Source: a virus. From it: 64,000 bases of DNA. The stretch is from UHGV virus genome UHGV-0041117; one strand, written 5' to 3'. The translations under genes and the position numbers were made by a program. Below the pieces are notes generated by a model. It saw only the letters and a list, made by a program, of their open reading frames with translations. It was not told the DNA's origin and did no database searches. How positions within the stretch are numbered: the stretch's first letter is position 1; every line of letters starts with the position of its first letter. This document shows positions 1 to 64,000 of the stretch, in pieces.

Positions 1-1
1 G

Positions 2-580
2 GTGGAGCACGTCCCCGGTACGGCGGTTCGCCTGCACGCCCTGGACGGGCACCACTACATCTGCTTCCTGTTGCGTGAAGGGAACCCAAGCGGCGTCCCG
101 TTCCAGACGTTCGGGTTCCGCCTCACACCTGCAGAGTTGCGAGGCATCTTCAACGGGCCCGAGTCCTGCACCGAGTCTGTGTATGTCGACGACCTCGACG
201 GTTCCTCCTCGACGTTGCGCACACCTGATGCCGTTATGGCTTTGGAGCTGTCACCCGCTTCGGATGCGCCTGACTTCCGCAAGTTCTGGACGCGTCTGGA
301 TGATGCCGGCGACCCCCCCTTGCCGGATACGTCTGTCCTGCCGTTGCGGGCAGCGGAACTGTTCGATTTGCGGAAGTATTTCTCGGGGGCCTATGAGGCC
401 CCGGCGTTCGTCCGGCGCGGGCGGGAGATGACAGGCGTCATCATTTCCGGCCTGCCGTACGGTATCGACGCCCGGGGCATCGCCATGCAGATGAATGTTT
501 CTGGCTCGCAGGAGGTGTTCGACGAACACTTCGGCCCGCTCGTCCCTATTTGGCTGCTGGAGGACCGTTATGTTGTGTAA
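2..580 (+). CDS. hypothetical protein, 5'-truncated at window edge
   Basis: ORF open from base 2 with no start codon; 192 aa; stop TAA 578-580; next gene start overlaps it. Confidence 0.45.
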   Translation: MEHVPGTAVRLHALDGHHYICFLLREGNPSGVPFQTFGFRLTPAELRGIFNGPESCTESVYVDDLDGSSSTLRTPDAVMALELSPASDAPDFRKFWTRLDDAGDPPLPDTSVLPLRAAELFDLRKYFSGAYEAPAFVRRGREMTGVIISGLPYGIDARGIAMQMNVSGSQEVFDEHFGPLVPIWLLEDRYVV

Positions 581-878
581 GCTCTACCGTTTGGCCACGA
601 CCTCGCAGCCCGGGAGCCGTGGCCGCAGGCACTACTATGTGGAAGCCGTGCCGGTCCCGCCTACGCTGCAAATCCCTGCCGGGGATGACCCGGTGCAGTT
701 GCAGTGTGCCATCTGGGCGGCGTGCGATGCGTATGCAGACTTCCCGCTCATCGTCGGCTTCGACTGGCGGGAGCCCGACGGCACCCTGTCGTTCTACACG
801 GTAGACCACCCCCGTAATGACAGGCGTCTCGTGGATACGGCGGTCAAGGCGTGGTCGGAAGGCCGCCGTCTCGGATAA
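570..878 (+). CDS. hypothetical protein (~102 aa)
   Basis: ATG at 570 in ATGTTGTGTAA overlapping upstream stop; frame of ORF 495..878; no recognisable motif. Confidence 0.45.
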   Translation: MLCKLYRLATTSQPGSRGRRHYYVEAVPVPPTLQIPAGDDPVQLQCAIWAACDAYADFPLIVGFDWREPDGTLSFYTVDHPRNDRRLVDTAVKAWSEGRRLG

Positions 879-932
879 ACCTGTAACTTCGGGCAGGTTC
901 TCCCTGGGCCTGCCCGGAAAGGAGATGCACCT

Positions 933-1931
933 ATGGCAGATACTCCCCTGCAGCAATGTCTGTACGACTTCGGTGAGGTCTTCGCCGGGAAGAAGTCGGG
1001 CATAACTGTCCCCGGGTTCATGCCCCCCGCACACCCCTTGGTGCCGGAGTACAAGTCCGGGTATGCCTACCCTGAGTGGGCCCGGGACGTGTTCTCGTGG
1101 TTCATTCATAGCACGGAGCCGCTGTTCATCAGCGGCCCGACCGGCTGCGGCAAGAGCAGTTTGGTACGCCAGATAGCCAGCCGTCTGCTCTATCCTGTTT
1201 ATGAGATAACAGGTCATGCCCGGCTTGAGACGCCGGACCTCGTGGGGCACTTCGCCCTGCACGAGGGCTCGACTGTCTGGAAAGACGGCCCGCTCACGGC
1301 CGCCATGCGTAACGGCGGAATCCTGCTGCTCGACGAGGTCGACTTGCTCGACCCGAGCACAGCGACAGGGTTGAACACGGTTCTCGACGGTGCTCCCCTG
1401 TGTATCGCCGAGACGGCGGAGGTGGTGAAGCCCCATCCCGGGTTCCGTTTCATCGCCACGGCCAACACGTTCGGCAGCGGGGACGACAGCGGCCTGTATC
1501 AGGGCACGCTGCGGCTGAACGCGGCCTTCATGGACCGCTTCGTCTGCGTGGAGGCGGACTACCTGCCCGAGCCCGTGGAGGCAGACCTCATAGCCAAGCT
1601 GTGCCCTGACCTGCCGCATGATGTGCGGAAAGGTATCGTCCGCTTCGCCTCTCTCGTGCGTGGTCTGCACAAGCGGGACGACAACACGCTGGAAGCACTG
1701 GCCAAGGTCTCCGGTGCGGAGGCGTTGAACCTGCCCCTCTCGACCCGTTCGCTCTTGCGATGGGCCCGGTGGGTCACGGTGTCCAAGCCGCTGGCCAAGG
1801 CCGGTATCAACCCCACGAAGCATGCCTTGTACCGGGCCTTCGGGTTCCGGTGTGACACTATGGGCCGTCGTGTGCTGGATGAGCTCCTGCAGCGGGCGTT
1901 CGGCGAGACGACCAAGAATAAGGAGGACTAG
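933..1931 (+). CDS. CobS-like MoxR-family AAA+ ATPase
   Basis: Walker A GPTGCGKSS, Walker B ILLLDEVDLL, AAA+ sensor region; RBS AAAGGAGA 8 nt upstream of ATG; same family as aerobic cobaltochelatase CobS / phage CobS homologs. Confidence 0.85.
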   Translation: MADTPLQQCLYDFGEVFAGKKSGITVPGFMPPAHPLVPEYKSGYAYPEWARDVFSWFIHSTEPLFISGPTGCGKSSLVRQIASRLLYPVYEITGHARLETPDLVGHFALHEGSTVWKDGPLTAAMRNGGILLLDEVDLLDPSTATGLNTVLDGAPLCIAETAEVVKPHPGFRFIATANTFGSGDDSGLYQGTLRLNAAFMDRFVCVEADYLPEPVEADLIAKLCPDLPHDVRKGIVRFASLVRGLHKRDDNTLEALAKVSGAEALNLPLSTRSLLRWARWVTVSKPLAKAGINPTKHALYRAFGFRCDTMGRRVLDELLQRAFGETTKNKED

Positions 1932-1933
1932 TC

Positions 1934-2548
1934 ATGGAAGAGACCCGTATTATCAGCAGCGAGAAGCATTTCCTCGGCCTTATCTATCAGGACCCTGAAC
2001 TGTCCAACCCCCGAAAGGAGTACGACCACATCGGCGTCATGCTCTGCGTGCCGCACCGTAACTACAGGCTGGGCGACCGGCAATGCAGTGCGGACGAGAT
2101 GGCCAAGCTCGTCCGGGGCAAGGTCCATCTGCCGCTGTATCTGCTCGACCATAGCGGCGTCACCATGCGCACCACGGACTTCCGCGACCCGTGGGATAGC
2201 GGGCAGGTCGGGTACATCTATGCCGACGTGGCCGCAGCCGAGCGTCTCATGGGCCGCATCCCCAGCGAGAAGGAGCTCCGGGACATCCTGGAGAGCGAGG
2301 TGAAGGAGTATGACTGCTACCTTCGGGGGGATGTCTGGGGGTATAATATCCTCGAAGCTGACCGTGGCCATACCGTGGAGGAGGAAGACCGGGAGTGCAC
2401 GTTGGTGGATTCCTGCTGGGGCATGTACGACTACGCCAAGGAACAGGTGCTGGCCCAGCTTGCCGAGTTCGAGAAGCAGCGCAGACTCACCTACCCCCGC
2501 TGGCTCGCCCTGCCTGGGCTGAATATCGAACCCAAGGAGTTGAAGTAA
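1934..2548 (+). CDS. hypothetical protein (204 aa)
   Basis: ATG 2 nt after CobS-like stop (operon-coupled); no recognised motif. Confidence 0.6.
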   Translation: MEETRIISSEKHFLGLIYQDPELSNPRKEYDHIGVMLCVPHRNYRLGDRQCSADEMAKLVRGKVHLPLYLLDHSGVTMRTTDFRDPWDSGQVGYIYADVAAAERLMGRIPSEKELRDILESEVKEYDCYLRGDVWGYNILEADRGHTVEEEDRECTLVDSCWGMYDYAKEQVLAQLAEFEKQRRLTYPRWLALPGLNIEPKELK

Positions 2549-2561
2549 AGGAGGTACGACC

Positions 2562-3191
2562 ATGAGTTACGAGTTCTCTAATGCCGATGTGTGCATCATC
2601 CTGTCCCCCTGCGGGCTGGAGCGTTTCAACGCCATGGTGGAAGACCTCGACCCGGGCGTCCGGGATGAGGTGCTCGACATCCTGGGCAGTGCTGATGTCG
2701 AAGAGGTCGAAGACCGCGAAGGCAATGTCATGTGGCTCCTGCGTGGTACGTCCTGGGGCGCGACATGGGTAGACGGTGAGTCTGACATCCATGATTTTCT
2801 GTACGCCCAAGATAATCGTGACCACGTCCTCTACATGGTCACTTCCATCGACGGAGAGTACGGCGTCGACGATATTGATGTGGGCAATCTGGACTCCAGC
2901 TTCTACCCGGCCATCGTCAAGCATATCGGCGTGAATGACTTCGGCATGAAGCCTAGCGATGATGGCGACTCGAAGCCGAAGGAACCCGAGAAGTTCGCCC
3001 AGGTGTGGTGGACGCTCGATGATTTGCTCGGTGAACAGTGGCGCCACAATCTCACCGGCCCCTATCCCGGGGATGAGAACGGCGCTCGCCTCGTGCTCGA
3101 AGACCACGAGGAGCGCATCAGGGAGGCCATGATTGCGGCGGGCTGGGATGCCATCAATGAAATTCTGAGCGAGCTCGTGAGTGAGGAGTAA
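2562..3191 (+). CDS. hypothetical protein, paralog 1 of tandem triplicated family (209 aa)
   Basis: RBS AAGGAGG; N-terminal motif NADVCIILSPCGLERF and C-terminal AGWDAI shared with downstream paralogs. Confidence 0.6.
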   Translation: MSYEFSNADVCIILSPCGLERFNAMVEDLDPGVRDEVLDILGSADVEEVEDREGNVMWLLRGTSWGATWVDGESDIHDFLYAQDNRDHVLYMVTSIDGEYGVDDIDVGNLDSSFYPAIVKHIGVNDFGMKPSDDGDSKPKEPEKFAQVWWTLDDLLGEQWRHNLTGPYPGDENGARLVLEDHEERIREAMIAAGWDAINEILSELVSEE

Positions 3192-3195
3192 GTAT

Positions 3196-3582
3196 ATGTT
3201 GCAGCATGGATTCGATGACGCCCATGTGTGCTTCGTCCTTTCCAAGAAAGGCCAGGACCAGTTGGGTAGGTTGCTCCAGGATTTGGCTTCTTTTTCCCGC
3301 CGCGAAGAACTCGGATGTTTCCTGCGTCGTGCGGATAGAGTGGTGCAAGACTCGTGCGGGAATAAGTTGTGGTATTACTATGACGAAGATTGGACGTGCG
3401 ATGTGCCCCTGTCTAATGCGTGGTATCTGCACGGGCTTTTCACCAGTATCGACCCTGCGGATGTCTTGCTCCTGGTGGTGAACAACAACGGCGAGTTTCG
3501 CGCCGGGGAGTTATCTACGCCCCTGGCCCCGAGGGTCTGGCGGACCATCGACTTCACTATCGAGAACGTTGTGGAGGTGTAA
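3196..3582 (+). CDS. hypothetical protein, paralog 2 (short form, ~128 aa)
   Basis: RBS GAGGAG then ATG 3196 (internal M of ORF 3181..3582); N-terminal DAHVCFVLSKKGQDQL and central SID..D..GEF motifs match neighbours. Confidence 0.55.
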   Translation: MLQHGFDDAHVCFVLSKKGQDQLGRLLQDLASFSRREELGCFLRRADRVVQDSCGNKLWYYYDEDWTCDVPLSNAWYLHGLFTSIDPADVLLLVVNNNGEFRAGELSTPLAPRVWRTIDFTIENVVEV

Positions 3583-3583
3583 C

Positions 3584-4117
3584 ATGGGATACTATTCTGA
3601 CGTGTGTTTGGTGCTGTCGACGAAGGGTCTCGAAGAGCTCAACTGCCGCATTGAATCCATGGACAAAGATACGAGATTCTCTGTGGTTGCGTTGCTCGAC
3701 TACTGCAACGCATACGAAGAATACGAGGGGCTGTCCCTCTATCTTTGGACTGATATAAAATGGTACCCGAGCTATCGAGAAATCGGTGCTTTCATGGGCG
3801 CCCTTATGGATATGGATGACTCCTGGTATCGTTTCGTGGAAGTCGGGGAAGACGGCAGCGCAGAATACTTCGGAGATTTGAACAGTGTTTTTCTGCCGTA
3901 TGTGAGGCACTCCATCACCTACACGAGCATGAAGCCCGAACCCCCGAAGCAGTACGCTTCGGTGGGCTGGACTGTCGAAGACCTGACGTATATGTACGGC
4001 ATCCATGAGGATAAGGCTCGGGACATCCTGCTGGATATCGGGGAGGAACTGCATCGTGCCATGTGGCGGGCCGGTTGGGAAGTCATCGACGCGGCTATGA
4101 AGGAGCCCAAGAATTAG
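3584..4117 (+). CDS. hypothetical protein, paralog 3 (~177 aa)
   Basis: RBS GGAGG, ATG 1 nt after upstream stop; N-terminal YSDVCLVLSTKGLEEL, C-terminal W..AGWEVI matches paralog 1. Confidence 0.6.
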   Translation: MGYYSDVCLVLSTKGLEELNCRIESMDKDTRFSVVALLDYCNAYEEYEGLSLYLWTDIKWYPSYREIGAFMGALMDMDDSWYRFVEVGEDGSAEYFGDLNSVFLPYVRHSITYTSMKPEPPKQYASVGWTVEDLTYMYGIHEDKARDILLDIGEELHRAMWRAGWEVIDAAMKEPKN

Positions 4118-4126
4118 GAGGACGAC

Positions 4127-5170
4127 ATGAGCAACAACTACCTGGACAATTCTGTCTACTTGCGGCTGGAAGTTTCCATCTGGACGGGCAAGGCCCGGCT
4201 GTCCCGTGATGACATCCCCAACGCCGACGAGCTGCCGCCGGATACGCTCGCCACCCTGGGTACCAAGCGTATCTTTGACCCGGCCAAGCTGCGCCCGTTC
4301 GGAGCGCTCAAGACCAGAGCTGTCCGGGCTTGCGACCAGCATGGGGTCCGGTGCATGGGCGGGTGGATTGTCGAGACCGGCGCCGCCCAGCGGTTGGCCG
4401 CTGAGTTGCAGGTCATCCGGGACGAGTTCGACCGCACCAAGTCCCAGTTTGTTTCCGACTACGACGCCGGAGCCGACGCCTGGCTCGCGCAGTACCCGGA
4501 GTGGGCCAGTATCCTGCGCCCGGCCTTGCCCGAGTCTTATGAGTTGCACAAGCGCTTCGCCTTCCGGTGGCAGGTGCTGGAGGTCAAGCCTGTGGAGTCG
4601 CCGGAGTACGGCGGCACGGCAGCGGCCGACATCGGGGGACTTGAGGACACCGCTCTGGAGGCCGTGGCCGGGGAGGTCAAGGAGCTGCTGGGGCGTGGCT
4701 TCACCAATGAGCGTACGTCCATCACAACAAAGAGCTTGCGTCCGCTCAATGCGTTGGCAGACAAGTGCGACAACTACTCGTTCACCCGCCCCGAGATGTC
4801 GACCCTGGCCGATGTGTTCCGGGAGCTCGCCAAGTGCGAGCCCACGCCTGGCACCCTGTCCCTGGTGCGTACGACCCTCACGGCGCTGTCCACACCGGCC
4901 GGGCTCCGGTCTGTCACCTTCGGGGCCACGGCCCAGTCCATCACGAAGGGGATGACGGACCCCGCCATGATGGGGCTCGGCAGTTTCATGCCCGACCCGG
5001 AGGAAGAAGCCGCGCCGGAGCCGCTCGGCGCTATCGTCCCCCCGTCCGGCATCGTGGTCGACCCGGAGCCAGCTATGCTGCAGCAGGTACCCGTGCCCCC
5101 CGAACCGGAGGAGCCCAAGCAGGACGCCGTGGAAGGGAGCCTCAACGACATCATTTCCATGTTGATGTAG
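4127..5170 (+). CDS. hypothetical protein, possibly DUF3150-like (partner of phage CobS/CobT pairs)
   Basis: RBS AGGAGG; 347 aa; acidic Pro/Glu-rich C-terminus; family assignment is inference from gene context, not a motif I can verify. Confidence 0.55.
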   Translation: MSNNYLDNSVYLRLEVSIWTGKARLSRDDIPNADELPPDTLATLGTKRIFDPAKLRPFGALKTRAVRACDQHGVRCMGGWIVETGAAQRLAAELQVIRDEFDRTKSQFVSDYDAGADAWLAQYPEWASILRPALPESYELHKRFAFRWQVLEVKPVESPEYGGTAAADIGGLEDTALEAVAGEVKELLGRGFTNERTSITTKSLRPLNALADKCDNYSFTRPEMSTLADVFRELAKCEPTPGTLSLVRTTLTALSTPAGLRSVTFGATAQSITKGMTDPAMMGLGSFMPDPEEEAAPEPLGAIVPPSGIVVDPEPAMLQQVPVPPEPEEPKQDAVEGSLNDIISMLM

Positions 5171-5227
5171 CACCACAACTGCGGGGCATGCTTCGGCAGG
5201 CATGTCCCGCCGCATAGGAGTAGAGAG

Positions 5228-7048
5228 ATGAAACACGACCTTGCAGAAGTCGTCCTGACGTGCCGGGCCCTGTCGGCACAATATGGCGTCGATGTGTTCC
5301 CGACTGGGAAGGAAGCTTACACGACCGTCGATTCCCATGGGCGGTATGTCATCGGGGTCCCGTTCATCCCTGACATGGGGGATGGCGAATGGGCCATGCT
5401 GCGTGGGTACATCGACCACGAGTGCGGTCATGTGAAGTACACGGACATGGCCGGTTCGGACGCCGGGTTGGATGGTGTGCTCCGTAAGTATTTTGCCGGG
5501 GCCCCCACGATACGCCCGGAGGAGCGTCACTTCATGGAGCAGCAGCTTAAGCCATGGGTGCATACGGTGTGGAACATCTTCGAGGACATCCGGGTCGAAC
5601 ATCTTATGGGGCTCGACTTTCCTGGGTGTAAGTACAACTTCAAGAAGTTGGCGATAGAAGTATTCAACGAAAGCAACGCCTTAGACTCTTTGGCTGGGAT
5701 ATACAACTCCCTCTCCACCGCCTTACTCCGTGATGCGATGACGCTGTATCTGCTCTACGCAGTCCGGGCCGCAGTGGTCCCTGAGCTTCGCCCGGCCAAA
5801 GATGCCCTGAGCAAGGAACTTTATGGGGGTCTCCGGTATAGGGGCAAAAACATAGATATGGAGGTGTATGGGCGCGACATAAACGCTCTGGCTAGATTGT
5901 ATGCCTACGACCCGAAAGACTCTTTCGATGCCACGTATCAGTTTATGTTACTGGTCCGGGACTTGCTGTCTGCGTATGGAGACGACAATGACAGTGTCAG
6001 TATCAGAACGTACGCCAATTCCCTCGGGGCGTTGGATACAAAGACTGCCGGGAAGTCGAAGTCTGAACAGGACACTACCGTCAAGGTAGCCTGCGGAAAC
6101 AATGCTGCTGGTGTTGGGCGTAGCACGGACGTTTCCAGCATGACGAAGCACGAGATGTCATCGAGGGCCCTGCGGCCCGCCGGTAGTGATAAGCGAGCAC
6201 CCAGGGAGATTTCTTCCGCGCTCCAAGAATTGCAGTCTTTTCAGGCGTACGACTCGGTCGGTGAGTTCCAGGCCGGGTCTAGGGAATCTCTCTCGCGGAA
6301 GTCGCGACAGATCATGGAACTCCAGCCTGACATGGTGTCCAGTGTGGATTCCATAGCAGCATCCGCAGGAGGTCGTCTGGCAGCCGTGCTGCAGTCCGAG
6401 ACGTATCAGCGTTGCCGCTCCGGGTGGAGTGGCCGGCTCGATGGCCGTAGGCTCCACAGGGCTGGGGTCGGGGATGGGCGCGTATTCTCCCGGCGTGCCG
6501 AACGCAAGGCTCTCCATACGGAAGTCATCATTCTCTACGACGCCTCCGGCAGTATGCAGTACACGACAGTGAAGACTGGTTGGGATAACGCCGGCTATGC
6601 TGCGGTAGCTTCTTATGGACTGCTCAAGGCGCTGCGTAATATTCCGCATGTCCGTAGTGCGGTATGGACCTTCCAGAATATCGCCTGTGTGCCCATGGCC
6701 AAATTCGATATGCCCATACCGGACAAGTATTTGCGCCCTTATGGCGGCACTCCGTTAGGAGCGAGCGTGTTTCGTCTGCTCGGTGAGTACACGTCACAGC
6801 CTGACTGGCGGAAAATCTTGCTTATCATGTCCGACGGGGTTCCTGATAGTAATACGCTTTTCAGGAGTGCTCTCACTGCGGCCGAGCGTTCCGGGGTAGA
6901 GACGTATGGTATCGGTATCCGAACGGACGCCATGAATTTCTTCTTCCCGGAAGAGCGCCGTCTTGAGCTCTATGACCTCCGCAAGCTCGTGCCTGGCATG
7001 TTTACTATGATGCAACGGGCCATGCTCAAGGGGGTCCACCATGCCTAA
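5228..7048 (+). CDS. CobT-like von Willebrand factor A (vWA) domain protein
   Basis: 606 aa; C-terminal vWA with MIDAS-like VIILYDASGSMQ and LIMSDGVPD motifs; classic partner of CobS-like ATPase. Confidence 0.8.
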   Translation: MKHDLAEVVLTCRALSAQYGVDVFPTGKEAYTTVDSHGRYVIGVPFIPDMGDGEWAMLRGYIDHECGHVKYTDMAGSDAGLDGVLRKYFAGAPTIRPEERHFMEQQLKPWVHTVWNIFEDIRVEHLMGLDFPGCKYNFKKLAIEVFNESNALDSLAGIYNSLSTALLRDAMTLYLLYAVRAAVVPELRPAKDALSKELYGGLRYRGKNIDMEVYGRDINALARLYAYDPKDSFDATYQFMLLVRDLLSAYGDDNDSVSIRTYANSLGALDTKTAGKSKSEQDTTVKVACGNNAAGVGRSTDVSSMTKHEMSSRALRPAGSDKRAPREISSALQELQSFQAYDSVGEFQAGSRESLSRKSRQIMELQPDMVSSVDSIAASAGGRLAAVLQSETYQRCRSGWSGRLDGRRLHRAGVGDGRVFSRRAERKALHTEVIILYDASGSMQYTTVKTGWDNAGYAAVASYGLLKALRNIPHVRSAVWTFQNIACVPMAKFDMPIPDKYLRPYGGTPLGASVFRLLGEYTSQPDWRKILLIMSDGVPDSNTLFRSALTAAERSGVETYGIGIRTDAMNFFFPEERRLELYDLRKLVPGMFTMMQRAMLKGVHHA

Positions 7049-7262
7049 GAGGTACAACCGCAACAAGGACATGGACAAGTACATCCGCTCTCTGCTGGCC
7101 AGGGGATGGGTGTATATCAGCGGCAACAAGCACCACAAACTGGAGGCCCCTTCGGGGGCCCTGGTGATATTCCCCACATCGACGCGCCCTGGGGTGTACA
7201 GCAGGGCGCTCCAGAATATCAAGGCCCAGGTCAAACGGGCCGAAGGAGGGTATGATGCCTGA
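7041..7262 (+). CDS. HicA-like (YcfA family) putative mRNA interferase toxin
   Basis: 73 aa; ARGWVYISGNKHHKLEAPSGALVIFPTSTRPGVYSRALQNIKAQV fits the HicA pattern GW..GSHH..P.H...G.L..IlKQ; ATG overlaps cobT-like stop (ATGCCTAAG). Confidence 0.6.
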   Translation: MPKRYNRNKDMDKYIRSLLARGWVYISGNKHHKLEAPSGALVIFPTSTRPGVYSRALQNIKAQVKRAEGGYDA

Positions 7263-7455
7263 GCTCAAGCGTCGGTTCTGGGCACTCTTCGAGCAGCATC
7301 ACATGGACTTCTACCCTGAGCGCCGGGAGTTCGCCGTACGCTGGATGGAGCGGGCCAGAGACAGGATGGACATGGGTGAGGATGAGCAGGCGGCGGTCGA
7401 TGCCGCGCTCGAATTGGTCAGACAGGGTGTCGAAGTGGTTGACACCCGAAGTTAA
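7252..7455 (+). CDS. small acidic helical protein, candidate antitoxin partner of the HicA-like gene
   Basis: 67 aa; ATGATGCCTGA overlap with HicA-like stop (toxin-first order as in hicAB); no HicB RNase-H-like signature seen. Confidence 0.45.
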   Translation: MMPELKRRFWALFEQHHMDFYPERREFAVRWMERARDRMDMGEDEQAAVDAALELVRQGVEVVDTRS

Positions 7456-7463
7456 ATGTTAGA
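7439..7463 (+). promoter_or_regulatory. sigma70-like promoter candidate (TTGACA -35 within GTTGACACC)
   Basis: TTGACA 7439-7444, weak -10 (GATGAT/TAGATG) about 17 bp downstream; GTTGACACC recurs at 15925. Confidence 0.3.
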
Positions 7464-7492
7464 TGATGCGACGTAAGCGATTTACGTCGCAT
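7464..7492 (+). promoter_or_regulatory. perfect 12-bp stem-loop at operon boundary / 5'-UTR of next gene
   Basis: GATGCGACGTAA-GCGAT-TTACGTCGCATC; no U-tract, followed by RBS AGGAGG of gene 7512. Confidence 0.4.
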
Positions 7493-7511
7493 CACCATTA
7501 GGAGGTTCTTT

Positions 7512-8114
7512 ATGGGCTACACCAAGGAAGAAATCGCGGCTATGAGTCCACTCGAGCAGATGACCAAGGTCATCCTGCCCGCACTGTTGAAGAGGCTCTT
7601 GACTGTCGAGGAGCGTCTCAATGCGCTCCCGGATGGCGAGGAGCTCGCCCAATTGAAGCAGCGCGTGGATGCGCTGGAGAAAGAACTCGCCGGGCTCAAG
7701 GAAGCTGCGCCGAAGAAGCGTGCCCCCCGCAAGAAGAAGGGCGAAGACGCACCGGCCCCCGTGGCCACGGCCGAACCTGCGCCGGCCCCCACGCAGCTTC
7801 CCCCCACGCCTCCGGTTGACGGTGCCCTGCCGCCGGAGCCGGAGCCGACCATCATGTTCACGTACGACTCTGACGCGGATGAGTTCCGCCCCATCATTGC
7901 CTATGGGCATGAGCTCACCGGCGAGACGGTGGCCATGGCCAGGTACGCTCTGGCTATGTGCAAGAACAACGTGGATGAGGCCGCTGCCGTCTCGCAGCTT
8001 TCTGCCGAGTTCGTGCGTTACGCCGGGAAGCTCGACATCGAGAAGCGCCGTATCCTGGGAGCCAAGTTCCCAGTGGCGACGCAGAGCATCGCACCTTACC
8101 TGCTGACGGAATAG
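7512..8114 (+). CDS. hypothetical protein with coiled-coil N-terminus and Pro/Ala-rich linker
   Basis: RBS AGGAGG; 200 aa. Confidence 0.6.
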   Translation: MGYTKEEIAAMSPLEQMTKVILPALLKRLLTVEERLNALPDGEELAQLKQRVDALEKELAGLKEAAPKKRAPRKKKGEDAPAPVATAEPAPAPTQLPPTPPVDGALPPEPEPTIMFTYDSDADEFRPIIAYGHELTGETVAMARYALAMCKNNVDEAAAVSQLSAEFVRYAGKLDIEKRRILGAKFPVATQSIAPYLLTE

Positions 8115-8172
8115 GGCATTCACGAACATGTAGACTGGGGGGGCTGGACAAGCCCCCCGTAAAGGAGCGAGC

Positions 8173-10254
8173 ATGCCGATATATGCTGTAGACTTCGAGA
8201 CTTTCTGGGACAGCAAAGACTACACGCTGTCCAAGATGGGGCCCATCGAATACATACGCGACAAGAGATTCACGCCCCAGATGATGAGCGTCCAGTGCGT
8301 TGACGACCCCGGGCAGCCGTACGTGTGGGATAATATCAAGGACAGAGCGACTGTCCGTCACGCTTTGGAAATGCTGGAGACGTCGCCTAACGTGTCGTGG
8401 TGTGGCCACAACATGCATGGGTTCGATGCCCTCATTTTCTCCGAGCACTACGGGTTCCACCCGCACAGGATTCTAGATACCATCTGCATGGCTCGGTGGT
8501 GCGGCCTGGCTCGTCTCGGAAGGGAGAGCCACGAGGCGCTGACGGAGATGCTCGGGCACGGGAAGAAGAAGGCTGGCACCGTGGTCAGTAATGGCAAGCG
8601 GTGGCCCGATGACTTCACCCCCGAAGAGCAGGCTTTCTTCAAGCAATACTGCGCCGATGACACGAGCCAATGCGCGGCCAACGCTGCTGCCATGCTGCCG
8701 TACATGACTGACGACGCCCTCCGTTTCATGTCCATTACCGCTCGCATGGCGACCGAGCCCATGTTCGAGTTGGACGAAGAGATGTTGGAGGGGTACATCC
8801 GGGAACTCGACGCCGCCGCCGAGAAGTCCCGGCAGGAGCTGCTCGGCATGTTCCACTTCCCGGACATGACCTCGTTCCTGTCAGCTATCCGCAGCAGTGA
8901 CCGGTTCGCTGTCATGCTCCGGGCCCTGGGGGTCGAGCCCCCCATGAAGGTGAGCGAGGCCAAGACCAAGACCTACTTCGGGAAGCTGCAGGCCCAGGCT
9001 GATGCGGGGAGCGCCGAGGCTGCTCAGGCCCTGGCCAATGCCGAGCCGGTGATGACATACGCATTCAGCAAGACCGACCTCGACTTTCTGGACTTGCTGC
9101 ATAGCGACGACCCCCGTGTGTCGCTGCTTGTCCAGACACGCCTGGAGCACAACAGTTCCATCGCCCGCAGCCGGGCTGTTACGCTGCTCAAGTTCGCCCG
9201 GGACAAGCGCCCTGTGCCGGTCATGCTCTCTACGTGGAAGGCGGCTACGGGACGGTACTCCGCTGGTGTCAGCGAGGGAGCTTCTGACGCGCTCCAGTTC
9301 CAGAATCTCAGTAAGCGCGACCCATCCAAGCTGACGTTGCGGCGCGCTATCAAGGCCCCGAAGGGGCGCTGCATCGTGGCTGTAGACTCTTCCCAGGTAG
9401 AAGCCCGGTGCCTGGCGTTCGTGGCCAAGGAGATGCTCCTTGTCCAGCAGTTCGCTCAGGGACGGGACCCGTACGCCGAGCTGGCTGAGGTGGTCTTCGG
9501 AGTGCCGGCCAAGGACATCCACGACGGGGCCAAGGCCCATGACCCGAAGATGAAGATGTATCGTAATGTGGGGAAGAAGGCCATCCTGTCCGCAGGGTAC
9601 GGTGTCGGGGCCCGCAAGTTCTCCGACACGCTGCTGCGTGACGGCGTGCGTATGTCGGATGACCTCGACAAGCACAGGGAGATGGCGTTCAATGCCCACG
9701 CTGTGTACCGTGCACAGAACCCGAACATCGTGGCCCTCTGGCGCACCTGTGAACGGGTCATCCAGGCGCTGGTCAATGGGGAATCCGGCCAGTTCGGCGG
9801 CCCCAACGACGACCTGTTCTCGTTCGGTGTCATCGGGGTCGGCCCCCGGCAGGACATCCTTGTCCCGTCCGTGTGGTCTAAGAGCGGGTACATCCTGCGC
9901 TATCCCAATCTGCGGTGCGAGTACGACGGTGGGAGCAAGCCGCAGTATTTCTACGACAGGCCCCGAGGGAAGAACCTCGTGAAGACCAAGATTTACGGGG
10001 GGTCCCTCACAGAGAATATCATCCAGAGCTTCGCCTTCGTCGACATCCTCATGTGGCAGGGGTGCCGGATGGATGAGCATGGCGTCCCCCTGGCGGCCAA
10101 CATCCATGACTGCTGGGCTGCTGTGCCCCGGATTGAAGAGGCCGAGGCGACTCTCCACACGATGGAATACTGGATGTCTCAGGTCCCGGCGTACGCCGCT
10201 GGGCTTCCCATCGCCTGCGAAGGTGAGATTGGTTACGACTTCACGGTCGTGTAG
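8173..10254 (+). CDS. family A DNA polymerase with N-terminal 3'-5' exonuclease domain
   Basis: Exo motif AVDFETF; Pol motif A VAVDSSQVEARCLA, motif B RNVGKKAILSAGYGVG, motif C ANIHDCWA. Confidence 0.9.
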   Translation: MPIYAVDFETFWDSKDYTLSKMGPIEYIRDKRFTPQMMSVQCVDDPGQPYVWDNIKDRATVRHALEMLETSPNVSWCGHNMHGFDALIFSEHYGFHPHRILDTICMARWCGLARLGRESHEALTEMLGHGKKKAGTVVSNGKRWPDDFTPEEQAFFKQYCADDTSQCAANAAAMLPYMTDDALRFMSITARMATEPMFELDEEMLEGYIRELDAAAEKSRQELLGMFHFPDMTSFLSAIRSSDRFAVMLRALGVEPPMKVSEAKTKTYFGKLQAQADAGSAEAAQALANAEPVMTYAFSKTDLDFLDLLHSDDPRVSLLVQTRLEHNSSIARSRAVTLLKFARDKRPVPVMLSTWKAATGRYSAGVSEGASDALQFQNLSKRDPSKLTLRRAIKAPKGRCIVAVDSSQVEARCLAFVAKEMLLVQQFAQGRDPYAELAEVVFGVPAKDIHDGAKAHDPKMKMYRNVGKKAILSAGYGVGARKFSDTLLRDGVRMSDDLDKHREMAFNAHAVYRAQNPNIVALWRTCERVIQALVNGESGQFGGPNDDLFSFGVIGVGPRQDILVPSVWSKSGYILRYPNLRCEYDGGSKPQYFYDRPRGKNLVKTKIYGGSLTENIIQSFAFVDILMWQGCRMDEHGVPLAANIHDCWAAVPRIEEAEATLHTMEYWMSQVPAYAAGLPIACEGEIGYDFTVV

Positions 10255-10263
10255 GAGGACATC

Positions 10264-10950
10264 ATGCCGTTCGTTTTCTCGCCCAGCAACATGCAGTCGT
10301 TCCGAGACTGCCCGCTCCGGTTCTGGGGACAGAGCATATCCAAAGAAATCAAATGGAAGGCCAGCCAGCAGAAGAGCCGGGGCCAGGTGCTGCATTCCAA
10401 TATCCAGAAATGCCTGCTGCAGGGATGGCAGGACGCCATCTCATGGGACGCACAGGTCGATGTGGATTATGTCCGCAACCGTGTCGCCGAAGTCCGTGCG
10501 GCCATGGCCTCCGGCGCCTCGTGCTACATCGAGCATGAGCTCGTCATCACGAAGCGCGGCGGCAAGACAGGATGGTGGGACGCTGATGCCGTACTGCGGG
10601 CCAGGGCCGACGCTTTTGTCATCCCCCCCGATGCAGCATCCCCGGCCGTCCTCATCGACATCAAGTCCGGGAAGAAGTGGGACTCGGATGATTTCCAGCT
10701 CCGGGTAGAATGCTTCCTTGTCCACCTGCTCTACTCCCGCCCTGTGGTCCGCTACGAATACTGGTATGCGGACATCGGCGAGACCGTGGATGGGCTCATC
10801 GACTTCCGCAATGGGCTCGCTCCGGTGCAAGACATTCTGGACTGTATGCAGACCATGGGCCTTGCCATCAAGAACAATGATTTCACGCCCACCCCGAATA
10901 AGTTCTGCCGGTGGTGCGACTTCAACAATACCCCCAAATGCATGAGGTAG
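10264..10950 (+). CDS. PD-(D/E)XK nuclease, Cas4/RecB-like exonuclease with Cys cluster
   Basis: N-terminal FRDCPLRF Cys, core LIDIKSGKK, C-terminal FCRWCDFNNTPKC; RBS AGGAGG. Confidence 0.75.
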   Translation: MPFVFSPSNMQSFRDCPLRFWGQSISKEIKWKASQQKSRGQVLHSNIQKCLLQGWQDAISWDAQVDVDYVRNRVAEVRAAMASGASCYIEHELVITKRGGKTGWWDADAVLRARADAFVIPPDAASPAVLIDIKSGKKWDSDDFQLRVECFLVHLLYSRPVVRYEYWYADIGETVDGLIDFRNGLAPVQDILDCMQTMGLAIKNNDFTPTPNKFCRWCDFNNTPKCMR

Positions 10951-10953
10951 ACT

Positions 10954-11412
10954 ATGGGACGCGAAAAGTTCAAGCCGCACACTCTGGTGCATGAAAGCTG
11001 GAACATGAATAACAGTGGTGATGTGTACAACGCCATATGTCGCATGGCGCAGACCGGCGGTAATCAAGCGTTGGTCGGCAAGCATATCGGGCTGAACTTC
11101 CCCGGACAGATGGAATGCGTGCTGTTTCTGGAACATAACGGCAGACCTCTGACGTTCAACATCACACCTGTGATGGATGAAACCCGGTACATCATCGACG
11201 GTCTCGGCTACGATATGCGTTGCCCTGATGTCGTGCTCACCGCGTCTGACCGTTACGGGTACGTCACGGCTTACACCATTTATGCCCATGCTGACTACGA
11301 CATCGTCGGGTCCATCACGTTCAACATCGACGACCTGGTCGCCGTGCAGTTCAAAGTCTTTGAAGATAACAAGAAGGATTCCCGTCCCTGGTACAAGAGG
11401 TTGTTCTCGTGA
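10954..11412 (+). CDS. hypothetical protein (152 aa)
   Basis: ORF with ATG 3 nt after upstream stop. Confidence 0.55.
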   Translation: MGREKFKPHTLVHESWNMNNSGDVYNAICRMAQTGGNQALVGKHIGLNFPGQMECVLFLEHNGRPLTFNITPVMDETRYIIDGLGYDMRCPDVVLTASDRYGYVTAYTIYAHADYDIVGSITFNIDDLVAVQFKVFEDNKKDSRPWYKRLFS

Positions 11413-11708
11413 CGCCCGAGGGTAAGGTCAAGGCCAAAGTCAAGAAAGTGCTTACCGAGGCAGGGGTATGGTATGCCATGCCCCTGGGCTCGACCTTCGG
11501 TAAGCGAGGGGTGCCGGACTTCGTGGCTTGCTGCGATGGCCGGTTCCTCTCTATCGAGACCAAGGCGGGTAAGGGTAAGACCACGGCGCTGCAGGAGTAC
11601 GAGATGCAGCGGATACGCAATGCTGGCGGAACAGCCATCGTGGTCGATGACAGCAACGTGGGCGCCCTGGCGGAGTGGCTGGATAGTTGGAGACGAGGCG
11701 ATGGGTAG
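11409..11708 (+). CDS. VRR-NUC domain nuclease
   Basis: GTG start; GVPDFVACCDGRFLSIETKAGKGKTTALQEYEM matches VRR-NUC PD-(D/E)XK signature. Confidence 0.8.
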   Translation: MTPEGKVKAKVKKVLTEAGVWYAMPLGSTFGKRGVPDFVACCDGRFLSIETKAGKGKTTALQEYEMQRIRNAGGTAIVVDDSNVGALAEWLDSWRRGDG

Positions 11709-12318
11709 AGCAGCAGACATATCTCGGGAGTTGGGTAAGACAGTAGCGGACATGGCCCGGGAGCATGGGCTGGAGCCAGACATAGTTCATAGCCGGCTGC
11801 GCCTTGGGTGGACGCTGGACAAAGCATTACGGACCCCAGTACGGGAGCGCATCCGGGCGGTAGATGCTGATGGAAATGTGACGACGTATGCTCGCCTCGC
11901 TGTAGAGTGCGGCATGAGTCTGAGCACTTTGCGTAATCGTTTGAATAATGGCTGGTCATTGGAGGACGCTCTCAGCATCCCGCGCCGCAAACACACGTCG
12001 GATTACGACGCGAAGTATGGCCTCCCTATCTCCAAATGGTTGGCAGAATCAGGCGTGACTCTGTCGCAATTTCGCAGCCGCATCGGTCATGGGTGGAGCC
12101 CGGAACGGGCGGCTCGTGAGCCTCTCAGCCTTGCGACTGTGCTGACGCAGTACGTGAAGGAACCAGATGCCACCAGGGTCCGAGACCTATGCGTAGAGCA
12201 TGATGTGCCGTTAGATGTCTGTGTCTACCGTTTGCGCGCAGGGTGGGAAATAGACAAGGCGTGCACTGTCCCGGTGCAACGTAAGAAGCGCCGGGCCAAG
12301 ACCGCTGAGGAGGATTAG
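11701..12318 (+). CDS. putative DNA-binding protein with four tandem ~45-aa repeats (RLxxGW[ST]x[ED][KR]A motif)
   Basis: ATG 11701 overlaps VRR-NUC stop; repeats HSRLRLGWTLDKAL / RNRLNNGWSLEDAL / RSRIGHGWSPERAA / VYRLRAGWEIDKAC. Confidence 0.55.
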   Translation: MGRAADISRELGKTVADMAREHGLEPDIVHSRLRLGWTLDKALRTPVRERIRAVDADGNVTTYARLAVECGMSLSTLRNRLNNGWSLEDALSIPRRKHTSDYDAKYGLPISKWLAESGVTLSQFRSRIGHGWSPERAAREPLSLATVLTQYVKEPDATRVRDLCVEHDVPLDVCVYRLRAGWEIDKACTVPVQRKKRRAKTAEED

Positions 12319-13947
12319 ATGTTCCAGGTAGGGGATACCATCGTCGTCTTTGACGAGGCCGGGCAGATGGTCGCCAATATCAAAGACCCTGTGGCCCAGA
12401 AGGCGGCCACGTCTTGGCCGGGGGCGGAGTCGATGCCGACCTCAGACGGCATCCTCGTGCAGTTCCCCTGGACTGAGGAGGCTTGCCGGTTCCTATGCAA
12501 TATCGGGATAGATGCCACGACAGCCTCCCCGCTCATGTACGCCGCAGACATCCCGCTGGTAGAGGGGCGTTTCCGCCCCCTGCAGCACCAGCTTATGACA
12601 GCCGCGTTCCTGACGCTCTACCCCAGGTGCTATGTCCTGTCGGAGCCGCGCCTCGGCAAGACCGGCAGCCTCATCCTGGGCATGGACTACATGCAGCGAC
12701 ATCGCATCCTGACTGGCGGGGTGCTCATCCTGACCACGTTCACCACATTGTACGGCGTATGGGAGACCGCTATCAGGGAGACTATCCCCAAGGCGCTGGT
12801 CCGCGTGGTCCATGGCCCGAGCCGGGCCAGCGCGCTGCAGGAGCCAGCCGATTTCTACGTGTCCAACTACGAGTCTGTGCGCCTGGACGAACTGGCCTTC
12901 CGCAAGGCTGTGACGGAGGGCCGTATCGGCGCCGTGGTCATCGACGAGCTGACGCATGTAGGGAACCCGGACGCCAAGCGGAGCAAGGCTATCTGGAATC
13001 TGTGCAACAAGACCGGGGTGTCTCGGGTGGTCGGTGTCACAGGCTCGCCTGCTGACGACCCCATCGCTGTGTACGGCATGGCCAGGGTAGTCAATCCGGG
13101 GAAGCTGCCGTGTGCTACGAAGGGTGGATGGAAAGACCTCGTGACGTATCAGTGGGGCACGGAGCGCTGGCAGCGCGATGTCCGGGCCTGTGCCGGGGAC
13201 ATCATCCACAAAGTCATGCAGCCGGCCATCCGTTTCCGCAAGGCCGACGTGCTCGACCTCCCGCCGGTGACAGAACAGATTCGCACCTGCACACTCACGG
13301 CGGCCCAGCGGCGCCTGTGCGATGAGCTGCGGCAAGAGGCCCTCACCATCCTGGATTCGGGGGAAGTCATCACAGCGGCCAATGGTGGCGTGCTGCTGCA
13401 ACGCCTGATGCAGGTCTTCCTCGGGGCCATCAAGGGGCCAGACGGGAGCCCGGTCTTCATCGACCATGCCCCCCGGACGCAGGTCCTGCTGGAGGCCATA
13501 GAGGAGACACCACGCAAGACGGTCGTGTTTTGCTCCTACCTCGCCGGTATCCGTATGCTGCGGAAGGAGATAGCCGAGGCCGGTTACACGGTGGAGCATA
13601 TCGACGGCAGTGTGACGGGGCAGGAGCGGGCGCGTATCCTCCATGATTTCCAGCACACGCCAGCGCCGCATATCCTCGTGTGCCATCCTACGACGGTCGG
13701 TTTCGGTACGGAATTGTCTGCTGCGGATACGATGATTTTCGCGAACCCGCTGCTACTCGGGGGGTTCACATACAACCAGGCGCTCGAACGTCTGAGCTCA
13801 GTCAAGCAGACTGCCAGCAATATCAACATCATCCACATCATCGGGAGCCCCGAGGAGCGCAAGGCGTTGCGGCACCTGCAGAAAGGGCACGTCATGGCCC
13901 AGACCATCGCCGGGCTGTTCGAGGATTTTGCACGGCATCGGGATTGA
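12319..13947 (+). CDS. SF2 DNA helicase (SNF2/DEAD-like)
   Basis: Motif I SEPRLGKTGS, motif II VVIDELTHV (DExH), C-terminal helicase domain with HDFQ and TVGFGTELSAAD; paired with VRR-NUC. Confidence 0.85.
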   Translation: MFQVGDTIVVFDEAGQMVANIKDPVAQKAATSWPGAESMPTSDGILVQFPWTEEACRFLCNIGIDATTASPLMYAADIPLVEGRFRPLQHQLMTAAFLTLYPRCYVLSEPRLGKTGSLILGMDYMQRHRILTGGVLILTTFTTLYGVWETAIRETIPKALVRVVHGPSRASALQEPADFYVSNYESVRLDELAFRKAVTEGRIGAVVIDELTHVGNPDAKRSKAIWNLCNKTGVSRVVGVTGSPADDPIAVYGMARVVNPGKLPCATKGGWKDLVTYQWGTERWQRDVRACAGDIIHKVMQPAIRFRKADVLDLPPVTEQIRTCTLTAAQRRLCDELRQEALTILDSGEVITAANGGVLLQRLMQVFLGAIKGPDGSPVFIDHAPRTQVLLEAIEETPRKTVVFCSYLAGIRMLRKEIAEAGYTVEHIDGSVTGQERARILHDFQHTPAPHILVCHPTTVGFGTELSAADTMIFANPLLLGGFTYNQALERLSSVKQTASNINIIHIIGSPEERKALRHLQKGHVMAQTIAGLFEDFARHRD

Positions 13948-13975
13948 CACAAGTGGGGGATTTCGATTAACTATG
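13944..13975 (+). promoter_or_regulatory. promoter candidate (TTGACA ... TTAACT) overlapping CAAGTGGGGG motif
   Basis: ATTGACACAAGTGGGGGATTTCGATTAACT upstream of gene 13997. Confidence 0.3.
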
Positions 13976-13996
13976 ATTAACCAAGGAGCAAGCACA

Positions 13997-14386
13997 ATGT
14001 CCGACGATAATTCCACGTTGTCGCAGGAGCTGATGGCGCAGCTCGAACGAGACCTTCCCCCCTTCTTTCTCAGGACCGACGTTGGGAAGTTGACTTGGGG
14101 CATCATTACCCCGAGGGCTATGGAAGCGCACGCGGCCCATGGGACTGGCCCGGCTATCCACCGGGCCGGGCGCCGGGTCGCATACCGGAAGAATGAATTT
14201 CTCGCCTGGATGCGAGACTACTACGGAGGGATGTATGTCACAGAGTCCTTTAGCAAGTTTGGCCGCCGAGTACGCGTCGGTGCGGCGGGAACGCAAGATA
14301 CTGCAGGAACAGATGGATGCGCTGGAGGCCCGGGAGACGGAGCTGCAGCGCAGCATCCTGATTACGATGGCGTCGGCGGGCACTAG
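13997..14386 (+). CDS. putative AlpA/excisionase-like HTH DNA-binding protein (3' end uncertain)
   Basis: RBS AAGGAG then ATG 13997; GRRVAYRKNEFLAWM resembles AlpA/Xis HTH C-terminal pattern; ORF runs ~150 nt into next gene. Confidence 0.4.
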   Translation: MSDDNSTLSQELMAQLERDLPPFFLRTDVGKLTWGIITPRAMEAHAAHGTGPAIHRAGRRVAYRKNEFLAWMRDYYGGMYVTESFSKFGRRVRVGAAGTQDTAGTDGCAGGPGDGAAAQHPDYDGVGGH

Positions 14387-14681
14387 TTCTACCCGTATCG
14401 ACGGGGTCGGACGCCTTGTGGTCAAGACCAAGACCCGGTACGAGATTGCTGACAAGGACAAGCTGGCTCTGGCCCTGCTGCAGGCCATGGTCGAGAATGC
14501 CGAACAGGGTCGGGCCATGAGCGACGGCTTGTTGTTGCAGCAGCGTGTGGCCGCCCGCAACTTCGAGGAGCGGGCAGAAAATCTTGGCGTAGACGAAGCG
14601 GGCATGGACGCCTATGCAGCCGCCGCCGGCCTACGCCGTGTCATTGAACCTTCACTCACTTTCACTAAGGAGACAGCGTAA
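14235..14681 (+). CDS. coiled-coil protein, possibly Sipho_Gp157 / Mu Gam-like
   Basis: RBS GGAGGG, ATG 14235; 148 aa, N-terminal coiled coil then beta-rich segment; sits between HTH protein and putative SSB/SSAP. Confidence 0.4.
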   Translation: MSQSPLASLAAEYASVRRERKILQEQMDALEARETELQRSILITMASAGTSSTRIDGVGRLVVKTKTRYEIADKDKLALALLQAMVENAEQGRAMSDGLLLQQRVAARNFEERAENLGVDEAGMDAYAAAAGLRRVIEPSLTFTKETA

Positions 14682-15922
14682 TGAGCGAGTATCCCATGGT
14701 TGCCGTGGCCAGTTCTTTCCAGCCCCCGGTCGTCCCCCAGAATCTGGAGGCTACGGCCAACTCTCTGATGGAGAGCGCCTTCGACGGATTCGGCAACAGC
14801 CTGCGTATCCTCAAGCCGGGCAAGATGGACTTCGTCGTCGTGGAAGGCGGTCAGGAAGTGCGCATCCCCAACGGTGGCGTCGTCGGTGTGCTGCTGGGCG
14901 TGGCCCCGCATAACTACTGCACGTGGTACGAGCGGCAGTACAACCCCGGCCAGGAGCCTATGCGTCCCGACCTGTGTTGGGTGCAGCATGAGCCCGACTA
15001 CTACCCCGACGCCCTGCCTGAGATGTATCGTCGCAAGGTGAATATCCAGGGCCAGGAGCGGTGGGGGTATCGCATCGCCCGCCGGACGGTTTGGGCCCTG
15101 ATGACGGTGCAGGGCGACCAGATGTATCTGGACCTCAATCGTCCCGTGGTGCTGGACATCACGAGTATGAGCCTGTTCGGAAAGAGCGACACGCAGTCTC
15201 ACAGCTACCGCTGGGCGGGTCTCCGTGGGTTCTGCGACCGGTTCTCTCAGCCTGGTGTCTTCCAGTGCAACCCGGCCATGTTCCCCATCCAGATTGTCAT
15301 TGACCCGCAGTCCAGCGTGTCCGGCGTCGTGCTGTTCCGCCCGCAGATGGCCAATGGGTCCCCCTGCTATCTGGACAGCTCCACGTACACGGCCGTTATC
15401 GAAGCCGCGTCTTCTTCCTCCGTGGCGGAAATGCTCAAGGTCCGCGAGATTCTGACCTATACCCCGACCGGCGCCGCCCCCGTGGCTGCTCCCATGGCGT
15501 CCCCGGCTCCTGCCGCTCCTGTGGCTGCTCCTGCGGCTGCTCCGGTGGCTGCTCCCGTGGCTGCTCCCATGGCCGCTCCTGTGGCTGCGCCTGTGGCGGC
15601 CCCGGCCCCCGCTGCTCCTGTGGCTGCTCCTGTGGCTGCTCCTGCAGCGACTCCGGGGGAACTGTTGGCCCGCGCCGCTGATGTTCTCGGTAAGGCCGCC
15701 GCTGCCCAGCCTGCTGCCCAGCCTGCTGCCCCTGTCGTGCAGCCCGCACCCCAGGTTCCCCAGCAGCCGCAGCCCGTGGCCACTCCTGTCGTGCAGCCTG
15801 CGCCCCAGGTTCCTCAGCAGCCGCAGCCCATGGCCGCTCCTGTCGTGCAGCCTGCGGCAGCCAGCGTGAACGATGAGGCCAAGGCCGCACTCGGGGGTAT
15901 CATGGACGCCCTCGGCGTTTAG
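14681..15922 (+). CDS. putative ssDNA-binding / annealing protein with C-terminal (PAAPVAA)n low-complexity linker
   Basis: TAATG overlap with upstream gene, RBS AAGGAG; 413 aa; function inferred from context and tail architecture only. Confidence 0.55.
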   Translation: MSEYPMVAVASSFQPPVVPQNLEATANSLMESAFDGFGNSLRILKPGKMDFVVVEGGQEVRIPNGGVVGVLLGVAPHNYCTWYERQYNPGQEPMRPDLCWVQHEPDYYPDALPEMYRRKVNIQGQERWGYRIARRTVWALMTVQGDQMYLDLNRPVVLDITSMSLFGKSDTQSHSYRWAGLRGFCDRFSQPGVFQCNPAMFPIQIVIDPQSSVSGVVLFRPQMANGSPCYLDSSTYTAVIEAASSSSVAEMLKVREILTYTPTGAAPVAAPMASPAPAAPVAAPAAAPVAAPVAAPMAAPVAAPVAAPAPAAPVAAPVAAPAATPGELLARAADVLGKAAAAQPAAQPAAPVVQPAPQVPQQPQPVATPVVQPAPQVPQQPQPMAAPVVQPAAASVNDEAKAALGGIMDALGV

Positions 15923-15925
15923 TGG

Positions 15926-15954
15926 TTGACACCGGCTCAAGTACAGAGTAAACA
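15926..15954 (+). promoter_or_regulatory. sigma70-like promoter candidate upstream of primase-helicase
   Basis: GTTGACACC with TTGACA -35, 17-bp spacer, TAAACA. Confidence 0.3.
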
Positions 15955-16133
15955 ATGCCTACGCGGGGAGACGAACCCGCGTAGGCTCGCAACCGAACAG
16001 CGGTACTTTTACGCGGTGGCGGATGCTGATAGAACGGGGGTTCTCTGGATGTGCCTCCCCCGTTTAATGGACTCGTCACCCGCCAGCCTCTGCCACCCCG
16101 TAAAAGTATCGCAGAGCATTAAAAGGCCCATCC

Positions 16134-19100
16134 ATGCAGCACATTAAGTCTTTCCTCGAAAGCGTCCTTCCTCCCCTCCCGCCGCAAGAAAATCTTTTCT
16201 CTCAGCCTGCCTATTTCAGTCTCGGCATCGACAAGCGTACTGGAAGCCGTCGGCAGGATGCCTGTCTCTCTATCGACAATATTTTGGATAATGGGCAGCG
16301 CTTGTCTGCCATGGGCTACAACGCTTACTTCGCGCTCGCCTCTTTCGCTGATGGGCTCTATGGGCGCAAGCAGGCCAATGCCCGTCTGCTGAAATCTTTC
16401 TGGGTTGACCTCGACGTAGGTAAGGCCGCCAATTCATACCCCACTATCGAGCTGGCAGTCCGCTCTCTGAGCGAGATGATTCATGCCTCCGGGTTGCGTC
16501 CTTCGTACATCAATTTCTCGGGCGCTGGCCTCCATGTCTTCTGGGCCCTGGACACGCCGATACCGGTGGAGAAGTGGCGTAGAGTGGCCGTGGTGCTGGA
16601 GCGATTCTGTGTAGCGTTCGGACTTATCGCTGACCCCGCTTGCACCAAAGACCCGGCCCGTGTCTTACGCATCCCCGGAACGCTGCACCAGACTACGGGA
16701 CAGACGGTGACGATTATGCGTGACTCCGGTATCCGGTGGTCGCCTCGTAATTTTGCCGAGACCATGCTCACGGCACTGGCCTCGGTCCATCCCGATGTCC
16801 TGATGCAGTTGCAGGGTGCCACACGGCCTGCGCCCACGATGCCGATTATCCCGGCGGCCCCGGTGATAGGGAGCCCTGCATCCTCGGGCAATGCCCTGCT
16901 GGATGGCGGGAGCTTCGGCCTGACCGACGATACCCCGTACGCCAAGGCGGAGCCTATCTGCCAAGGCTGCCGCCAAATGATTACTGCCGGTCTCGGCGCC
17001 GAGCCGCAGTGGTACGCAGCAATGTCGGTGTTCCGCCGGTGCGTGGATGGTCGGGAGTGGGCTCATGCCGTGTCGGCTTTGGATAGCGTCCGGTATGTCC
17101 CCAGTGATACCGAGGCCAAGTTCTGGCATGCCCCGGAGAACTCCCCGGCCCGCTGCGACCGTTTCGATGCGGTCAATCCGGGCGTGTGCCCGAAGTGCCA
17201 GTATTGGGGGAAGATTACGTCCCCCGTGCAGATTTACCGCCGGGCGACTTCCGCTGGCGAAGTCTACACCGTGCCCACACCGCAGCCTGCTGCAGTGGGC
17301 CCGGCCCCGGTAGCCGCTCCTATGCCGCAGACTCGCCTGCAGATACCCGAGACGTTCTACCATCCCAGAATCGGTTTCAGCTCCAAGCGTTTCAGCGTAG
17401 ACGACCGTGGGTGCATCTGGCATAGGTCTGAGAAACAGGACGACGGCTCTTGGGTAACGACAGACCACATCATCACCACGTCGCAGATTTACTACGTGAA
17501 GTCTGAGTGGACGTACGACAACGGCATATCCGAGCGCTCCCACTGGTTTGAGGTGAAGCACCGCCACGGGGCTGTCGAAATGATGCGGCTGCCCGCGTCT
17601 ACCATAGCGAGCAACCAAAGCCTGATGGCCGCCCTCAACTCGTCCAACGTGTTGTCGTACAACCTCGACCAGTACACCCCCAAACTGTTCGCGAGTTTTA
17701 TGAACGCATACCTCCGCAGCGTGCTGGAGAGCGGTAACATGTCCGAACTCCAGACGAAGGATACTTTCGGTTGGACTGATGTCACTGACCCCGTGACGAA
17801 GACCACGACACGGGGCTTCGGTGTCGGGCATGGCGTGATTACTGAGACCGGCATGCACGACACCGTGTACAGGAACTCTGCTGAGAAGTTGGCCCAGAAG
17901 GAATTGACCATCGCTGGCAATCTGGATGCGTGGAAGGATGTCCCCCGTATGTACCGGGTGCTCAACCAGCCTGCGGCCCAGCTTGCCATATGCCTGTCCT
18001 TTGCAGCGCCGCTCATGTCGTATGGCCCCGGCGTGGTTCGCTCGGCGGCGTACTCCCTGTGGAGCCCTCTGAGCGGCAAGGGTAAGTCGCAGGTGCTCTG
18101 CGCTGCGGCATCTGTCTGGGGGCATCCTGAAAACCAATTCATCCAGCGCAACTCCTCTGCTGTCATGCGGATGCGCAAGATGGCTGTGATGAACAACTTG
18201 CCGGTATTCATGGACGAGTTGTCCGATGTGAAGGACGAAGACCTGTACGCGTTGGCGTATTCCTTGATGGGCAATCAGGAGAAGCAGAAGCTCAAGAGCA
18301 ACGGGGCCGAGATGGTCGATACTGGGTCGTGGTCCACGGTCACATTCATCACGGCCAACAAGTGCATCAAGGAAGCCGTGGCCCGGCACGCCGGAGACTC
18401 CGAGGCCAGTATCGTCCGTGTCATGGAATATGAGTGCGACTTCCCGTCCTATGCGGATGTCCCCGAGGTGCAAGAATACATCCATGCCTGCATGGGGGCC
18501 TGCAAGGCCAACTACGGGCTGGCCGGGCCGGAGTTTATCTATCAGGTGCTCCAGCACCGTGACCGGCTGTGCACGCTCACGCAGCAGGTGGAAGCGTGGT
18601 GCTCCAGCCATGGGTTCGACAACAGTGAGCGGTTCCTCTCCTACCCGCTGGCCTTGGCCATGAAGGCTGGGCGCTGGGCTGTGGAGTTCGGCCTGCTCGA
18701 TTACGACATGGACGCCCTGGAGCGTTGGGTCATGGACGTGTTCGTGCCTCATAACCGCGCGAGCACCCGAGTGCATTCCTCTGATGTGCGCCACCTGCTT
18801 TCTACCTACCTCATGGAGCGCCAGCTCAACATGCTGGTGACGCGACAGGACAAGCGGACGGCAGACACCCCGGAAGTCCCGCACGGCATGCCGGATAAAT
18901 TCATCATCCAGCTCCCCACAAACAGGGACGTGCTGTTGCGGGCCTCGCTGGAGTCCAAGGAGCTCTACATTTCCCGGGCCGACCTCCACAAGTGGCTGCG
19001 TACGCAGAAACATTCGCCGACCAACCTGTGGAAGAGACTGGCCGAGCAGGGCATCTATGCCATGGACACCACAACGAACTTCTCTGATGGTATCGGCTGG

Positions 19101-19217
19101 CTGCAGACGCCCACGACGCGCTGCTACAAGCTGGACGCTGCCAGTGTGGACAAGCTGGGATTCGTGATTCAGGAGCCCCCGACAACGAAGGAAGCCACGA
19201 ATATCCGTGTATTGTAG
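16134..19217 (+). CDS. bifunctional primase-polymerase (Prim-Pol) / D5-like helicase
   Basis: N-terminal Prim-Pol motifs LDLDVGK and GLHVFWALD; C-terminal P-loop SPLSGKGKSQV; 1027 aa. Confidence 0.85.
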   Translation: MQHIKSFLESVLPPLPPQENLFSQPAYFSLGIDKRTGSRRQDACLSIDNILDNGQRLSAMGYNAYFALASFADGLYGRKQANARLLKSFWVDLDVGKAANSYPTIELAVRSLSEMIHASGLRPSYINFSGAGLHVFWALDTPIPVEKWRRVAVVLERFCVAFGLIADPACTKDPARVLRIPGTLHQTTGQTVTIMRDSGIRWSPRNFAETMLTALASVHPDVLMQLQGATRPAPTMPIIPAAPVIGSPASSGNALLDGGSFGLTDDTPYAKAEPICQGCRQMITAGLGAEPQWYAAMSVFRRCVDGREWAHAVSALDSVRYVPSDTEAKFWHAPENSPARCDRFDAVNPGVCPKCQYWGKITSPVQIYRRATSAGEVYTVPTPQPAAVGPAPVAAPMPQTRLQIPETFYHPRIGFSSKRFSVDDRGCIWHRSEKQDDGSWVTTDHIITTSQIYYVKSEWTYDNGISERSHWFEVKHRHGAVEMMRLPASTIASNQSLMAALNSSNVLSYNLDQYTPKLFASFMNAYLRSVLESGNMSELQTKDTFGWTDVTDPVTKTTTRGFGVGHGVITETGMHDTVYRNSAEKLAQKELTIAGNLDAWKDVPRMYRVLNQPAAQLAICLSFAAPLMSYGPGVVRSAAYSLWSPLSGKGKSQVLCAAASVWGHPENQFIQRNSSAVMRMRKMAVMNNLPVFMDELSDVKDEDLYALAYSLMGNQEKQKLKSNGAEMVDTGSWSTVTFITANKCIKEAVARHAGDSEASIVRVMEYECDFPSYADVPEVQEYIHACMGACKANYGLAGPEFIYQVLQHRDRLCTLTQQVEAWCSSHGFDNSERFLSYPLALAMKAGRWAVEFGLLDYDMDALERWVMDVFVPHNRASTRVHSSDVRHLLSTYLMERQLNMLVTRQDKRTADTPEVPHGMPDKFIIQLPTNRDVLLRASLESKELYISRADLHKWLRTQKHSPTNLWKRLAEQGIYAMDTTTNFSDGIGWLQTPTTRCYKLDAASVDKLGFVIQEPPTTKEATNIRVL

Positions 19218-19235
19218 GGAAGGTTTTGAATAGGG

Positions 19236-19286
19236 AAGCCCCCGTATCCTGCAGGCGAGCTTTGCAGGGTACGGGGGCTTTTTTGT
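19236..19286. terminator. rho-independent terminator between convergent gene arms
   Basis: GAAGCCCCCGTATCCTGCA...TGCAGGGTACGGGGGCTTC stem followed by TTTTTTG. Confidence 0.75.
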
Positions 19287-19311
19287 TTCCACTGCCGAGA
19301 CAGTGAAAATA

Positions 19312-19917
19312 TTACGCCGTGACTTTGACTGTCAGGACATGCGTCGCGATGGCAGTCCCGTTGCAGTTCGTCGCGGCGACGCTGAAATTGAACGTGCCCT
19401 CTTCTTCCGGCGTTCCTGACAGCAGCAGGACATTGCCGCTGGCCTGGACTTTCATCCAGGGCGGGGTATTGGCAGCCACGAGCGTCATAGGCAGGTCGCC
19501 CGAGAAGGCCACGGCCCCTTCCCATGGAGTAGCGACTACTCCATCCTGGACATAGCCCCCGCTATAGGCCACAGGGGTGCACTGGCACGGGCCTTCACAG
19601 CACTGGTAGTTGCACACCAGGTCTTTCACGGCAGCTACCAGCGTCGGGGATACTGTGCGCACGCAGGACCCATAGGGGTGCGCGCTCGGTTTCGTGCTTT
19701 CCAGCCCGCGCTCCAGCACCAAGGTGCCGTGGTCGTTGCGGACGCGCACGGTCTCCATATCCACGTCGCCCATGATGGTCAGGTAGGTGTAGTCGTCTTC
19801 CTCCGGCAGAAGCGTCAGCAGGTCGGCCGTGGCCTGGACGGATACCGGCAACCCGACATCGGAGCTTTCGAGCTTTGCTGTCAAGTACGCCTCGAAGTAT
19901 TCGTTGACGAACGGCAT
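19312..19917 (-). CDS. structural protein with C-terminal putative Ig-like domain
   Basis: RBS GGGAGG; C-terminal LLSGTPEEEGTFNFSVAATNCNGTAIATHVLTV resembles bacterial Ig-like fold. Confidence 0.6.
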   Translation of the reverse strand: MPFVNEYFEAYLTAKLESSDVGLPVSVQATADLLTLLPEEDDYTYLTIMGDVDMETVRVRNDHGTLVLERGLESTKPSAHPYGSCVRTVSPTLVAAVKDLVCNYQCCEGPCQCTPVAYSGGYVQDGVVATPWEGAVAFSGDLPMTLVAANTPPWMKVQASGNVLLLSGTPEEEGTFNFSVAATNCNGTAIATHVLTVKVTA

Positions 19918-19920
19918 AGG

Positions 19921-20535
19921 CTACCTCCCGGCGTTCCTGATTTCTTCCAGGGCGGCGACACGGGCTTCCATTTCTTGGAGCCACGCCCTGAGTTGCTGTG
20001 TGTCTTCTGCAGACGCGAAGCCAGTATGTCCGCTCGATGCGTAGTCCAAGTGGTCGAGCTTCTCGTGGGAGCGGACCCCTGGTGTACCAGGAGGTCCCGG
20101 AGGCCCTTGCAAGCCGGGTTCACCGCGCCGGCCAGTGGCACCTCGGGGGCCCGGTTTGCCGCGTTCTCCGGGGTCGCCCTTGGGCCCGGGTTCGCCTTGC
20201 TCGCCTCGTTCTCCCGGAACGCCGCGCTCCCCGCGTTTCCCCTGCTTACCTTCTTTCCCGGGTTCGCCTTGGGGACCGGGTTCACCACGGGGGCCCGGTT
20301 TACCGCGAGGGCCCGGATTTCCCTGAACGCCTTCCTGCCCGGGCTGGCCCGGAGGACCCTGGGGACCAGTCTTGCCGGGGTCGCCCTTGTCACCTTTGAG
20401 CGGGTCCCCCCAGCGCAGCATGAGAGGCGAGTTGCTGTCATACACCAACGCTTGGCCGTCCTCGCCGCCAGGCGGGAGGCCGAGGATGGGCACGCAGTTG
20501 GGCATCCCAGGCCTGGGGAAACTGTGTCTGGGCAT
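19921..20535 (-). CDS. collagen-like (Gly-X-Y repeat) fibre protein
   Basis: ~40 uninterrupted GXY triplets ([19 protein letters not shown]...); RBS AGGAGG. Confidence 0.8.
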
Positions 20536-20539
20536 GAGG

Positions 20540-21148
20540 TCATACCTCCTCGCCGCATGTGCTCAAGAAGAACTGCACATGGGCCATGTCGATGATGTGT
20601 TCGGAACAGCGCGGGCCGTAGTCGATGTCGAACGTGGACAAGATACAGCACACCGGTGGGGGTGTGTGGACTTGCGGCACGTGACAGCCCATATCCGGAG
20701 CGCAATTCTGATTACCGACCAGATACTCAGGGGGGATGCATTTGTCCGTCTCATCCGCAGGTTCCGGGCGAAGGGCCCGGAGATTCACCGGTGCGAGGTT
20801 GTGTGGGTGATACTGCAGAATCCCAGTGTAGCGCCCATACGGCAGCTCCTTGAACCGCTGCGGCAGGCAGAACACGACAGCGCCTTCGCCGCTCCGCTCG
20901 AACGCATCGCAGCAGATGGTGGGGAAATCGGCGCGCGCCGGATTGGCTACGTCCACATCCACAGGTTTCCCCGGCCAGCAGCCGTGCAGATACCACGGGG
21001 ACCCACCAGGCACGTGGCAAGGCTGGTCGATTTGTCCCGGCTGGATGAGAAGTTGCACATGGCGCCAGTTTGACAGCGTCCTGTGGTTCTTCCAATCCAG
21101 GATGCGGATGCCCACCCGGGCGGTATCTTCTGTGACCTGCAGAATCAT
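20540..21148 (-). CDS. Cys-rich hypothetical virion/tail protein
   Basis: RBS GGAGG; 202 aa with 13 Cys. Confidence 0.55.
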
Positions 21149-24100
21149 CGAGCGCCTCCGGCGTAATAGTTGAGATTCTGGACGACCCCACCATACAAAT
21201 CCCGAGACTGGTTGGCAAGAGCGGCGAAGGCGTCGCGCATCTCCTGGGAGGTATCCATGGCCAGCCAGCGCTCCTTGTAGTCCTTGTTGAACTTCTTGCC
21301 CACCTCACGCATCTGCTTGTCTGTGCGCCAGATGAGGATGTAGTCATCAATCTCTTCCGGGGTGAACCCGGCTTCCTTGAGCTTGCTCCGCTTGAAGGCC
21401 TCGGCAGCCACGGCGTCGTTGCCGTAGCTGGTGTCGGTTATCTTCACACCGCTCTGACGGATGCGACGCTCGTAGTCGTCCTTGGCGTTGTAGTACATAA
21501 TCTGGCTGGTGTTGCCAGCGTTACCGAGCCAGGTGGACGCGCCGAGCCCTGCCATTAGCGGGTGCATGTCCTTGAGGACAGAGGGGTCCTGGGACCCCTT
21601 GTGCAGGGAGTCGGCTTCCGTGAGCGCCATGACGGTACGCAGGGGGCCCAGCATGATGCTCTTGGCCATGTAGCGCCACTGCTCAGGCGCGAGGTCGATA
21701 CCGTAGGTCTGATTCATGGTCTTGGCCAGGTCGTGCCAGAGTACGGGGGTGCCGGTGCGACCCGTGTCGGCCATGGCCGTGGTCGAATCCGGGCGGGCCC
21801 GGGTGATTTCCTGCCCGAAGTATGACCGGTTGATGGCCACGTCCATCAGCGGGCGCAGTGGGGCCGGGGTGATGAATGCTGCCAGGTAGCTGGACGGATG
21901 CTCGGTGAACTTGTACGCGGGCCAGTTGCCGGGCATGGTATTCTTCACCGTTGTGAACAGCGTCTCGAAGGCGAGGTCCTGGGGGTCCAGCAGGCCATTC
22001 TCCACCCGGTCCGTACCCACTGCCAGAAGGGCAGCAATCTGCGGCATACCGAAACCGATGGGCAGCCGGACGTAGTCGCCGTTGCGGTTCAACCCGATGG
22101 GGAGGCCACGGGTGAGGTCGGAGAGCGACATGGTGTCCATGATGTAGGTGCCGTTCTCATCCTGACCCATGGATTCCCGGGCCAGGGGATAGAGCAGGGA
22201 GTACGCGGCATAGGCCCCGAGCAGGGACAGGTAGCCGCGCTTGCCCTGCTTGAAGATTTCCTTCGGCGTACGCGCATTGAGGCCCATGGTGCGGGCGAAC
22301 GCCACACCGGACTCCACTGTGGGGACCACGAACGGAAACAGCACGCGCATGTACGGCGTGAGGGCGCCCCTGTGGCTGAGATTCATCATTTCCAAGACAC
22401 CACGCGCGGCGCGGCTGGGTGGGACCCCGGCTTCGCGCAGGGTGATAAACTGCGCGAAAGACCCCAGGTTCTGGAAGTAATCGTTCCAGCCGTCGAGGAC
22501 CCGCATGGTCTGCTGCTTGGCCGTACCAAGGCCATTGAGCCAGCGCTGCATAGCCTGCCCGCCCTGTTCCCCCAGCATCTTCTCGATGCGGGTAGTGCTC
22601 CCCGGCTGCAGCATATCGTTGACGGATTCGCCCGTGGTCTTCACGCCCTGGGTGTATCTCTGGTACAAGCCGTTGCGCCGGTACTCGTCGATGTACTTGT
22701 ACATCTGGGAGTCGGGGGACAGCTTGCCGTTGATAAAGTCGAGGATGACCTTCCCGGCCCGGGCCGTATTGCCTATCATCGCAGCGCCCATGCGCCCGCC
22801 GGAGATGCGGTTGCCGGCCTCGTCGAAGTAGTCACGGTTGAGCATGTTGAACGACCGCTCCATGACATCGCGGATACCGGACACCGGTGCGAACCCGGCA
22901 GTGAAGCGGGTGCTCATCTGACTGAAATAGCTGGTGCCGGTGGCCAGAGCCTCGATGACTTTGCCGGCATCCCCCAGCTTGTAGTTACTGGACAGCCCCT
23001 TGTTGAGGGACTCGCCAGAAAGCCCGGACGCCTCGTCGGCCCAGTTCGGGTCGAAGTGCAGGTACCTGCGCTCCAGCGTGAGGGAGCCATCCGGCTGCTC
23101 GACCGGGACATCCGCGACGATGCCGCCGCCTTCCAAGAGGTGGTCTGCGATGCGCCGACGGGTGGGGTCGATACCGTGCTGCATCTTCACCAGAGTGTTG
23201 TAGGAGTACGACTTCAATCCAGAATCGCCGAAACGGCCGTCTAGCCGCATCTGCCGCTCAAGGGCGAACATCTGGAGCGCGAACTCCTGCATCCCGACCT
23301 CGGTCGCGGCTCTGTTGGCGTAGAACTTCAATGTGGCGTAGGCGCTGTCCGGGCGCTGCTTGCGGCCCTGGATGGCCTGGTAAGAGCCCGGGTTGTAGGG
23401 CCGGCTGTCGTTCGTGGCCCCGGAGAGGTTGTTGTCACGAGTGCGGATAGCGACGTAGTTCTCGAAAGCGGGGAAGCTCTCCAGCACTTCGGGGGACACC
23501 ACACCGGCATTGATGCGTTCCTGCAGCAACATGTCGTAGAGCCCGGACAGGGACTGTGCGAATCCGTCAGCCTCTTCCCGGGTGACGCCGGTGTGCGTGA
23601 TGATGTCCTCCATGTACTTGGCGGCTTCGGCATCGGTATATCCCGCAGACACGAGGTCTTCATCGGGCTCCAGAGAATCGAGGTTCGCTTCCAGGGCGTC
23701 GATTTGGTCCATGAGCCGCTGGGCTTCCAAGAGGTCGGCAGCGTCCACATCCGTGGCCCCGTCCGGCAGCAGCTCATCGACACGCTGGCCCCAGCGTTCG
23801 AGGAGGAGACGGTTCACTTCCGGGGTGTGTTTACACACGGCGTAGTGACCGAGGATTTCTGCCAAGCGCTCAGGTTCCCAGCCGATGCGCTTGGCGACGG
23901 GGACGATGCTTTTGACGGCAGCGGCGATGCGGTCCCGGTAGATGTTGTTCAAGGCACGAATCTTGGAGGGCATCTGGTCGTACTCACGCCACAACGTATT
24001 CTCCGCTGTCGTGCGGTCCGGCTGGTCCGCGAACATGCGGGCCCACTTCGCGAAGTCACCGCGTTCGTTGACGAAGGTCGTGTAGACCTTGTTCTGGAGA

Positions 24101-24474
24101 TTCAGCCATGCCGATGCTCTCCCGACACTGGTACCGGCAGCCACGTTCAAAGCCTCATGCCAGCGCTCCATACGACGTGCGACACCGGCCCGGGCATCTT
24201 CCACGAAGCGGACGAGCCGAGCGGCTGTGATGCGTGCGTTGCGCTGGTCAGATGCGGTGGCCTGCTGGCCGGTGAAGTCCGCATCCTGGGCAACGTCTGC
24301 AAGGTCATTCAGCACGCGCGAACGTTCGGCAGCATCCCGGGTCTGCTGCAGGGGGTCTGCATCAGACCCGGGAGTATCGCTTTTCATAGCGGCCGTGTCC
24401 GGTCCCATGCCCATGGGGTTTTCCATGGTAGCTTTCACGTAGTCAGTTTCAGACGGACAGGTGGGCATAATCAT
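21145..24474 (-). CDS. large virion protein (1109 aa), internal/ejection or tail-associated
   Basis: Long ORF in structural operon; size and position resemble podovirus internal core proteins. Confidence 0.65.
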   Translation of the reverse strand: MIMPTCPSETDYVKATMENPMGMGPDTAAMKSDTPGSDADPLQQTRDAAERSRVLNDLADVAQDADFTGQQATASDQRNARITAARLVRFVEDARAGVARRMERWHEALNVAAGTSVGRASAWLNLQNKVYTTFVNERGDFAKWARMFADQPDRTTAENTLWREYDQMPSKIRALNNIYRDRIAAAVKSIVPVAKRIGWEPERLAEILGHYAVCKHTPEVNRLLLERWGQRVDELLPDGATDVDAADLLEAQRLMDQIDALEANLDSLEPDEDLVSAGYTDAEAAKYMEDIITHTGVTREEADGFAQSLSGLYDMLLQERINAGVVSPEVLESFPAFENYVAIRTRDNNLSGATNDSRPYNPGSYQAIQGRKQRPDSAYATLKFYANRAATEVGMQEFALQMFALERQMRLDGRFGDSGLKSYSYNTLVKMQHGIDPTRRRIADHLLEGGGIVADVPVEQPDGSLTLERRYLHFDPNWADEASGLSGESLNKGLSSNYKLGDAGKVIEALATGTSYFSQMSTRFTAGFAPVSGIRDVMERSFNMLNRDYFDEAGNRISGGRMGAAMIGNTARAGKVILDFINGKLSPDSQMYKYIDEYRRNGLYQRYTQGVKTTGESVNDMLQPGSTTRIEKMLGEQGGQAMQRWLNGLGTAKQQTMRVLDGWNDYFQNLGSFAQFITLREAGVPPSRAARGVLEMMNLSHRGALTPYMRVLFPFVVPTVESGVAFARTMGLNARTPKEIFKQGKRGYLSLLGAYAAYSLLYPLARESMGQDENGTYIMDTMSLSDLTRGLPIGLNRNGDYVRLPIGFGMPQIAALLAVGTDRVENGLLDPQDLAFETLFTTVKNTMPGNWPAYKFTEHPSSYLAAFITPAPLRPLMDVAINRSYFGQEITRARPDSTTAMADTGRTGTPVLWHDLAKTMNQTYGIDLAPEQWRYMAKSIMLGPLRTVMALTEADSLHKGSQDPSVLKDMHPLMAGLGASTWLGNAGNTSQIMYYNAKDDYERRIRQSGVKITDTSYGNDAVAAEAFKRSKLKEAGFTPEEIDDYILIWRTDKQMREVGKKFNKDYKERWLAMDTSQEMRDAFAALANQSRDLYGGVVQNLNYYAGGAR

Positions 24475-27400
24475 CCTTCACATGTGTTACGGGAAGTTGC
24501 AACCAGCTCCCGGGCTTCTTCGAGACTGACGGAGTTGTAGTCCTTCGCATTGAGGTGGATGCCGCACGATTCGCACAGTTTACGCAGGTCGTCGGGGATA
24601 CCGATGAACGGCGCTGGTTTGGGTATGCCGGCATCATGCAGCAGCTTGGCCCGGGCCGCGTCGATTTTGGAGAGCTTCCTGCCCTGGGCCTCCCGCAGCA
24701 GTACGCGAGCCGGGATAGAGAGTACGCTCTGATTCTGGGCATTCGAGATAATGGGGCGGCCGTTTTTGTCTTTTTTGCCGAAGGTGTCTCGCAGGAAGTT
24801 GATGTTCTCGTTGAGCATCTTGTACACGTCCCCTAGAGACGGAGCATCGGTATCCAGAGCCTCCTGCAGTGCGGCAGCGTCAATCACTGCCTGTTTCCTT
24901 GCCGCCATCATCCGGTCAATGGCCTGGTCCAATTTGGACTCTCGCATCAACTGCGCGTTCAAGTTACTCTTGGAAACGCGCTCCAAAAGGTCGTCAGGAT
25001 TTTGCGCCCCGTGCAAAATAAAAGCCATCTGATTGTTGTAATCTGGGAGCCGGTCGAGGCCAAGTGTGGCCAGGTTCGGGTCAGCACGTAGCACTGCTTC
25101 CATATCAGGGTCAGGGACATCGCGGTTTCGGATGTAGTGGCCCAGCGCGCTACGCGCCGAAGTAAGCACCCCATGGGGGTGGGCTCTGCTACTGTAGGAA
25201 GCAGCAGCCCTTATCACGGCGTCCCGGTTCTGGGCACGCTGCAGGACTTCTTCGGCAGTTGCCAAGGCGTCATAGAGGACTGTGGCAGTAGCGACGTTGG
25301 GGGTGTCGACCCTTTTGAAATTGACTTCGCCGTAATTATACCGGGAAGACGTTCCGGTAGTGGACGACTTCTTTGCTTTTTTGGTCGCTGCTTTTGCTAC
25401 AGTGCCCCCTGCGGAAGCCTGAGCGTCGGGTCGTTCGTTGCTGCCAGCGTCTGCTGCATTCCCACGGCGGCCCTTGCCTGCGCTTCGCGCAGCCCTCTGC
25501 TCTCCTGCGCCCGCACTTCCCGTTGCATCTGCTTCGGCTGCTGCGCCAGCACTTCGTTCTCTGAGGGCTGCTTCGGCTTGCTCAATCCTCGCCCGGCGAG
25601 CAGCTCTCTTAGCCTCTGGAGTCTCTCCGGCACCCGATGCCGAGGCCCCAGCAGGCCTTCTCCTTGTAATTGTCGGACTGCCTGCAATAATTTCTGGAGC
25701 AGTGGCGTAGGCAATGGTTCGAGCAACGGGCGCGGCAGGGGCTTGTTCTGGGCTACCAGCAGGAGGATTTGCGTTATCAACTCCTCCCTGTCCTTCCGGT
25801 CGAGATTCTGCCATGGGGGCAGCCGGCGCACTCCGGCGGCTTCCCGCATCGCTTCCTGTGTCGGCATCGGGGTGTCCTCCTTCCATGATTTCCAGGGTCC
25901 GCAGGTTGGCCGCCGTGATGTCCGCGTTGGGGACGAGAGCGGCTGCGTCATCTGCGGGCGTGATATTGATTTGCTCAGGCGCTATCGGAGCCTGCGTTTC
26001 CTGCTCGGTCGCAGTGGCTTTCTGGCTACGCGCCTTCGCCGCCCGCTTTCTGACGACTACCGGCGGAATTTCTTCCGCAACGGGGGGCTCGGGCGTGGCG
26101 GCAGTAGGAACTTCCTGGGGAGCTTCCTGGGGGTTTTCTGCACGTACAGGTTCCGCCACGGGCTCGTCCGCAAATGCGTCTCGCATCGTAGTGAGTCGGT
26201 CACGCTCGGCTCTGGTCGACAGCTTAGAGAAGTCTTTGTTGGACAACCTGGAATCAATAGCGGCCAGCAGGTCCTCACGACGGCCGCCATTTTGCTCGAA
26301 CGTGTTGAGAATGGTTCTGAGCATATTGGCGTTGCTTTGAGCAGCGGCGATAAGCTCGGAGGCATCCCCACGCATATGAGACACATCTTTCCAGCCGTCG
26401 CCCTCGAACAACTTGGCCAGGGCATCCCGGAGATTCGCGTCTTCAATACCATTGAGTTTGCGTTCCAGTTTCGCAGCCGCCATACGCTCTCGTCGACCAG
26501 CACTGACGGGGGTCTCGGGCTGAGGTGCAGCGGTTGCTGCTGCCGGAACTGCTGCTGCAGAGGCGTCAGGTGCCGGATTGATGGGTGTGGGAGTCGGAGC
26601 TGCAGACGCAGAAGCGTCACCCTCCTGCGGGGGTTCGAGCAGCCTGTTCCCGTTGGCATCGTAACCGGCGGGCATGGGCGTGCGGCGCATATTGAACGGA
26701 GCGAAAGCCGGGCCCATGACAGCGCCGAAGAGTGCGGACTCTGCGACACCCTCAGACAACGGCGTGCCGGGGACAGCGTATGCGTCGTACACCAGGTTTT
26801 CACCCAGAGTACCTCCAGCAGCCATCGCGGCGCCCTCAGCGGCCGTTTCGGGAACGGCATGAAGATACCTGGACGCAGTACCACGGGCAGCAGCCTTGGC
26901 CGCCTGGTCGGTAAGCAGACGTTCCACAGCAGCATCATCAGCACCGCCGCGCACGGCTTTGGCGAGCTGGCTGCCCCCAAAACCGCGCAGGGCAGCTCTC
27001 TGGAGGACACTGCGAGTGGCGGCACCAGCGGGGAAGGGGATGGCATTCGCTGCGGCACCCACGCCCATGGCGGCACCGGCGCCTTCCTCGACAGCCTGGA
27101 CTTTTTGTGCTTCGGTCAAGGTGGGGTCGTCGGCCACTCGGCGGACATATCCTCCGAGTCCTGCAGGCACACCCGCCGCCGCACCGCCAAGCATGGAGCC
27201 GAGCAGGCCACCGACAGCCGTACCGACACCCGGGATGACGGACCCTGCGGCAGCACCAGCAGCAGCACCCGCAGCGGCGCCAGCGATACCAGCGCCGAGG
27301 TCGCCGACAGTCTCAGCCGCTCCGCCAACGATGGTGTCGAGCGGAGCGGAGGCGAGCCTGCCGAGGAGGTCGGTACGGCCTTCCTGTTCAAGGCGCTGCT

Positions 27401-28199
27401 GTTCCTGCAGATACGGGTTCGCATCCCGGATACGCTGCTCGTACGCTGCCTGCCGATTGGCCCGCAGGAGGCGTTCGTCGGCAGACTCTCCGAGCATGGC
27501 CACGCTGTCCGCGAAACGGTTGGCACCGATTTTCAACTGGTCCCAGTATGTCCCGAGCCCAGAGGCTTCGTCGATGTCGCGTAGGCGCTGCTGCCGGGCA
27601 GCCTCATGCTCTTTGAGTCCGGCGTTGATGAGCAGGTCCGGCGGGAGATGCGTCATCTTCTGCAGGCGCGGGATGTCCTCCTTGCGGATGGACTCCAGGA
27701 CCTCGGCCTGTCCTTCCGTGGACAGCTCGTTGAGCCCCTGTAGTTTCTGTCGGACGCTCTCGTCGTGCTGCATCACGAACTCGGCTTTGCTGGCGTCCAT
27801 GGACGCCTTGTTCTGCAGAATGATTTCCTGGCTACTGCCCGGGACCCATTCCCAGATGTCATTGCCTTGGGCGTCCTTGCCGACGTGAATCATGGTGCCT
27901 TTGCCGGCACCCCGCGCGCCGCCGTACCCTCGGCCACCGCCACCGGTGACAGCACGATACAGAGCCGAAAGCTGACGGAGGTCAGCGGAGAAGTCCGGGG
28001 CCTTGAACGGCGTTATGCCGCCAGCAGCACGGGGGATGTCGTAAGGCATATCTCTACTCCAGGGGGATGGCGTCGATGAGTTTGCGCAACTCATCGTCGT
28101 AAGGCGACTCTGCGAGCCCGCCCTCTGCGGCAGGCGCAGCCCCGATGTCCCGTAAAGCCGATTCCAGGAGGTACCGGTTCGAGTGGTACTGGGCGTCAT
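24471..28199 (-). CDS. large virion protein (1242 aa), tape-measure-like or internal core protein with Gly-zipper segment
   Basis: Ala/Gly-rich GxxxG region (GAGIAGAAAGAAAGAAAGSVIPGVGTAVGGLLGSMLGG), extended coiled coils. Confidence 0.6.
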   Translation of the reverse strand: MTPSTTRTGTSWNRLYGTSGLRLPQRAGSQSRLTTMSCANSSTPSPWSRDMPYDIPRAAGGITPFKAPDFSADLRQLSALYRAVTGGGGRGYGGARGAGKGTMIHVGKDAQGNDIWEWVPGSSQEIILQNKASMDASKAEFVMQHDESVRQKLQGLNELSTEGQAEVLESIRKEDIPRLQKMTHLPPDLLINAGLKEHEAARQQRLRDIDEASGLGTYWDQLKIGANRFADSVAMLGESADERLLRANRQAAYEQRIRDANPYLQEQQRLEQEGRTDLLGRLASAPLDTIVGGAAETVGDLGAGIAGAAAGAAAGAAAGSVIPGVGTAVGGLLGSMLGGAAAGVPAGLGGYVRRVADDPTLTEAQKVQAVEEGAGAAMGVGAAANAIPFPAGAATRSVLQRAALRGFGGSQLAKAVRGGADDAAVERLLTDQAAKAAARGTASRYLHAVPETAAEGAAMAAGGTLGENLVYDAYAVPGTPLSEGVAESALFGAVMGPAFAPFNMRRTPMPAGYDANGNRLLEPPQEGDASASAAPTPTPINPAPDASAAAVPAAATAAPQPETPVSAGRRERMAAAKLERKLNGIEDANLRDALAKLFEGDGWKDVSHMRGDASELIAAAQSNANMLRTILNTFEQNGGRREDLLAAIDSRLSNKDFSKLSTRAERDRLTTMRDAFADEPVAEPVRAENPQEAPQEVPTAATPEPPVAEEIPPVVVRKRAAKARSQKATATEQETQAPIAPEQINITPADDAAALVPNADITAANLRTLEIMEGGHPDADTGSDAGSRRSAPAAPMAESRPEGQGGVDNANPPAGSPEQAPAAPVARTIAYATAPEIIAGSPTITRRRPAGASASGAGETPEAKRAARRARIEQAEAALRERSAGAAAEADATGSAGAGEQRAARSAGKGRRGNAADAGSNERPDAQASAGGTVAKAATKKAKKSSTTGTSSRYNYGEVNFKRVDTPNVATATVLYDALATAEEVLQRAQNRDAVIRAAASYSSRAHPHGVLTSARSALGHYIRNRDVPDPDMEAVLRADPNLATLGLDRLPDYNNQMAFILHGAQNPDDLLERVSKSNLNAQLMRESKLDQAIDRMMAARKQAVIDAAALQEALDTDAPSLGDVYKMLNENINFLRDTFGKKDKNGRPIISNAQNQSVLSIPARVLLREAQGRKLSKIDAARAKLLHDAGIPKPAPFIGIPDDLRKLCESCGIHLNAKDYNSVSLEEARELVATSRNTCEG

Positions 28200-28287
28200 T
28201 CATGTAACGCACCACGTCAGAGGGCTGCGACCCTTCGGGGCCACTCGCTGCCTGGATGGTATCAAGAAGCATACTCATGGGCAACCT

Positions 28288-29700
28288 CTAAGGAGCCGGG
28301 TAGTACACGGCAGGCGGGACCATGGCCGGTGCCTGCTGTGCTGCAGGACGGGCGACCGCCGACGGGAGCAACTGCGCAGGGGCTGCGTCCGCCGTGTACA
28401 GCGGGGCAGTGAGCTGCCGATACAGCATCGGCAGCAGGGCACGTTCTTCCGCCATACGCCGGGCCTGGATGCTGCTCCAGTATTCCCCCATATTCGCGGG
28501 AGCGGTTTCCACGACAGGCTGCGCGGGGGCGGGAGTGCGCGCGTACGGCTCTTGGTACCCGCTGGTGTACACCGGAGGCGGCGACACAGGGTCTTCGATA
28601 GGGGCCGCCAAAGGCATATGTGCAGCGGCCATGCCCGGTACCGGAGGCGTGATGAGAGGCGATGCCCCCCCCGCGCTGTAGGCATGGGCCGGAGCCATGG
28701 TGCGTCCCCCCGCTGGGACCGTGGTCAGTGTCGGGACTGCGATGGGGGAGGCCGCAGCTCCGGCGCTATCTGCACTGATGGGGGGAACTTCGATGCGGTA
28801 AGTAGCACTCCCTGCTGGCTGCGCCTGAGATGGATACGCCTGAGTAGCTGCACGTTGCAGCGCGGGGGACACCGGGATACCAGGTTTCGGGGAGGCCATG
28901 CCCGGAGCCTGCGGCGCTACAGAGGGCGTCTCTACGACTGCCGGGGCCGAGGGGCGCAGCCCAAGCGCTTCGCCCAAAGTGCTCCAGAACATACCCGGGC
29001 TGTAGGTGAATCCGCCCGAAGGCGAGTTGCCCGCAGGAGCCGTGCCACGCGCCGCCAGCACTCTGTTTGCTTCGGGGCTGGTGGCGTGCAGGAGCGCCTG
29101 CTCTACTAAAGCACCATACTGGTCGTCCATCCCGCCGGTATCATACGGGGCTCCACCGTCGATGTAAGGGTACGGTTCGGGGGCCGCGATGGGAAAAGGC
29201 TGCTGCTCACCCGACGGCTTCAAACGGTCCCGCCCTGCCGGAGGAAGGGTGTAGGGCTCGTGACTGGGTGCCATGGCCGGCCGAGCCGGAGCCGCTGTAG
29301 CGGGGGTGCTACGCGCCGGTGTCTGGGTAGCCGGACCACGTGCCGGTGCCGCACCCCCCGCCTTAGCAGCCGCGACAGGTTTCGCCGGTTGCGTGCTGAC
29401 AGGGGCTGCCATGAAAGGCCCTGCCACACTCATGGCCCGGGCCAGAGAGTCAGTAGGGACGCCGCTGACCACATGCGGGTAACGAGAGGGGAAGCCGATG
29501 AGCGGCTGCACCGACATCTGACCGTACGGGTCGACATAGGTGCGGAACGCGGCCGTCGCGTACGGGTCACGTTGGTACATAATGGGGGGGATACCGTACC
29601 GCTCGTACGCTTCCCGGACCCCGGGGGCAGCGTAATGCGCGCCGGAAGCCGGGTAGACCTCCTGCACGACAGGCGTCCTCTGCGGATTCGTTGTAGGCAT
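28288..29700 (-). CDS. Pro/Ala-rich hypothetical virion protein (470 aa)
   Basis: Long ORF, low complexity, in structural operon. Confidence 0.5.
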   Translation of the reverse strand: MPTTNPQRTPVVQEVYPASGAHYAAPGVREAYERYGIPPIMYQRDPYATAAFRTYVDPYGQMSVQPLIGFPSRYPHVVSGVPTDSLARAMSVAGPFMAAPVSTQPAKPVAAAKAGGAAPARGPATQTPARSTPATAAPARPAMAPSHEPYTLPPAGRDRLKPSGEQQPFPIAAPEPYPYIDGGAPYDTGGMDDQYGALVEQALLHATSPEANRVLAARGTAPAGNSPSGGFTYSPGMFWSTLGEALGLRPSAPAVVETPSVAPQAPGMASPKPGIPVSPALQRAATQAYPSQAQPAGSATYRIEVPPISADSAGAAASPIAVPTLTTVPAGGRTMAPAHAYSAGGASPLITPPVPGMAAAHMPLAAPIEDPVSPPPVYTSGYQEPYARTPAPAQPVVETAPANMGEYWSSIQARRMAEERALLPMLYRQLTAPLYTADAAPAQLLPSAVARPAAQQAPAMVPPAVYYPAP

Positions 29701-29715
29701 AAAACATCTACCTCC

Positions 29716-30165
29716 TTACATGCCGGACGGGGCTTGCGGCATATCCCAGCCGTAATAGGGGGGATACCACGGGCTGCCGCCCCAACCCCCCTGCGGGAAC
29801 ATCCCGGCAGCCATCCGAGACAGCAACTGCTGCTGGGCCTGCTGCTTCAACAGGGCGAGCTGTGGGGCGTACAGGGAAGCCGCCTGAGCCTCAGCCATGA
29901 GTGCCGGGTGCATAGCCATGTTCTGGGCAAGCTGCATCCCAGTGTTGGTGAGGGTAATCCCCGACAGTTTTCCCTGGTCGTACATCATGTCGATACGCGG
30001 CTGGAAGACCGCCTCATCGAAAGCATTCTGCAACTGCCCGGCTTGGACCCTGTTGTATTGGTTGAGATCGTTCCAGTTATCCTGCACTGCCATGCGCTCG
30101 CCCTCGACAAAGCCGGGGAGGGTGCGCCCGATGGCGGCAAACAGATTCCCGAAATCCAGTGCCAT
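29716..30165 (-). CDS. hypothetical virion protein (149 aa)
   Basis: ORF in structural operon. Confidence 0.5.
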   Translation of the reverse strand: MALDFGNLFAAIGRTLPGFVEGERMAVQDNWNDLNQYNRVQAGQLQNAFDEAVFQPRIDMMYDQGKLSGITLTNTGMQLAQNMAMHPALMAEAQAASLYAPQLALLKQQAQQQLLSRMAAGMFPQGGWGGSPWYPPYYGWDMPQAPSGM

Positions 30166-30175
30166 AGGTCATCTC

Positions 30176-31102
30176 CTAAAAAGCCATACCGCCGCCCGGA
30201 GCAGCGGCATTGACGGCGGTGTTGTTCGTACCTACGAGGCCGATGTTGCCACCCTGGCCCCCTGTCCCAAGGTACGTCGTCGGGTACACAGTGTCCAGCC
30301 TGGCCCCGTAGTAACCCAGGGCCATGGACAAACTGCTAGCGGCCTTGTTGGCGATACCACCCACATCCGACATGAGCGCTCGGGACACGTCACCATACTT
30401 GAGCGCCATGGACCCCAGGTTACGCCCCAGATTGAGGATGTTGCTACGGCGGTTCCAGCGCTGGTCGTTTTTGAAGTCGGTGAACCAGGTGTCATCACGT
30501 AGGTTGTAGTTTTCGGTGTCCACCAGCAGGAGGTTGCGTCCGAACTCTAGCTGGTCCACAGACGTGGGGTCGAGACAGAGACGCAATGCCCTGGCCTTCC
30601 GGGTCATATACGTCCCGATAGTGTCGTACGCGCTGCCGACCGCCTGAGACGCCCGGTCGCGGTCGTCGTCGCAATCCATCTCGCGGAGGGGTACTGACGA
30701 CGTTTCGTCCAGGATGCTCTCTTCCAGCGGGCGGTACCTTTTGTCAAAACGGTCCCATTTGTACTTTGCCTGCTGGTAGTACCCATTCGCCAGGTCTTGC
30801 TGTTTATCGGCAATCTGCCCCTGAATTGTAGCATTCAGCAGAGCGATGGCGAGCTGGGCCGCACGAAAGAAGTTTGTCCAGGCACTTTCCCCCACACCAC
30901 CATACTCAGGCGCGGCCCAGTGGCAGAAGCGCACCGGTGCCGGGGAGCCGTGGGAGCCGTTCAAGGACTTACCATACATCGTTTCGTCGATGAGCTGCCC
31001 GGTGCTCTCTATCTTCCCGGAAATGGTGCTGGCCGACTTATTGATGGCCTGGGCCACGGCCTGCGGATTCGCGCATGTACATTCAGCCATAACTACAACC
31101 AC
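30176..31102 (-). CDS. hypothetical virion protein, paralog A (C-terminal GYYG...YPTTY motif)
   Basis: 308 aa; C-terminal GYYGARLDTVYPTTYLGTG shared with adjacent gene. Confidence 0.55.
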   Translation of the reverse strand: MVVVMAECTCANPQAVAQAINKSASTISGKIESTGQLIDETMYGKSLNGSHGSPAPVRFCHWAAPEYGGVGESAWTNFFRAAQLAIALLNATIQGQIADKQQDLANGYYQQAKYKWDRFDKRYRPLEESILDETSSVPLREMDCDDDRDRASQAVGSAYDTIGTYMTRKARALRLCLDPTSVDQLEFGRNLLLVDTENYNLRDDTWFTDFKNDQRWNRRSNILNLGRNLGSMALKYGDVSRALMSDVGGIANKAASSLSMALGYYGARLDTVYPTTYLGTGGQGGNIGLVGTNNTAVNAAAPGGGMAF

Positions 31103-31866
31103 TGCCTCATCAGAGCTTCGCCAGCTTCGCTGGTATCATTGAACCTTCCCTGCGCGGGAGGTGCCTGCACCGGTGTGGCCCGCCCGGCCATGTATGTCGT
31201 CGGGTAGGCTGGCTGATTCCTGTTCAAATAATACCCGAGATATTGCCCGGCCCCGGTGAGGCCCTGCCATGCCTGGTCGAGCAAGTCACCATAGATACCA
31301 GCAGCGGCGGCCCCGAGCGAGACCGTATCAGAGATGATGTCGCGCCCGCGCTTTGCCGTGTTGAGGCGCTTCTCGAAACGAACGTCGTTGCGGGTCTCCA
31401 CGTAGGCACGCTCGTTACGGTACCCCAGCCCGTCGGCCAGGGCCACCGCATCTGCCTGTGCCCGCGACACCTGCACGAGGATGTCACCACGGAGTCCCGT
31501 GCAGTAGCGCGACATGCAGCGCATGGAATTGCGCAACTTCCCTTGAAACTCTATCCAGGCACTGGCCCGGGCCCGCCCACGGGCCACTTCGTAAAGGGGC
31601 TCGGCTTCTTCAAGCTGCAGGGCTTCGGCGATTTCCTGGTCTTCGACAGGGGCATAGGCGTTCTTGTAGTAGTCCATCCAGTTCTGGGAGATGCGCCAAT
31701 ACTTCTTGGCCATCTCCCATTCCTTGACGGCGATGTCGTATGCTTTGTAAGCACTGGTCGCAGCAGCAGCCAATGCCGCTGCAGCCAGCAAATCACCGAA
31801 CAGACTGCGTTCGCTGTCAGTTACCCCGTGCTTCTCGTTGCATCTGTTGTCACTGGCCAGCACCAT
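31093..31866 (-). CDS. hypothetical virion protein, paralog B (C-terminal GYYL...YPTTY motif)
   Basis: 257 aa; GYYLNRNQPAYPTTYMAGR. Confidence 0.55.
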   Translation of the reverse strand: MVLASDNRCNEKHGVTDSERSLFGDLLAAAALAAAATSAYKAYDIAVKEWEMAKKYWRISQNWMDYYKNAYAPVEDQEIAEALQLEEAEPLYEVARGRARASAWIEFQGKLRNSMRCMSRYCTGLRGDILVQVSRAQADAVALADGLGYRNERAYVETRNDVRFEKRLNTAKRGRDIISDTVSLGAAAAGIYGDLLDQAWQGLTGAGQYLGYYLNRNQPAYPTTYMAGRATPVQAPPAQGRFNDTSEAGEALMRQWL

Positions 31867-31872
31867 GGCGTG

Positions 31873-32355
31873 TTACCTCCGGCGCACGTAGCGCACCTGC
31901 TGGAAACGACTGGCCTCCTCCCACGTGAGGTCGAGCTGAGGCGCCCGGTCCCGGGGGCCGAGGGACAGCCAGAGCTCGTCGCAGGCCAGGAACCGCATCG
32001 CAGTGTGCAGATACTGGAACAGGCCGGCTTCCACCTCGGGATGCCCCTTGGCATACCAGTCTTCCACCTGGAACACCGTGGCGTTGTAGGGCAGAGGACG
32101 AAAGACCATGCCGATGAGGTAGCCGACCGGGTTATTGTGCTTGTCGTACGCCATGAAAATTTTCAGTCCCTTGTTGAACCACATGGCCGAAAAGGCCGGC
32201 ACATTCATGTCGTACGGTTTGCCATACGCGGCCTGCTTCTCATGCACCCACGAATCTGTGTACAGAGGGGCGAACTCTTTGGTCAGGGTCTCAAGGGCCA
32301 CATTGATGTCGTCGTCAGGTTCCAGGATGTCGTAACGGTAGTAGCTGTCGCTCAT
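31873..32355 (-). CDS. hypothetical protein (160 aa)
   Basis: ORF in structural operon. Confidence 0.5.
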   Translation of the reverse strand: MSDSYYRYDILEPDDDINVALETLTKEFAPLYTDSWVHEKQAAYGKPYDMNVPAFSAMWFNKGLKIFMAYDKHNNPVGYLIGMVFRPLPYNATVFQVEDWYAKGHPEVEAGLFQYLHTAMRFLACDELWLSLGPRDRAPQLDLTWEEASRFQQVRYVRRR

Positions 32356-32365
32356 TGCTCGCTCC

Positions 32366-34039
32366 TTAGCGTCCGCTATTTACGGTGAAGTGTGCTGTCC
32401 CCAAATCGAGGAAAGTCACTGGCTGGTCCCCTCGCAACTCCACCTCATACCACAGATGGCGTCCGATGCGAGGGATTCGTACTGGGGTCTCATCGTAGAT
32501 GAGCCGCGTGTAAGCGGCCTCTCCCCGTGCATTGTACAGCGTCATATCCACAGGGCCTCCGCCAATCTTGCACGAAACCGGAGACCACGCAACGCCCCGG
32601 GCCGGGGTCGCGCTGGCCATACGGTTGGCCCCAACCGCGTCCGGGCCCCCCGTCAACGGGCGGCTGCGCCAGTGATAGGGGCGCAGGGAATCAGCACTGT
32701 CCCAGGCCCAGACGGTGTCGTCTTCCAGCAGCAGGAGCTTGCCGGTGTTGGAGACCAGGCAGGCTACTGGCTTATCCGAGAGCGTGACCAGTTCTGCAGA
32801 TTCCATGTCCCCATAGGGGTCGCCGTTGATATTCAGCAGGAACGTGGCCATGTCCGTGGCGAAAAGGAGGAACCCTTCCCAGTATGCCATGCGGATAGTG
32901 TCGGGGCGGAGTTTCTGCCACTCCCGTTCGCCGAACCACTTCGCCGTCAGCAGATGCCATGCCCCGTTACTGCCCAGCAGGATGATGCCCATGGTCGAGG
33001 CATAGATGTACCCGTGCGGCGTCATCACGGCGGCATTGGCATAGCGGCACCCGATGTCAGGCAGGGGGGTCTCCACAGATACCACCGGAGAACACCGGTT
33101 CTCGTCACAGCTCGACGCGTCGATGATGTACGAGAAGGCGTCGGTAGTCACATAGAGCTTCTGGTCCAGCTCTCCCATATGCCGGATGTGGTAATCCAGG
33201 GTAAGGTCGTACTTAGCCGGCCAGTTGTGGGGCTGGAATGGCTCAGAGAAAAACACCCGGTTCCGCCGGAACCCAGCCAGGCGTATCTGGTCCCGGATAG
33301 ACACCACGCCCTGCATCCCAATGGGAGGCGTGCGGTCGTACTGAGTCTCGATGGCCGGGCCCAGGGCCACGGCCGGGAAGGTGTCCACAAACGACATGCT
33401 CGGAAACTCGATAGTCGTTACGTACAGGAACGCCGTCTGCGGTTTCTGAATCTTCCCATCCGCCGGGCGGAAGCCCGTCGTCGCCCGATAGATGTTGGCG
33501 GCTACGATGCCGTATCCATCAGGGGGCGTGGTGATGCCGGAAACAGTGACCGGCGTGCCGTCGTTGACACGCACAATGTTACTGGCGGGGCTGGGGGCGC
33601 TTTCTTCCCCCCACCGGTTGACGTAGGTGTAGACGTAGGAACGTGCGTCAGCTTCGCGGCTGCACTCACAGGTGGTCTCGGCCTTCGGTGGAGTGAGGGG
33701 GGCTGGAACACCAGCTGCGTAATACGTCGGATGGCAGTTCCGCGTCATCTCGACGACCTTGAGGCCGCCCCCCTCCACACCGGTGGTGTAGAACCGCGTC
33801 CAGTCAGGGCTCAGTTCCGCTGCTGTGACCACATCCGGCCATGATACGACGCAGCATCCATGCAGATGGAACGAGCGCGCTCCTGAGACAGCATCCGCGA
33901 AGTGCGCCCGCTCCCGCCAGGCTTCGAGGCGTCCATCCCGTAAGAGAGCGTCGTGTGCCATGGTCGCCTGCGTAGGTCCGAGGGAATGCTCGGACATGCG
34001 AGGGATGATACCGCCGAAACTGCTCAGAGTAGTGTTCAT
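32366..34039 (-). CDS. tail/baseplate-associated protein (557 aa)
   Basis: Large ORF between fibre-like protein and internal proteins. Confidence 0.6.
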   Translation of the reverse strand: MNTTLSSFGGIIPRMSEHSLGPTQATMAHDALLRDGRLEAWRERAHFADAVSGARSFHLHGCCVVSWPDVVTAAELSPDWTRFYTTGVEGGGLKVVEMTRNCHPTYYAAGVPAPLTPPKAETTCECSREADARSYVYTYVNRWGEESAPSPASNIVRVNDGTPVTVSGITTPPDGYGIVAANIYRATTGFRPADGKIQKPQTAFLYVTTIEFPSMSFVDTFPAVALGPAIETQYDRTPPIGMQGVVSIRDQIRLAGFRRNRVFFSEPFQPHNWPAKYDLTLDYHIRHMGELDQKLYVTTDAFSYIIDASSCDENRCSPVVSVETPLPDIGCRYANAAVMTPHGYIYASTMGIILLGSNGAWHLLTAKWFGEREWQKLRPDTIRMAYWEGFLLFATDMATFLLNINGDPYGDMESAELVTLSDKPVACLVSNTGKLLLLEDDTVWAWDSADSLRPYHWRSRPLTGGPDAVGANRMASATPARGVAWSPVSCKIGGGPVDMTLYNARGEAAYTRLIYDETPVRIPRIGRHLWYEVELRGDQPVTFLDLGTAHFTVNSGR

Positions 34040-34042
34040 ACG

Positions 34043-35380
34043 CTAGTCCCAAATCTCGTCGGCTGTGAGATTCTCCACGCTATCCACCGCTTTGACCGGC
34101 CGGATGCTCACGCTCAGGGGGAAGTCAGACGGGAACCCATCGGCAGAATGGATAGTCAGCACATGCTGCCCAGCCTGATAGACCCCAGACGGCACGACGC
34201 GTAGCTGGACGCTGCTGGAGAAATCCAGCGTCGTTTCTGCTGCCAACGAATCCTGCCCCCCATTGATGACTGTTTCTGCAGTAGCCGTGGTCGAAAGTCG
34301 CATGATGTTATTCTGCACGACTTCATCGAGTCTGACCTGTACTTTGCCGGCCCAATCCCTATCGGCCACAGTGGCGATGTCGATGACGATAGGGGCCGTA
34401 TGCCGCAGAGTGAACGTGACATTACGACGCACGACTCCCGCAGCAGGTGCTGGCAGGAGGGCGAAAATCTCTGTCCCCGGGGCCCCTGCATCAGTGATGG
34501 ATACCACCGAACCGTACTCGTTGACTTCGACATCATACTGCCCCCAAGCGTATGTTCCCGCCGGGACTTCGAGTATTCGGTTGATGTTGAACACCAGGTT
34601 CTTCGTGTCGAGCTGGACATCGAAGCCGCCGAACCGGTAGGTGCCCTCCAAACCATGGGCTGGTTTGGCGATGCCGATAGTAGCGATTCCGGCCTTCTGC
34701 TCCATCTGCACGTCGATGCCGTACCCTGCGGCTATCCCATTGATACCAGAGGCCCCGGGGTCATCGTAGCTTTCGAGATGCCCGAACTGGTCGAACGTCA
34801 TCCCATTGATGGTGCCCTGGTATCCGCCGGTAGTATGAGAAATTTTGAGGGGGTCTTTCCCTGTCCCACTGCCAGCCACTTCGACACCGGTATTCCCGGC
34901 TTTGACCACGAAGGCCTCGGTAGAGATGTTCGCAGCTACGACAAAAGGGTTCCCGGACGTACCATCACCGGAGACGGTGACATTGTCCCCACCTCGGATG
35001 TTGCACCGCACAAGTGGGCGGCCCACAGTATCGCACTGGTAGAGGTTCCCAGCAGTCGCAGACGGGTTACAGAGATTGCTCCCTTCGGTATCCCCGGAAG
35101 CACAGTCAGCGGGAACCTGGGAGCAGGGTGGGGCGACGTAGAGCGGGAGGTCAGCTTTCTCGACACCGACAATGCAGCCACCTGAGACGATGACTTTACC
35201 ATACACCCCATCAGCCGGGGGATTGCCAGGTGCTACTTTGACACAGCGCCCATCAGACCACATGCGCCCCCCAAAGGGGAGGCATATTTCCCACACTGGG
35301 CAGTCCGCAGGGGCACCGGGGGTCACGACATCTACTGGTTCGCAATTCGCCGTAGGGCGGGGGATACATTTGTTGGTCAT
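34043..35380 (-). CDS. tail fibre/receptor-binding-like protein (~445 aa)
   Basis: ATG 35380 (MTNKCIPRP) preceded by GAGG; Cys/Gly-rich N-terminus, beta-rich body. Confidence 0.55.
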   Translation of the reverse strand: MTNKCIPRPTANCEPVDVVTPGAPADCPVWEICLPFGGRMWSDGRCVKVAPGNPPADGVYGKVIVSGGCIVGVEKADLPLYVAPPCSQVPADCASGDTEGSNLCNPSATAGNLYQCDTVGRPLVRCNIRGGDNVTVSGDGTSGNPFVVAANISTEAFVVKAGNTGVEVAGSGTGKDPLKISHTTGGYQGTINGMTFDQFGHLESYDDPGASGINGIAAGYGIDVQMEQKAGIATIGIAKPAHGLEGTYRFGGFDVQLDTKNLVFNINRILEVPAGTYAWGQYDVEVNEYGSVVSITDAGAPGTEIFALLPAPAAGVVRRNVTFTLRHTAPIVIDIATVADRDWAGKVQVRLDEVVQNNIMRLSTTATAETVINGGQDSLAAETTLDFSSSVQLRVVPSGVYQAGQHVLTIHSADGFPSDFPLSVSIRPVKAVDSVENLTADEIWD

Positions 35381-35450
35381 GGCGATACCTCGTGTGTCAG
35401 TGATACCGTAAAGCGCCGAGAAAGAAAAGCACGGTACTTGACACGTCTGC

Positions 35451-35480
35451 GGAATCGTGATTGGATGTCCGCAAGGGACA
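35451..35480 (+). promoter_or_regulatory. promoter-like TTGACA box on strand opposite to flanking genes
   Basis: TTGACA-17 bp-TTGGAT. Confidence 0.25.
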
Positions 35481-35582
35481 GGAGTGGTGCATCTCTCCAT
35501 TGCCGCCGAAGTCTGGTCGCCAGAAAACCAGGCATCGGAAATACCAGGGAAGAGGCCTCCGGCGGAAACGCTGGGGGCCTCT

Positions 35583-35615
35583 TGACATTTCCAGGCCTGG
35601 ATGATTGTATAGAGC
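35583..35615 (+). promoter_or_regulatory. promoter-like TTGACA box preceded by hairpin (GAGGCCTCC...GGGGGCCTC)
   Basis: TTGACA then TTGTATAGA about 17-20 bp downstream. Confidence 0.3.
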
Positions 35616-35847
35616 CATGCTACGCTCGTTTCGGTCTCCTAATGGTGCAGGGACGGGCAGCCTTCTGTAGCCGCCGAATTGGCAGAGGAAGTAGGCTTCA
35701 CAGACTGGCGCGAGGAAGGCGGTCCATCCCTGCCCTGGGGGGCAGATACCCGGCCCATAACGGGATACGAGACACTGCAGTGAATCAGCCAAGCCCGCTA
35801 CGCTGCCTTTACTGCACGCTGGCATACGGCATCACCTCATCCTAAGA

Positions 35848-35884
35848 AAGCAAAACCCCGTCTCGCGACGGGGTTTTGCCGTTT
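35848..35884. terminator. bidirectional rho-independent terminator
   Basis: AAAACCCCGTC-TCGCG-GACGGGGTTTTG; flanked by A-run upstream and T-run downstream, so it would terminate on both strands. Confidence 0.75.
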
Positions 35885-35891
35885 CTGGGGC

Positions 35892-36542
35892 CTATAGCGC
35901 CCGACCAAAATTCATCTTCACGATACCGCGCTGTTTCCGCAACGACCGGTCCACAGCAGCGCGCCCGAGCATCCTGTTGTACTCATTGTACAACTCGCCA
36001 CCGACCTTGAGATTTGTCCACGGTCGGCCAGTAATCAGCATGATGCCGGCCCTGGTCCCCATGATGAGCGTAGGGAACAACTCATCCCGAAAAGCAGCCG
36101 GCAGCACGCAGGCCGTAGGCGCGGGCACCACCGACATGTCCACGGCCACGACGCCCCCCTGGTTGAGGTGCAGGGTAAGGACTTCCTCGTCAGGGTCATA
36201 CCAGGCTTTGTCCCCCGCAGCACAGCACAGATGCTCCGGTGCCGAGAACGACCTGGGGACCTGGTGCGAACCGCACTCCTCATTGCCTGTCGGAATGTGC
36301 CGCAACCCTGTGATAGCGACCATGGTCATGCCATCCGGGGATTTCACAGCGTAACGGGTGACTTCGGGCTGGAGCGTGATGCGGACGCGCCTATGGATAA
36401 GAGGGGCGCGCCGGCACATGTCCGTCGCAGTACGCAACAGGTAGTAGTCGAACAGCTCGACAGGAAGGTCGGGCCACTCGAAGCGCAGCTCGCTGTGGAA
36501 CTCACTTAGCGGGACTGTCGGGAACGGCTCGTAGACGACCAT
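35892..36542 (-). CDS. hypothetical head/neck protein (216 aa)
   Basis: RBS GGAGAAGAGAG; ORF. Confidence 0.55.
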   Translation of the reverse strand: MVVYEPFPTVPLSEFHSELRFEWPDLPVELFDYYLLRTATDMCRRAPLIHRRVRITLQPEVTRYAVKSPDGMTMVAITGLRHIPTGNEECGSHQVPRSFSAPEHLCCAAGDKAWYDPDEEVLTLHLNQGGVVAVDMSVVPAPTACVLPAAFRDELFPTLIMGTRAGIMLITGRPWTNLKVGGELYNEYNRMLGRAAVDRSLRKQRGIVKMNFGRAL

Positions 36543-37200
36543 CTTCTCTCTTCTCCATGGTCTGGCGGGCTATCTCGTGCTCCAAGAGCTTGAAGTATGT
36601 TTGCTGGTGAGACAGCGCCAACTGAGTGATGGTGCTGTTGTTCTCCGAATCCATGGACAGGGCCCGGTACAGCATCCACTGCTTGACCATGGCCACCAGC
36701 CTATTCGGCACCTCCAGCACCTCAGAATGTCCGTCAGGCTCCACGTAGCTTTCGAGCAGCACATAATGCGGCTTCGTATCTGCCGGAGACACTGGCGGGT
36801 ACACGCGGAACATCGAGCTGTCCGTCGTGCTGACGCTGTAGCTGGTGAGGGGCCCGCCTGCATGGCAGCGGGAAGGCCCCCCACTCCAGGTATTCACCTC
36901 GTCGTCCATGACCCGCGAAAGGGACCGCAGAATTTGCCGCCCATCCGCCGTGGTCTCACCCAGGATACGCACTATTTCGGCATCACCGCCGCTGACGATG
37001 GCCTCCTGCCACCGATTACCGGGCTCAACACGCACGACATGTCGCGCGAGGAACTCATCCCGGAACTGATGACTGAGCGTAATGACAGCTTCGGACAAGT
37101 ACGACTGCAACTGCGGCACAGGCCAGCGTGTGTACTCGTGACCTGGCTCCTGGTCGTTGAGGTCGACAGAGACCTCCCGGATGATATGCGAGGCCAACAT
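36502..37200 (-). CDS. hypothetical head/neck protein (232 aa)
   Basis: ORF in head module. Confidence 0.55.
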   Translation of the reverse strand: MLASHIIREVSVDLNDQEPGHEYTRWPVPQLQSYLSEAVITLSHQFRDEFLARHVVRVEPGNRWQEAIVSGGDAEIVRILGETTADGRQILRSLSRVMDDEVNTWSGGPSRCHAGGPLTSYSVSTTDSSMFRVYPPVSPADTKPHYVLLESYVEPDGHSEVLEVPNRLVAMVKQWMLYRALSMDSENNSTITQLALSHQQTYFKLLEHEIARQTMEKREDGRLRAVPDSPAK

Positions 37201-37205
37201 GGCAG

Positions 37206-37703
37206 TTAATCCGAAAGCTGGGCCAGGAGCGGAGCCATGTCCTTCTCCATGCCCTCGTAGTATGCATCCAGAGCCTGCGCCCCGAAAGGCATGTCAGAAG
37301 ACTTCGGCTGCATGGAAGCCACGGGGGTGTCCTGTCGGTAGGTATCCGTGACGGACTTGGCGTGCTGCAGTACGGACGAACGTGCCTGAGCCATCAGCTC
37401 ATCCCGTTCCGCGTCCGTGTATTCCTCCGGGTTCACCGTATCCATCCACGCGGTAGGGTCAGTGTTCCCGTCGGCGTCGCAGCACTCCATGATGTCGCGC
37501 TGCTCCGCCAGGATGTCATTCCAGGGCAGAACGAGTCCTGTGATTTTGTTCCGCAGATGGGACGAACGGGGCAACGGCGGGTGCGTATTCTGCGCGCCAG
37601 CTCGTTGCATCGCGGCCTGCCGCAAGGCGAAGTCCTGTTCGTTGAGGATGCCCTTCAAATCCACACCGGCAACCGGTGTAGGCGTATATCCCGTGACTTC
37701 CAT
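37206..37703 (-). CDS. hypothetical protein (165 aa)
   Basis: ORF in head module. Confidence 0.55.
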   Translation of the reverse strand: MEVTGYTPTPVAGVDLKGILNEQDFALRQAAMQRAGAQNTHPPLPRSSHLRNKITGLVLPWNDILAEQRDIMECCDADGNTDPTAWMDTVNPEEYTDAERDELMAQARSSVLQHAKSVTDTYRQDTPVASMQPKSSDMPFGAQALDAYYEGMEKDMAPLLAQLSD

Positions 37704-37728
37704 GCTCGCTCTCCTTGATGTTTCGCCC

Positions 37729-37947
37729 TTACTTGGGCGCGCGCTTGAAGGCGCCTTCCACGTCAGTGCCGAAACCGGTACTGGTCATCCGCATCCCCAT
37801 GATGGTCTTGCGGGCGGCTTCGGAGCTGTTATTCATGTCCTTGGTCGGTCCGGTCTGGGCGCGGAACCGGGGGGCAAACGTCTTGCCCCCCGACACAGCG
37901 TCCTTGGAGGCCGGACCCGTCGCCTTGGTGTTGGCCACGTTAGCCAT
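37729..37947 (-). CDS. small hypothetical protein (72 aa)
   Basis: Strong RBS AAGGAGG then ATG 37947 (internal M of ORF 37729..38145). Confidence 0.5.
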   Translation of the reverse strand: MANVANTKATGPASKDAVSGGKTFAPRFRAQTGPTKDMNNSSEAARKTIMGMRMTSTGFGTDVEGAFKRAPK

Positions 37948-37969
37948 GGTGTCCTCCTTGGATGCGAGG

Positions 37970-38782
37970 TTAGCCGACCTGCGTAGCGCCCTCGAAGGCG
38001 TGCAGCTTGGCCGACATGTAGACAGCGATGTTGGACTTCCAGATGGCCTGGATTTTCTCGGGGTCGCCGGCCACGATTTTGTAACCCAGCACGACGGCGC
38101 CATAGTAGTCGTCAGCGCCGCCCGTGGCCTTGCCATGCTCATCACGCTTCACGATGTTGTGGCCAAACGTACACGGCGCGGCCTGGGCCAGCTTGGTGTT
38201 GACCGTCACGCCGGTCACGTTATTGGCTTCGCCTTCCACCTCGGCCGTGCTGGTCGCCGACATGGCGGGCATGAGCGGGAGGAAGCCCCACAGGGTATCG
38301 CCTTCTTCGGGCGTGCCCAGGGGGAACTGCGTGATACCAGCCGCCGTGACAGCAGCATCGAACTCGGCGTTGTCTTCGTACTTCCAATCGTTCGTAGCGA
38401 AATCCCAGGACACACGCTGCGCGATGGGTTTGATGTAGACCCCATCCAGCAGCTTGTCCGTGGTGACGACTTCGTAGTGGATGGCTTCCACGTACGACCG
38501 CAGCGGGACCCAGTTCGTCAGGATGATGTCGTTGACGTTCGCCAGCCCCTGCAGGGCGCTCTGCATCCACTTGTGGCCGTAGGTATCACCGAGGTTCGGC
38601 ACCAAAGGGAAATGGAGGTTGAGATAGCCCTGGCCGTAGGCCGCGTCCGCGTGGGAATCATACGGGGGGGTGGCATCCAGATGGGGGGCGTCGAACGGAG
38701 GCTTGAACTGCGACCAGTCACCGGCACAGAACCAGCCCTTGAAATCGGGGCTGCCGCCCCGGAACATGCTGATAGTAGCCAT
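37970..38782 (-). CDS. virion structural protein (270 aa; decoration or second capsid component)
   Basis: RBS GGAGG then ATG 38782 (MATISMF); directly downstream of putative capsid gene. Confidence 0.55.
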   Translation of the reverse strand: MATISMFRGGSPDFKGWFCAGDWSQFKPPFDAPHLDATPPYDSHADAAYGQGYLNLHFPLVPNLGDTYGHKWMQSALQGLANVNDIILTNWVPLRSYVEAIHYEVVTTDKLLDGVYIKPIAQRVSWDFATNDWKYEDNAEFDAAVTAAGITQFPLGTPEEGDTLWGFLPLMPAMSATSTAEVEGEANNVTGVTVNTKLAQAAPCTFGHNIVKRDEHGKATGGADDYYGAVVLGYKIVAGDPEKIQAIWKSNIAVYMSAKLHAFEGATQVG

Positions 38783-38792
38783 GATATGCCTC

Positions 38793-39746
38793 CTAGTTGA
38801 TGGCGTCGAACGTCCAATAGCCCATGGCCAGAGCATCGGGGTAGATGACTTCCGCACCCCAGGCCACCAGATACTGGTAGCGCACGCCGAAGCTGTTGGG
38901 GTCGCTGGTGTTGAGTCGGGCCTCGATGATGTTGGAGGCATACGCAGTAGCCTCCTTGTGACCGGCCATGATGAAGAAGCTGAGGGCGCCGCTCTCGTCC
39001 ATGCGCACCGGGACGTGGATGGACTCGATGGCGGTGAAGCCCATCAGCGGGTGGTTCCACATACCGGACACGATGCCACCGCACTCGCAACTCCACAGGG
39101 AGTTGGAGTAGTTGGACATGGCCAGATACGTGCGCAGCACCGGGGGGACGATAATGAACATCTCGCCATCCACCCAGCGCTTGGACTCGATGAGCACGCG
39201 CTGCAGGTCGGCCAGGACTTTGGGCAGGTTCTGGGGAGTCACGTGCACGGGATGCCCGGGCGTACCCAGATTCACGTCATGGTTTCGGCCAGCAGCACCC
39301 AGAGAAGTCACCGGGGAGACCTGAGCCATCATGCGGCCCAGGACGTAGCGACGCATAGCTTCCACGTACGACTGGTACATGGATTCCAGCAGCTTCTCCT
39401 CGAAGGAGCTCCAACGCTCGCAGGCCATCTTGATGTCCGTGGTATCGAACTTGATGTCCTGATACCCGAGGTTGCAGATGGTCAGGCAGCGCGCATCGGT
39501 ACTCACCGTGCTGGGTACGAGCTGCTGGTTTTTCTGGTAGCTGCGCAGCGGGCCGACTTCGGGGGCCTGCATAATCTGGATGACCTGGTTACACCGGGTA
39601 ACAGGCTCCAGCAGCTCAGAGGCCGTGATGCGGGGAAGCCAGTCTTCTTCATAAATACGGGACAGGATGAAGTCACTGTACCCGACCCGGGCGAGAGGGG
39701 TGGCCTCAATCCCCGGATAGCCGCTTGCACTGGGGTAAATAGGCAT
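38793..39746 (-). CDS. major capsid protein candidate (317 aa)
   Basis: RBS GGAGTAGGAG; immediately downstream of scaffold-like gene; size fits HK97-fold capsid; assignment is by position. Confidence 0.5.
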   Translation of the reverse strand: MPIYPSASGYPGIEATPLARVGYSDFILSRIYEEDWLPRITASELLEPVTRCNQVIQIMQAPEVGPLRSYQKNQQLVPSTVSTDARCLTICNLGYQDIKFDTTDIKMACERWSSFEEKLLESMYQSYVEAMRRYVLGRMMAQVSPVTSLGAAGRNHDVNLGTPGHPVHVTPQNLPKVLADLQRVLIESKRWVDGEMFIIVPPVLRTYLAMSNYSNSLWSCECGGIVSGMWNHPLMGFTAIESIHVPVRMDESGALSFFIMAGHKEATAYASNIIEARLNTSDPNSFGVRYQYLVAWGAEVIYPDALAMGYWTFDAIN

Positions 39747-39758
39747 AGACTCCTACTC

Positions 39759-40769
39759 CTATTGTGCGGGGTTTGCGGCGCGCCATTCCTTGAGCATCTC
39801 GCGATACTGGTCGGGCGTGATTTGCCGCGTTTGCATGAGATTGTTCAGGTCCGCCAACGTGTACGTCACCGCCGGCGCCGGGGCAGCAGGGGCTACACTG
39901 CCTGCCGCAACCTGGACAGGGGCCACAGTAGTGATAGCGTCACCTTGGGGGGCACGCTGTTTGAAGCGGTCCACCATGTCGATGACGTACTTCGCATTCC
40001 CAGCGTTGAACTCTTCCGTGGCAAGCTGGTCGCGAGTGCGGCTGCTCATGCCCTCGGGCTGCTGCAGGAAAGCGCGAAATTCGGGGTCCTGGTAAAGGGA
40101 GAAAAAGTCGGGATGCACCCGCAAGATTTCATCCCTGAGCTGCTGTGCACGAAGCTGCTGCATATTCTGACTGTTCGCGGCCACGCTCTGCTGCAGAGCA
40201 GCGCGCTGTGCTGCGAGTTCCTGCTGCATCGCATCAATAGAAACGTGCATGGCATTGGCGGCAGCCGCAGCAATACGCCGTGCGTCGTTAGGGTCCACGG
40301 TCTCCAGGTCCCCCAACGTAGCATCCCGGGCGAGCGTATCGGACAGGGCGCGCTGCTGCTTGTCCAGTTCCCACTCACGCTGCTGCTGCCGCAGCGCCTG
40401 CAGGTCAGCGCTGCTTTTCTGGAGTTCGGCCGTCAAGGCGTCCCGTTCCGCCAGAAGCTGCTGCCGCTGCATCTCAAGCTGTTGACGCGCCATATCATAC
40501 GGATACGGAGGCGCAGGCTGGGGCGCCGGCTGAGGCGCAGGCTGGGGCACCGGCTGAGGTGCAGGCTGAGGAATAGGCTGGGGAGTGGGCTGAGGAATAG
40601 GCTGGGGAGTGGGCTGAGGTGCAGGCTGGGGAGTGGGCTGCGGCGCAGGCTGGGGAGTAGCCGCAGCGGCTTCGGATACTGCATAGCTTTCACGGAACCG
40701 CTGCGCCATATGCGGCACCTTCGCAAAGGCCGCCTGCGTCTGGGCGGAATCGTTAAGGGTCTGGGACAT
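39759..40769 (-). CDS. scaffolding-like protein (coiled coil with PQPTPQPA repeats)
   Basis: 336 aa, N-terminal (PQP[TAI])n repeats, long Gln/Leu/Ala/Arg-rich coiled coil; located between portal and capsid. Confidence 0.5.
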   Translation of the reverse strand: MSQTLNDSAQTQAAFAKVPHMAQRFRESYAVSEAAAATPQPAPQPTPQPAPQPTPQPIPQPTPQPIPQPAPQPVPQPAPQPAPQPAPPYPYDMARQQLEMQRQQLLAERDALTAELQKSSADLQALRQQQREWELDKQQRALSDTLARDATLGDLETVDPNDARRIAAAAANAMHVSIDAMQQELAAQRAALQQSVAANSQNMQQLRAQQLRDEILRVHPDFFSLYQDPEFRAFLQQPEGMSSRTRDQLATEEFNAGNAKYVIDMVDRFKQRAPQGDAITTVAPVQVAAGSVAPAAPAPAVTYTLADLNNLMQTRQITPDQYREMLKEWRAANPAQ

Positions 40770-40782
40770 GTTTGCTCGCCTC

Positions 40783-41037
40783 CTAATGGTATTGTTTCAG
40801 CGTGTCGATAATATCCCGCAGCATATCACAGCGTCCGAGTGACACGCACCCGGAGGGCACCTTGGTCTGGTCAAGCAGAGCCGCGACAGCGGCGTGCTCG
40901 CACGCAGCCTGCTCTGCTTCCAGGGCTTCCACGAAGAGCTGTTCGAGCGCAGCGAAAGCGCCCTTATTGGACGCCAACGTCTGCAGGAGGTTATCGGCGG
41001 GAGTGTGCTTACCCCTGATTGCCAGAAGTCGGGACAT
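40783..41037 (-). CDS. hypothetical protein (84 aa)
   Basis: ORF. Confidence 0.45.
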   Translation of the reverse strand: MSRLLAIRGKHTPADNLLQTLASNKGAFAALEQLFVEALEAEQAACEHAAVAALLDQTKVPSGCVSLGRCDMLRDIIDTLKQYH

Positions 41038-41195
41038 ACTTCAACCCGGTAATGGCGTCCCGCACCGAGGGGGACTGCTGCTGGCCGTTGCTACGGGCCG
41101 GATGGATAGCACCGCCAGGCCGACCGCTGCCAACAACGGACGGGGGAGGCGTGGGACGAGAAGGACGATTACCACCACAACGAGGGCAACCCATA

Positions 41196-41453
41196 TTAAC
41201 CTCCAAAACGCATGCCCATGATACCAGAGTACACCCGGCCATGGGCAGGGTTACGACGCCGACACGCGTCTTCGCGCAGGCGCCTCATATTAGTGTCGAA
41301 CAGGTCCGAAGCGGCAGCCTGTTCCGGGGTCACAGTAGCAAGCGGGTTGTTGGCCAGGGTCATGTTCGTGTCACGAGCCTTCTGTTCCGCCTGCTGCTCA
41401 CGTCGCATCATTTCTTCCCAGGAGGGTTCGGAAGGAGTCGGGATAACAGCCAT
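41196..41453 (-). CDS. hypothetical protein (85 aa)
   Basis: ORF. Confidence 0.4.
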   Translation of the reverse strand: MAVIPTPSEPSWEEMMRREQQAEQKARDTNMTLANNPLATVTPEQAAASDLFDTNMRRLREDACRRRNPAHGRVYSGIMGMRFGG

Positions 41454-41462
41454 ATACGCCTC

Positions 41463-41828
41463 CTAGTACGCGGGGACAGCCTTACCGCCAATGCTGACCC
41501 AAGCCGTCGGAGACCCCAGCAAAGTCCTGCGGTCGCCAACAACCATGGTACCCAGCGTCTCACCATCGGCAGCGGCAGGGGCGTTAGCGGCAGACACAGT
41601 GCGGGCAGCATCAATCGCATCGGCCAGAGCTTTGAGCTGCGCCGGGGAGAGGCTGGCGAGGGCACTGGCAATCGTCATAGCCGAAGCCGCGTCCACAGAG
41701 CGCACCGACACAATGTCAGAGCTCTCGATGCTGCCACCAGAGAACCTGCTGTTGATGATGGTCGAGTCGCTCACCGTAACATGGGTGAGCGTCCCCCCAT
41801 CCATAAAATCTACAGAGCCACAACCCAT
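41463..41828 (-). CDS. hypothetical protein (121 aa)
   Basis: ORF. Confidence 0.5.
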   Translation of the reverse strand: MGCGSVDFMDGGTLTHVTVSDSTIINSRFSGGSIESSDIVSVRSVDAASAMTIASALASLSPAQLKALADAIDAARTVSAANAPAAADGETLGTMVVGDRRTLLGSPTAWVSIGGKAVPAY

Positions 41829-41840
41829 AGCGGGAACCTC

Positions 41841-42290
41841 CTACTGGAAGAAAATGTCGCGCACCTGCGGCGCAAGCTGGGCCACATCGTATTGCTCGGC
41901 ATACACCTGGGCAGTACCAACAATCGTGCTATCATTCAGCTCAAGCTGGTAAACCCCAGGGACACCGATGGCTTTGACACAGTCGCACTTATCGAGAGAC
42001 CAGGTGCAACCGTTGGAAACGACATCAATGTCGGCCGCGAGCTCGCTGCGGATATTACCGAAATCCAGCAACCAGTCACACCCAGACTTTTTAGCCACGG
42101 GCAGGGCGCCGCCGAACTCATGTACCAAACGCCGCACGCACGCACGCGCCGGTGTGCGCGGCTCGTTTTCCACCTGGAATTTGAACCTGGGGAAATTCGC
42201 AGCCCACAACACGATGACCTTCCCGGGAGCGACCGAGAAGACCGAAGAATAGACAGAAGTGTTTTCCGGGCTCCACAGAGGGACACTCAT
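41841..42290 (-). CDS. hypothetical protein (~149 aa)
   Basis: RBS GGGAG then ATG (MSVPLW), internal M of ORF 41841..42389. Confidence 0.5.
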   Translation of the reverse strand: MSVPLWSPENTSVYSSVFSVAPGKVIVLWAANFPRFKFQVENEPRTPARACVRRLVHEFGGALPVAKKSGCDWLLDFGNIRSELAADIDVVSNGCTWSLDKCDCVKAIGVPGVYQLELNDSTIVGTAQVYAEQYDVAQLAPQVRDIFFQ

Positions 42291-42544
42291 AGCAAACTCC
42301 CGATGATGTACCCGATGAGGCCCCCGTACAGGAGCCCACGAACCGTATTGCAACAGATGCAGTCGTTTTGCTTGAAGGGGAACAACCACACCTTGTAGAA
42401 GAAATCATAGACCTTATTCGCGGGTTTTTCAATGTCCGAATCGTACAGCCAACCGTGGCAGAAATTCACGTTGTCGCAGAACCACGCCACGAACTTATAT
42501 GCCCACGTCCCCGGCTTGGGTTTCGGGGTATCCCACAATTCCAT
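42287..42544 (-). CDS. small protein with C-terminal hydrophobic anchor (85 aa)
   Basis: C-terminal GLLYGGLIGYIIGSLL; lower-GC segment. Confidence 0.45.
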   Translation of the reverse strand: MELWDTPKPKPGTWAYKFVAWFCDNVNFCHGWLYDSDIEKPANKVYDFFYKVWLFPFKQNDCICCNTVRGLLYGGLIGYIIGSLL

Positions 42545-44508
42545 TACGCTTCACCTCCTGTGACATCAGCAACGACACCAGCCCCAGTAGGTGACGCCGG
42601 CATGGGTGCGGGGTTCGGATTGTTCCCAGCACCAACAGGCATGTCCATGGCCCCAAGCACGGCATCCGGGACGCCCATCGAGCCGAGGAGCTTCTGCAGG
42701 CTCCACGAGAGCACGGGGGCTATGTTGATATTCTGACCCAGGGAGCTGGCAGCAGCCCCAACAACTTGCAGAATCTCCATCGCCGACTGCTTCTCCATCT
42801 CCTTCTGGAGGAGGCCTTCGGCGCCCTTGGTAATGATTTGGGAATCCCCCTTCACGTTCATATCCTTGGCGTACAACATATTCATGTTGTAGAGCAGGCT
42901 ACCCAAAGGCTGGAAAACCCCGTAGGCGATGTTGTCCGTCGCGGCGTGCAACGCCTTAGTGGCGTTCCCCTGCAGCATGGACATACCACGGAAAGTACGC
43001 ATCGCGCCGGACCCGACAGCTTCCCCGTGCAAGGCCGCAGGAATATTGGTCACACGGTCGGCGAGCTGCATGAACATCTCCATAAGCTGCGCGTACGCCG
43101 GAATGTTGGATGGGATATGTGTGAACCGGAATGCTGGGATGTTGGAGTTCCCCAAGTCGGAATCGGACAAGTACATGCCCCCGGGCACGAGCTGACCGAT
43201 TTCCCCTTCCCCCAGGTACGCTGAGATGCGGCGGTAATCGGCTTCGCAGATAGGAGCCGATGCATTGGCCGCATTGCGCAGAAGATACATGAGGCTGGCA
43301 AGGTAAGCGCGCTCGATGTCGCGAAGACGCTGCGCGATGCCATCCCCAGCGATACGGTCCCCGCCGGTCTTGTAGAAGCTCGCGGTGTAGACCGGGCGGG
43401 TCTGCATCTTCGGGTCGGAGAAGACCCTCACCTCGATGACGCGCCCAGCCACAAGGGAAATCTGGCAGTTGTAGAACTCCGACGCCGTGAGCCCCTTGAT
43501 GTCATATTTCTGCAGCTCACGACCAGACATGAGCCCGTAATGCGTGAGGACCTCAATAGGGCTCACATTGGACGACCACAGCGCCATATTGCGCTGGGCC
43601 GCGTCCGGGGACCTGGACAGCCAGCTCAGGTTGAAATCTGGGCTGGAGTCGGCATCTTTCAAGACATCCAAAATCGTCTTGGAAATGTATCCCGGCAGCA
43701 TGGCGGCATTCATCAGCTCTCGCCGTGTCCACAACGTCCGGGTGAAAATACACGTCCCACGCTGCGTATCCGGGCTGTCGGGGGAGTACACGAAGTCGAA
43801 CGGGCTGATAGCCCGAAACGTGGGGAAGACCTCCGTGCTGATACGCGGCTTGTTTCGTCCCCAGACGAGGCGCGGAGCCCGGGTGATGTATGGGCCAGCA
43901 AATACTGCGTAAGGGTACACCGGAAACCATTGGAGGAAATCGGTCAGGGCCCGCGTGAAACCACCTTCTGCACACTGGTCTTCCATCAGAAGCAGCATGG
44001 CATCGGCAGACTTCTTGGCCTTCTCCTGCTCACGCTCCATCATCACACGTTTCTGCTGGCGTATCGCTTCGATAAGGAGTGCCGGGTCGCCGCCGAAATT
44101 GGTCTGCTGGAGCTCACGCTTTACCGCCTGGAACACCTCGTCTTTGGCGACAGGCGAGATGTCCGGGCGGGGCGTAGGGATAATCGTCCAGGGGAGTGCT
44201 GCGTCACCACGGCTCGTAAGAGCGTCGTTAAGGTAGGAATTGGCGATGTCAGATTTCAACGCAGTGAGGTTGATGTAAACGTCGACGCCGAGCTCGTCTG
44301 CGCGTTTTTTGGCATCACACGACATGATGCCATTCTGCTGATTCCAGCAGTTCTCCAGCACATCACGCAGAGGGCGCCCATTCACCAACTCCGCAGACTG
44401 CCATGCCACGGCCCCATTGAACCGCTCCATGACAGCATCCGCCAGAGGGTCCTGCGCTTTGGCAGGGATGTCCTCGATTTCCAGCATCCATCTGATTTCA
44501 TCGCTCAT
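42544..44508 (-). CDS. portal protein candidate (654 aa)
   Basis: RBS AAGGGGA; size and position immediately downstream of terminase large subunit. Confidence 0.6.
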   Translation of the reverse strand: MSDEIRWMLEIEDIPAKAQDPLADAVMERFNGAVAWQSAELVNGRPLRDVLENCWNQQNGIMSCDAKKRADELGVDVYINLTALKSDIANSYLNDALTSRGDAALPWTIIPTPRPDISPVAKDEVFQAVKRELQQTNFGGDPALLIEAIRQQKRVMMEREQEKAKKSADAMLLLMEDQCAEGGFTRALTDFLQWFPVYPYAVFAGPYITRAPRLVWGRNKPRISTEVFPTFRAISPFDFVYSPDSPDTQRGTCIFTRTLWTRRELMNAAMLPGYISKTILDVLKDADSSPDFNLSWLSRSPDAAQRNMALWSSNVSPIEVLTHYGLMSGRELQKYDIKGLTASEFYNCQISLVAGRVIEVRVFSDPKMQTRPVYTASFYKTGGDRIAGDGIAQRLRDIERAYLASLMYLLRNAANASAPICEADYRRISAYLGEGEIGQLVPGGMYLSDSDLGNSNIPAFRFTHIPSNIPAYAQLMEMFMQLADRVTNIPAALHGEAVGSGAMRTFRGMSMLQGNATKALHAATDNIAYGVFQPLGSLLYNMNMLYAKDMNVKGDSQIITKGAEGLLQKEMEKQSAMEILQVVGAAASSLGQNINIAPVLSWSLQKLLGSMGVPDAVLGAMDMPVGAGNNPNPAPMPASPTGAGVVADVTGGEA

Positions 44509-44543
44509 GGTTTCCCCTTACCAAGTCCAAATATGTACGTCAA

Positions 44544-46052
44544 TCACACCAGGCGGGCCAGGGTACTACGTCGCTGCACCAAACGGTCTCGAACTTGATG
44601 GGCCGTCTGGTCCCCGTCTTGCTCATCGCCCCGCATAATCATCAGGGCCGCGTACTGGAGCGCGTCGTGGACATGGCTCGCATCGTTTTTTTCTGGCGAG
44701 GGTGTGTACACAGCCCCCATCGTACCGCTAGCACGCAGCTTTCGGTACCGGTACTCATGGATAAATCCTCGTATGAGCATCTGACATCTGGGGTCAATGA
44801 GCAGGCCACCGGTCCGCTGATTGAGCATGTGCTCCACAGTCTGGATACGAACCTTCGGGTTATTGGACAGCTCAGTCACAGCGTTGATGCCCACATCGGC
44901 GAAGCGCTCTTTGGGTGTCACCGCCTGCCAAGAGTCGCGCGTATTGCTCGGGTCAATGGCGGCGACGACAGGATTGGTACTGTACCGCTCCCGCAGCAGG
45001 GGGACCAGCATGCCGTAGAGGAAATTCTCGAACCCCTCGTTGTCAGCGTACAACTCATCCAAGACACACCACCGCCCCTGCAGATTCTGGAGCACCACAG
45101 CGGCAGGATGGATGCCAGACTGGTCCACCCCGATGACGACAGGATGGAATGGCCTGGGCTCCAACGGTGTCTCCGAGACGTGGTAGGACTGATTGAAATT
45201 GGAGTAGACCGGCTTGCCGTCGATGATGGGGACATCCAGCATGCAATACTGGTTATCCACGATGTCTGTCCGGCCGGTCTTCAACAGGGCGTCAATCTGG
45301 TTGCGGTAGTACCGCATCCCCTGCTGCTCCGGGGTGAAATCCTCCGGGTCTCCTTCCTCCTTGGCCCCGAGGTTGCGCAGGTTCTCTGCATCCGGGTTAA
45401 TCTCGTACGTCACCTGACCCATGGCGTCGACTCTCTTAAACGCCGCCGGCGGCTGCCGAAACACGGCCCAGTTCGGCTCCGGGTTCCGTATGTACTCATC
45501 CAGCCAAGAGCCGGGCTCAGGCTGGTTGAAGTCCATGATAGTGCCACCCCAGGAGATACCCCCAAGGTCTTGGGGCGGAAAACGCCCGATACGCCCGGTC
45601 ACAGCGTTGTACACCTCTGGAGTGCAACCCGTGGCTTCGTTCATCCATGCATAGGTCCAGTTGGCCGAGCGGAGCTTCGGGGCATCATCCGCTGTTTTCA
45701 AAGCCCACAGTTCCAGCTCCAGAGAGACCTTCGTGCCATCCGGCAGCGGGATGAGGTAATACCCCTTCACAGGAGAGCCTGAACTCGCGATAGTGCCACA
45801 CTCAGGCGGGAGGACTTCCAGCAAAGAACGCCGAGTCGTGGAGAGGAGTTCCGGGTATGAGGACCGCACCACGCCGACACGCACATATCGTACACCATCC
45901 GGGGCCGGGTTCTGGGCGCAGGCGTACGCCAACACGTCCACAGCGCAAGCGCATGATTTGCCTGAGCCGTAAGGGCCCAGAATCATTTTGAGATACTTGT
46001 CACAATTATGCAACTGCAGGCCCGTGGGGCTAGGCACGTAATTGAACATCAC
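44544..46052 (-). CDS. terL: terminase large subunit
   Basis: Walker A ILGPYGSGKS, Walker B-like YAWMNEA, C-terminal nuclease-like region; 502 aa. Confidence 0.85.
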   Translation of the reverse strand: MMFNYVPSPTGLQLHNCDKYLKMILGPYGSGKSCACAVDVLAYACAQNPAPDGVRYVRVGVVRSSYPELLSTTRRSLLEVLPPECGTIASSGSPVKGYYLIPLPDGTKVSLELELWALKTADDAPKLRSANWTYAWMNEATGCTPEVYNAVTGRIGRFPPQDLGGISWGGTIMDFNQPEPGSWLDEYIRNPEPNWAVFRQPPAAFKRVDAMGQVTYEINPDAENLRNLGAKEEGDPEDFTPEQQGMRYYRNQIDALLKTGRTDIVDNQYCMLDVPIIDGKPVYSNFNQSYHVSETPLEPRPFHPVVIGVDQSGIHPAAVVLQNLQGRWCVLDELYADNEGFENFLYGMLVPLLRERYSTNPVVAAIDPSNTRDSWQAVTPKERFADVGINAVTELSNNPKVRIQTVEHMLNQRTGGLLIDPRCQMLIRGFIHEYRYRKLRASGTMGAVYTPSPEKNDASHVHDALQYAALMIMRGDEQDGDQTAHQVRDRLVQRRSTLARLV

Positions 46053-46058
46053 GCCCCC

Positions 46059-46511
46059 CTAATTCGTTGGCAAACAGTGGGCTACCTTGGCCACGCCTTG
46101 CGGGAGCGGGAGCGGGACGGCCACATTGACTTGAGTGTTCACCTGCGTGGCCTCCTTAGTATCGAGCAGACCCGCAGATTTCATCATCAGCTCCAGGAGC
46201 TTGAGTGCGTCCTTGTTCTCCAAGAGCCCTTGGTGGGCATCCCGAAACATTTTCTCCAGGAGGGCCTGGGACAACGTCATAGCCCGGTACCTGGCCCCAG
46301 CCTTGCTGCCCTGCTCTTTGCACTCAGCCAAGCTCTGCTGGAACAGGAGCTGGAAATGGGGCACGAGCAGAATGGCCTTGAGCGATTCTGGGGTCAGCCC
46401 GTACTCTCGATAGATGGCCGACAAGTCGATGGGACTGTCGGGGGTCTGCATAATCGCCAGGTCGCGTGCCAACGACGGCCAACGGAACTGGGTACCAATG
46501 ATGTCATTCAT
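46059..46511 (-). CDS. terminase small subunit candidate (150 aa)
   Basis: Position immediately upstream of terL; no motif verified. Confidence 0.45.
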   Translation of the reverse strand: MNDIIGTQFRWPSLARDLAIMQTPDSPIDLSAIYREYGLTPESLKAILLVPHFQLLFQQSLAECKEQGSKAGARYRAMTLSQALLEKMFRDAHQGLLENKDALKLLELMMKSAGLLDTKEATQVNTQVNVAVPLPLPQGVAKVAHCLPTN

Positions 46512-46515
46512 GCTC

Positions 46516-46550
46516 GCCTCACATACGAAAAAGAGGAGGCCTGCGCCTCC
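46516..46550 (-). terminator. rho-independent terminator (minus strand)
   Basis: GAGGAGGC-CTGC-GCCTCCTC stem then TTTTTCG on minus strand. Confidence 0.55.
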
Positions 46551-46562
46551 TCTTTGGGGTCC

Positions 46563-46590
46563 GACATTGTGTCGAAAAAGCGCATCCGCG
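46563..46590 (-). terminator. second tandem hairpin terminator (minus strand)
   Basis: AAGCGC-GGAT-GCGCTT then TTTTTCG on minus strand. Confidence 0.4.
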
Positions 46591-46591
46591 C

Positions 46592-46834
46592 TTATTTAAC
46601 GTCGGCAGCCGGGGAGCTGTCAACCTGACTCGCGGCCACAATGGCCGTGAGCTGAGTAGCAAGCCGCTCCAACTGCACGAGACTGGGAAGCCTCTTCTGC
46701 ATGGCCAGCGCCATGGCCCAGGGCATAGCTTCTTGCATAGCGTCTTCCAGCAGACGCGCAGCCGTGGGATATGTCTCCATAAGATGGCCCGCATTCAGCC
46801 GAATCCGCTCGTAGACCTTGTTTTCAGAGGTCAT
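46592..46834 (-). CDS. hypothetical protein (80 aa)
   Basis: ORF. Confidence 0.5.
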   Translation of the reverse strand: MTSENKVYERIRLNAGHLMETYPTAARLLEDAMQEAMPWAMALAMQKRLPSLVQLERLATQLTAIVAASQVDSSPAADVK

Positions 46835-46837
46835 ACG

Positions 46838-47404
46838 CTACACCTTCGTGTCCGACCCGGACTGGCCCACGGGCTGCGGCATCGGCGCCGGCTTCTTTGA
46901 CTGGGCCTCAGCCGTATTCTGAGGCTCAGAAGCATGCGTCAGGGGTTCGAGCAAAGTACGGCTCCACTCCCTGTCGGTCGCCTGCTGGCGTTCAGCATCA
47001 GCGAGGATACCACCCAGAGCGCAGTTCAGGAAGTCCTGGGCGGACTGCCGGTTGGAGACAGCAGCAGGTTCCTTGAGGTAGTAAGCCATTTCCTGGAGGC
47101 GCAGGGAATGGACATCGGACGGTTCCGGCGGCCTGTAGTCATACAGACGGAAGCCTTTGAGCAGACGGGCCGGACGGATCTCATTGCCGTACATGGTAGC
47201 GGGAATTTCCACATCCACGACAGCCAGATAGAAGTGCTTGTCCTCACTCTGCCCCGGAAGTTTCACCTCGGAGCAGCCCACATTGAGAATACGCGCGCCA
47301 GTGAGGTCCGGCATCACGCTCATGGTATCCGCCGGGTCATATTGCAGATACCATCTGGAACCATTCCATTCGATAACTTGCGCAAACAGGGATTTGCTCG
47401 CCAT
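46838..47404 (-). CDS. hypothetical protein (188 aa)
   Basis: ORF. Confidence 0.55.
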   Translation of the reverse strand: MASKSLFAQVIEWNGSRWYLQYDPADTMSVMPDLTGARILNVGCSEVKLPGQSEDKHFYLAVVDVEIPATMYGNEIRPARLLKGFRLYDYRPPEPSDVHSLRLQEMAYYLKEPAAVSNRQSAQDFLNCALGGILADAERQQATDREWSRTLLEPLTHASEPQNTAEAQSKKPAPMPQPVGQSGSDTKV

Positions 47405-47428
47405 AAGTACATCTCTCCTTACCGATTG

Positions 47429-47986
47429 TTACAGACTCGCCCGAAGCATGGCAGCCAGCGTATGGACCATCTCACGATGTACGTCCGCAGCAGGCGCATG
47501 TTTTTTGAGCACGCCCACGAGTTCCTTGGATTCCATCTCGACGAGGCCGACCATATCCTTCCCTTCCAGGTAGGGCTTCCAAGTGTCCGGCGGATTCATG
47601 CTCACGGAGATGGCGGATTCCATCATCCCTTCCAGCTTCTCTTCGAACTTTCGGCTCGGGCGCATCAGGCCGGAAGCCGCATATCCCATGTGCGGATGCT
47701 GCGCTTCCATACGCTCCAGCTCGGCGAGCTCCTGAGAAAGCATGACCTTCCGCATATGGATGTCCTGGGGGTTGAACAGAGGCATACGCATCCCCCCGTA
47801 CCCGCCGTTATATGTCCGGTAGGCCGGGGATTCAAGGGGAGGCCAATCCCTGCTTTCCGGCATAGGGTAGTGTTCCTCGTGAGTTCCGTCAGTACCACCA
47901 CCGACGAAACCAATCATACGCCCCATAGGCTCAGTGTCACTCTCGGGGGGCGGCGTAGGTACGCCACGGAATCGAATAGTACCCAT
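47429..47986 (-). CDS. hypothetical protein (~185 aa)
   Basis: ATG MGTIRFRG internal to ORF 47429..48004. Confidence 0.5.
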   Translation of the reverse strand: MGTIRFRGVPTPPPESDTEPMGRMIGFVGGGTDGTHEEHYPMPESRDWPPLESPAYRTYNGGYGGMRMPLFNPQDIHMRKVMLSQELAELERMEAQHPHMGYAASGLMRPSRKFEEKLEGMMESAISVSMNPPDTWKPYLEGKDMVGLVEMESKELVGVLKKHAPAADVHREMVHTLAAMLRASL

Positions 47987-48057
47987 ATCACTTCTCCTTC
48001 GCATTTAAAAGGGCGGTGCGCTCGGAAAACGCACCGCCTCACCCATTTTGTTTCAGC

Positions 48058-48771
48058 TTAACGAGAAGCGGTACCACCCGAACTGGTGGTCGGGAGATGG
48101 GCCAGGATGGTCGTCAGCATGGACTGCATGTCGTTGCGGTTCTGCTGGGCCGTGCTGTTAGCCAGGTTGGTGTTGAAGTTCTGGGCTTCGAGCTGGGCGA
48201 TGCGGGCATCCTTAGCGCCCATTTCACGCAGCAGGCGTTCGCGGTCAATCTGGGCGATGAGTGCACGGGTGGCTTCGCCTTCCGCATGGATGGCGCTACG
48301 GGTCTCACAGCCCTGGCGTTCGATGTTGCGGTTGGTTTCGCAGCAGCAGTCGGAGATGAGCTGCTTGGTGGTGCAGCAGCAGTCCTTCTGGGCGGACACG
48401 ATATCGAACGTGTTGCGCATACCCTGCACTTCGTTGGCATGGGTAGCCGTGAGCTGGGCGATGGTGTTGTCTTTCTGCTGGAGCTGACCCTGGAGACCGG
48501 TGGTCAGAACGGCAGCTTCGGTACGGCTCTGGCCCTGGGCGAGCTGGGCGGCCACATTCTGGACAGACGAGATGGTACGACCGAAACCTTCGCAGAGCTG
48601 ACTGCCCAGATTGGCGACCTGCATGAGCTGGTCACGACCGATGGAATCCACGTCAGAACGCATGGTGGTCAGGGACTCCATCACATACTGGTTGCCGTTG
48701 GTGCCGCAGCAACCACCACCGCAGCAGTTGCCATTGTTCCAATTGCCACCACGACCCCAGGCGGAACCCAC
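48058..48771 (-). CDS. Gly/Cys-rich coiled-coil virion protein; reading frame continues upstream to an ATG at 48864 across an in-frame TGA (48808-48810)
   Basis: Track ORF starts GTG 48771; strong RBS AAGGAG plus ATG at 48864 in same frame, 18 codons then TGA; Gly-rich composition on both sides; CC/CCC cysteine clusters. Confidence 0.55.
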   Translation of the reverse strand: MGSAWGRGGNWNNGNCCGGGCCGTNGNQYVMESLTTMRSDVDSIGRDQLMQVANLGSQLCEGFGRTISSVQNVAAQLAQGQSRTEAAVLTTGLQGQLQQKDNTIAQLTATHANEVQGMRNTFDIVSAQKDCCCTTKQLISDCCCETNRNIERQGCETRSAIHAEGEATRALIAQIDRERLLREMGAKDARIAQLEAQNFNTNLANSTAQQNRNDMQSMLTTILAHLPTTSSGGTASR

Positions 48772-48946
48772 AGCACCACCGATGGCGCCACCGATGAGAG
48801 CGCCGCCTCAGTTGCCCATGCCGTTGTTGCCACCGATGTCGATAGTAGGCTGGAGACCTTCCATGAGAAAACTCCTTGTAAAATGTGACGATAACCCGGG
48901 AACAATACTCGGGCAGGTTTATGTAATCAGCGGGAAATCCGCTGAT

Positions 48947-49600
48947 TTACGCAGTAAAACGAACGAGGGCCGACACATAGGACTGATTCGTCATACCAGC
49001 GATAGCCAATTTCACAGCTTTACCTTTGAGTGCGCCAAGTGCCTGCGGAGAGTCATTCAGCGTGATGGGGTTGGCCCCGGATTCAGAACTCAGCGTAACC
49101 GTAATACCTCCGGTCCCAGAACCATCAGCCTCGATGTAGCTGAGAGTGACGTTGTTCCATTCACTTGCGAGGACAGTGTGAATGACCTCATCAGAAAATG
49201 CGAAATATAGCGGAAGGTTAGCAAAAGCGGAAGGCATCTGTGCGGCCAACCACTCCTGGTCTACCTGAATCACACCCTCTTCGGTAATGGTGATACCTTC
49301 CCCAGCCGTCAGCGACCCGCCGAGGGCTTCTTCAAGAGCCGTAAGGTCGATTTCCACCGCAATGGAATCACCCTGCAAAGGGGCCTCTGTTCCGGTATTG
49401 AACGTGAGGATACCCCCCGCGCTCTTGAGCAGAAACTTATCGGGGACCATGGGGTGTCCGCCAGCAGTCGAACCGTCATGAACGACCACGACCTGCTTGT
49501 CGGTGTCGACGGTGAGCTCACCGGGGAGGCCCTTGTATGTTTTGTGCTGGGCAGTCGTCCCCCTGAACTGCTGGATAGGACTGGAGTTGTTTCTCGCCAT
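48947..49600 (-). CDS. tail fibre-family protein (217 aa) with conserved fibre N-terminal domain
   Basis: N-terminal IQQFRGTTAQH..GELTVDTDKQVVVVHDGSTAGGHPM shared with gene 49717..51075. Confidence 0.65.
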   Translation of the reverse strand: MARNNSSPIQQFRGTTAQHKTYKGLPGELTVDTDKQVVVVHDGSTAGGHPMVPDKFLLKSAGGILTFNTGTEAPLQGDSIAVEIDLTALEEALGGSLTAGEGITITEEGVIQVDQEWLAAQMPSAFANLPLYFAFSDEVIHTVLASEWNNVTLSYIEADGSGTGGITVTLSSESGANPITLNDSPQALGALKGKAVKLAIAGMTNQSYVSALVRFTA

Positions 49601-49716
49601 ATGTGTATACCTACCTCTTTACATACTGCGTTAGGAGGGGACGTATAGAAAACTACCCTCTCGAACAAGAGGGTGCAGCCGTAGGACTTTCCTCGGCTGC
49701 ACCCATGGTGAAACGC

Positions 49717-51075
49717 TTAGGCGTCCATGGTGCCGTAGTCGGAATAGACCATCAGCTTGCCATTGTCGCACTGAATCTGGTTGCCGGCGGTTTCGGAAAT
49801 CATGGAACAGCCCAGAGAGCCATCCGGGTTGTCGACCATGCCGTTGACGATGTTCTTCACCGAGTCCGTAATGTCGGCTTCCGTGAGCAGGGCGCCCTTG
49901 TCAGTACCAGTCTTGATGAGGTTGCCGCCGTCGGCAGACACGACCTTCACAGACAGTTTGCCGTCGGCACCGGCCTTGATAGCGTTGTCGGTGTCGGAAG
50001 AAATCGTGTTGGTGAAGTCCACCACGATGTTGCCGCTTTCGTCGAACTTGATACCGGTGCCCAGCTTGGCAGAGATGGTATGCCCCGAAATGGTGATACC
50101 CTGACCGGCGGTGTACACATCCACGAGGTCGGTCACATCCACATAGGTGTCAGCCACGGAACCATCGGACAGGGCCCAGATAAAGTGCAGGTACACACCG
50201 GATTTCAGGCCCACCCCAGGCGTGAAGCTGACAGTGCCGCTGACCGTGGTACCGCTGACCGCGAACGGGACAGAAGCGGACGACGTGTCATCGAACGTCA
50301 CCGTGGCCGGGCTGGAGCCACCTTCCGCAGTCTTGTCGTCGCCGTTGAACACAGCACGCACAGCAGCGACCGAGGTACCGCCTTCGGCCAGCTCGGTGGA
50401 GTATTCGGCAGTACCGGCGGAACCCTTGGTGGTCGTCACCTGGACACCCACGGCATCAGACCAGGCGCCGTTCTGGTCGCGGAAAATCAGGGTCAGGTGG
50501 TAGTCGCCTTCGACAGTTTCACCACCGGCATCGGGCTTACCATCCGTCAGTTCCACACCCTTGAGCACGGAAGTGCTGGACGGGATGGTCACGTTGGCGA
50601 CTTCGGTGGAACCGTCATGGCCGATGAGTTTCAGCTTACCGGAGGGCTGGTCGTAGGTCATGCTGAGGTCAGCAGCAACCTTGCCCTCGGCGTCATGCAG
50701 AATCTTGTCGCCTGCGCGGATGATGAGGTTGGCGTCGGGAGCCTTGGCATACAGCTTATTGTCAGTACCCACGGACAGACCGTTGTTGGCGTCGGTGGAC
50801 ACCAGGTCGGTAGCCACCGTGGTCATGTCCAGGGTGAGCGCCACATCGCCAGCGAGGGTGCCCTCGGTGGAGCCGTTCACTTTCAGATGGGTGTCGCCAG
50901 TAACCTTGCGGTCTTCACGGGCCATAGGGATACCACCGGCGGTGGTACCGTCGTGGACGACCACAACCTTCTTATCGGTATCGACAGTCAGTTCGCCGAC
51001 TTTGCCGGTGTACGAGGCATGCTGCGCAGTCGTACCACGATACTGCTGGATAGCGTCGGGAGTTTTACGAGCCAT
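49717..51075 (-). CDS. tail fibre protein (452 aa)
   Basis: Same N-terminal fibre domain; beta-rich Gly/Thr/Ser repeats; central region paralogous to 51144..52682. Confidence 0.7.
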   Translation of the reverse strand: MARKTPDAIQQYRGTTAQHASYTGKVGELTVDTDKKVVVVHDGTTAGGIPMAREDRKVTGDTHLKVNGSTEGTLAGDVALTLDMTTVATDLVSTDANNGLSVGTDNKLYAKAPDANLIIRAGDKILHDAEGKVAADLSMTYDQPSGKLKLIGHDGSTEVANVTIPSSTSVLKGVELTDGKPDAGGETVEGDYHLTLIFRDQNGAWSDAVGVQVTTTKGSAGTAEYSTELAEGGTSVAAVRAVFNGDDKTAEGGSSPATVTFDDTSSASVPFAVSGTTVSGTVSFTPGVGLKSGVYLHFIWALSDGSVADTYVDVTDLVDVYTAGQGITISGHTISAKLGTGIKFDESGNIVVDFTNTISSDTDNAIKAGADGKLSVKVVSADGGNLIKTGTDKGALLTEADITDSVKNIVNGMVDNPDGSLGCSMISETAGNQIQCDNGKLMVYSDYGTMDA

Positions 51076-51143
51076 AAATCACTCCATAGTTTGAAGCCCG
51101 GGCCCTATGCCCAGGCCGTATCAATGTTACTCTGGTGGCCGCA

Positions 51144-52682
51144 CTAATTAGTAGCCGGCATATCCCCACGGTCCATGGGCGTGTAGGCGCCCTTGTCCGA
51201 GCCAGACACCAGAAGGTTGTCCTTATCCGCAGACACGACAACGACCTTGAGCTTCTTGTCCGAGCCAAGGCGAAGCACGTTATCACTGTCAGCGGAAAGC
51301 AGCTTGGAACAGTCAATCCCGATGGAACCGTCGGTGTTAATCACGATAGGGCTGTCTTCGCCCGTACCCAGGTCAAGAACAAGGTTGTTGTCCTTGAGAG
51401 TCAGACCAGAACCAGGAGAGACCCCAAGACCACTCACCGGGTCACATTTGATAGCTCCCTCGGGATGGAGCTTCACGGACACTTCCCGGCTGGCGCTGAT
51501 GTCGATACCACACCCGGCCCTGTAGATGTCGACAAGAGCCGACACATCCACATAGACATCCTGCACAGTACCGACAGCCAGCGCATACACGAAGACCAGA
51601 TAGGTTCCCGGAATGAGCCCGACGCCAGGCTCGAAAATAACTTCGAGCCGCGTAGCCTCCGGCGTCACGATAATACGGGTGCCGTCAGCAAACTGGAGTG
51701 CTGCGGTGCCGTCGATGAAAAACTGCTCCGCCGTCTGCCCATTGAAAATACCGCGAACCCGGACAGCACCCATGCCCGCAACAGATTCGATACTAGTCGA
51801 CACGGCTGCGCTTTTATGCGTCCGCACCGTGGCCGGGACAGGGTCGCCCCAGACGCCATCGGCCTGGGCGAACATGAGCGAAAAATGGTAGTCGCCCTCG
51901 ATGTCCTCACCGCTCTCACTGGGCATACCATCCACGAGGTAAACACCCTTGAGCGAAGAGCTTGCTCCGGGGACGCGCACCGTGGAAATCACAGTCTGAC
52001 CATCATGGCCCAGGATGTCGAGCTTGCCGGTGTCAGGCGAATACGCCAGCGAGAGCTCGGAGGAAATGCGCCCGTCCTTGTCTTCGTACAGGATAGCATC
52101 GCCCCGATTCAGGATGTCATCCATGGACAGGTACACACCCTTGTCGGAGCCGGGATGTACCAGGTTCCCCTCATCTTGAGAGATGACAGGGAGATTGTCC
52201 TGGATGTTTTCCTTGGTCAGAATGATTTTTCTGTCGACAGGGTCGATGGTCAACAGATTGGTGTGTCCATTGGACAGCATGTCATTAGGCGTGAGCTTCG
52301 CCCCGCCATCACTTCCGACCGTGACCAGGTTATCAGTATCCGCAGAAACCACGGTCTGGTCGACGAACAAGCCACCATCACTGCCAACCTGCAGTTCATT
52401 CCCGCTGTCCCTGGAAACAAGGCCCTCGGCAGTAGCCGACATGTCCGGGACGTACAACATTCCGCCGCGCACCCTCAAAGCATTACCAGCTTCGGGAGAG
52501 ACAAAATCACCAGCGCGGACAGTCAGGCCCTCGGAGTCAGATTTCAGAAGGTTAGGTGCCCCGGAAGAATCGGCGCCGCCCAAAGGAAGGGCTGCTACGT
52601 CAACGAACTGCCCGTCAGGGAGCTCGGAAAACTGCTTATTCGCCGGGTCGCGAACAATGGGGCGCTTCATAGGTTTCGCCAT
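51144..52682 (-). CDS. tail fibre / receptor-binding protein paralog (512 aa) lacking the conserved N-terminal domain
   Basis: RBS AAAGGAGA; LSLAYSPDTGKLDILGHDGQTV...GEDIEGDYHFSLMF aligns with LSMTYDQPSGKLKLIGHDGSTE...GETVEGDYHLTLIF of neighbour. Confidence 0.7.
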   Translation of the reverse strand: MAKPMKRPIVRDPANKQFSELPDGQFVDVAALPLGGADSSGAPNLLKSDSEGLTVRAGDFVSPEAGNALRVRGGMLYVPDMSATAEGLVSRDSGNELQVGSDGGLFVDQTVVSADTDNLVTVGSDGGAKLTPNDMLSNGHTNLLTIDPVDRKIILTKENIQDNLPVISQDEGNLVHPGSDKGVYLSMDDILNRGDAILYEDKDGRISSELSLAYSPDTGKLDILGHDGQTVISTVRVPGASSSLKGVYLVDGMPSESGEDIEGDYHFSLMFAQADGVWGDPVPATVRTHKSAAVSTSIESVAGMGAVRVRGIFNGQTAEQFFIDGTAALQFADGTRIIVTPEATRLEVIFEPGVGLIPGTYLVFVYALAVGTVQDVYVDVSALVDIYRAGCGIDISASREVSVKLHPEGAIKCDPVSGLGVSPGSGLTLKDNNLVLDLGTGEDSPIVINTDGSIGIDCSKLLSADSDNVLRLGSDKKLKVVVVSADKDNLLVSGSDKGAYTPMDRGDMPATN

Positions 52683-53193
52683 TGGTGTCTCCTTTACGCC
52701 CGCAACAGGCCATGCACCGGGCGCAGTCGTTCTGGAACGGGCACTGCTGTTTATGCTGCTCGCGTTGTGCGGGCGTCATCTTTTTACGCAGCTCGTTAAT
52801 ATCGTTACCGTCCATCATGTCGATGAATTTATACCCAGACTTCCACCGTATAAGTGCGTCTACAGCTTTCATGCCCCCAGCGGAAAGAAAAATCGTCAAC
52901 CCGAGGTCTGTCTCAGGAGACCGCGTTAGACCAAAAAACGGGAGGCATAATACTACGCCTACGGCCACGATAGCCATAAATGCGCTGGAAAACAGGATAT
53001 TGAAAAAAATGCTGCAAAAATCCCGGTGCAGGTAGCTGCGCTTCACGCCATGCCAACCCTGATACATAGCAATGACGAAAGCACCTGCGATGAGCGGCCA
53101 CAACTCGACAAGCAGATTCAAATAGGTACTACTGCGCCCCGTGATGGTGTCAGGAGAAACGGGAGGAATACTCATAAATTGTGGACCGGACAT
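52636..53193 (-). CDS. holin-like membrane protein (2-3 TM)
   Basis: Downstream of endolysin; hydrophobic segments LLVELWPLIAGAFVIAMYQGW and FCSIFFNILFSSAFMAIVAVGVVLCLPFFGL; start ambiguous (53193 or 53229); lower GC. Confidence 0.5.
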   Translation of the reverse strand: MSGPQFMSIPPVSPDTITGRSSTYLNLLVELWPLIAGAFVIAMYQGWHGVKRSYLHRDFCSIFFNILFSSAFMAIVAVGVVLCLPFFGLTRSPETDLGLTIFLSAGGMKAVDALIRWKSGYKFIDMMDGNDINELRKKMTPAQREQHKQQCPFQNDCARCMACCGRKGDTNGETYEAPHCSRPGE

Positions 53194-53200
53194 AGTTTGT

Positions 53201-53689
53201 TTACCACGACATGGCCATGACTTCGTCATAGCTGGAACGACGGACCAGACCGCCTACACGCTTGAACTTCACCGCGCGCTCATCTTCGCGCCCGCGCACG
53301 ATGGCCACGTGAATCCATCCCCCAGGGAGGTTCTCTGCGATGAGTTCGGTGAAAGGCAGATTTTCAGCGATAAAAGCAAAGATGTCCCGCAGCGATACAT
53401 CCGCCGACACCGGCTCGATGTCAGCGGCCGCGCCAGAGCAGTGATGGGAGGTTTTGGAAGAGCCGGGAATGGCACGATTCAGCGCGGCACTACGATACCC
53501 AGAAGTCACCCGGATAGGACCAAAATGGTCTCGCACAGGCTGCAAGACAGTCCTCGCCAGGTACTCCATATTATCCCAAACACACTGGTCATCAGGGATG
53601 TTTTGGATACCCTCACGCACCGCAGTGTCCGAATGCAGGAGCTCTTCGTAAGTGAAGTTCGGGGCCCCAGGAATAGGTCCATGTTCCAT
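53201..53689 (-). CDS. endolysin, peptidase M15 (L-alanyl-D-glutamate peptidase / VanY-like)
   Basis: RBS AGGAGG then ATG 53689 (MEHGPIPG); Zn-binding motif SKTSHHCSGAAADIEP (SxHxxGxAxD). Confidence 0.75.
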   Translation of the reverse strand: MEHGPIPGAPNFTYEELLHSDTAVREGIQNIPDDQCVWDNMEYLARTVLQPVRDHFGPIRVTSGYRSAALNRAIPGSSKTSHHCSGAAADIEPVSADVSLRDIFAFIAENLPFTELIAENLPGGWIHVAIVRGREDERAVKFKRVGGLVRRSSYDEVMAMSW

Positions 53690-53957
53690 GGCGGGAAACC
53701 TCCTAAAAAAAGCGGGCGACACGTACCTTGTAGTATCACTACTAGAGGTCCGTGCTCGCCCGCTCTGATGTATTACTACAACCGGGGTCCTTCCGTGTCA
53801 ATATCCATCAGGATGCTTGAGGCGCTCCTTGAGCTGTTCCACATCCTCGATAGTCACAGAGTCCCTCTGCCAGGTAGAAACGATGGACTGCACCGCAGGG
53901 AGCCCGTACATGGCTACGAGCTCCAGAATCTGCAGCACCAGTTTGATGTCAATGGCG

Positions 53958-54359
53958 TTACTCATGGCTAACCTCCTTCACATCCACGCCAAGGTCAATG
54001 GCGGCCTTGAGCAGTTCCTGCAAATCCCCCGCCATCTTATCGACGAGAGCCTTGAGATTTTCACGCTCAGTAGCCCCCGGAGACGAGAGACCCTCAGACG
54101 CGCGCATGTACGTCAGAAGACCGCTGACAGCGACCTGATACGCGTCGTAATATACCAGAGCGGCGTCCTTGAGCTTCGCCCAGTCATCATCCTGGAGTTT
54201 GCCCTGAGAGTGCATGTCACTGGCAGCAGTCATCACCGTGTCGTAGGTGATGGCACTGGTCTCCAGCGTTTTGTATGCCGTGAGCGCGATTTCATCCTGG
54301 GCCGCGCAGCCCACCAGACTGGCCGTGAGCGCCACAACGACGAAGAAATAACGGAACAT
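53958..54359 (-). CDS. lipoprotein (signal peptide plus lipobox LVGC)
   Basis: RBS AAGGAGG; MFRYFFVVVALTASLVGC; 133 aa. Confidence 0.6.
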   Translation of the reverse strand: MFRYFFVVVALTASLVGCAAQDEIALTAYKTLETSAITYDTVMTAASDMHSQGKLQDDDWAKLKDAALVYYDAYQVAVSGLLTYMRASEGLSSPGATERENLKALVDKMAGDLQELLKAAIDLGVDVKEVSHE

Positions 54360-54373
54360 ATACGAACCTCCTT

Positions 54374-54778
54374 TTACACTTTACCGCGTGTGATGACCAG
54401 CGGGCGGCCCTTAATCCACCCCTTGTCGCTGAAAGCCGTGAGATGCACCTTAGTCCCATCATCAGTAACCAGGTCATAATGGTACGGCGCATTGCCAGGG
54501 CTGGAAGCATAATACGCCGTATACTGCTTTCCCTTGTATGTCACACGCATACCGTGACGACAGTCTTCTTCGGTATGGTGCGCGTGGAAGTCGTAATCAT
54601 TCTGTCGCCACTCCTGCCCAGCAGCAAGGACAGGCGTAGTCACAGTACCCAAATCGACGAAATATTTAGGAGTGCTGCCGTTACAATCATTTTTGGCGAG
54701 TTCGATACGCATGGAAAGAGCCGCCGGTTCGGGCGTCATATCCCCATAATCACTCGCGACATAAGCAAAATTTTTCAT
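54374..54778 (-). CDS. hypothetical protein (~134 aa)
   Basis: RBS GGAGTAG then ATG (MKNFAYV); lower-GC region. Confidence 0.5.
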   Translation of the reverse strand: MKNFAYVASDYGDMTPEPAALSMRIELAKNDCNGSTPKYFVDLGTVTTPVLAAGQEWRQNDYDFHAHHTEEDCRHGMRVTYKGKQYTAYYASSPGNAPYHYDLVTDDGTKVHLTAFSDKGWIKGRPLVITRGKV

Positions 54779-54817
54779 AGGTATTCTACTCCACATACGA
54801 TAAAGAACAGACGAAAT

Positions 54818-54845
54818 TTGCACTTGCCTAAAACGATATTATAAG
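54818..54845 (+). promoter_or_regulatory. sigma70-like promoter for low-GC forward cassette
   Basis: TTGCAC-16 bp-TATAAG in AT-rich divergent intergenic region. Confidence 0.4.
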
Positions 54846-54888
54846 GGAAACTACCGAATGTCCATAACGGTGAACAAGGAGTGTAAAT

Positions 54889-56280
54889 ATGGATAACCTC
54901 GTTATGCAAGGGTATAAAAGCGGACTCAAAATCGTCCCCACTATCCCTCGCTACGATAACTCCGGTACAGAAATCACCGACGCCAATTATTGGCCGGTGC
55001 CTATTGATAGTGTATTCAGAACTAATTACGGGTTCAACGTCTACACTGGGAATGGTAAACTCGTAACTACGACCGATACGACCAAACGCTTCATTGTTAC
55101 CGATTACGGCGGATTCACCCCCAAGAACCCGCAAGAATCCTACAGCGCGCAGGAACTCTACAACCTCGTACTCGACGCCAGAGGTCTCACCCACGGGAAA
55201 AACTACGCCTTGTCTATCCTGGACAGCACGACAGGGAAATCGGGGCGTGTTATTCTTACCGCATCCGACAATACCGCACGCCTAACGTATGCGCTCACTC
55301 TGCAACTCGAAGACGCCGACGGTAATCTTTTGTCGAACAAAGCTGTGGCTGTGAACAAATGCGCCTGGCATGTACTTCCTGACGGAACCAATACGGGGAC
55401 ATTCTCCCTCGAACCCGACATCGTCGTTCCAGGTATGACCATCCTCGACCCCGGGAACTTGCCCGCACAAATCTACCTGCGATACAGCCTCTATGTCGCC
55501 CCGTTCATGGGGCACATTTTCGGCGGCGCCACAGGAGACGAAAACACCAACCGTATCGAACTCACTAGCGATGGTTGGAACGTCAATACAAACAAAACAG
55601 TCACACTCAACTTTGGCCCCGGCATTCTCAATTTTGATTTCTGGTGTTTCCCTGGAGACCCCGACATCCTCTCCAAAGCCAATGCTAAACGGTACAGAGT
55701 CCAGATAGCTTCCGAATGGACAGTTGATGTAACCCTCCACAGACATTCTAACATCCAAAACAACATCGACAGTATTACTGTTACATCGTCTAAACCCTGG
55801 GTCTTTGAACTCTCCAAATCTTCTCTTGAAGAATGTGACAGGGAACCCAAACCGGTCGAAGACTTCACACTCAACACCTTGACCATACATGGTACTTTCG
55901 GTTCCGCAGGTTCCGGTTGGCTCGATGAAGGAAGTATCGTTGATATATTCTCTGGTACCAACACACACTTCCCCATCTCCGGCAAAGTATCTTCTGGTGA
56001 TGTAAAAGGTCAGAGTTACCCTGCCAGCGTCGGAGGCGGAGACCATACTTCCTACACATATGATATGGCCCGGGTCACAGTCAATGGTAAGGTATTTGAG
56101 TTCCCGCTTTCCAGATACAATACCTGGGTGTTCGATAACTATATCACCCCTCAGGAACTCCCCGGTCTTGCCATAGGTATCTGTATCAGCAATTCCCCCT
56201 CTATGGGGTTCATCATATACTTCTTCGTCGGAAGTTCTTCCAATGTCGAAGAATGGCTCGAATACTCCAGAAATAGGTAA
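54889..56280 (+). CDS. tail fibre / receptor-binding-like protein (463 aa) in low-GC cassette
   Basis: RBS AAGGAG; ~47% GC vs ~63% background; beta-rich Thr/Asn/Gly composition. Confidence 0.6.
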   Translation: MDNLVMQGYKSGLKIVPTIPRYDNSGTEITDANYWPVPIDSVFRTNYGFNVYTGNGKLVTTTDTTKRFIVTDYGGFTPKNPQESYSAQELYNLVLDARGLTHGKNYALSILDSTTGKSGRVILTASDNTARLTYALTLQLEDADGNLLSNKAVAVNKCAWHVLPDGTNTGTFSLEPDIVVPGMTILDPGNLPAQIYLRYSLYVAPFMGHIFGGATGDENTNRIELTSDGWNVNTNKTVTLNFGPGILNFDFWCFPGDPDILSKANAKRYRVQIASEWTVDVTLHRHSNIQNNIDSITVTSSKPWVFELSKSSLEECDREPKPVEDFTLNTLTIHGTFGSAGSGWLDEGSIVDIFSGTNTHFPISGKVSSGDVKGQSYPASVGGGDHTSYTYDMARVTVNGKVFEFPLSRYNTWVFDNYITPQELPGLAIGICISNSPSMGFIIYFFVGSSSNVEEWLEYSRNR

Positions 56281-56303
56281 CAAATAAACAAAAGGATTCT
56301 ACA

Positions 56304-56798
56304 ATGCCTATAGCACTCGCCGGTAAAGTCACGTTTTTCTCTGGTGAACTTGGCGGCAGCGATGGCCGTCGGCCCATCGACGCTAAAACCAAAACCCCCA
56401 ACGAAGACTACGTCCTCTGTGACGGTATCGAAACCAACGGCATCGCTATCCCCGACCTTCGCGGACTGATGATTGTCTGCACCTCTGATGACCACCCGAT
56501 GGGCGAGACCGGTGGGTCTGATACGGCCACTTTCACCATGGAAGGTACTGTCGGAGACTGTACCCTCACCGTGGCGCAGATGCCGAGCCATACGCATGGT
56601 TATCGCAAGGTGACAGCATGGTATGGCTGGAACGGCACCAATGATGGCGATGACTGCAAACCGCCGAGCGACGGACAGCCCACTGATGCCACCGGTGGCA
56701 GCCAGCCGCATACCCACCCCATCGAAGGCACCGTCTCTGTGGAACGCTCACTTCCTCCGTACTACGCCCTGGCAGCAGTCATGTACATCGGCGACTAA
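56304..56798 (+). CDS. phage tail-collar domain protein (MdpB-like)
   Basis: TLTVAQMPSHTHGY ... GGSQPHTHP ... LPPYYALAAVMYIG matches tail-collar (Collar) domain signature. Confidence 0.7.
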   Translation: MPIALAGKVTFFSGELGGSDGRRPIDAKTKTPNEDYVLCDGIETNGIAIPDLRGLMIVCTSDDHPMGETGGSDTATFTMEGTVGDCTLTVAQMPSHTHGYRKVTAWYGWNGTNDGDDCKPPSDGQPTDATGGSQPHTHPIEGTVSVERSLPPYYALAAVMYIGD

Positions 56799-56799
56799 A

Positions 56800-56834
56800 A
56801 CAAAAAGCCCCCGCGTGTGCGGGGGCTTTTCTTA
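56800..56834. terminator. bidirectional rho-independent terminator
   Basis: AAAAAGCCCCCGCG-TGTG-CGGGGGCTTTTCTT. Confidence 0.75.
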
Positions 56835-56856
56835 CATCATTACTGAACAGCAGCGC

Positions 56857-57042
56857 TTAAGCGTCCATCTCGAAGTGGTCGCAGACAGAGAATGCCTTAG
56901 TTCGGAAACCGAACTTTCCGCAGGTGAGTTTTTCTCCGTATTTTCCTACGCGACGATAATGCTTACAGGTATTGCAGGCTTCAATCCTGGCCTGCTTCTT
57001 CCACCCGGCAACTTTCTTGGTCATCTTCTTTTCTTCGGGCAT
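56857..57042 (-). CDS. small Cys-containing protein (61 aa, possible Zn ribbon)
   Basis: RBS AAAGGAGA; CNTC...C...C. Confidence 0.5.
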   Translation of the reverse strand: MPEEKKMTKKVAGWKKQARIEACNTCKHYRRVGKYGEKLTCGKFGFRTKAFSVCDHFEMDA

Positions 57043-57057
57043 AGTCGTCTCCTTTGT

Positions 57058-57504
57058 TCACAGCATGGCGCCTACGAGGCGCTGTATCACGTAATGGGTC
57101 TGGCGGTCGAAGAGCTCTTTGAGTTTTTCCTCAGACAACCCCTTCCTGCTGCCCAGGGCCAAGGTCTCCATATCCATGAACAGCAGATGCAAGACCTCGT
57201 GGAGAGCCAGGGCCTCCATCCCCGTCTCTGCTACGAACTTAGGTACGGTAGTAGAACAATGGACCAGAACCGAAGTCCCCATTTCTTGCCAGCACACACT
57301 GGCCGCACTGTCGTCCCCGTGCCCACACTGGATGAAAACCAGCTCCAGATGGCGAAGGCCCAGCTTGTCGCACCACAGCCGAAAATGTCTCGTGAAGTCG
57401 GAGTACATCTCGGCAGTGACGGGGACATCTTCATTGATAACATCAAGCGCATCTTCCGGCCCCTCATACCGGCCGAAATCACGATACCAACCACGACTAC
57501 TCAT
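57058..57504 (-). CDS. putative Zn metallopeptidase (HExxH motif)
   Basis: RBS AGAGGAG; ALALHEVLHLLFMDME; 148 aa; ImmA/IrrE- or SprT-like by motif only. Confidence 0.5.
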   Translation of the reverse strand: MSSRGWYRDFGRYEGPEDALDVINEDVPVTAEMYSDFTRHFRLWCDKLGLRHLELVFIQCGHGDDSAASVCWQEMGTSVLVHCSTTVPKFVAETGMEALALHEVLHLLFMDMETLALGSRKGLSEEKLKELFDRQTHYVIQRLVGAML

Positions 57505-57811
57505 GGCCGCGCTCCTCTTTCCAGGCCCATTCCTTGTATCGCGTAAGATATTCAGAAAGCGCCAGCAGCGAAACGTACGTCACAACAGCCAGTACGCCGA
57601 ACCAAACGGCGAACACGACATCCGCCCAGAATGTCTCACCAGGAAAGCAAGACACGGCCCGGTAAGCGGCATGTACCGCACCGGCAAGGCAGGCCAAAAA
57701 CATGACGACGTACAAGCACAACACTCTGATGCGCCCTTTCTCGTTCCCGAAGACGAACTCGAGCACTGTGTCCAACGCGCCGTCGAGCGCATCCTTGAGC
57801 TTCCCCCACAT
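57497..57811 (-). CDS. small membrane protein (2 TM, 104 aa)
   Basis: RBS GGGAGG; hydrophobic LCLYVVMFLACLAGAV and VFAVWFGVLAVVTYVSLLAL. Confidence 0.55.
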   Translation of the reverse strand: MWGKLKDALDGALDTVLEFVFGNEKGRIRVLCLYVVMFLACLAGAVHAAYRAVSCFPGETFWADVVFAVWFGVLAVVTYVSLLALSEYLTRYKEWAWKEERGHE

Positions 57812-57814
57812 ACC

Positions 57815-58402
57815 CTATTCCTCCCTCGGTGAAGCCGAAGGACCGCAAGCCTCAGCCTGCCAGGCTTCGTAAACCCTGCGCTGCTCAGACGTGAGGTCAG
57901 CCACGTCGAGTTTTTTGACGTATCGGTAAGCCGCCAGAGAGAAACCGACGATGGTCCCCGAACCGGTGAAGTCTCTCCTGGCCCCGCGTTCGTAGATGAT
58001 ATGAAACGGGTATATGTCGTCACTATGGGAGAAATACTGCGCAATACCAAATCTCCCGCCATTCCAACCTGCTTCACCAGGAAGGAAGTCAGAGCAGAGC
58101 ACCGGAGTCCCGACAACGAACCACGGCTCACGGTCACTGACCCACCCTTCCACCTCAGCAGCCGAGAACGTCGGCGCAAGGGCGACGGTGCCAACGAGCT
58201 CGGCAGTGAGTTCCGTGTACGGGACGATTTCCTTGAACACCTCCCTGCTCCCGACCAGCAAGTAGCCCACAGAGCCATCAGGCAGCGTTATAGTCCTGGA
58301 GTAGAACCCGGGCTCCCAAAAGTCCAAATTACCGTTACGAGCCAGGACTCGGTCGAACGTATCATACTTCCAATTCGCGTAGATGCTTACCTTCTTATCC
58401 AC
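57815..58402 (-). CDS. hypothetical protein (~195 aa)
   Basis: GTG start after GGAG, overlapping stop of upstream gene; alternative ATG at 58441. Confidence 0.5.
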   Translation of the reverse strand: MDKKVSIYANWKYDTFDRVLARNGNLDFWEPGFYSRTITLPDGSVGYLLVGSREVFKEIVPYTELTAELVGTVALAPTFSAAEVEGWVSDREPWFVVGTPVLCSDFLPGEAGWNGGRFGIAQYFSHSDDIYPFHIIYERGARRDFTGSGTIVGFSLAAYRYVKKLDVADLTSEQRRVYEAWQAEACGPSASPREE

Positions 58403-58715
58403 CCTGCTCCTCCTGTTTTTTGAGATATGCTTCCAGCACACGCCTCCCGCCCGCTGTCAGCTCATAATAGCCCCGATTGTGGCCCCAGTGCCGCTTGAGG
58501 TCCACCCGCCTCAGATACCCGATGGAGACCAGCTTATTCGCGAGGCTGTTCACCTTGCACGAGATACCCTGCCAATACCGGCGCGGGTTCTCCGGGTCCG
58601 TCTTGCACTCGAAAACTTCCTGGGCCAGGTCCTTCCCGAAAGCCACCTTCGGAGGGCATATCTCCGACACGGCTTTGAGGATTCGATACGAGGTTTCGGT
58701 CAGTTCTTCCTGCAT
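58395..58715 (-). CDS. PadR-like winged-helix transcriptional regulator
   Basis: RBS AGGAG; ISCKVNSLANKLVSIGYLRRV...GYYELTAGGRRVLEAYLK fits the PadR pattern. Confidence 0.6.
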   Translation of the reverse strand: MQEELTETSYRILKAVSEICPPKVAFGKDLAQEVFECKTDPENPRRYWQGISCKVNSLANKLVSIGYLRRVDLKRHWGHNRGYYELTAGGRRVLEAYLKKQEEQGG

Positions 58716-58869
58716 AATGCCACTCCTACCTTCTCACATAACAAGAGCGTGTTTTCGTGGATGCGCTCCCCCCACTCCCTATGTACGGCCGATAGTATCC
58801 GGCGTAAACATAACACATCACCCCCCAAAACGCAGCTAACTTGCTGGTAAATTACCGGTAACTTGCGGG

Positions 58870-59574
58870 TCAATTTGCTGCGTACTTCCTCATACCGGTG
58901 CGCAGCTCCTCTATGGTGGCCAAGAGCTTATCGCGTTCTTCCAGGAGCTTCCCCCGTTCTTCACGATACACGCGATTCTCCGCAACTATGCATTGCAAAA
59001 AATTCCCTGCGCTCGGGTCTTCTTGCGTCAGCAAGGTGACGATACGGTCTTCAAGACCGCGTCTGATAGACTCTGAGTCCCTGTAGCGTTCCAAAAGCAC
59101 GGACTTCTCCGCCGTGACCTTGCAAACGTCTGACTTGAGCTCCTCTATCCGGCTGTCCCGCTCACGGAGCTTGGCCCGGAGGTCATCGACTTCCGAGCCA
59201 ATAGCAGCAGTCTCCGTCACAGGAAACCTCACTACAGCAGGTCGCCCCTTCGGAGGGGAGTCACCAAACGGACGCGCCGACCCTACGAAAGACTCATTAC
59301 CCTCAAGTGGGATACACTCGCAATACACCCCCGTTCCGGTGAAGAAACCTACTCCACCGTCAGGCACCGCCCGCTGGAAAGAAAACACACCGACACGCCA
59401 AACCCTGGGGTCAATGGACTCAGGTCCACCACCCCGCACAAGGACAAACTGCCCCGGGAAAAACTTGCGTTCACCAGTACCCATCACAAAACTACCTCCA
59501 GAGTCCTTGGAAAAATATTTCACAAAACTCCTGAAAAATGAGTTCCAAAGACGAGCAGCCGCACCTGTGACCAT
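58870..59574 (-). CDS. hypothetical protein with C-terminal coiled coil (234 aa; alternative start 59484)
   Basis: ORF; both candidate starts have SD-like sequences. Confidence 0.5.
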   Translation of the reverse strand: MVTGAAARLWNSFFRSFVKYFSKDSGGSFVMGTGERKFFPGQFVLVRGGGPESIDPRVWRVGVFSFQRAVPDGGVGFFTGTGVYCECIPLEGNESFVGSARPFGDSPPKGRPAVVRFPVTETAAIGSEVDDLRAKLRERDSRIEELKSDVCKVTAEKSVLLERYRDSESIRRGLEDRIVTLLTQEDPSAGNFLQCIVAENRVYREERGKLLEERDKLLATIEELRTGMRKYAAN

Positions 59575-59583
59575 TTCACAAAC

Positions 59584-60222
59584 CTACCTTTGGGTCTCTT
59601 CCAGAAGCCTTCCATACAACGCTTCCGCCGGGTCCTCAGCCGCCGGGCAACGCCCCAGCCAGAACTCGGCCCACCGGTCGGACAGTTTGCGCAGCACCTG
59701 CCACTCCGGGCCGGAGGAGAACTGCGGGCAGGTGGCAATGGTCCCGCACAGGTACGTATCCAGACCGATGAACAACTCGGCACACCGATGCTGCAGCGTG
59801 TGCGATTCAGACCCCATAACGGCGTCAGCAATGGCGCGCAGATTCGCCATTTTCTTCTCGGCTGCAACAGAATCCCTCCTCCGGCGGACACTCGGCCAAC
59901 ACGCATCTATCGCGGCCCAAGTCTTCTCCCACAAGCCGGAGACCGGCTCCAGAACGCCAAGCTGGTCCCTGGACCAGAGCAGCGTGGCCGCGAGCATGAT
60001 GAGGACCATGGTACACCGGACATGCTGCCACGCCGGCGCCGGGAACTCCACAGGACCGATACTGTACGGCATCGTGGCCACGTACTGAGCCTCGGTGTAC
60101 CAGAGGGCCCCACAGGTCAAGCAACGCACCCAGGCCCCCTTGCCGGTCTTGCGCACGATTTCCCACTTCCGGTACTCCGGGTCGTGGTTCCGCTCAGTAC
60201 ACTGGCATGCGGGCTGGCGCAT
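59584..60222 (-). CDS. hypothetical protein with N-terminal Cys4 (Zn-ribbon-like) motif
   Basis: CQC...CLTC; 212 aa. Confidence 0.5.
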   Translation of the reverse strand: MRQPACQCTERNHDPEYRKWEIVRKTGKGAWVRCLTCGALWYTEAQYVATMPYSIGPVEFPAPAWQHVRCTMVLIMLAATLLWSRDQLGVLEPVSGLWEKTWAAIDACWPSVRRRRDSVAAEKKMANLRAIADAVMGSESHTLQHRCAELFIGLDTYLCGTIATCPQFSSGPEWQVLRKLSDRWAEFWLGRCPAAEDPAEALYGRLLEETQR

Positions 60223-60224
60223 GG

Positions 60225-60413
60225 CTACTCCTCCGCCGGGCCGCGCTTAGAGCTGGAGCGCTCGACATACGGCTGGACATGGAACAAGAGCGGAAGGGCC
60301 AACATGGGCACAACGAGCCACGGCGAAGCCCCGCCCCACACCAGCAAACCAAGCCAGCCCACGAGGGCCCACAGACCGGTATTCACAATAGCGGCGTATG
60401 TGAAAACGCTCAT
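60225..60413 (-). CDS. small hydrophobic membrane peptide (62 aa)
   Basis: RBS GGAGG; MSVFTYAAIVNTGLWALVGWLGLLVWGG...; N-terminal 17 aa duplicated at 61028..61114. Confidence 0.55.
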   Translation of the reverse strand: MSVFTYAAIVNTGLWALVGWLGLLVWGGASPWLVVPMLALPLLFHVQPYVERSSSKRGPAEE

Positions 60414-60438
60414 ACCAAACCTCCGAAACGGCCGCGCA

Positions 60439-60789
60439 TTACAACTGCGCTCTCAACCCAGCGAAGCAGAGCTGCTGCAGACCTTTTTCACCATAGAGCA
60501 CAGGGATACCATAAGAACCGGCACAATGGATTTCCGCCTCACATCCCCTGGGCAGTTTCGTGTTCCGGTCACGCTCTCCGATATAGAGCAGTACGTCGCA
60601 ACGGGAGAGGATTTTAAGCGATTCCCCCAGGCACCACAGTGCCTCATTCACACTCTCGGGTGGAACGTCGATGTAACTGTCCTCGACCACATGCCCGACC
60701 TTTTCCAACATCCTGCAAGCAAAGTTCCGGTCCGCGTAGATTTCTTCTTTCGTCTTGCCCTTCATGGGCTGGCTGATGAACACACGCAT
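60439..60789 (-). CDS. nucleoside 2-deoxyribosyltransferase-like (DUF4406/SLOG-like) protein
   Basis: MRVFISQPMKG ... CDVLLYIGERDRNTKLPRGCEAEIHCAGSYGIPVLY resembles the Rossmann-like NDT fold pattern. Confidence 0.5.
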   Translation of the reverse strand: MRVFISQPMKGKTKEEIYADRNFACRMLEKVGHVVEDSYIDVPPESVNEALWCLGESLKILSRCDVLLYIGERDRNTKLPRGCEAEIHCAGSYGIPVLYGEKGLQQLCFAGLRAQL

Positions 60790-60791
60790 GG

Positions 60792-60995
60792 CTAGTATCT
60801 CTCCTGATATTCTCCATCGACAAAATCCTCTTCCCTGGCCCTACGCGCTTCCATGTCGATGTCATCGTCATCAAGACGCTTCCATTCATCAGGCAGCATA
60901 TCACGCGCCTTAGCGAATGCTTCCTCATAATTTTCGGCCTCGACGATATACTTCTTCGGGCCCGCCATGGCCGTGACTGCGAATTTCCAACTCAT
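60792..60995 (-). CDS. small acidic protein (67 aa)
   Basis: RBS AAGGAG. Confidence 0.5.
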   Translation of the reverse strand: MSWKFAVTAMAGPKKYIVEAENYEEAFAKARDMLPDEWKRLDDDDIDMEARRAREEDFVDGEYQERY

Positions 60996-61027
60996 CGTGA
61001 TACGCTCCTTCTAGGTGCCAGCAATCA

Positions 61028-61114
61028 TCACCTATTTTCCATAAGGCCGGAGATTACGGCCGCGAGGGCCCACAGACCGGTATTCACAATAGCAGCATAC
61101 GTGAAAACGCTCAT
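61028..61114 (-). CDS. 28-aa hydrophobic peptide, truncated paralog of gene 60225..60413
   Basis: RBS GGGAGG; ATG overlaps upstream TGA (ATGA); MSVFTYAAIVNTGLWALAAVISGLMENR; ~52-bp DNA repeat with synonymous-only differences. Confidence 0.4.
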   Translation of the reverse strand: MSVFTYAAIVNTGLWALAAVISGLMENR

Positions 61115-61449
61115 CAGAAATCCAACCTCCCAATCTGCGGTCCCGAAGCGCTGGCCGACAACAAAGCAGAAACGTGAGCCGTCGCTTGCCGCTCCCCATC
61201 GTGTAAGCTGTACCCGGGACCCAACGTGATATAAAGGGACCCATCATTGCTGACGACGAAACCAGCGTCAGGAAACTTCTTGCGGATTTTATCCATGAGC
61301 GACCCCATATCCGAAGACACCCGGCGAAATCGCTTCAAAGCCCCGGGCACCTCCTCATCCAGCAGTTCTTCGGGAGCGAACCCGTAGTCTCCGATGGGGT
61401 CAGGGAACATCTTCTCGATGTCATCAGCGAAGTATATCTTGCCACCCAT
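61114..61449 (-). CDS. hypothetical protein (~111 aa)
   Basis: ATG MGGKIYFADD internal to ORF 61114..61515. Confidence 0.5.
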   Translation of the reverse strand: MGGKIYFADDIEKMFPDPIGDYGFAPEELLDEEVPGALKRFRRVSSDMGSLMDKIRKKFPDAGFVVSNDGSLYITLGPGYSLHDGERQATAHVSALLSASASGPQIGRLDF

Positions 61450-61615
61450 ACTACACCCCCGTCGAGCCATAACCGCCCGTGCCCCGGGCCGTAGCCGACA
61501 GCTCGCCGGTAGCATCTGTGAAACACACTGGGTAGATAGGCGTGTACAAGGCCCCGGCTGTGGTGACGGACATGATAGTGTTCCCCGTCATCATGGCGCA
61601 GGGGAGGATGATGAG

Positions 61616-62041
61616 CTATGCGATACGCTCTCCTACACGATAGGGATGCATCATGCCCTCTCGGCCCGGGTAGAGTTCGGCAAGTCTACGCGCCCTGGCA
61701 GCCTGGTCCCCGGGAACTTTGCGAAACATGACCTGGATGGTCCCCCGGTAATCGCTATCAACGACAGTCATACCGCCGCATTTTTCCAGGCCGGTCATAA
61801 AAATACTGGACCTGGCGCAGACGGCCCCAAAATATCCCTGGGGAATCTCTACAGCGAGACCGGTATCATAAATGTACAAATCATCGACCACTTCAAGTTT
61901 CGCGGCCGTCAGGTCCCAGCCGGCGGCCCCGGCACTCTTGCACTCAGGCAACTTGGCCCCGGGGAGTTCCAGACTGCACCGAACCTGGAAACAGGCCGTC
62001 GAAGACAACGCCGGCGTGATAGCAAATTGCTCTTCCAACAT
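61616..62041 (-). CDS. dut: dUTP diphosphatase (dUTPase)
   Basis: RBS GGAGG then ATG 62041; motifs AGWDL, RSSIFMTGLEKCGG, GMTVVDSDYRGTIQVMF. Confidence 0.8.
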   Translation of the reverse strand: MLEEQFAITPALSSTACFQVRCSLELPGAKLPECKSAGAAGWDLTAAKLEVVDDLYIYDTGLAVEIPQGYFGAVCARSSIFMTGLEKCGGMTVVDSDYRGTIQVMFRKVPGDQAARARRLAELYPGREGMMHPYRVGERIA

Positions 62042-62086
62042 ATTCTTACCTCCACTTGGATAGTGGGGCCAAGTGGGGGTTTTGTC

Positions 62087-62128
62087 AACAAAAAAATCCG
62101 GCCAGACCGGGGGAGGTCTGGCCGGATG
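62087..62128 (-). terminator. rho-independent terminator (minus strand)
   Basis: ATCCGGCCAGACC-GGGGGA-GGTCTGGCCGGAT followed on minus strand by TTTTTTTG. Confidence 0.65.
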
Positions 62129-62363
62129 GCCAAGGTGCCTATGCAGCGTCCCGTAGGGAGGGTGTCGCGCGGCATGTAGGCTGGGGGTGCTGAGTCCTGG
62201 TGCCCCGCCCCATCTGCTCAACCGCAGGCGGGATAGGGGCGGGGACTTTAAGTTTGGCGTTCCAGGGTAGGCGTCCGGTCACATACCCCAGAAACACATC
62301 GGGTGTGCAGCCACCCGACAGCAAACTGCACAAAACGTCACATCGTCTTGCTGTGAACTGACC

Positions 62364-63071
62364 CTACTTGGAAGATGCTCCGGTGTCAAGAGCTTTCGGG
62401 GCCAGGGACAAAATCTTGTACATGGCCTGCCGCAGATACTCAGCTTCCCACTCAGCATCGCACAAAGCATGGTGCGCGATACCGGTATCGGGTACCTCGA
62501 CAGTGATACCGAGGGACTCCACCAAGAACTCCACGGTCCTGAGCGACTGGTTGTTCCGATAAGTCCACACCTTCTGCAAAAGTTCGGCACCCTCCCGGGC
62601 AGAGAAGCCTTCAAGCGCACTGCGCCAGATGACGTTGTCGAACTCGGGTCCCTTCCCCCAGAACTGCACTGGGGCAGTCACGCCCCAAACCTCAGCATCG
62701 TGCTCCGTGTAATCCAGAATCCAGCGCCCGAAATCATCCACCGCCTGCGTCAAACGCACGGCGTTGTCATGGAACGCAGCGTTCCTCGCATCATCACTCG
62801 TACGAGTGACCCACCATTTCACGGTCGAGTAATCCATGGTCCGCCCATACTGACCGGCACCATGGATAGAGCGGTAGAACCTGCCGATGACCTTGTACTC
62901 ATCATCGAGGGCCACAGCCCCCACAGCCAGGATGACCGGATTGCCTCGAAGACCTAGCGTCTCCAAGTCAAGGACGATATGGGACAGCAATCTCCCCTGA
63001 GAGATTCCCTCAGTCAAACTCCAGGAAGGGAGCTCATCAGTAAATCTGTTCGCGTACTTGTCTTCGCTCAT
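62364..63071 (-). CDS. DEDDh 3'-5' exonuclease (DnaQ-like)
   Basis: RBS GGAGG then ATG 63071; Exo I VLDLETLGL, Exo III HHALCDAEWEAEY. Confidence 0.75.
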   Translation of the reverse strand: MSEDKYANRFTDELPSWSLTEGISQGRLLSHIVLDLETLGLRGNPVILAVGAVALDDEYKVIGRFYRSIHGAGQYGRTMDYSTVKWWVTRTSDDARNAAFHDNAVRLTQAVDDFGRWILDYTEHDAEVWGVTAPVQFWGKGPEFDNVIWRSALEGFSAREGAELLQKVWTYRNNQSLRTVEFLVESLGITVEVPDTGIAHHALCDAEWEAEYLRQAMYKILSLAPKALDTGASSK

Positions 63072-63128
63072 AACATGCCTCCTGACCGCGACCGTACAAA
63101 CAAGTAGGGGGCATGTCAAGTGTGGGGG

Positions 63129-63473
63129 TCAGCGCGGCATGTAGCCCGCACCTATCTGGACCGTGCCCGGCATCCCATCCGCTGGCGTCCAGAAAGGCGG
63201 CCGGCCCTGCATCGCCCGCAGGAGGGATGACTGGTACGCACGGTCGAAGACCTCCCACTGCAGCGGGTCGTAGCCGTACTGGTACACGTTCGAGAGCGTC
63301 TGCATGTCCCATGGTGTGATGTCCTGGTACACCGCAGGGTAGAGCGCCCCGACCGGGCCCAGGGAATACTCCGTCATAACAGCACCATCGGGGAGTACCT
63401 GGGCTGCGAAGCCCGGGCCCTTGTTCGTGCCGTCCGGGCGCTGGCCGTAGCCAAAGTCTGGGTATGTTTCCAT
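63129..63473 (-). CDS. hypothetical protein (114 aa)
   Basis: RBS GGAGG; ORF. Confidence 0.5.
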   Translation of the reverse strand: METYPDFGYGQRPDGTNKGPGFAAQVLPDGAVMTEYSLGPVGALYPAVYQDITPWDMQTLSNVYQYGYDPLQWEVFDRAYQSSLLRAMQGRPPFWTPADGMPGTVQIGAGYMPR

Positions 63474-63726
63474 GTCTGCCTCCTATGTTGGAATACTACG
63501 CGGGTCGGGAGGGTGAAGCAACGGATAAAGTCAAGTGGGGGTGCCGGGGAAAATTCCCAAAAAATTTTGGCGGCCTCGTGTCTGAGTGTGTGAATAAATA
63601 GGTGTATGTTTTCTCCTCGCGCGCCCGGCCCGCGCGTCCAAAGCGCCCGCCCCCGCCCGCGCGGCCTGCCAAGCGGCCCCCGAACCCCCTTTAAGTACCT
63701 GAAATCATTGAACAAAAAAACCACTT

Positions 63727-63760
63727 GACTTCCGCGTCGCACTAGCACATAAAGGACTTG
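63727..63760 (+). promoter_or_regulatory. promoter candidate (TTGACT-17 bp-CATAAA) in terminal noncoding region
   Basis: CCACTTGACTTCCGCGTCGCACTAGCACATAAAGG. Confidence 0.3.
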
Positions 63761-64000
63761 CGAACGGAAAGACCGGACGCCACCTCAAAGGTGTTTTGAC
63801 ATAGGGCCTCGCAAGAGGCGCTGCTGCTGGCCTCACGGCAAAAGCTGGGAAATGCCCTAGGGCGCGTTCCTGCGGGAACACGCAAGGGAAGACCGGAAGA
63901 CGAAGGGGCATGATGGTAGCAGGCTGCGCGAAGGCTCCCCCCTGCCGAATGAGATTGCAGGATGATGCATAGGGAATCCGAAGGGAAGCGGGAAGGTGGT

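Follow-up and report, generated by a model that had tools for sequence, protein, structure and literature searches.

A repeated gene start in an uncultured phage genome as the probable scar of a crossover between related phages

The phage genome studied here carries twice, on the same strand, the beginning of a gene for a small membrane protein of 62 amino acids. This repeat is very probably the scar of a non-allelic crossover that joined two related phage genomes: it belongs to a known class of mosaic junctions and does not make a new peptide family. One copy begins the intact gene; the other begins a reading frame of 28 amino acids which, to judge from sequence comparison, is made of codons 1-17 or 1-18 of the 62-amino-acid gene followed by the last 10-11 codons of a different gene, here called TM63.

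The repeated segment and its neighbourhood

The window, by which we mean the whole stretch of 64,000 nucleotides that was analysed, covers most of an uncultured phage's genome, whose size is about 65-67 kb and whose G+C content is about 60%. Its genes include those for tail fibres, a family A DNA polymerase, a helicase and a primase, and for MoxR/CobS-like and CobT-like proteins. The DNA of the 2.8-kb region under study has no match among 50,697 GenBank phages, and the large terminase of the phage shares only about 31% identity with those of cultured podoviruses of Rhizobium, Pseudomonas and Pelagibacter, so that there is no annotated relative to draw on.

On the minus strand, positions 60362-60413 and 61063-61114 form a direct repeat of 52 nucleotides with 3 mismatches, where the chance expectation is 0 (no match in 100 dinucleotide shuffles). 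The initial annotation had described this repeat, with a second interval that was off by one base, and the observation of a direct repeat with silent differences only is confirmed. The two reading frames are where it placed them, on the minus strand, at 60413..60225 for 62 amino acids and 61114..61028 for 28, and each has the Shine-Dalgarno site ascribed to it: GGAGG, 6 nucleotides upstream of the long frame, and GGGAGG, 11 nucleotides upstream of the short one. The start codon of the short frame does overlap the stop codon of the gene before it, but the overlap reads TGATG, with one nucleotide shared, and not ATGA as had been claimed. The annotation also held that the three differences are synonymous, and proposed to align the segments and count the kinds of change: within codons 1-17 the codon alignment gives 3 synonymous and 0 non-synonymous changes, namely ACA/ACG, TAC/TAT and GCC/GCT, all at third positions. 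A repeat search lengthens the match to 55 nucleotides, 60359-60413 versus 61060-61114, with a fourth mismatch that turns codon 18 from Val to Ala.

All the genes of the locus lie on the minus strand, and are read in the order exonuclease, dUTPase, 111-amino-acid gene, 28-amino-acid frame, 67-, 116-, 62- and 212-amino-acid genes. The features that matter in what follows are these:

First in the block, minus strand: 3'-5' exonuclease gene (Rv2179c-like)
61449..61114, minus strand: 111-amino-acid gene, phrog_27273, of unknown function
61114..61028, minus strand: 28-amino-acid frame, chimeric, reading MSVFTYAAIVNTGLWAL followed by AAVISGLMENR and a stop; probable recombination scar
61063..61114, minus strand: repeat copy 2, the first 52 nucleotides of the 62-amino-acid gene, reaching 61060 with the microhomology CTCG.GG
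61028..61062, minus strand: tail of the chimera, an in-frame homologue of the last 35 nucleotides (stop included) of the TM63 gene of the L002/L003 group
60996..61027, minus strand: spacer, with the stub ATGATTGCTGGCACCTAG and the Shine-Dalgarno site AAGGAG of the 67-amino-acid gene
60792..60995, minus strand: gene of a 67-amino-acid acidic protein, first cassette gene
60439..60789, minus strand: 116-amino-acid gene, second cassette gene, nucleoside 2-deoxyribosyltransferase-like or DUF4406-like
60414..60438, minus strand: spacer, with GGAGG 6 nucleotides before the ATG of the 62-amino-acid gene and the motif GTTTCGGAGGTTTGGT
60225..60413, minus strand: intact 62-amino-acid gene, whose repeat copy 1 (60362-60413) has the haplotype ACA TAC GCC
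59584..60222, minus strand: 212-amino-acid gene, the downstream neighbour conserved in every architecture

The automatic list of open reading frames gives the 111-amino-acid gene as a frame of 133 amino acids, 61114..61515. Its stop, TGA, has one base in common with the ATG that follows, and in most relatives what directly follows it is the full 62-amino-acid gene. The extra DNA that separates the two copies, in the window and in two independent assemblies, amounts to 701 bp and holds the 67- and 116-amino-acid genes. The 67-amino-acid protein is 82-91% identical to those encoded in the L002 phage group; the 116-amino-acid product matches phrog_355 at 3.9e-11 and Pfam DUF4406 at 18.2 bits, under the cut-off of 22. 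A weak hairpin-forming sequence at 60354-60379 (minus strand), CCGGTCTGTGG GCCC TCGTGGGCTGG with G-T pairs counted, covers precisely the end of the repeat, where the recombination join is placed; this may be chance.

We retrieved about 20 loci and mapped all the local proteins onto each. A word-indexed search with the 62-amino-acid protein returned close relatives only; these are spread over many contigs, each about 65 kb long, that come from independent metagenomes. In the majority, 11 loci (L001, L007-L010, L012, L015, L016, L019-L021), the 111-amino-acid gene abuts a single 62-amino-acid gene, and the order in most close relatives is 111-, 62-, 212-amino-acid gene. Three genomes, the window (identical to L011), L013 and L034, have the double-copy order: 111-amino-acid gene, 28-amino-acid frame, then the 67-, 116- and 62-amino-acid genes. 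In L017 the 116-amino-acid gene stands alone before the 62-amino-acid gene; in L018 an unrelated 101-amino-acid gene takes that place, and in L014 it is frameshifted. The motif GTTTCGGAGGTTTGGT is common to these last three loci, in which the 62-amino-acid gene follows a 116- or 101-amino-acid gene.

The insertion is present or absent among close relatives, 11 single-copy loci against 3 double-copy lineages, with colinear flanks whose genes are 88-100% identical at the protein level. That the window, L013 and L034 share one colinear layout points to a single origin followed by spread. The spacer 60996..61027 is identical across the three. The double-copy structure has recombined further since its origin: at the DNA level, the 116-amino-acid gene of L013 and L034 shares only about 75-78% identity with that of the window, against 94-100% in the flanks.

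Homologues of the 67- and 116-amino-acid genes, at 76-91% protein identity, occur in a second group of phages (L002, L003, L024, L025, L028-L030, L035), where the order is dUTPase, 98-amino-acid gene, 213-amino-acid gene, TM63, 145-amino-acid gene, a variable stretch, the 67-amino-acid gene and sometimes the 116-amino-acid gene. The cargo thus has a different context there, downstream of TM63 in the L002/L003 group. The stub ATGATTGCTGGCACCTAG is possibly a remnant of the 145-amino-acid gene of this donor group.

More generally, the slot from the dUTPase gene to the 62-amino-acid gene is a hot spot of gene swapping (window 60414-61449; L017, 2600-3000; L018, 2505-2845; L014, 2660-3000); phages with near-identical backbones carry at least four different contents in it. 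The 101-amino-acid gene found in it is a homologue of the second group's 104-amino-acid gene. In L034, both Shine-Dalgarno sites are weakened, from GGGAGG to GGGAAG before the 28-amino-acid frame and from GGAGG to GGGGG before the 62-amino-acid gene (changes located at 430-470 and 1140-1166), and both frames are intact.

The short reading frame and its two sources

TM63 is a family of membrane proteins of 60-63 amino acids, with 153 members. Its tail is near-invariant, VIISDLMEN followed by K or R, that is, IWLVVIISDLMEN followed by K or R and the stop, and its stop codon overlaps the ATG of the next gene. In the 28-amino-acid frame, codons 1-17 are those of the 62-amino-acid gene, and the last 35 nucleotides are, in frame, the 3' end of a TM63 gene: the tail reads AAVISGLMENR in the window, and AAVISDLMENR in L013 and L034, each followed by the stop. 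Taken with the next ATGA, this tail is 38 nucleotides long, and in every TM63-bearing locus the place where it matches best, at 7-10 mismatches, coincides exactly with the 3' end of TM63. The count never falls below 13 for shuffled tails (mean 17), and it is 16-18 in loci that lack TM63. Both the frame of the donor gene and the overlapping ATGA start of the gene that follows it are kept after the tail. At the join, the sequences are TGGGCCCTCGTGGGC in the 62-amino-acid gene and TGGCTCGTGGTC in TM63, with the microhomology CTCGTGG in common. The short frame is thus found to be a fusion of fragments of longer genes and, both parent genes being longer and widely conserved, the chimera is the derived state. 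Homology between the 62-amino-acid and TM63 proteins was also considered: compared by eye, the two show no evident likeness beyond hydrophobicity.

The tail differs from every sampled TM63 allele in at least 7 of its 38 nucleotides, and exact-pattern scans of IMG/VR and JGI metagenomes with the tail, stub and spacer patterns found no donor. The donor genome, parent B below, is therefore one that we infer.

From the observed architectures, homologies, polymorphism statistics and independent occurrences, we infer the parents and the order of events as follows. Parent A would have had the order dUTPase, 111-amino-acid gene, 62-amino-acid gene, 212-amino-acid gene, with the start of the 62-amino-acid gene at the stop codon of the 111-amino-acid gene. 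Parent B would have carried the module of the second group, TM63, a remnant of the 145-amino-acid gene, and the 67- and 116-amino-acid genes, upstream of its own 62-amino-acid gene with its own GGAGG. An illegitimate or microhomology-guided crossover, both parents having CTCGTGG at the join, would have connected parent A, after codon 17 or 18 of the 62-amino-acid gene, to parent B, about 11 codons before the end of TM63. The product would contain the first 52 nucleotides of the 62-amino-acid gene twice: the upstream copy, continued in frame by the TM63 tail, would form the 28-amino-acid frame, and the downstream copy would be the start of the intact gene. A single crossover of this kind would duplicate exactly the stretch of the 62-amino-acid gene that lies upstream of the join, for a net gain of 701 bp and two cargo genes.

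The junction of the 116- and 62-amino-acid genes occurs in L017 without any duplication. The direct repeats of 52 nucleotides could, in turn, allow the cassette to be lost by homologous pop-out. L001 and L007 have a mixed haplotype, ACG then TAC GCC, which could be the product of such a pop-out, and could equally well come from ordinary recombination. A target-site duplication of the transposon type was rejected: the repeat measures 52 nucleotides, neither a transposase nor a homing endonuclease is encoded in the cargo, and part of another gene has been joined to the short copy.

Two readings deny that a crossover made the repeat. It is extremely improbable that the contig is a chimera of two strain variants, produced by the assembly. 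The window does come from a metagenome assembly (it is the same as L011 over 6189 nucleotides, and the same as the MEGAHIT contig k141_560865 of ENA ERZ27287529), and several strains of the phage co-circulate. However, the initial annotation itself named an artefact as what would refute it, and the repeat survives this check: independent assemblies of at least three samples, which differ in their alleles and in the assembler used, gave the same gap-free layout, L013 (ERR3229862) and L034 (ERZ28584257) both being colinear with the window without gaps; and the repeat, at 52 nucleotides with mismatches, is shorter than the k-mer implied by the contig name (k141). Three colinear genomes from different samples and assemblers make the double-copy structure genuine. 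The model of the initial annotation, a tandem duplication in place whose paralogues then diverged under purifying selection, accounts for the spacing of 701 bp between the copies, for their common orientation, and for the fact that, in the part they share, all their differences are silent. It is nevertheless very improbable, and already contradicted by the data: what lies between the copies is foreign cargo, whose homologues belong to another phage group; the short copy takes its tail from a different gene; the copies have unlike upstream contexts, each of which is seen alone in single-copy genomes; and the haplotypes of the copies match alleles that segregate in the population, swapped in L013.

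A further reading concerns what the short frame does. It would be a functional new micro-protein, a single-span membrane peptide that shares the first span of the 62-amino-acid protein and acts as its partner, its dominant-negative form or its antiholin-like regulator, or else a bridging frame that couples translation from the 111-amino-acid gene into the cassette. The frame is intact in all three independent double-copy genomes; its start site is inherited, and is the one that serves the full gene where there is a single copy; about 21 of its residues form a hydrophobic stretch, enough to cross the membrane once; the TM63 tail is fused in frame; and the frame ends 32 nucleotides before the ATG of the 67-amino-acid gene. 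Still, we hold this reading to be unlikely, in each of these versions. The frame is found in a minority of genomes only. Its tail has two known alleles, whose lone difference, D23G, is the sole variation in the part unique to the frame; it is non-synonymous, and falls on a residue that is near-invariant in TM63. Of the 11 residues of the tail, 3-4 depart from the TM63 consensus. The silent differences in codons 1-17 are fully explained by the polymorphism of the full-length gene and, since a tail of 11 codons rarely gains a stop by chance, the intact frame weighs little. If the reading held, a peptide made of the first span of one protein and the conserved SDLMENR-type tail of another, with a coupled start, would have taken up a new function: with its single span it might modulate the two-span protein, by pairing with it or poisoning it, or else feed ribosomes into the cassette, and in either case would be a micro-protein born from the fusion of gene fragments at a phage mosaic junction.

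Under the crossover reading, which we prefer, the peptide is most simply a tolerated by-product. The short frame takes over the translation start region of the full gene and, this working start site being inherited, the peptide is probably made. An in-frame fusion has one chance in three of arising at random; together with the frame being intact three times over, it is compatible with some selection for the peptide.

Silent differences and standing polymorphism

The initial annotation took the silent-only pattern as purifying selection on a tiny transmembrane peptide. This stands for the 62-amino-acid protein and fails for the 28-amino-acid one. The full-length gene, across its 14 unique alleles, has a pN/pS of 0.07; its codons 1-17 taken alone have a pS of 0.29 and a pN of 0.007. 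The synonymous and non-synonymous differences between the two copies number 3 and 0 in the window, 5 and 0 in L013, and 5 and 0 in L034, and all of them fall at sites where the population is polymorphic: nucleotides 15, 18, 21, 27, 33, 36 and 51. Random pairs of alleles differ, over the same 17 codons, by 4.2 synonymous and 0.4 non-synonymous changes on average, and 51% of the pairs have at least 3 synonymous differences and no non-synonymous one.

Two haplotypes dominate: ACG TAT GCT..ATC, mostly with the 111-amino-acid gene upstream, and ACA TAC GCC..ATT, mostly in the context of GTTTCGGAGGTTTGGT. In the window, each copy bears the haplotype of its own context, ACG TAT GCT for copy 2 and ACA TAC GCC for copy 1, as expected if each of two parental lineages supplied one copy. 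L013 has the haplotypes the other way round, with an upstream copy that is the same as the downstream one of the window. The differences are silent because the copies come from different allelic lineages of a strongly selected gene, at sites that were polymorphic beforehand. Consequently, the pattern reports selection on the 62-amino-acid gene in the population, together with recombination, and not selection on the short frame. Silent-site diversity is about three times denser in codons 1-17 than in the rest of the 62-amino-acid gene, which is expected at a recombination boundary.

The short copy has neither a conservation independent of the long copy nor a synonymous excess of its own. Looking for the peptide in related phages, another check proposed at the outset, finds the 28-amino-acid frame missing in most close relatives; its tail comes from TM63, and the proposed small peptide family of two selected copies is not supported. 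A caution follows for similar cases: where a repeat can draw on the circulating alleles of a selected gene, silent-only differences between two repeats in one genome are no proof of selection on both copies.

The membrane protein and comparable systems

The 62-amino-acid protein is small and hydrophobic; two membrane spans are predicted in it, and its C-terminal tail is charged. An exhaustive search by profile brought up five clusters at 50% identity, and only these, of 55-78 amino acids, which share with it the motif GW(L/I)(A/G)WLV. Its pN/pS of 0.07 and its remote homologues indicate that this small membrane protein is real and conserved, and that purifying selection on it is strong. Small genes of early type surround two of the five remote clusters, and one of these two stands two genes upstream of a restriction-alleviation gene of the Lar-like kind; the 62-amino-acid gene itself is in a nucleotide-metabolism block, and its neighbours are exonuclease and dUTPase genes, a deoxyribosyltransferase-like gene and genes of unknown function. 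Pfam, PHROGs, NCBIfam and PADLOC have no match for the 62-, 28-, 67- and 212-amino-acid proteins or for TM63; among the proteins searched, the exceptions are phrog_27273 for the 111-amino-acid protein and sub-threshold noise, including a spurious UbiA match.

The holin or antiholin role suggested in the initial annotation finds no match in these four libraries, and no endolysin was detected nearby. Class II holins, or pinholins, such as S21 of phage 21, resemble the 62-amino-acid protein in their small size, two hydrophobic segments and charged C-terminal tail. In contrast to them, our protein has no sequence match to any holin family and no dual-start motif, its gene is in a nucleotide-metabolism block with no endolysin detected adjoining it, and its remote homologues are found also among early-type small genes. 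Our best guess is an early-expressed inner-membrane protein with a role in host takeover or of the exclusion type, and not a holin; this is inference only, since among the roughly 60 open reading frames scanned no endolysin was recognised and the lysis genes of the phage are thus not located. A strongly constrained protein of no known family in an early-type block is a modest candidate for functional study.

The junction itself has a close parallel in mycobacteriophages: at gene 68 of Island3, compared with Brujita, repeats of about 50 bp from the end of a neighbouring gene flank an inserted gene (PMC3029335). In both cases the cassette is present in some close relatives only, a repeat of about 50 bp from the adjoining gene lies at both borders, and either intermolecular recombination or a pop-out deletion between the repeats would explain the structure. 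The two cases differ in that the duplicated piece is the 5' end of a gene here and the 3' end there, in that the fusion here is in frame with the tail of a third gene and yields a translatable chimera of 28 amino acids, and in that population data here reveal copies with different allelic haplotypes.

[quoted passage not shown] The two cargo genes here likewise lie between genes that are contiguous in most relatives. However, the cassette has no promoter- or terminator-like signals of its own, in a tightly packed operon that relies on Shine-Dalgarno sites and coupling, and it entered inside a gene and not between genes. A scan by consensus only found no promoter-like site in 59500-62400, and the only strong terminator-like hairpin is at 62127..62096, upstream of the dUTPase gene; the cassette is not a classical moron. 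Junctions inside genes are rarer than joints at gene boundaries, and the present one, with both parental modules identifiable, documents a hot spot of swapping between the dUTPase and 62-amino-acid genes in uncultured phages of about 65 kb, and illustrates how a translatable chimeric micro-frame can originate.

The hairpin at 62096-62127 (minus strand) lies between the exonuclease and dUTPase genes, and has a stem of 13 bp, 9 of them G-C pairs, followed by TTTTTTT. Its presence suggests a transcription unit of their own for the genes from dUTPase to the 212-amino-acid gene.

The dUTPase gene of the window (about 62041..61451) has a TAG at 61616-61618 (minus strand), where relatives have CAG (Gln). 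Recoding of TAG was considered for this interrupted gene and rejected: TAG terminates the 67-amino-acid gene, and the window contains no tRNA. The codon looks like a nonsense mutation or a sequencing error. The protein ends at 141 amino acids, versus 194-196 in relatives, and loses the C-terminal motif RGTGGYGSTG; the rest of the gene persists as a separate open reading frame of 47 amino acids, 61594..61451.
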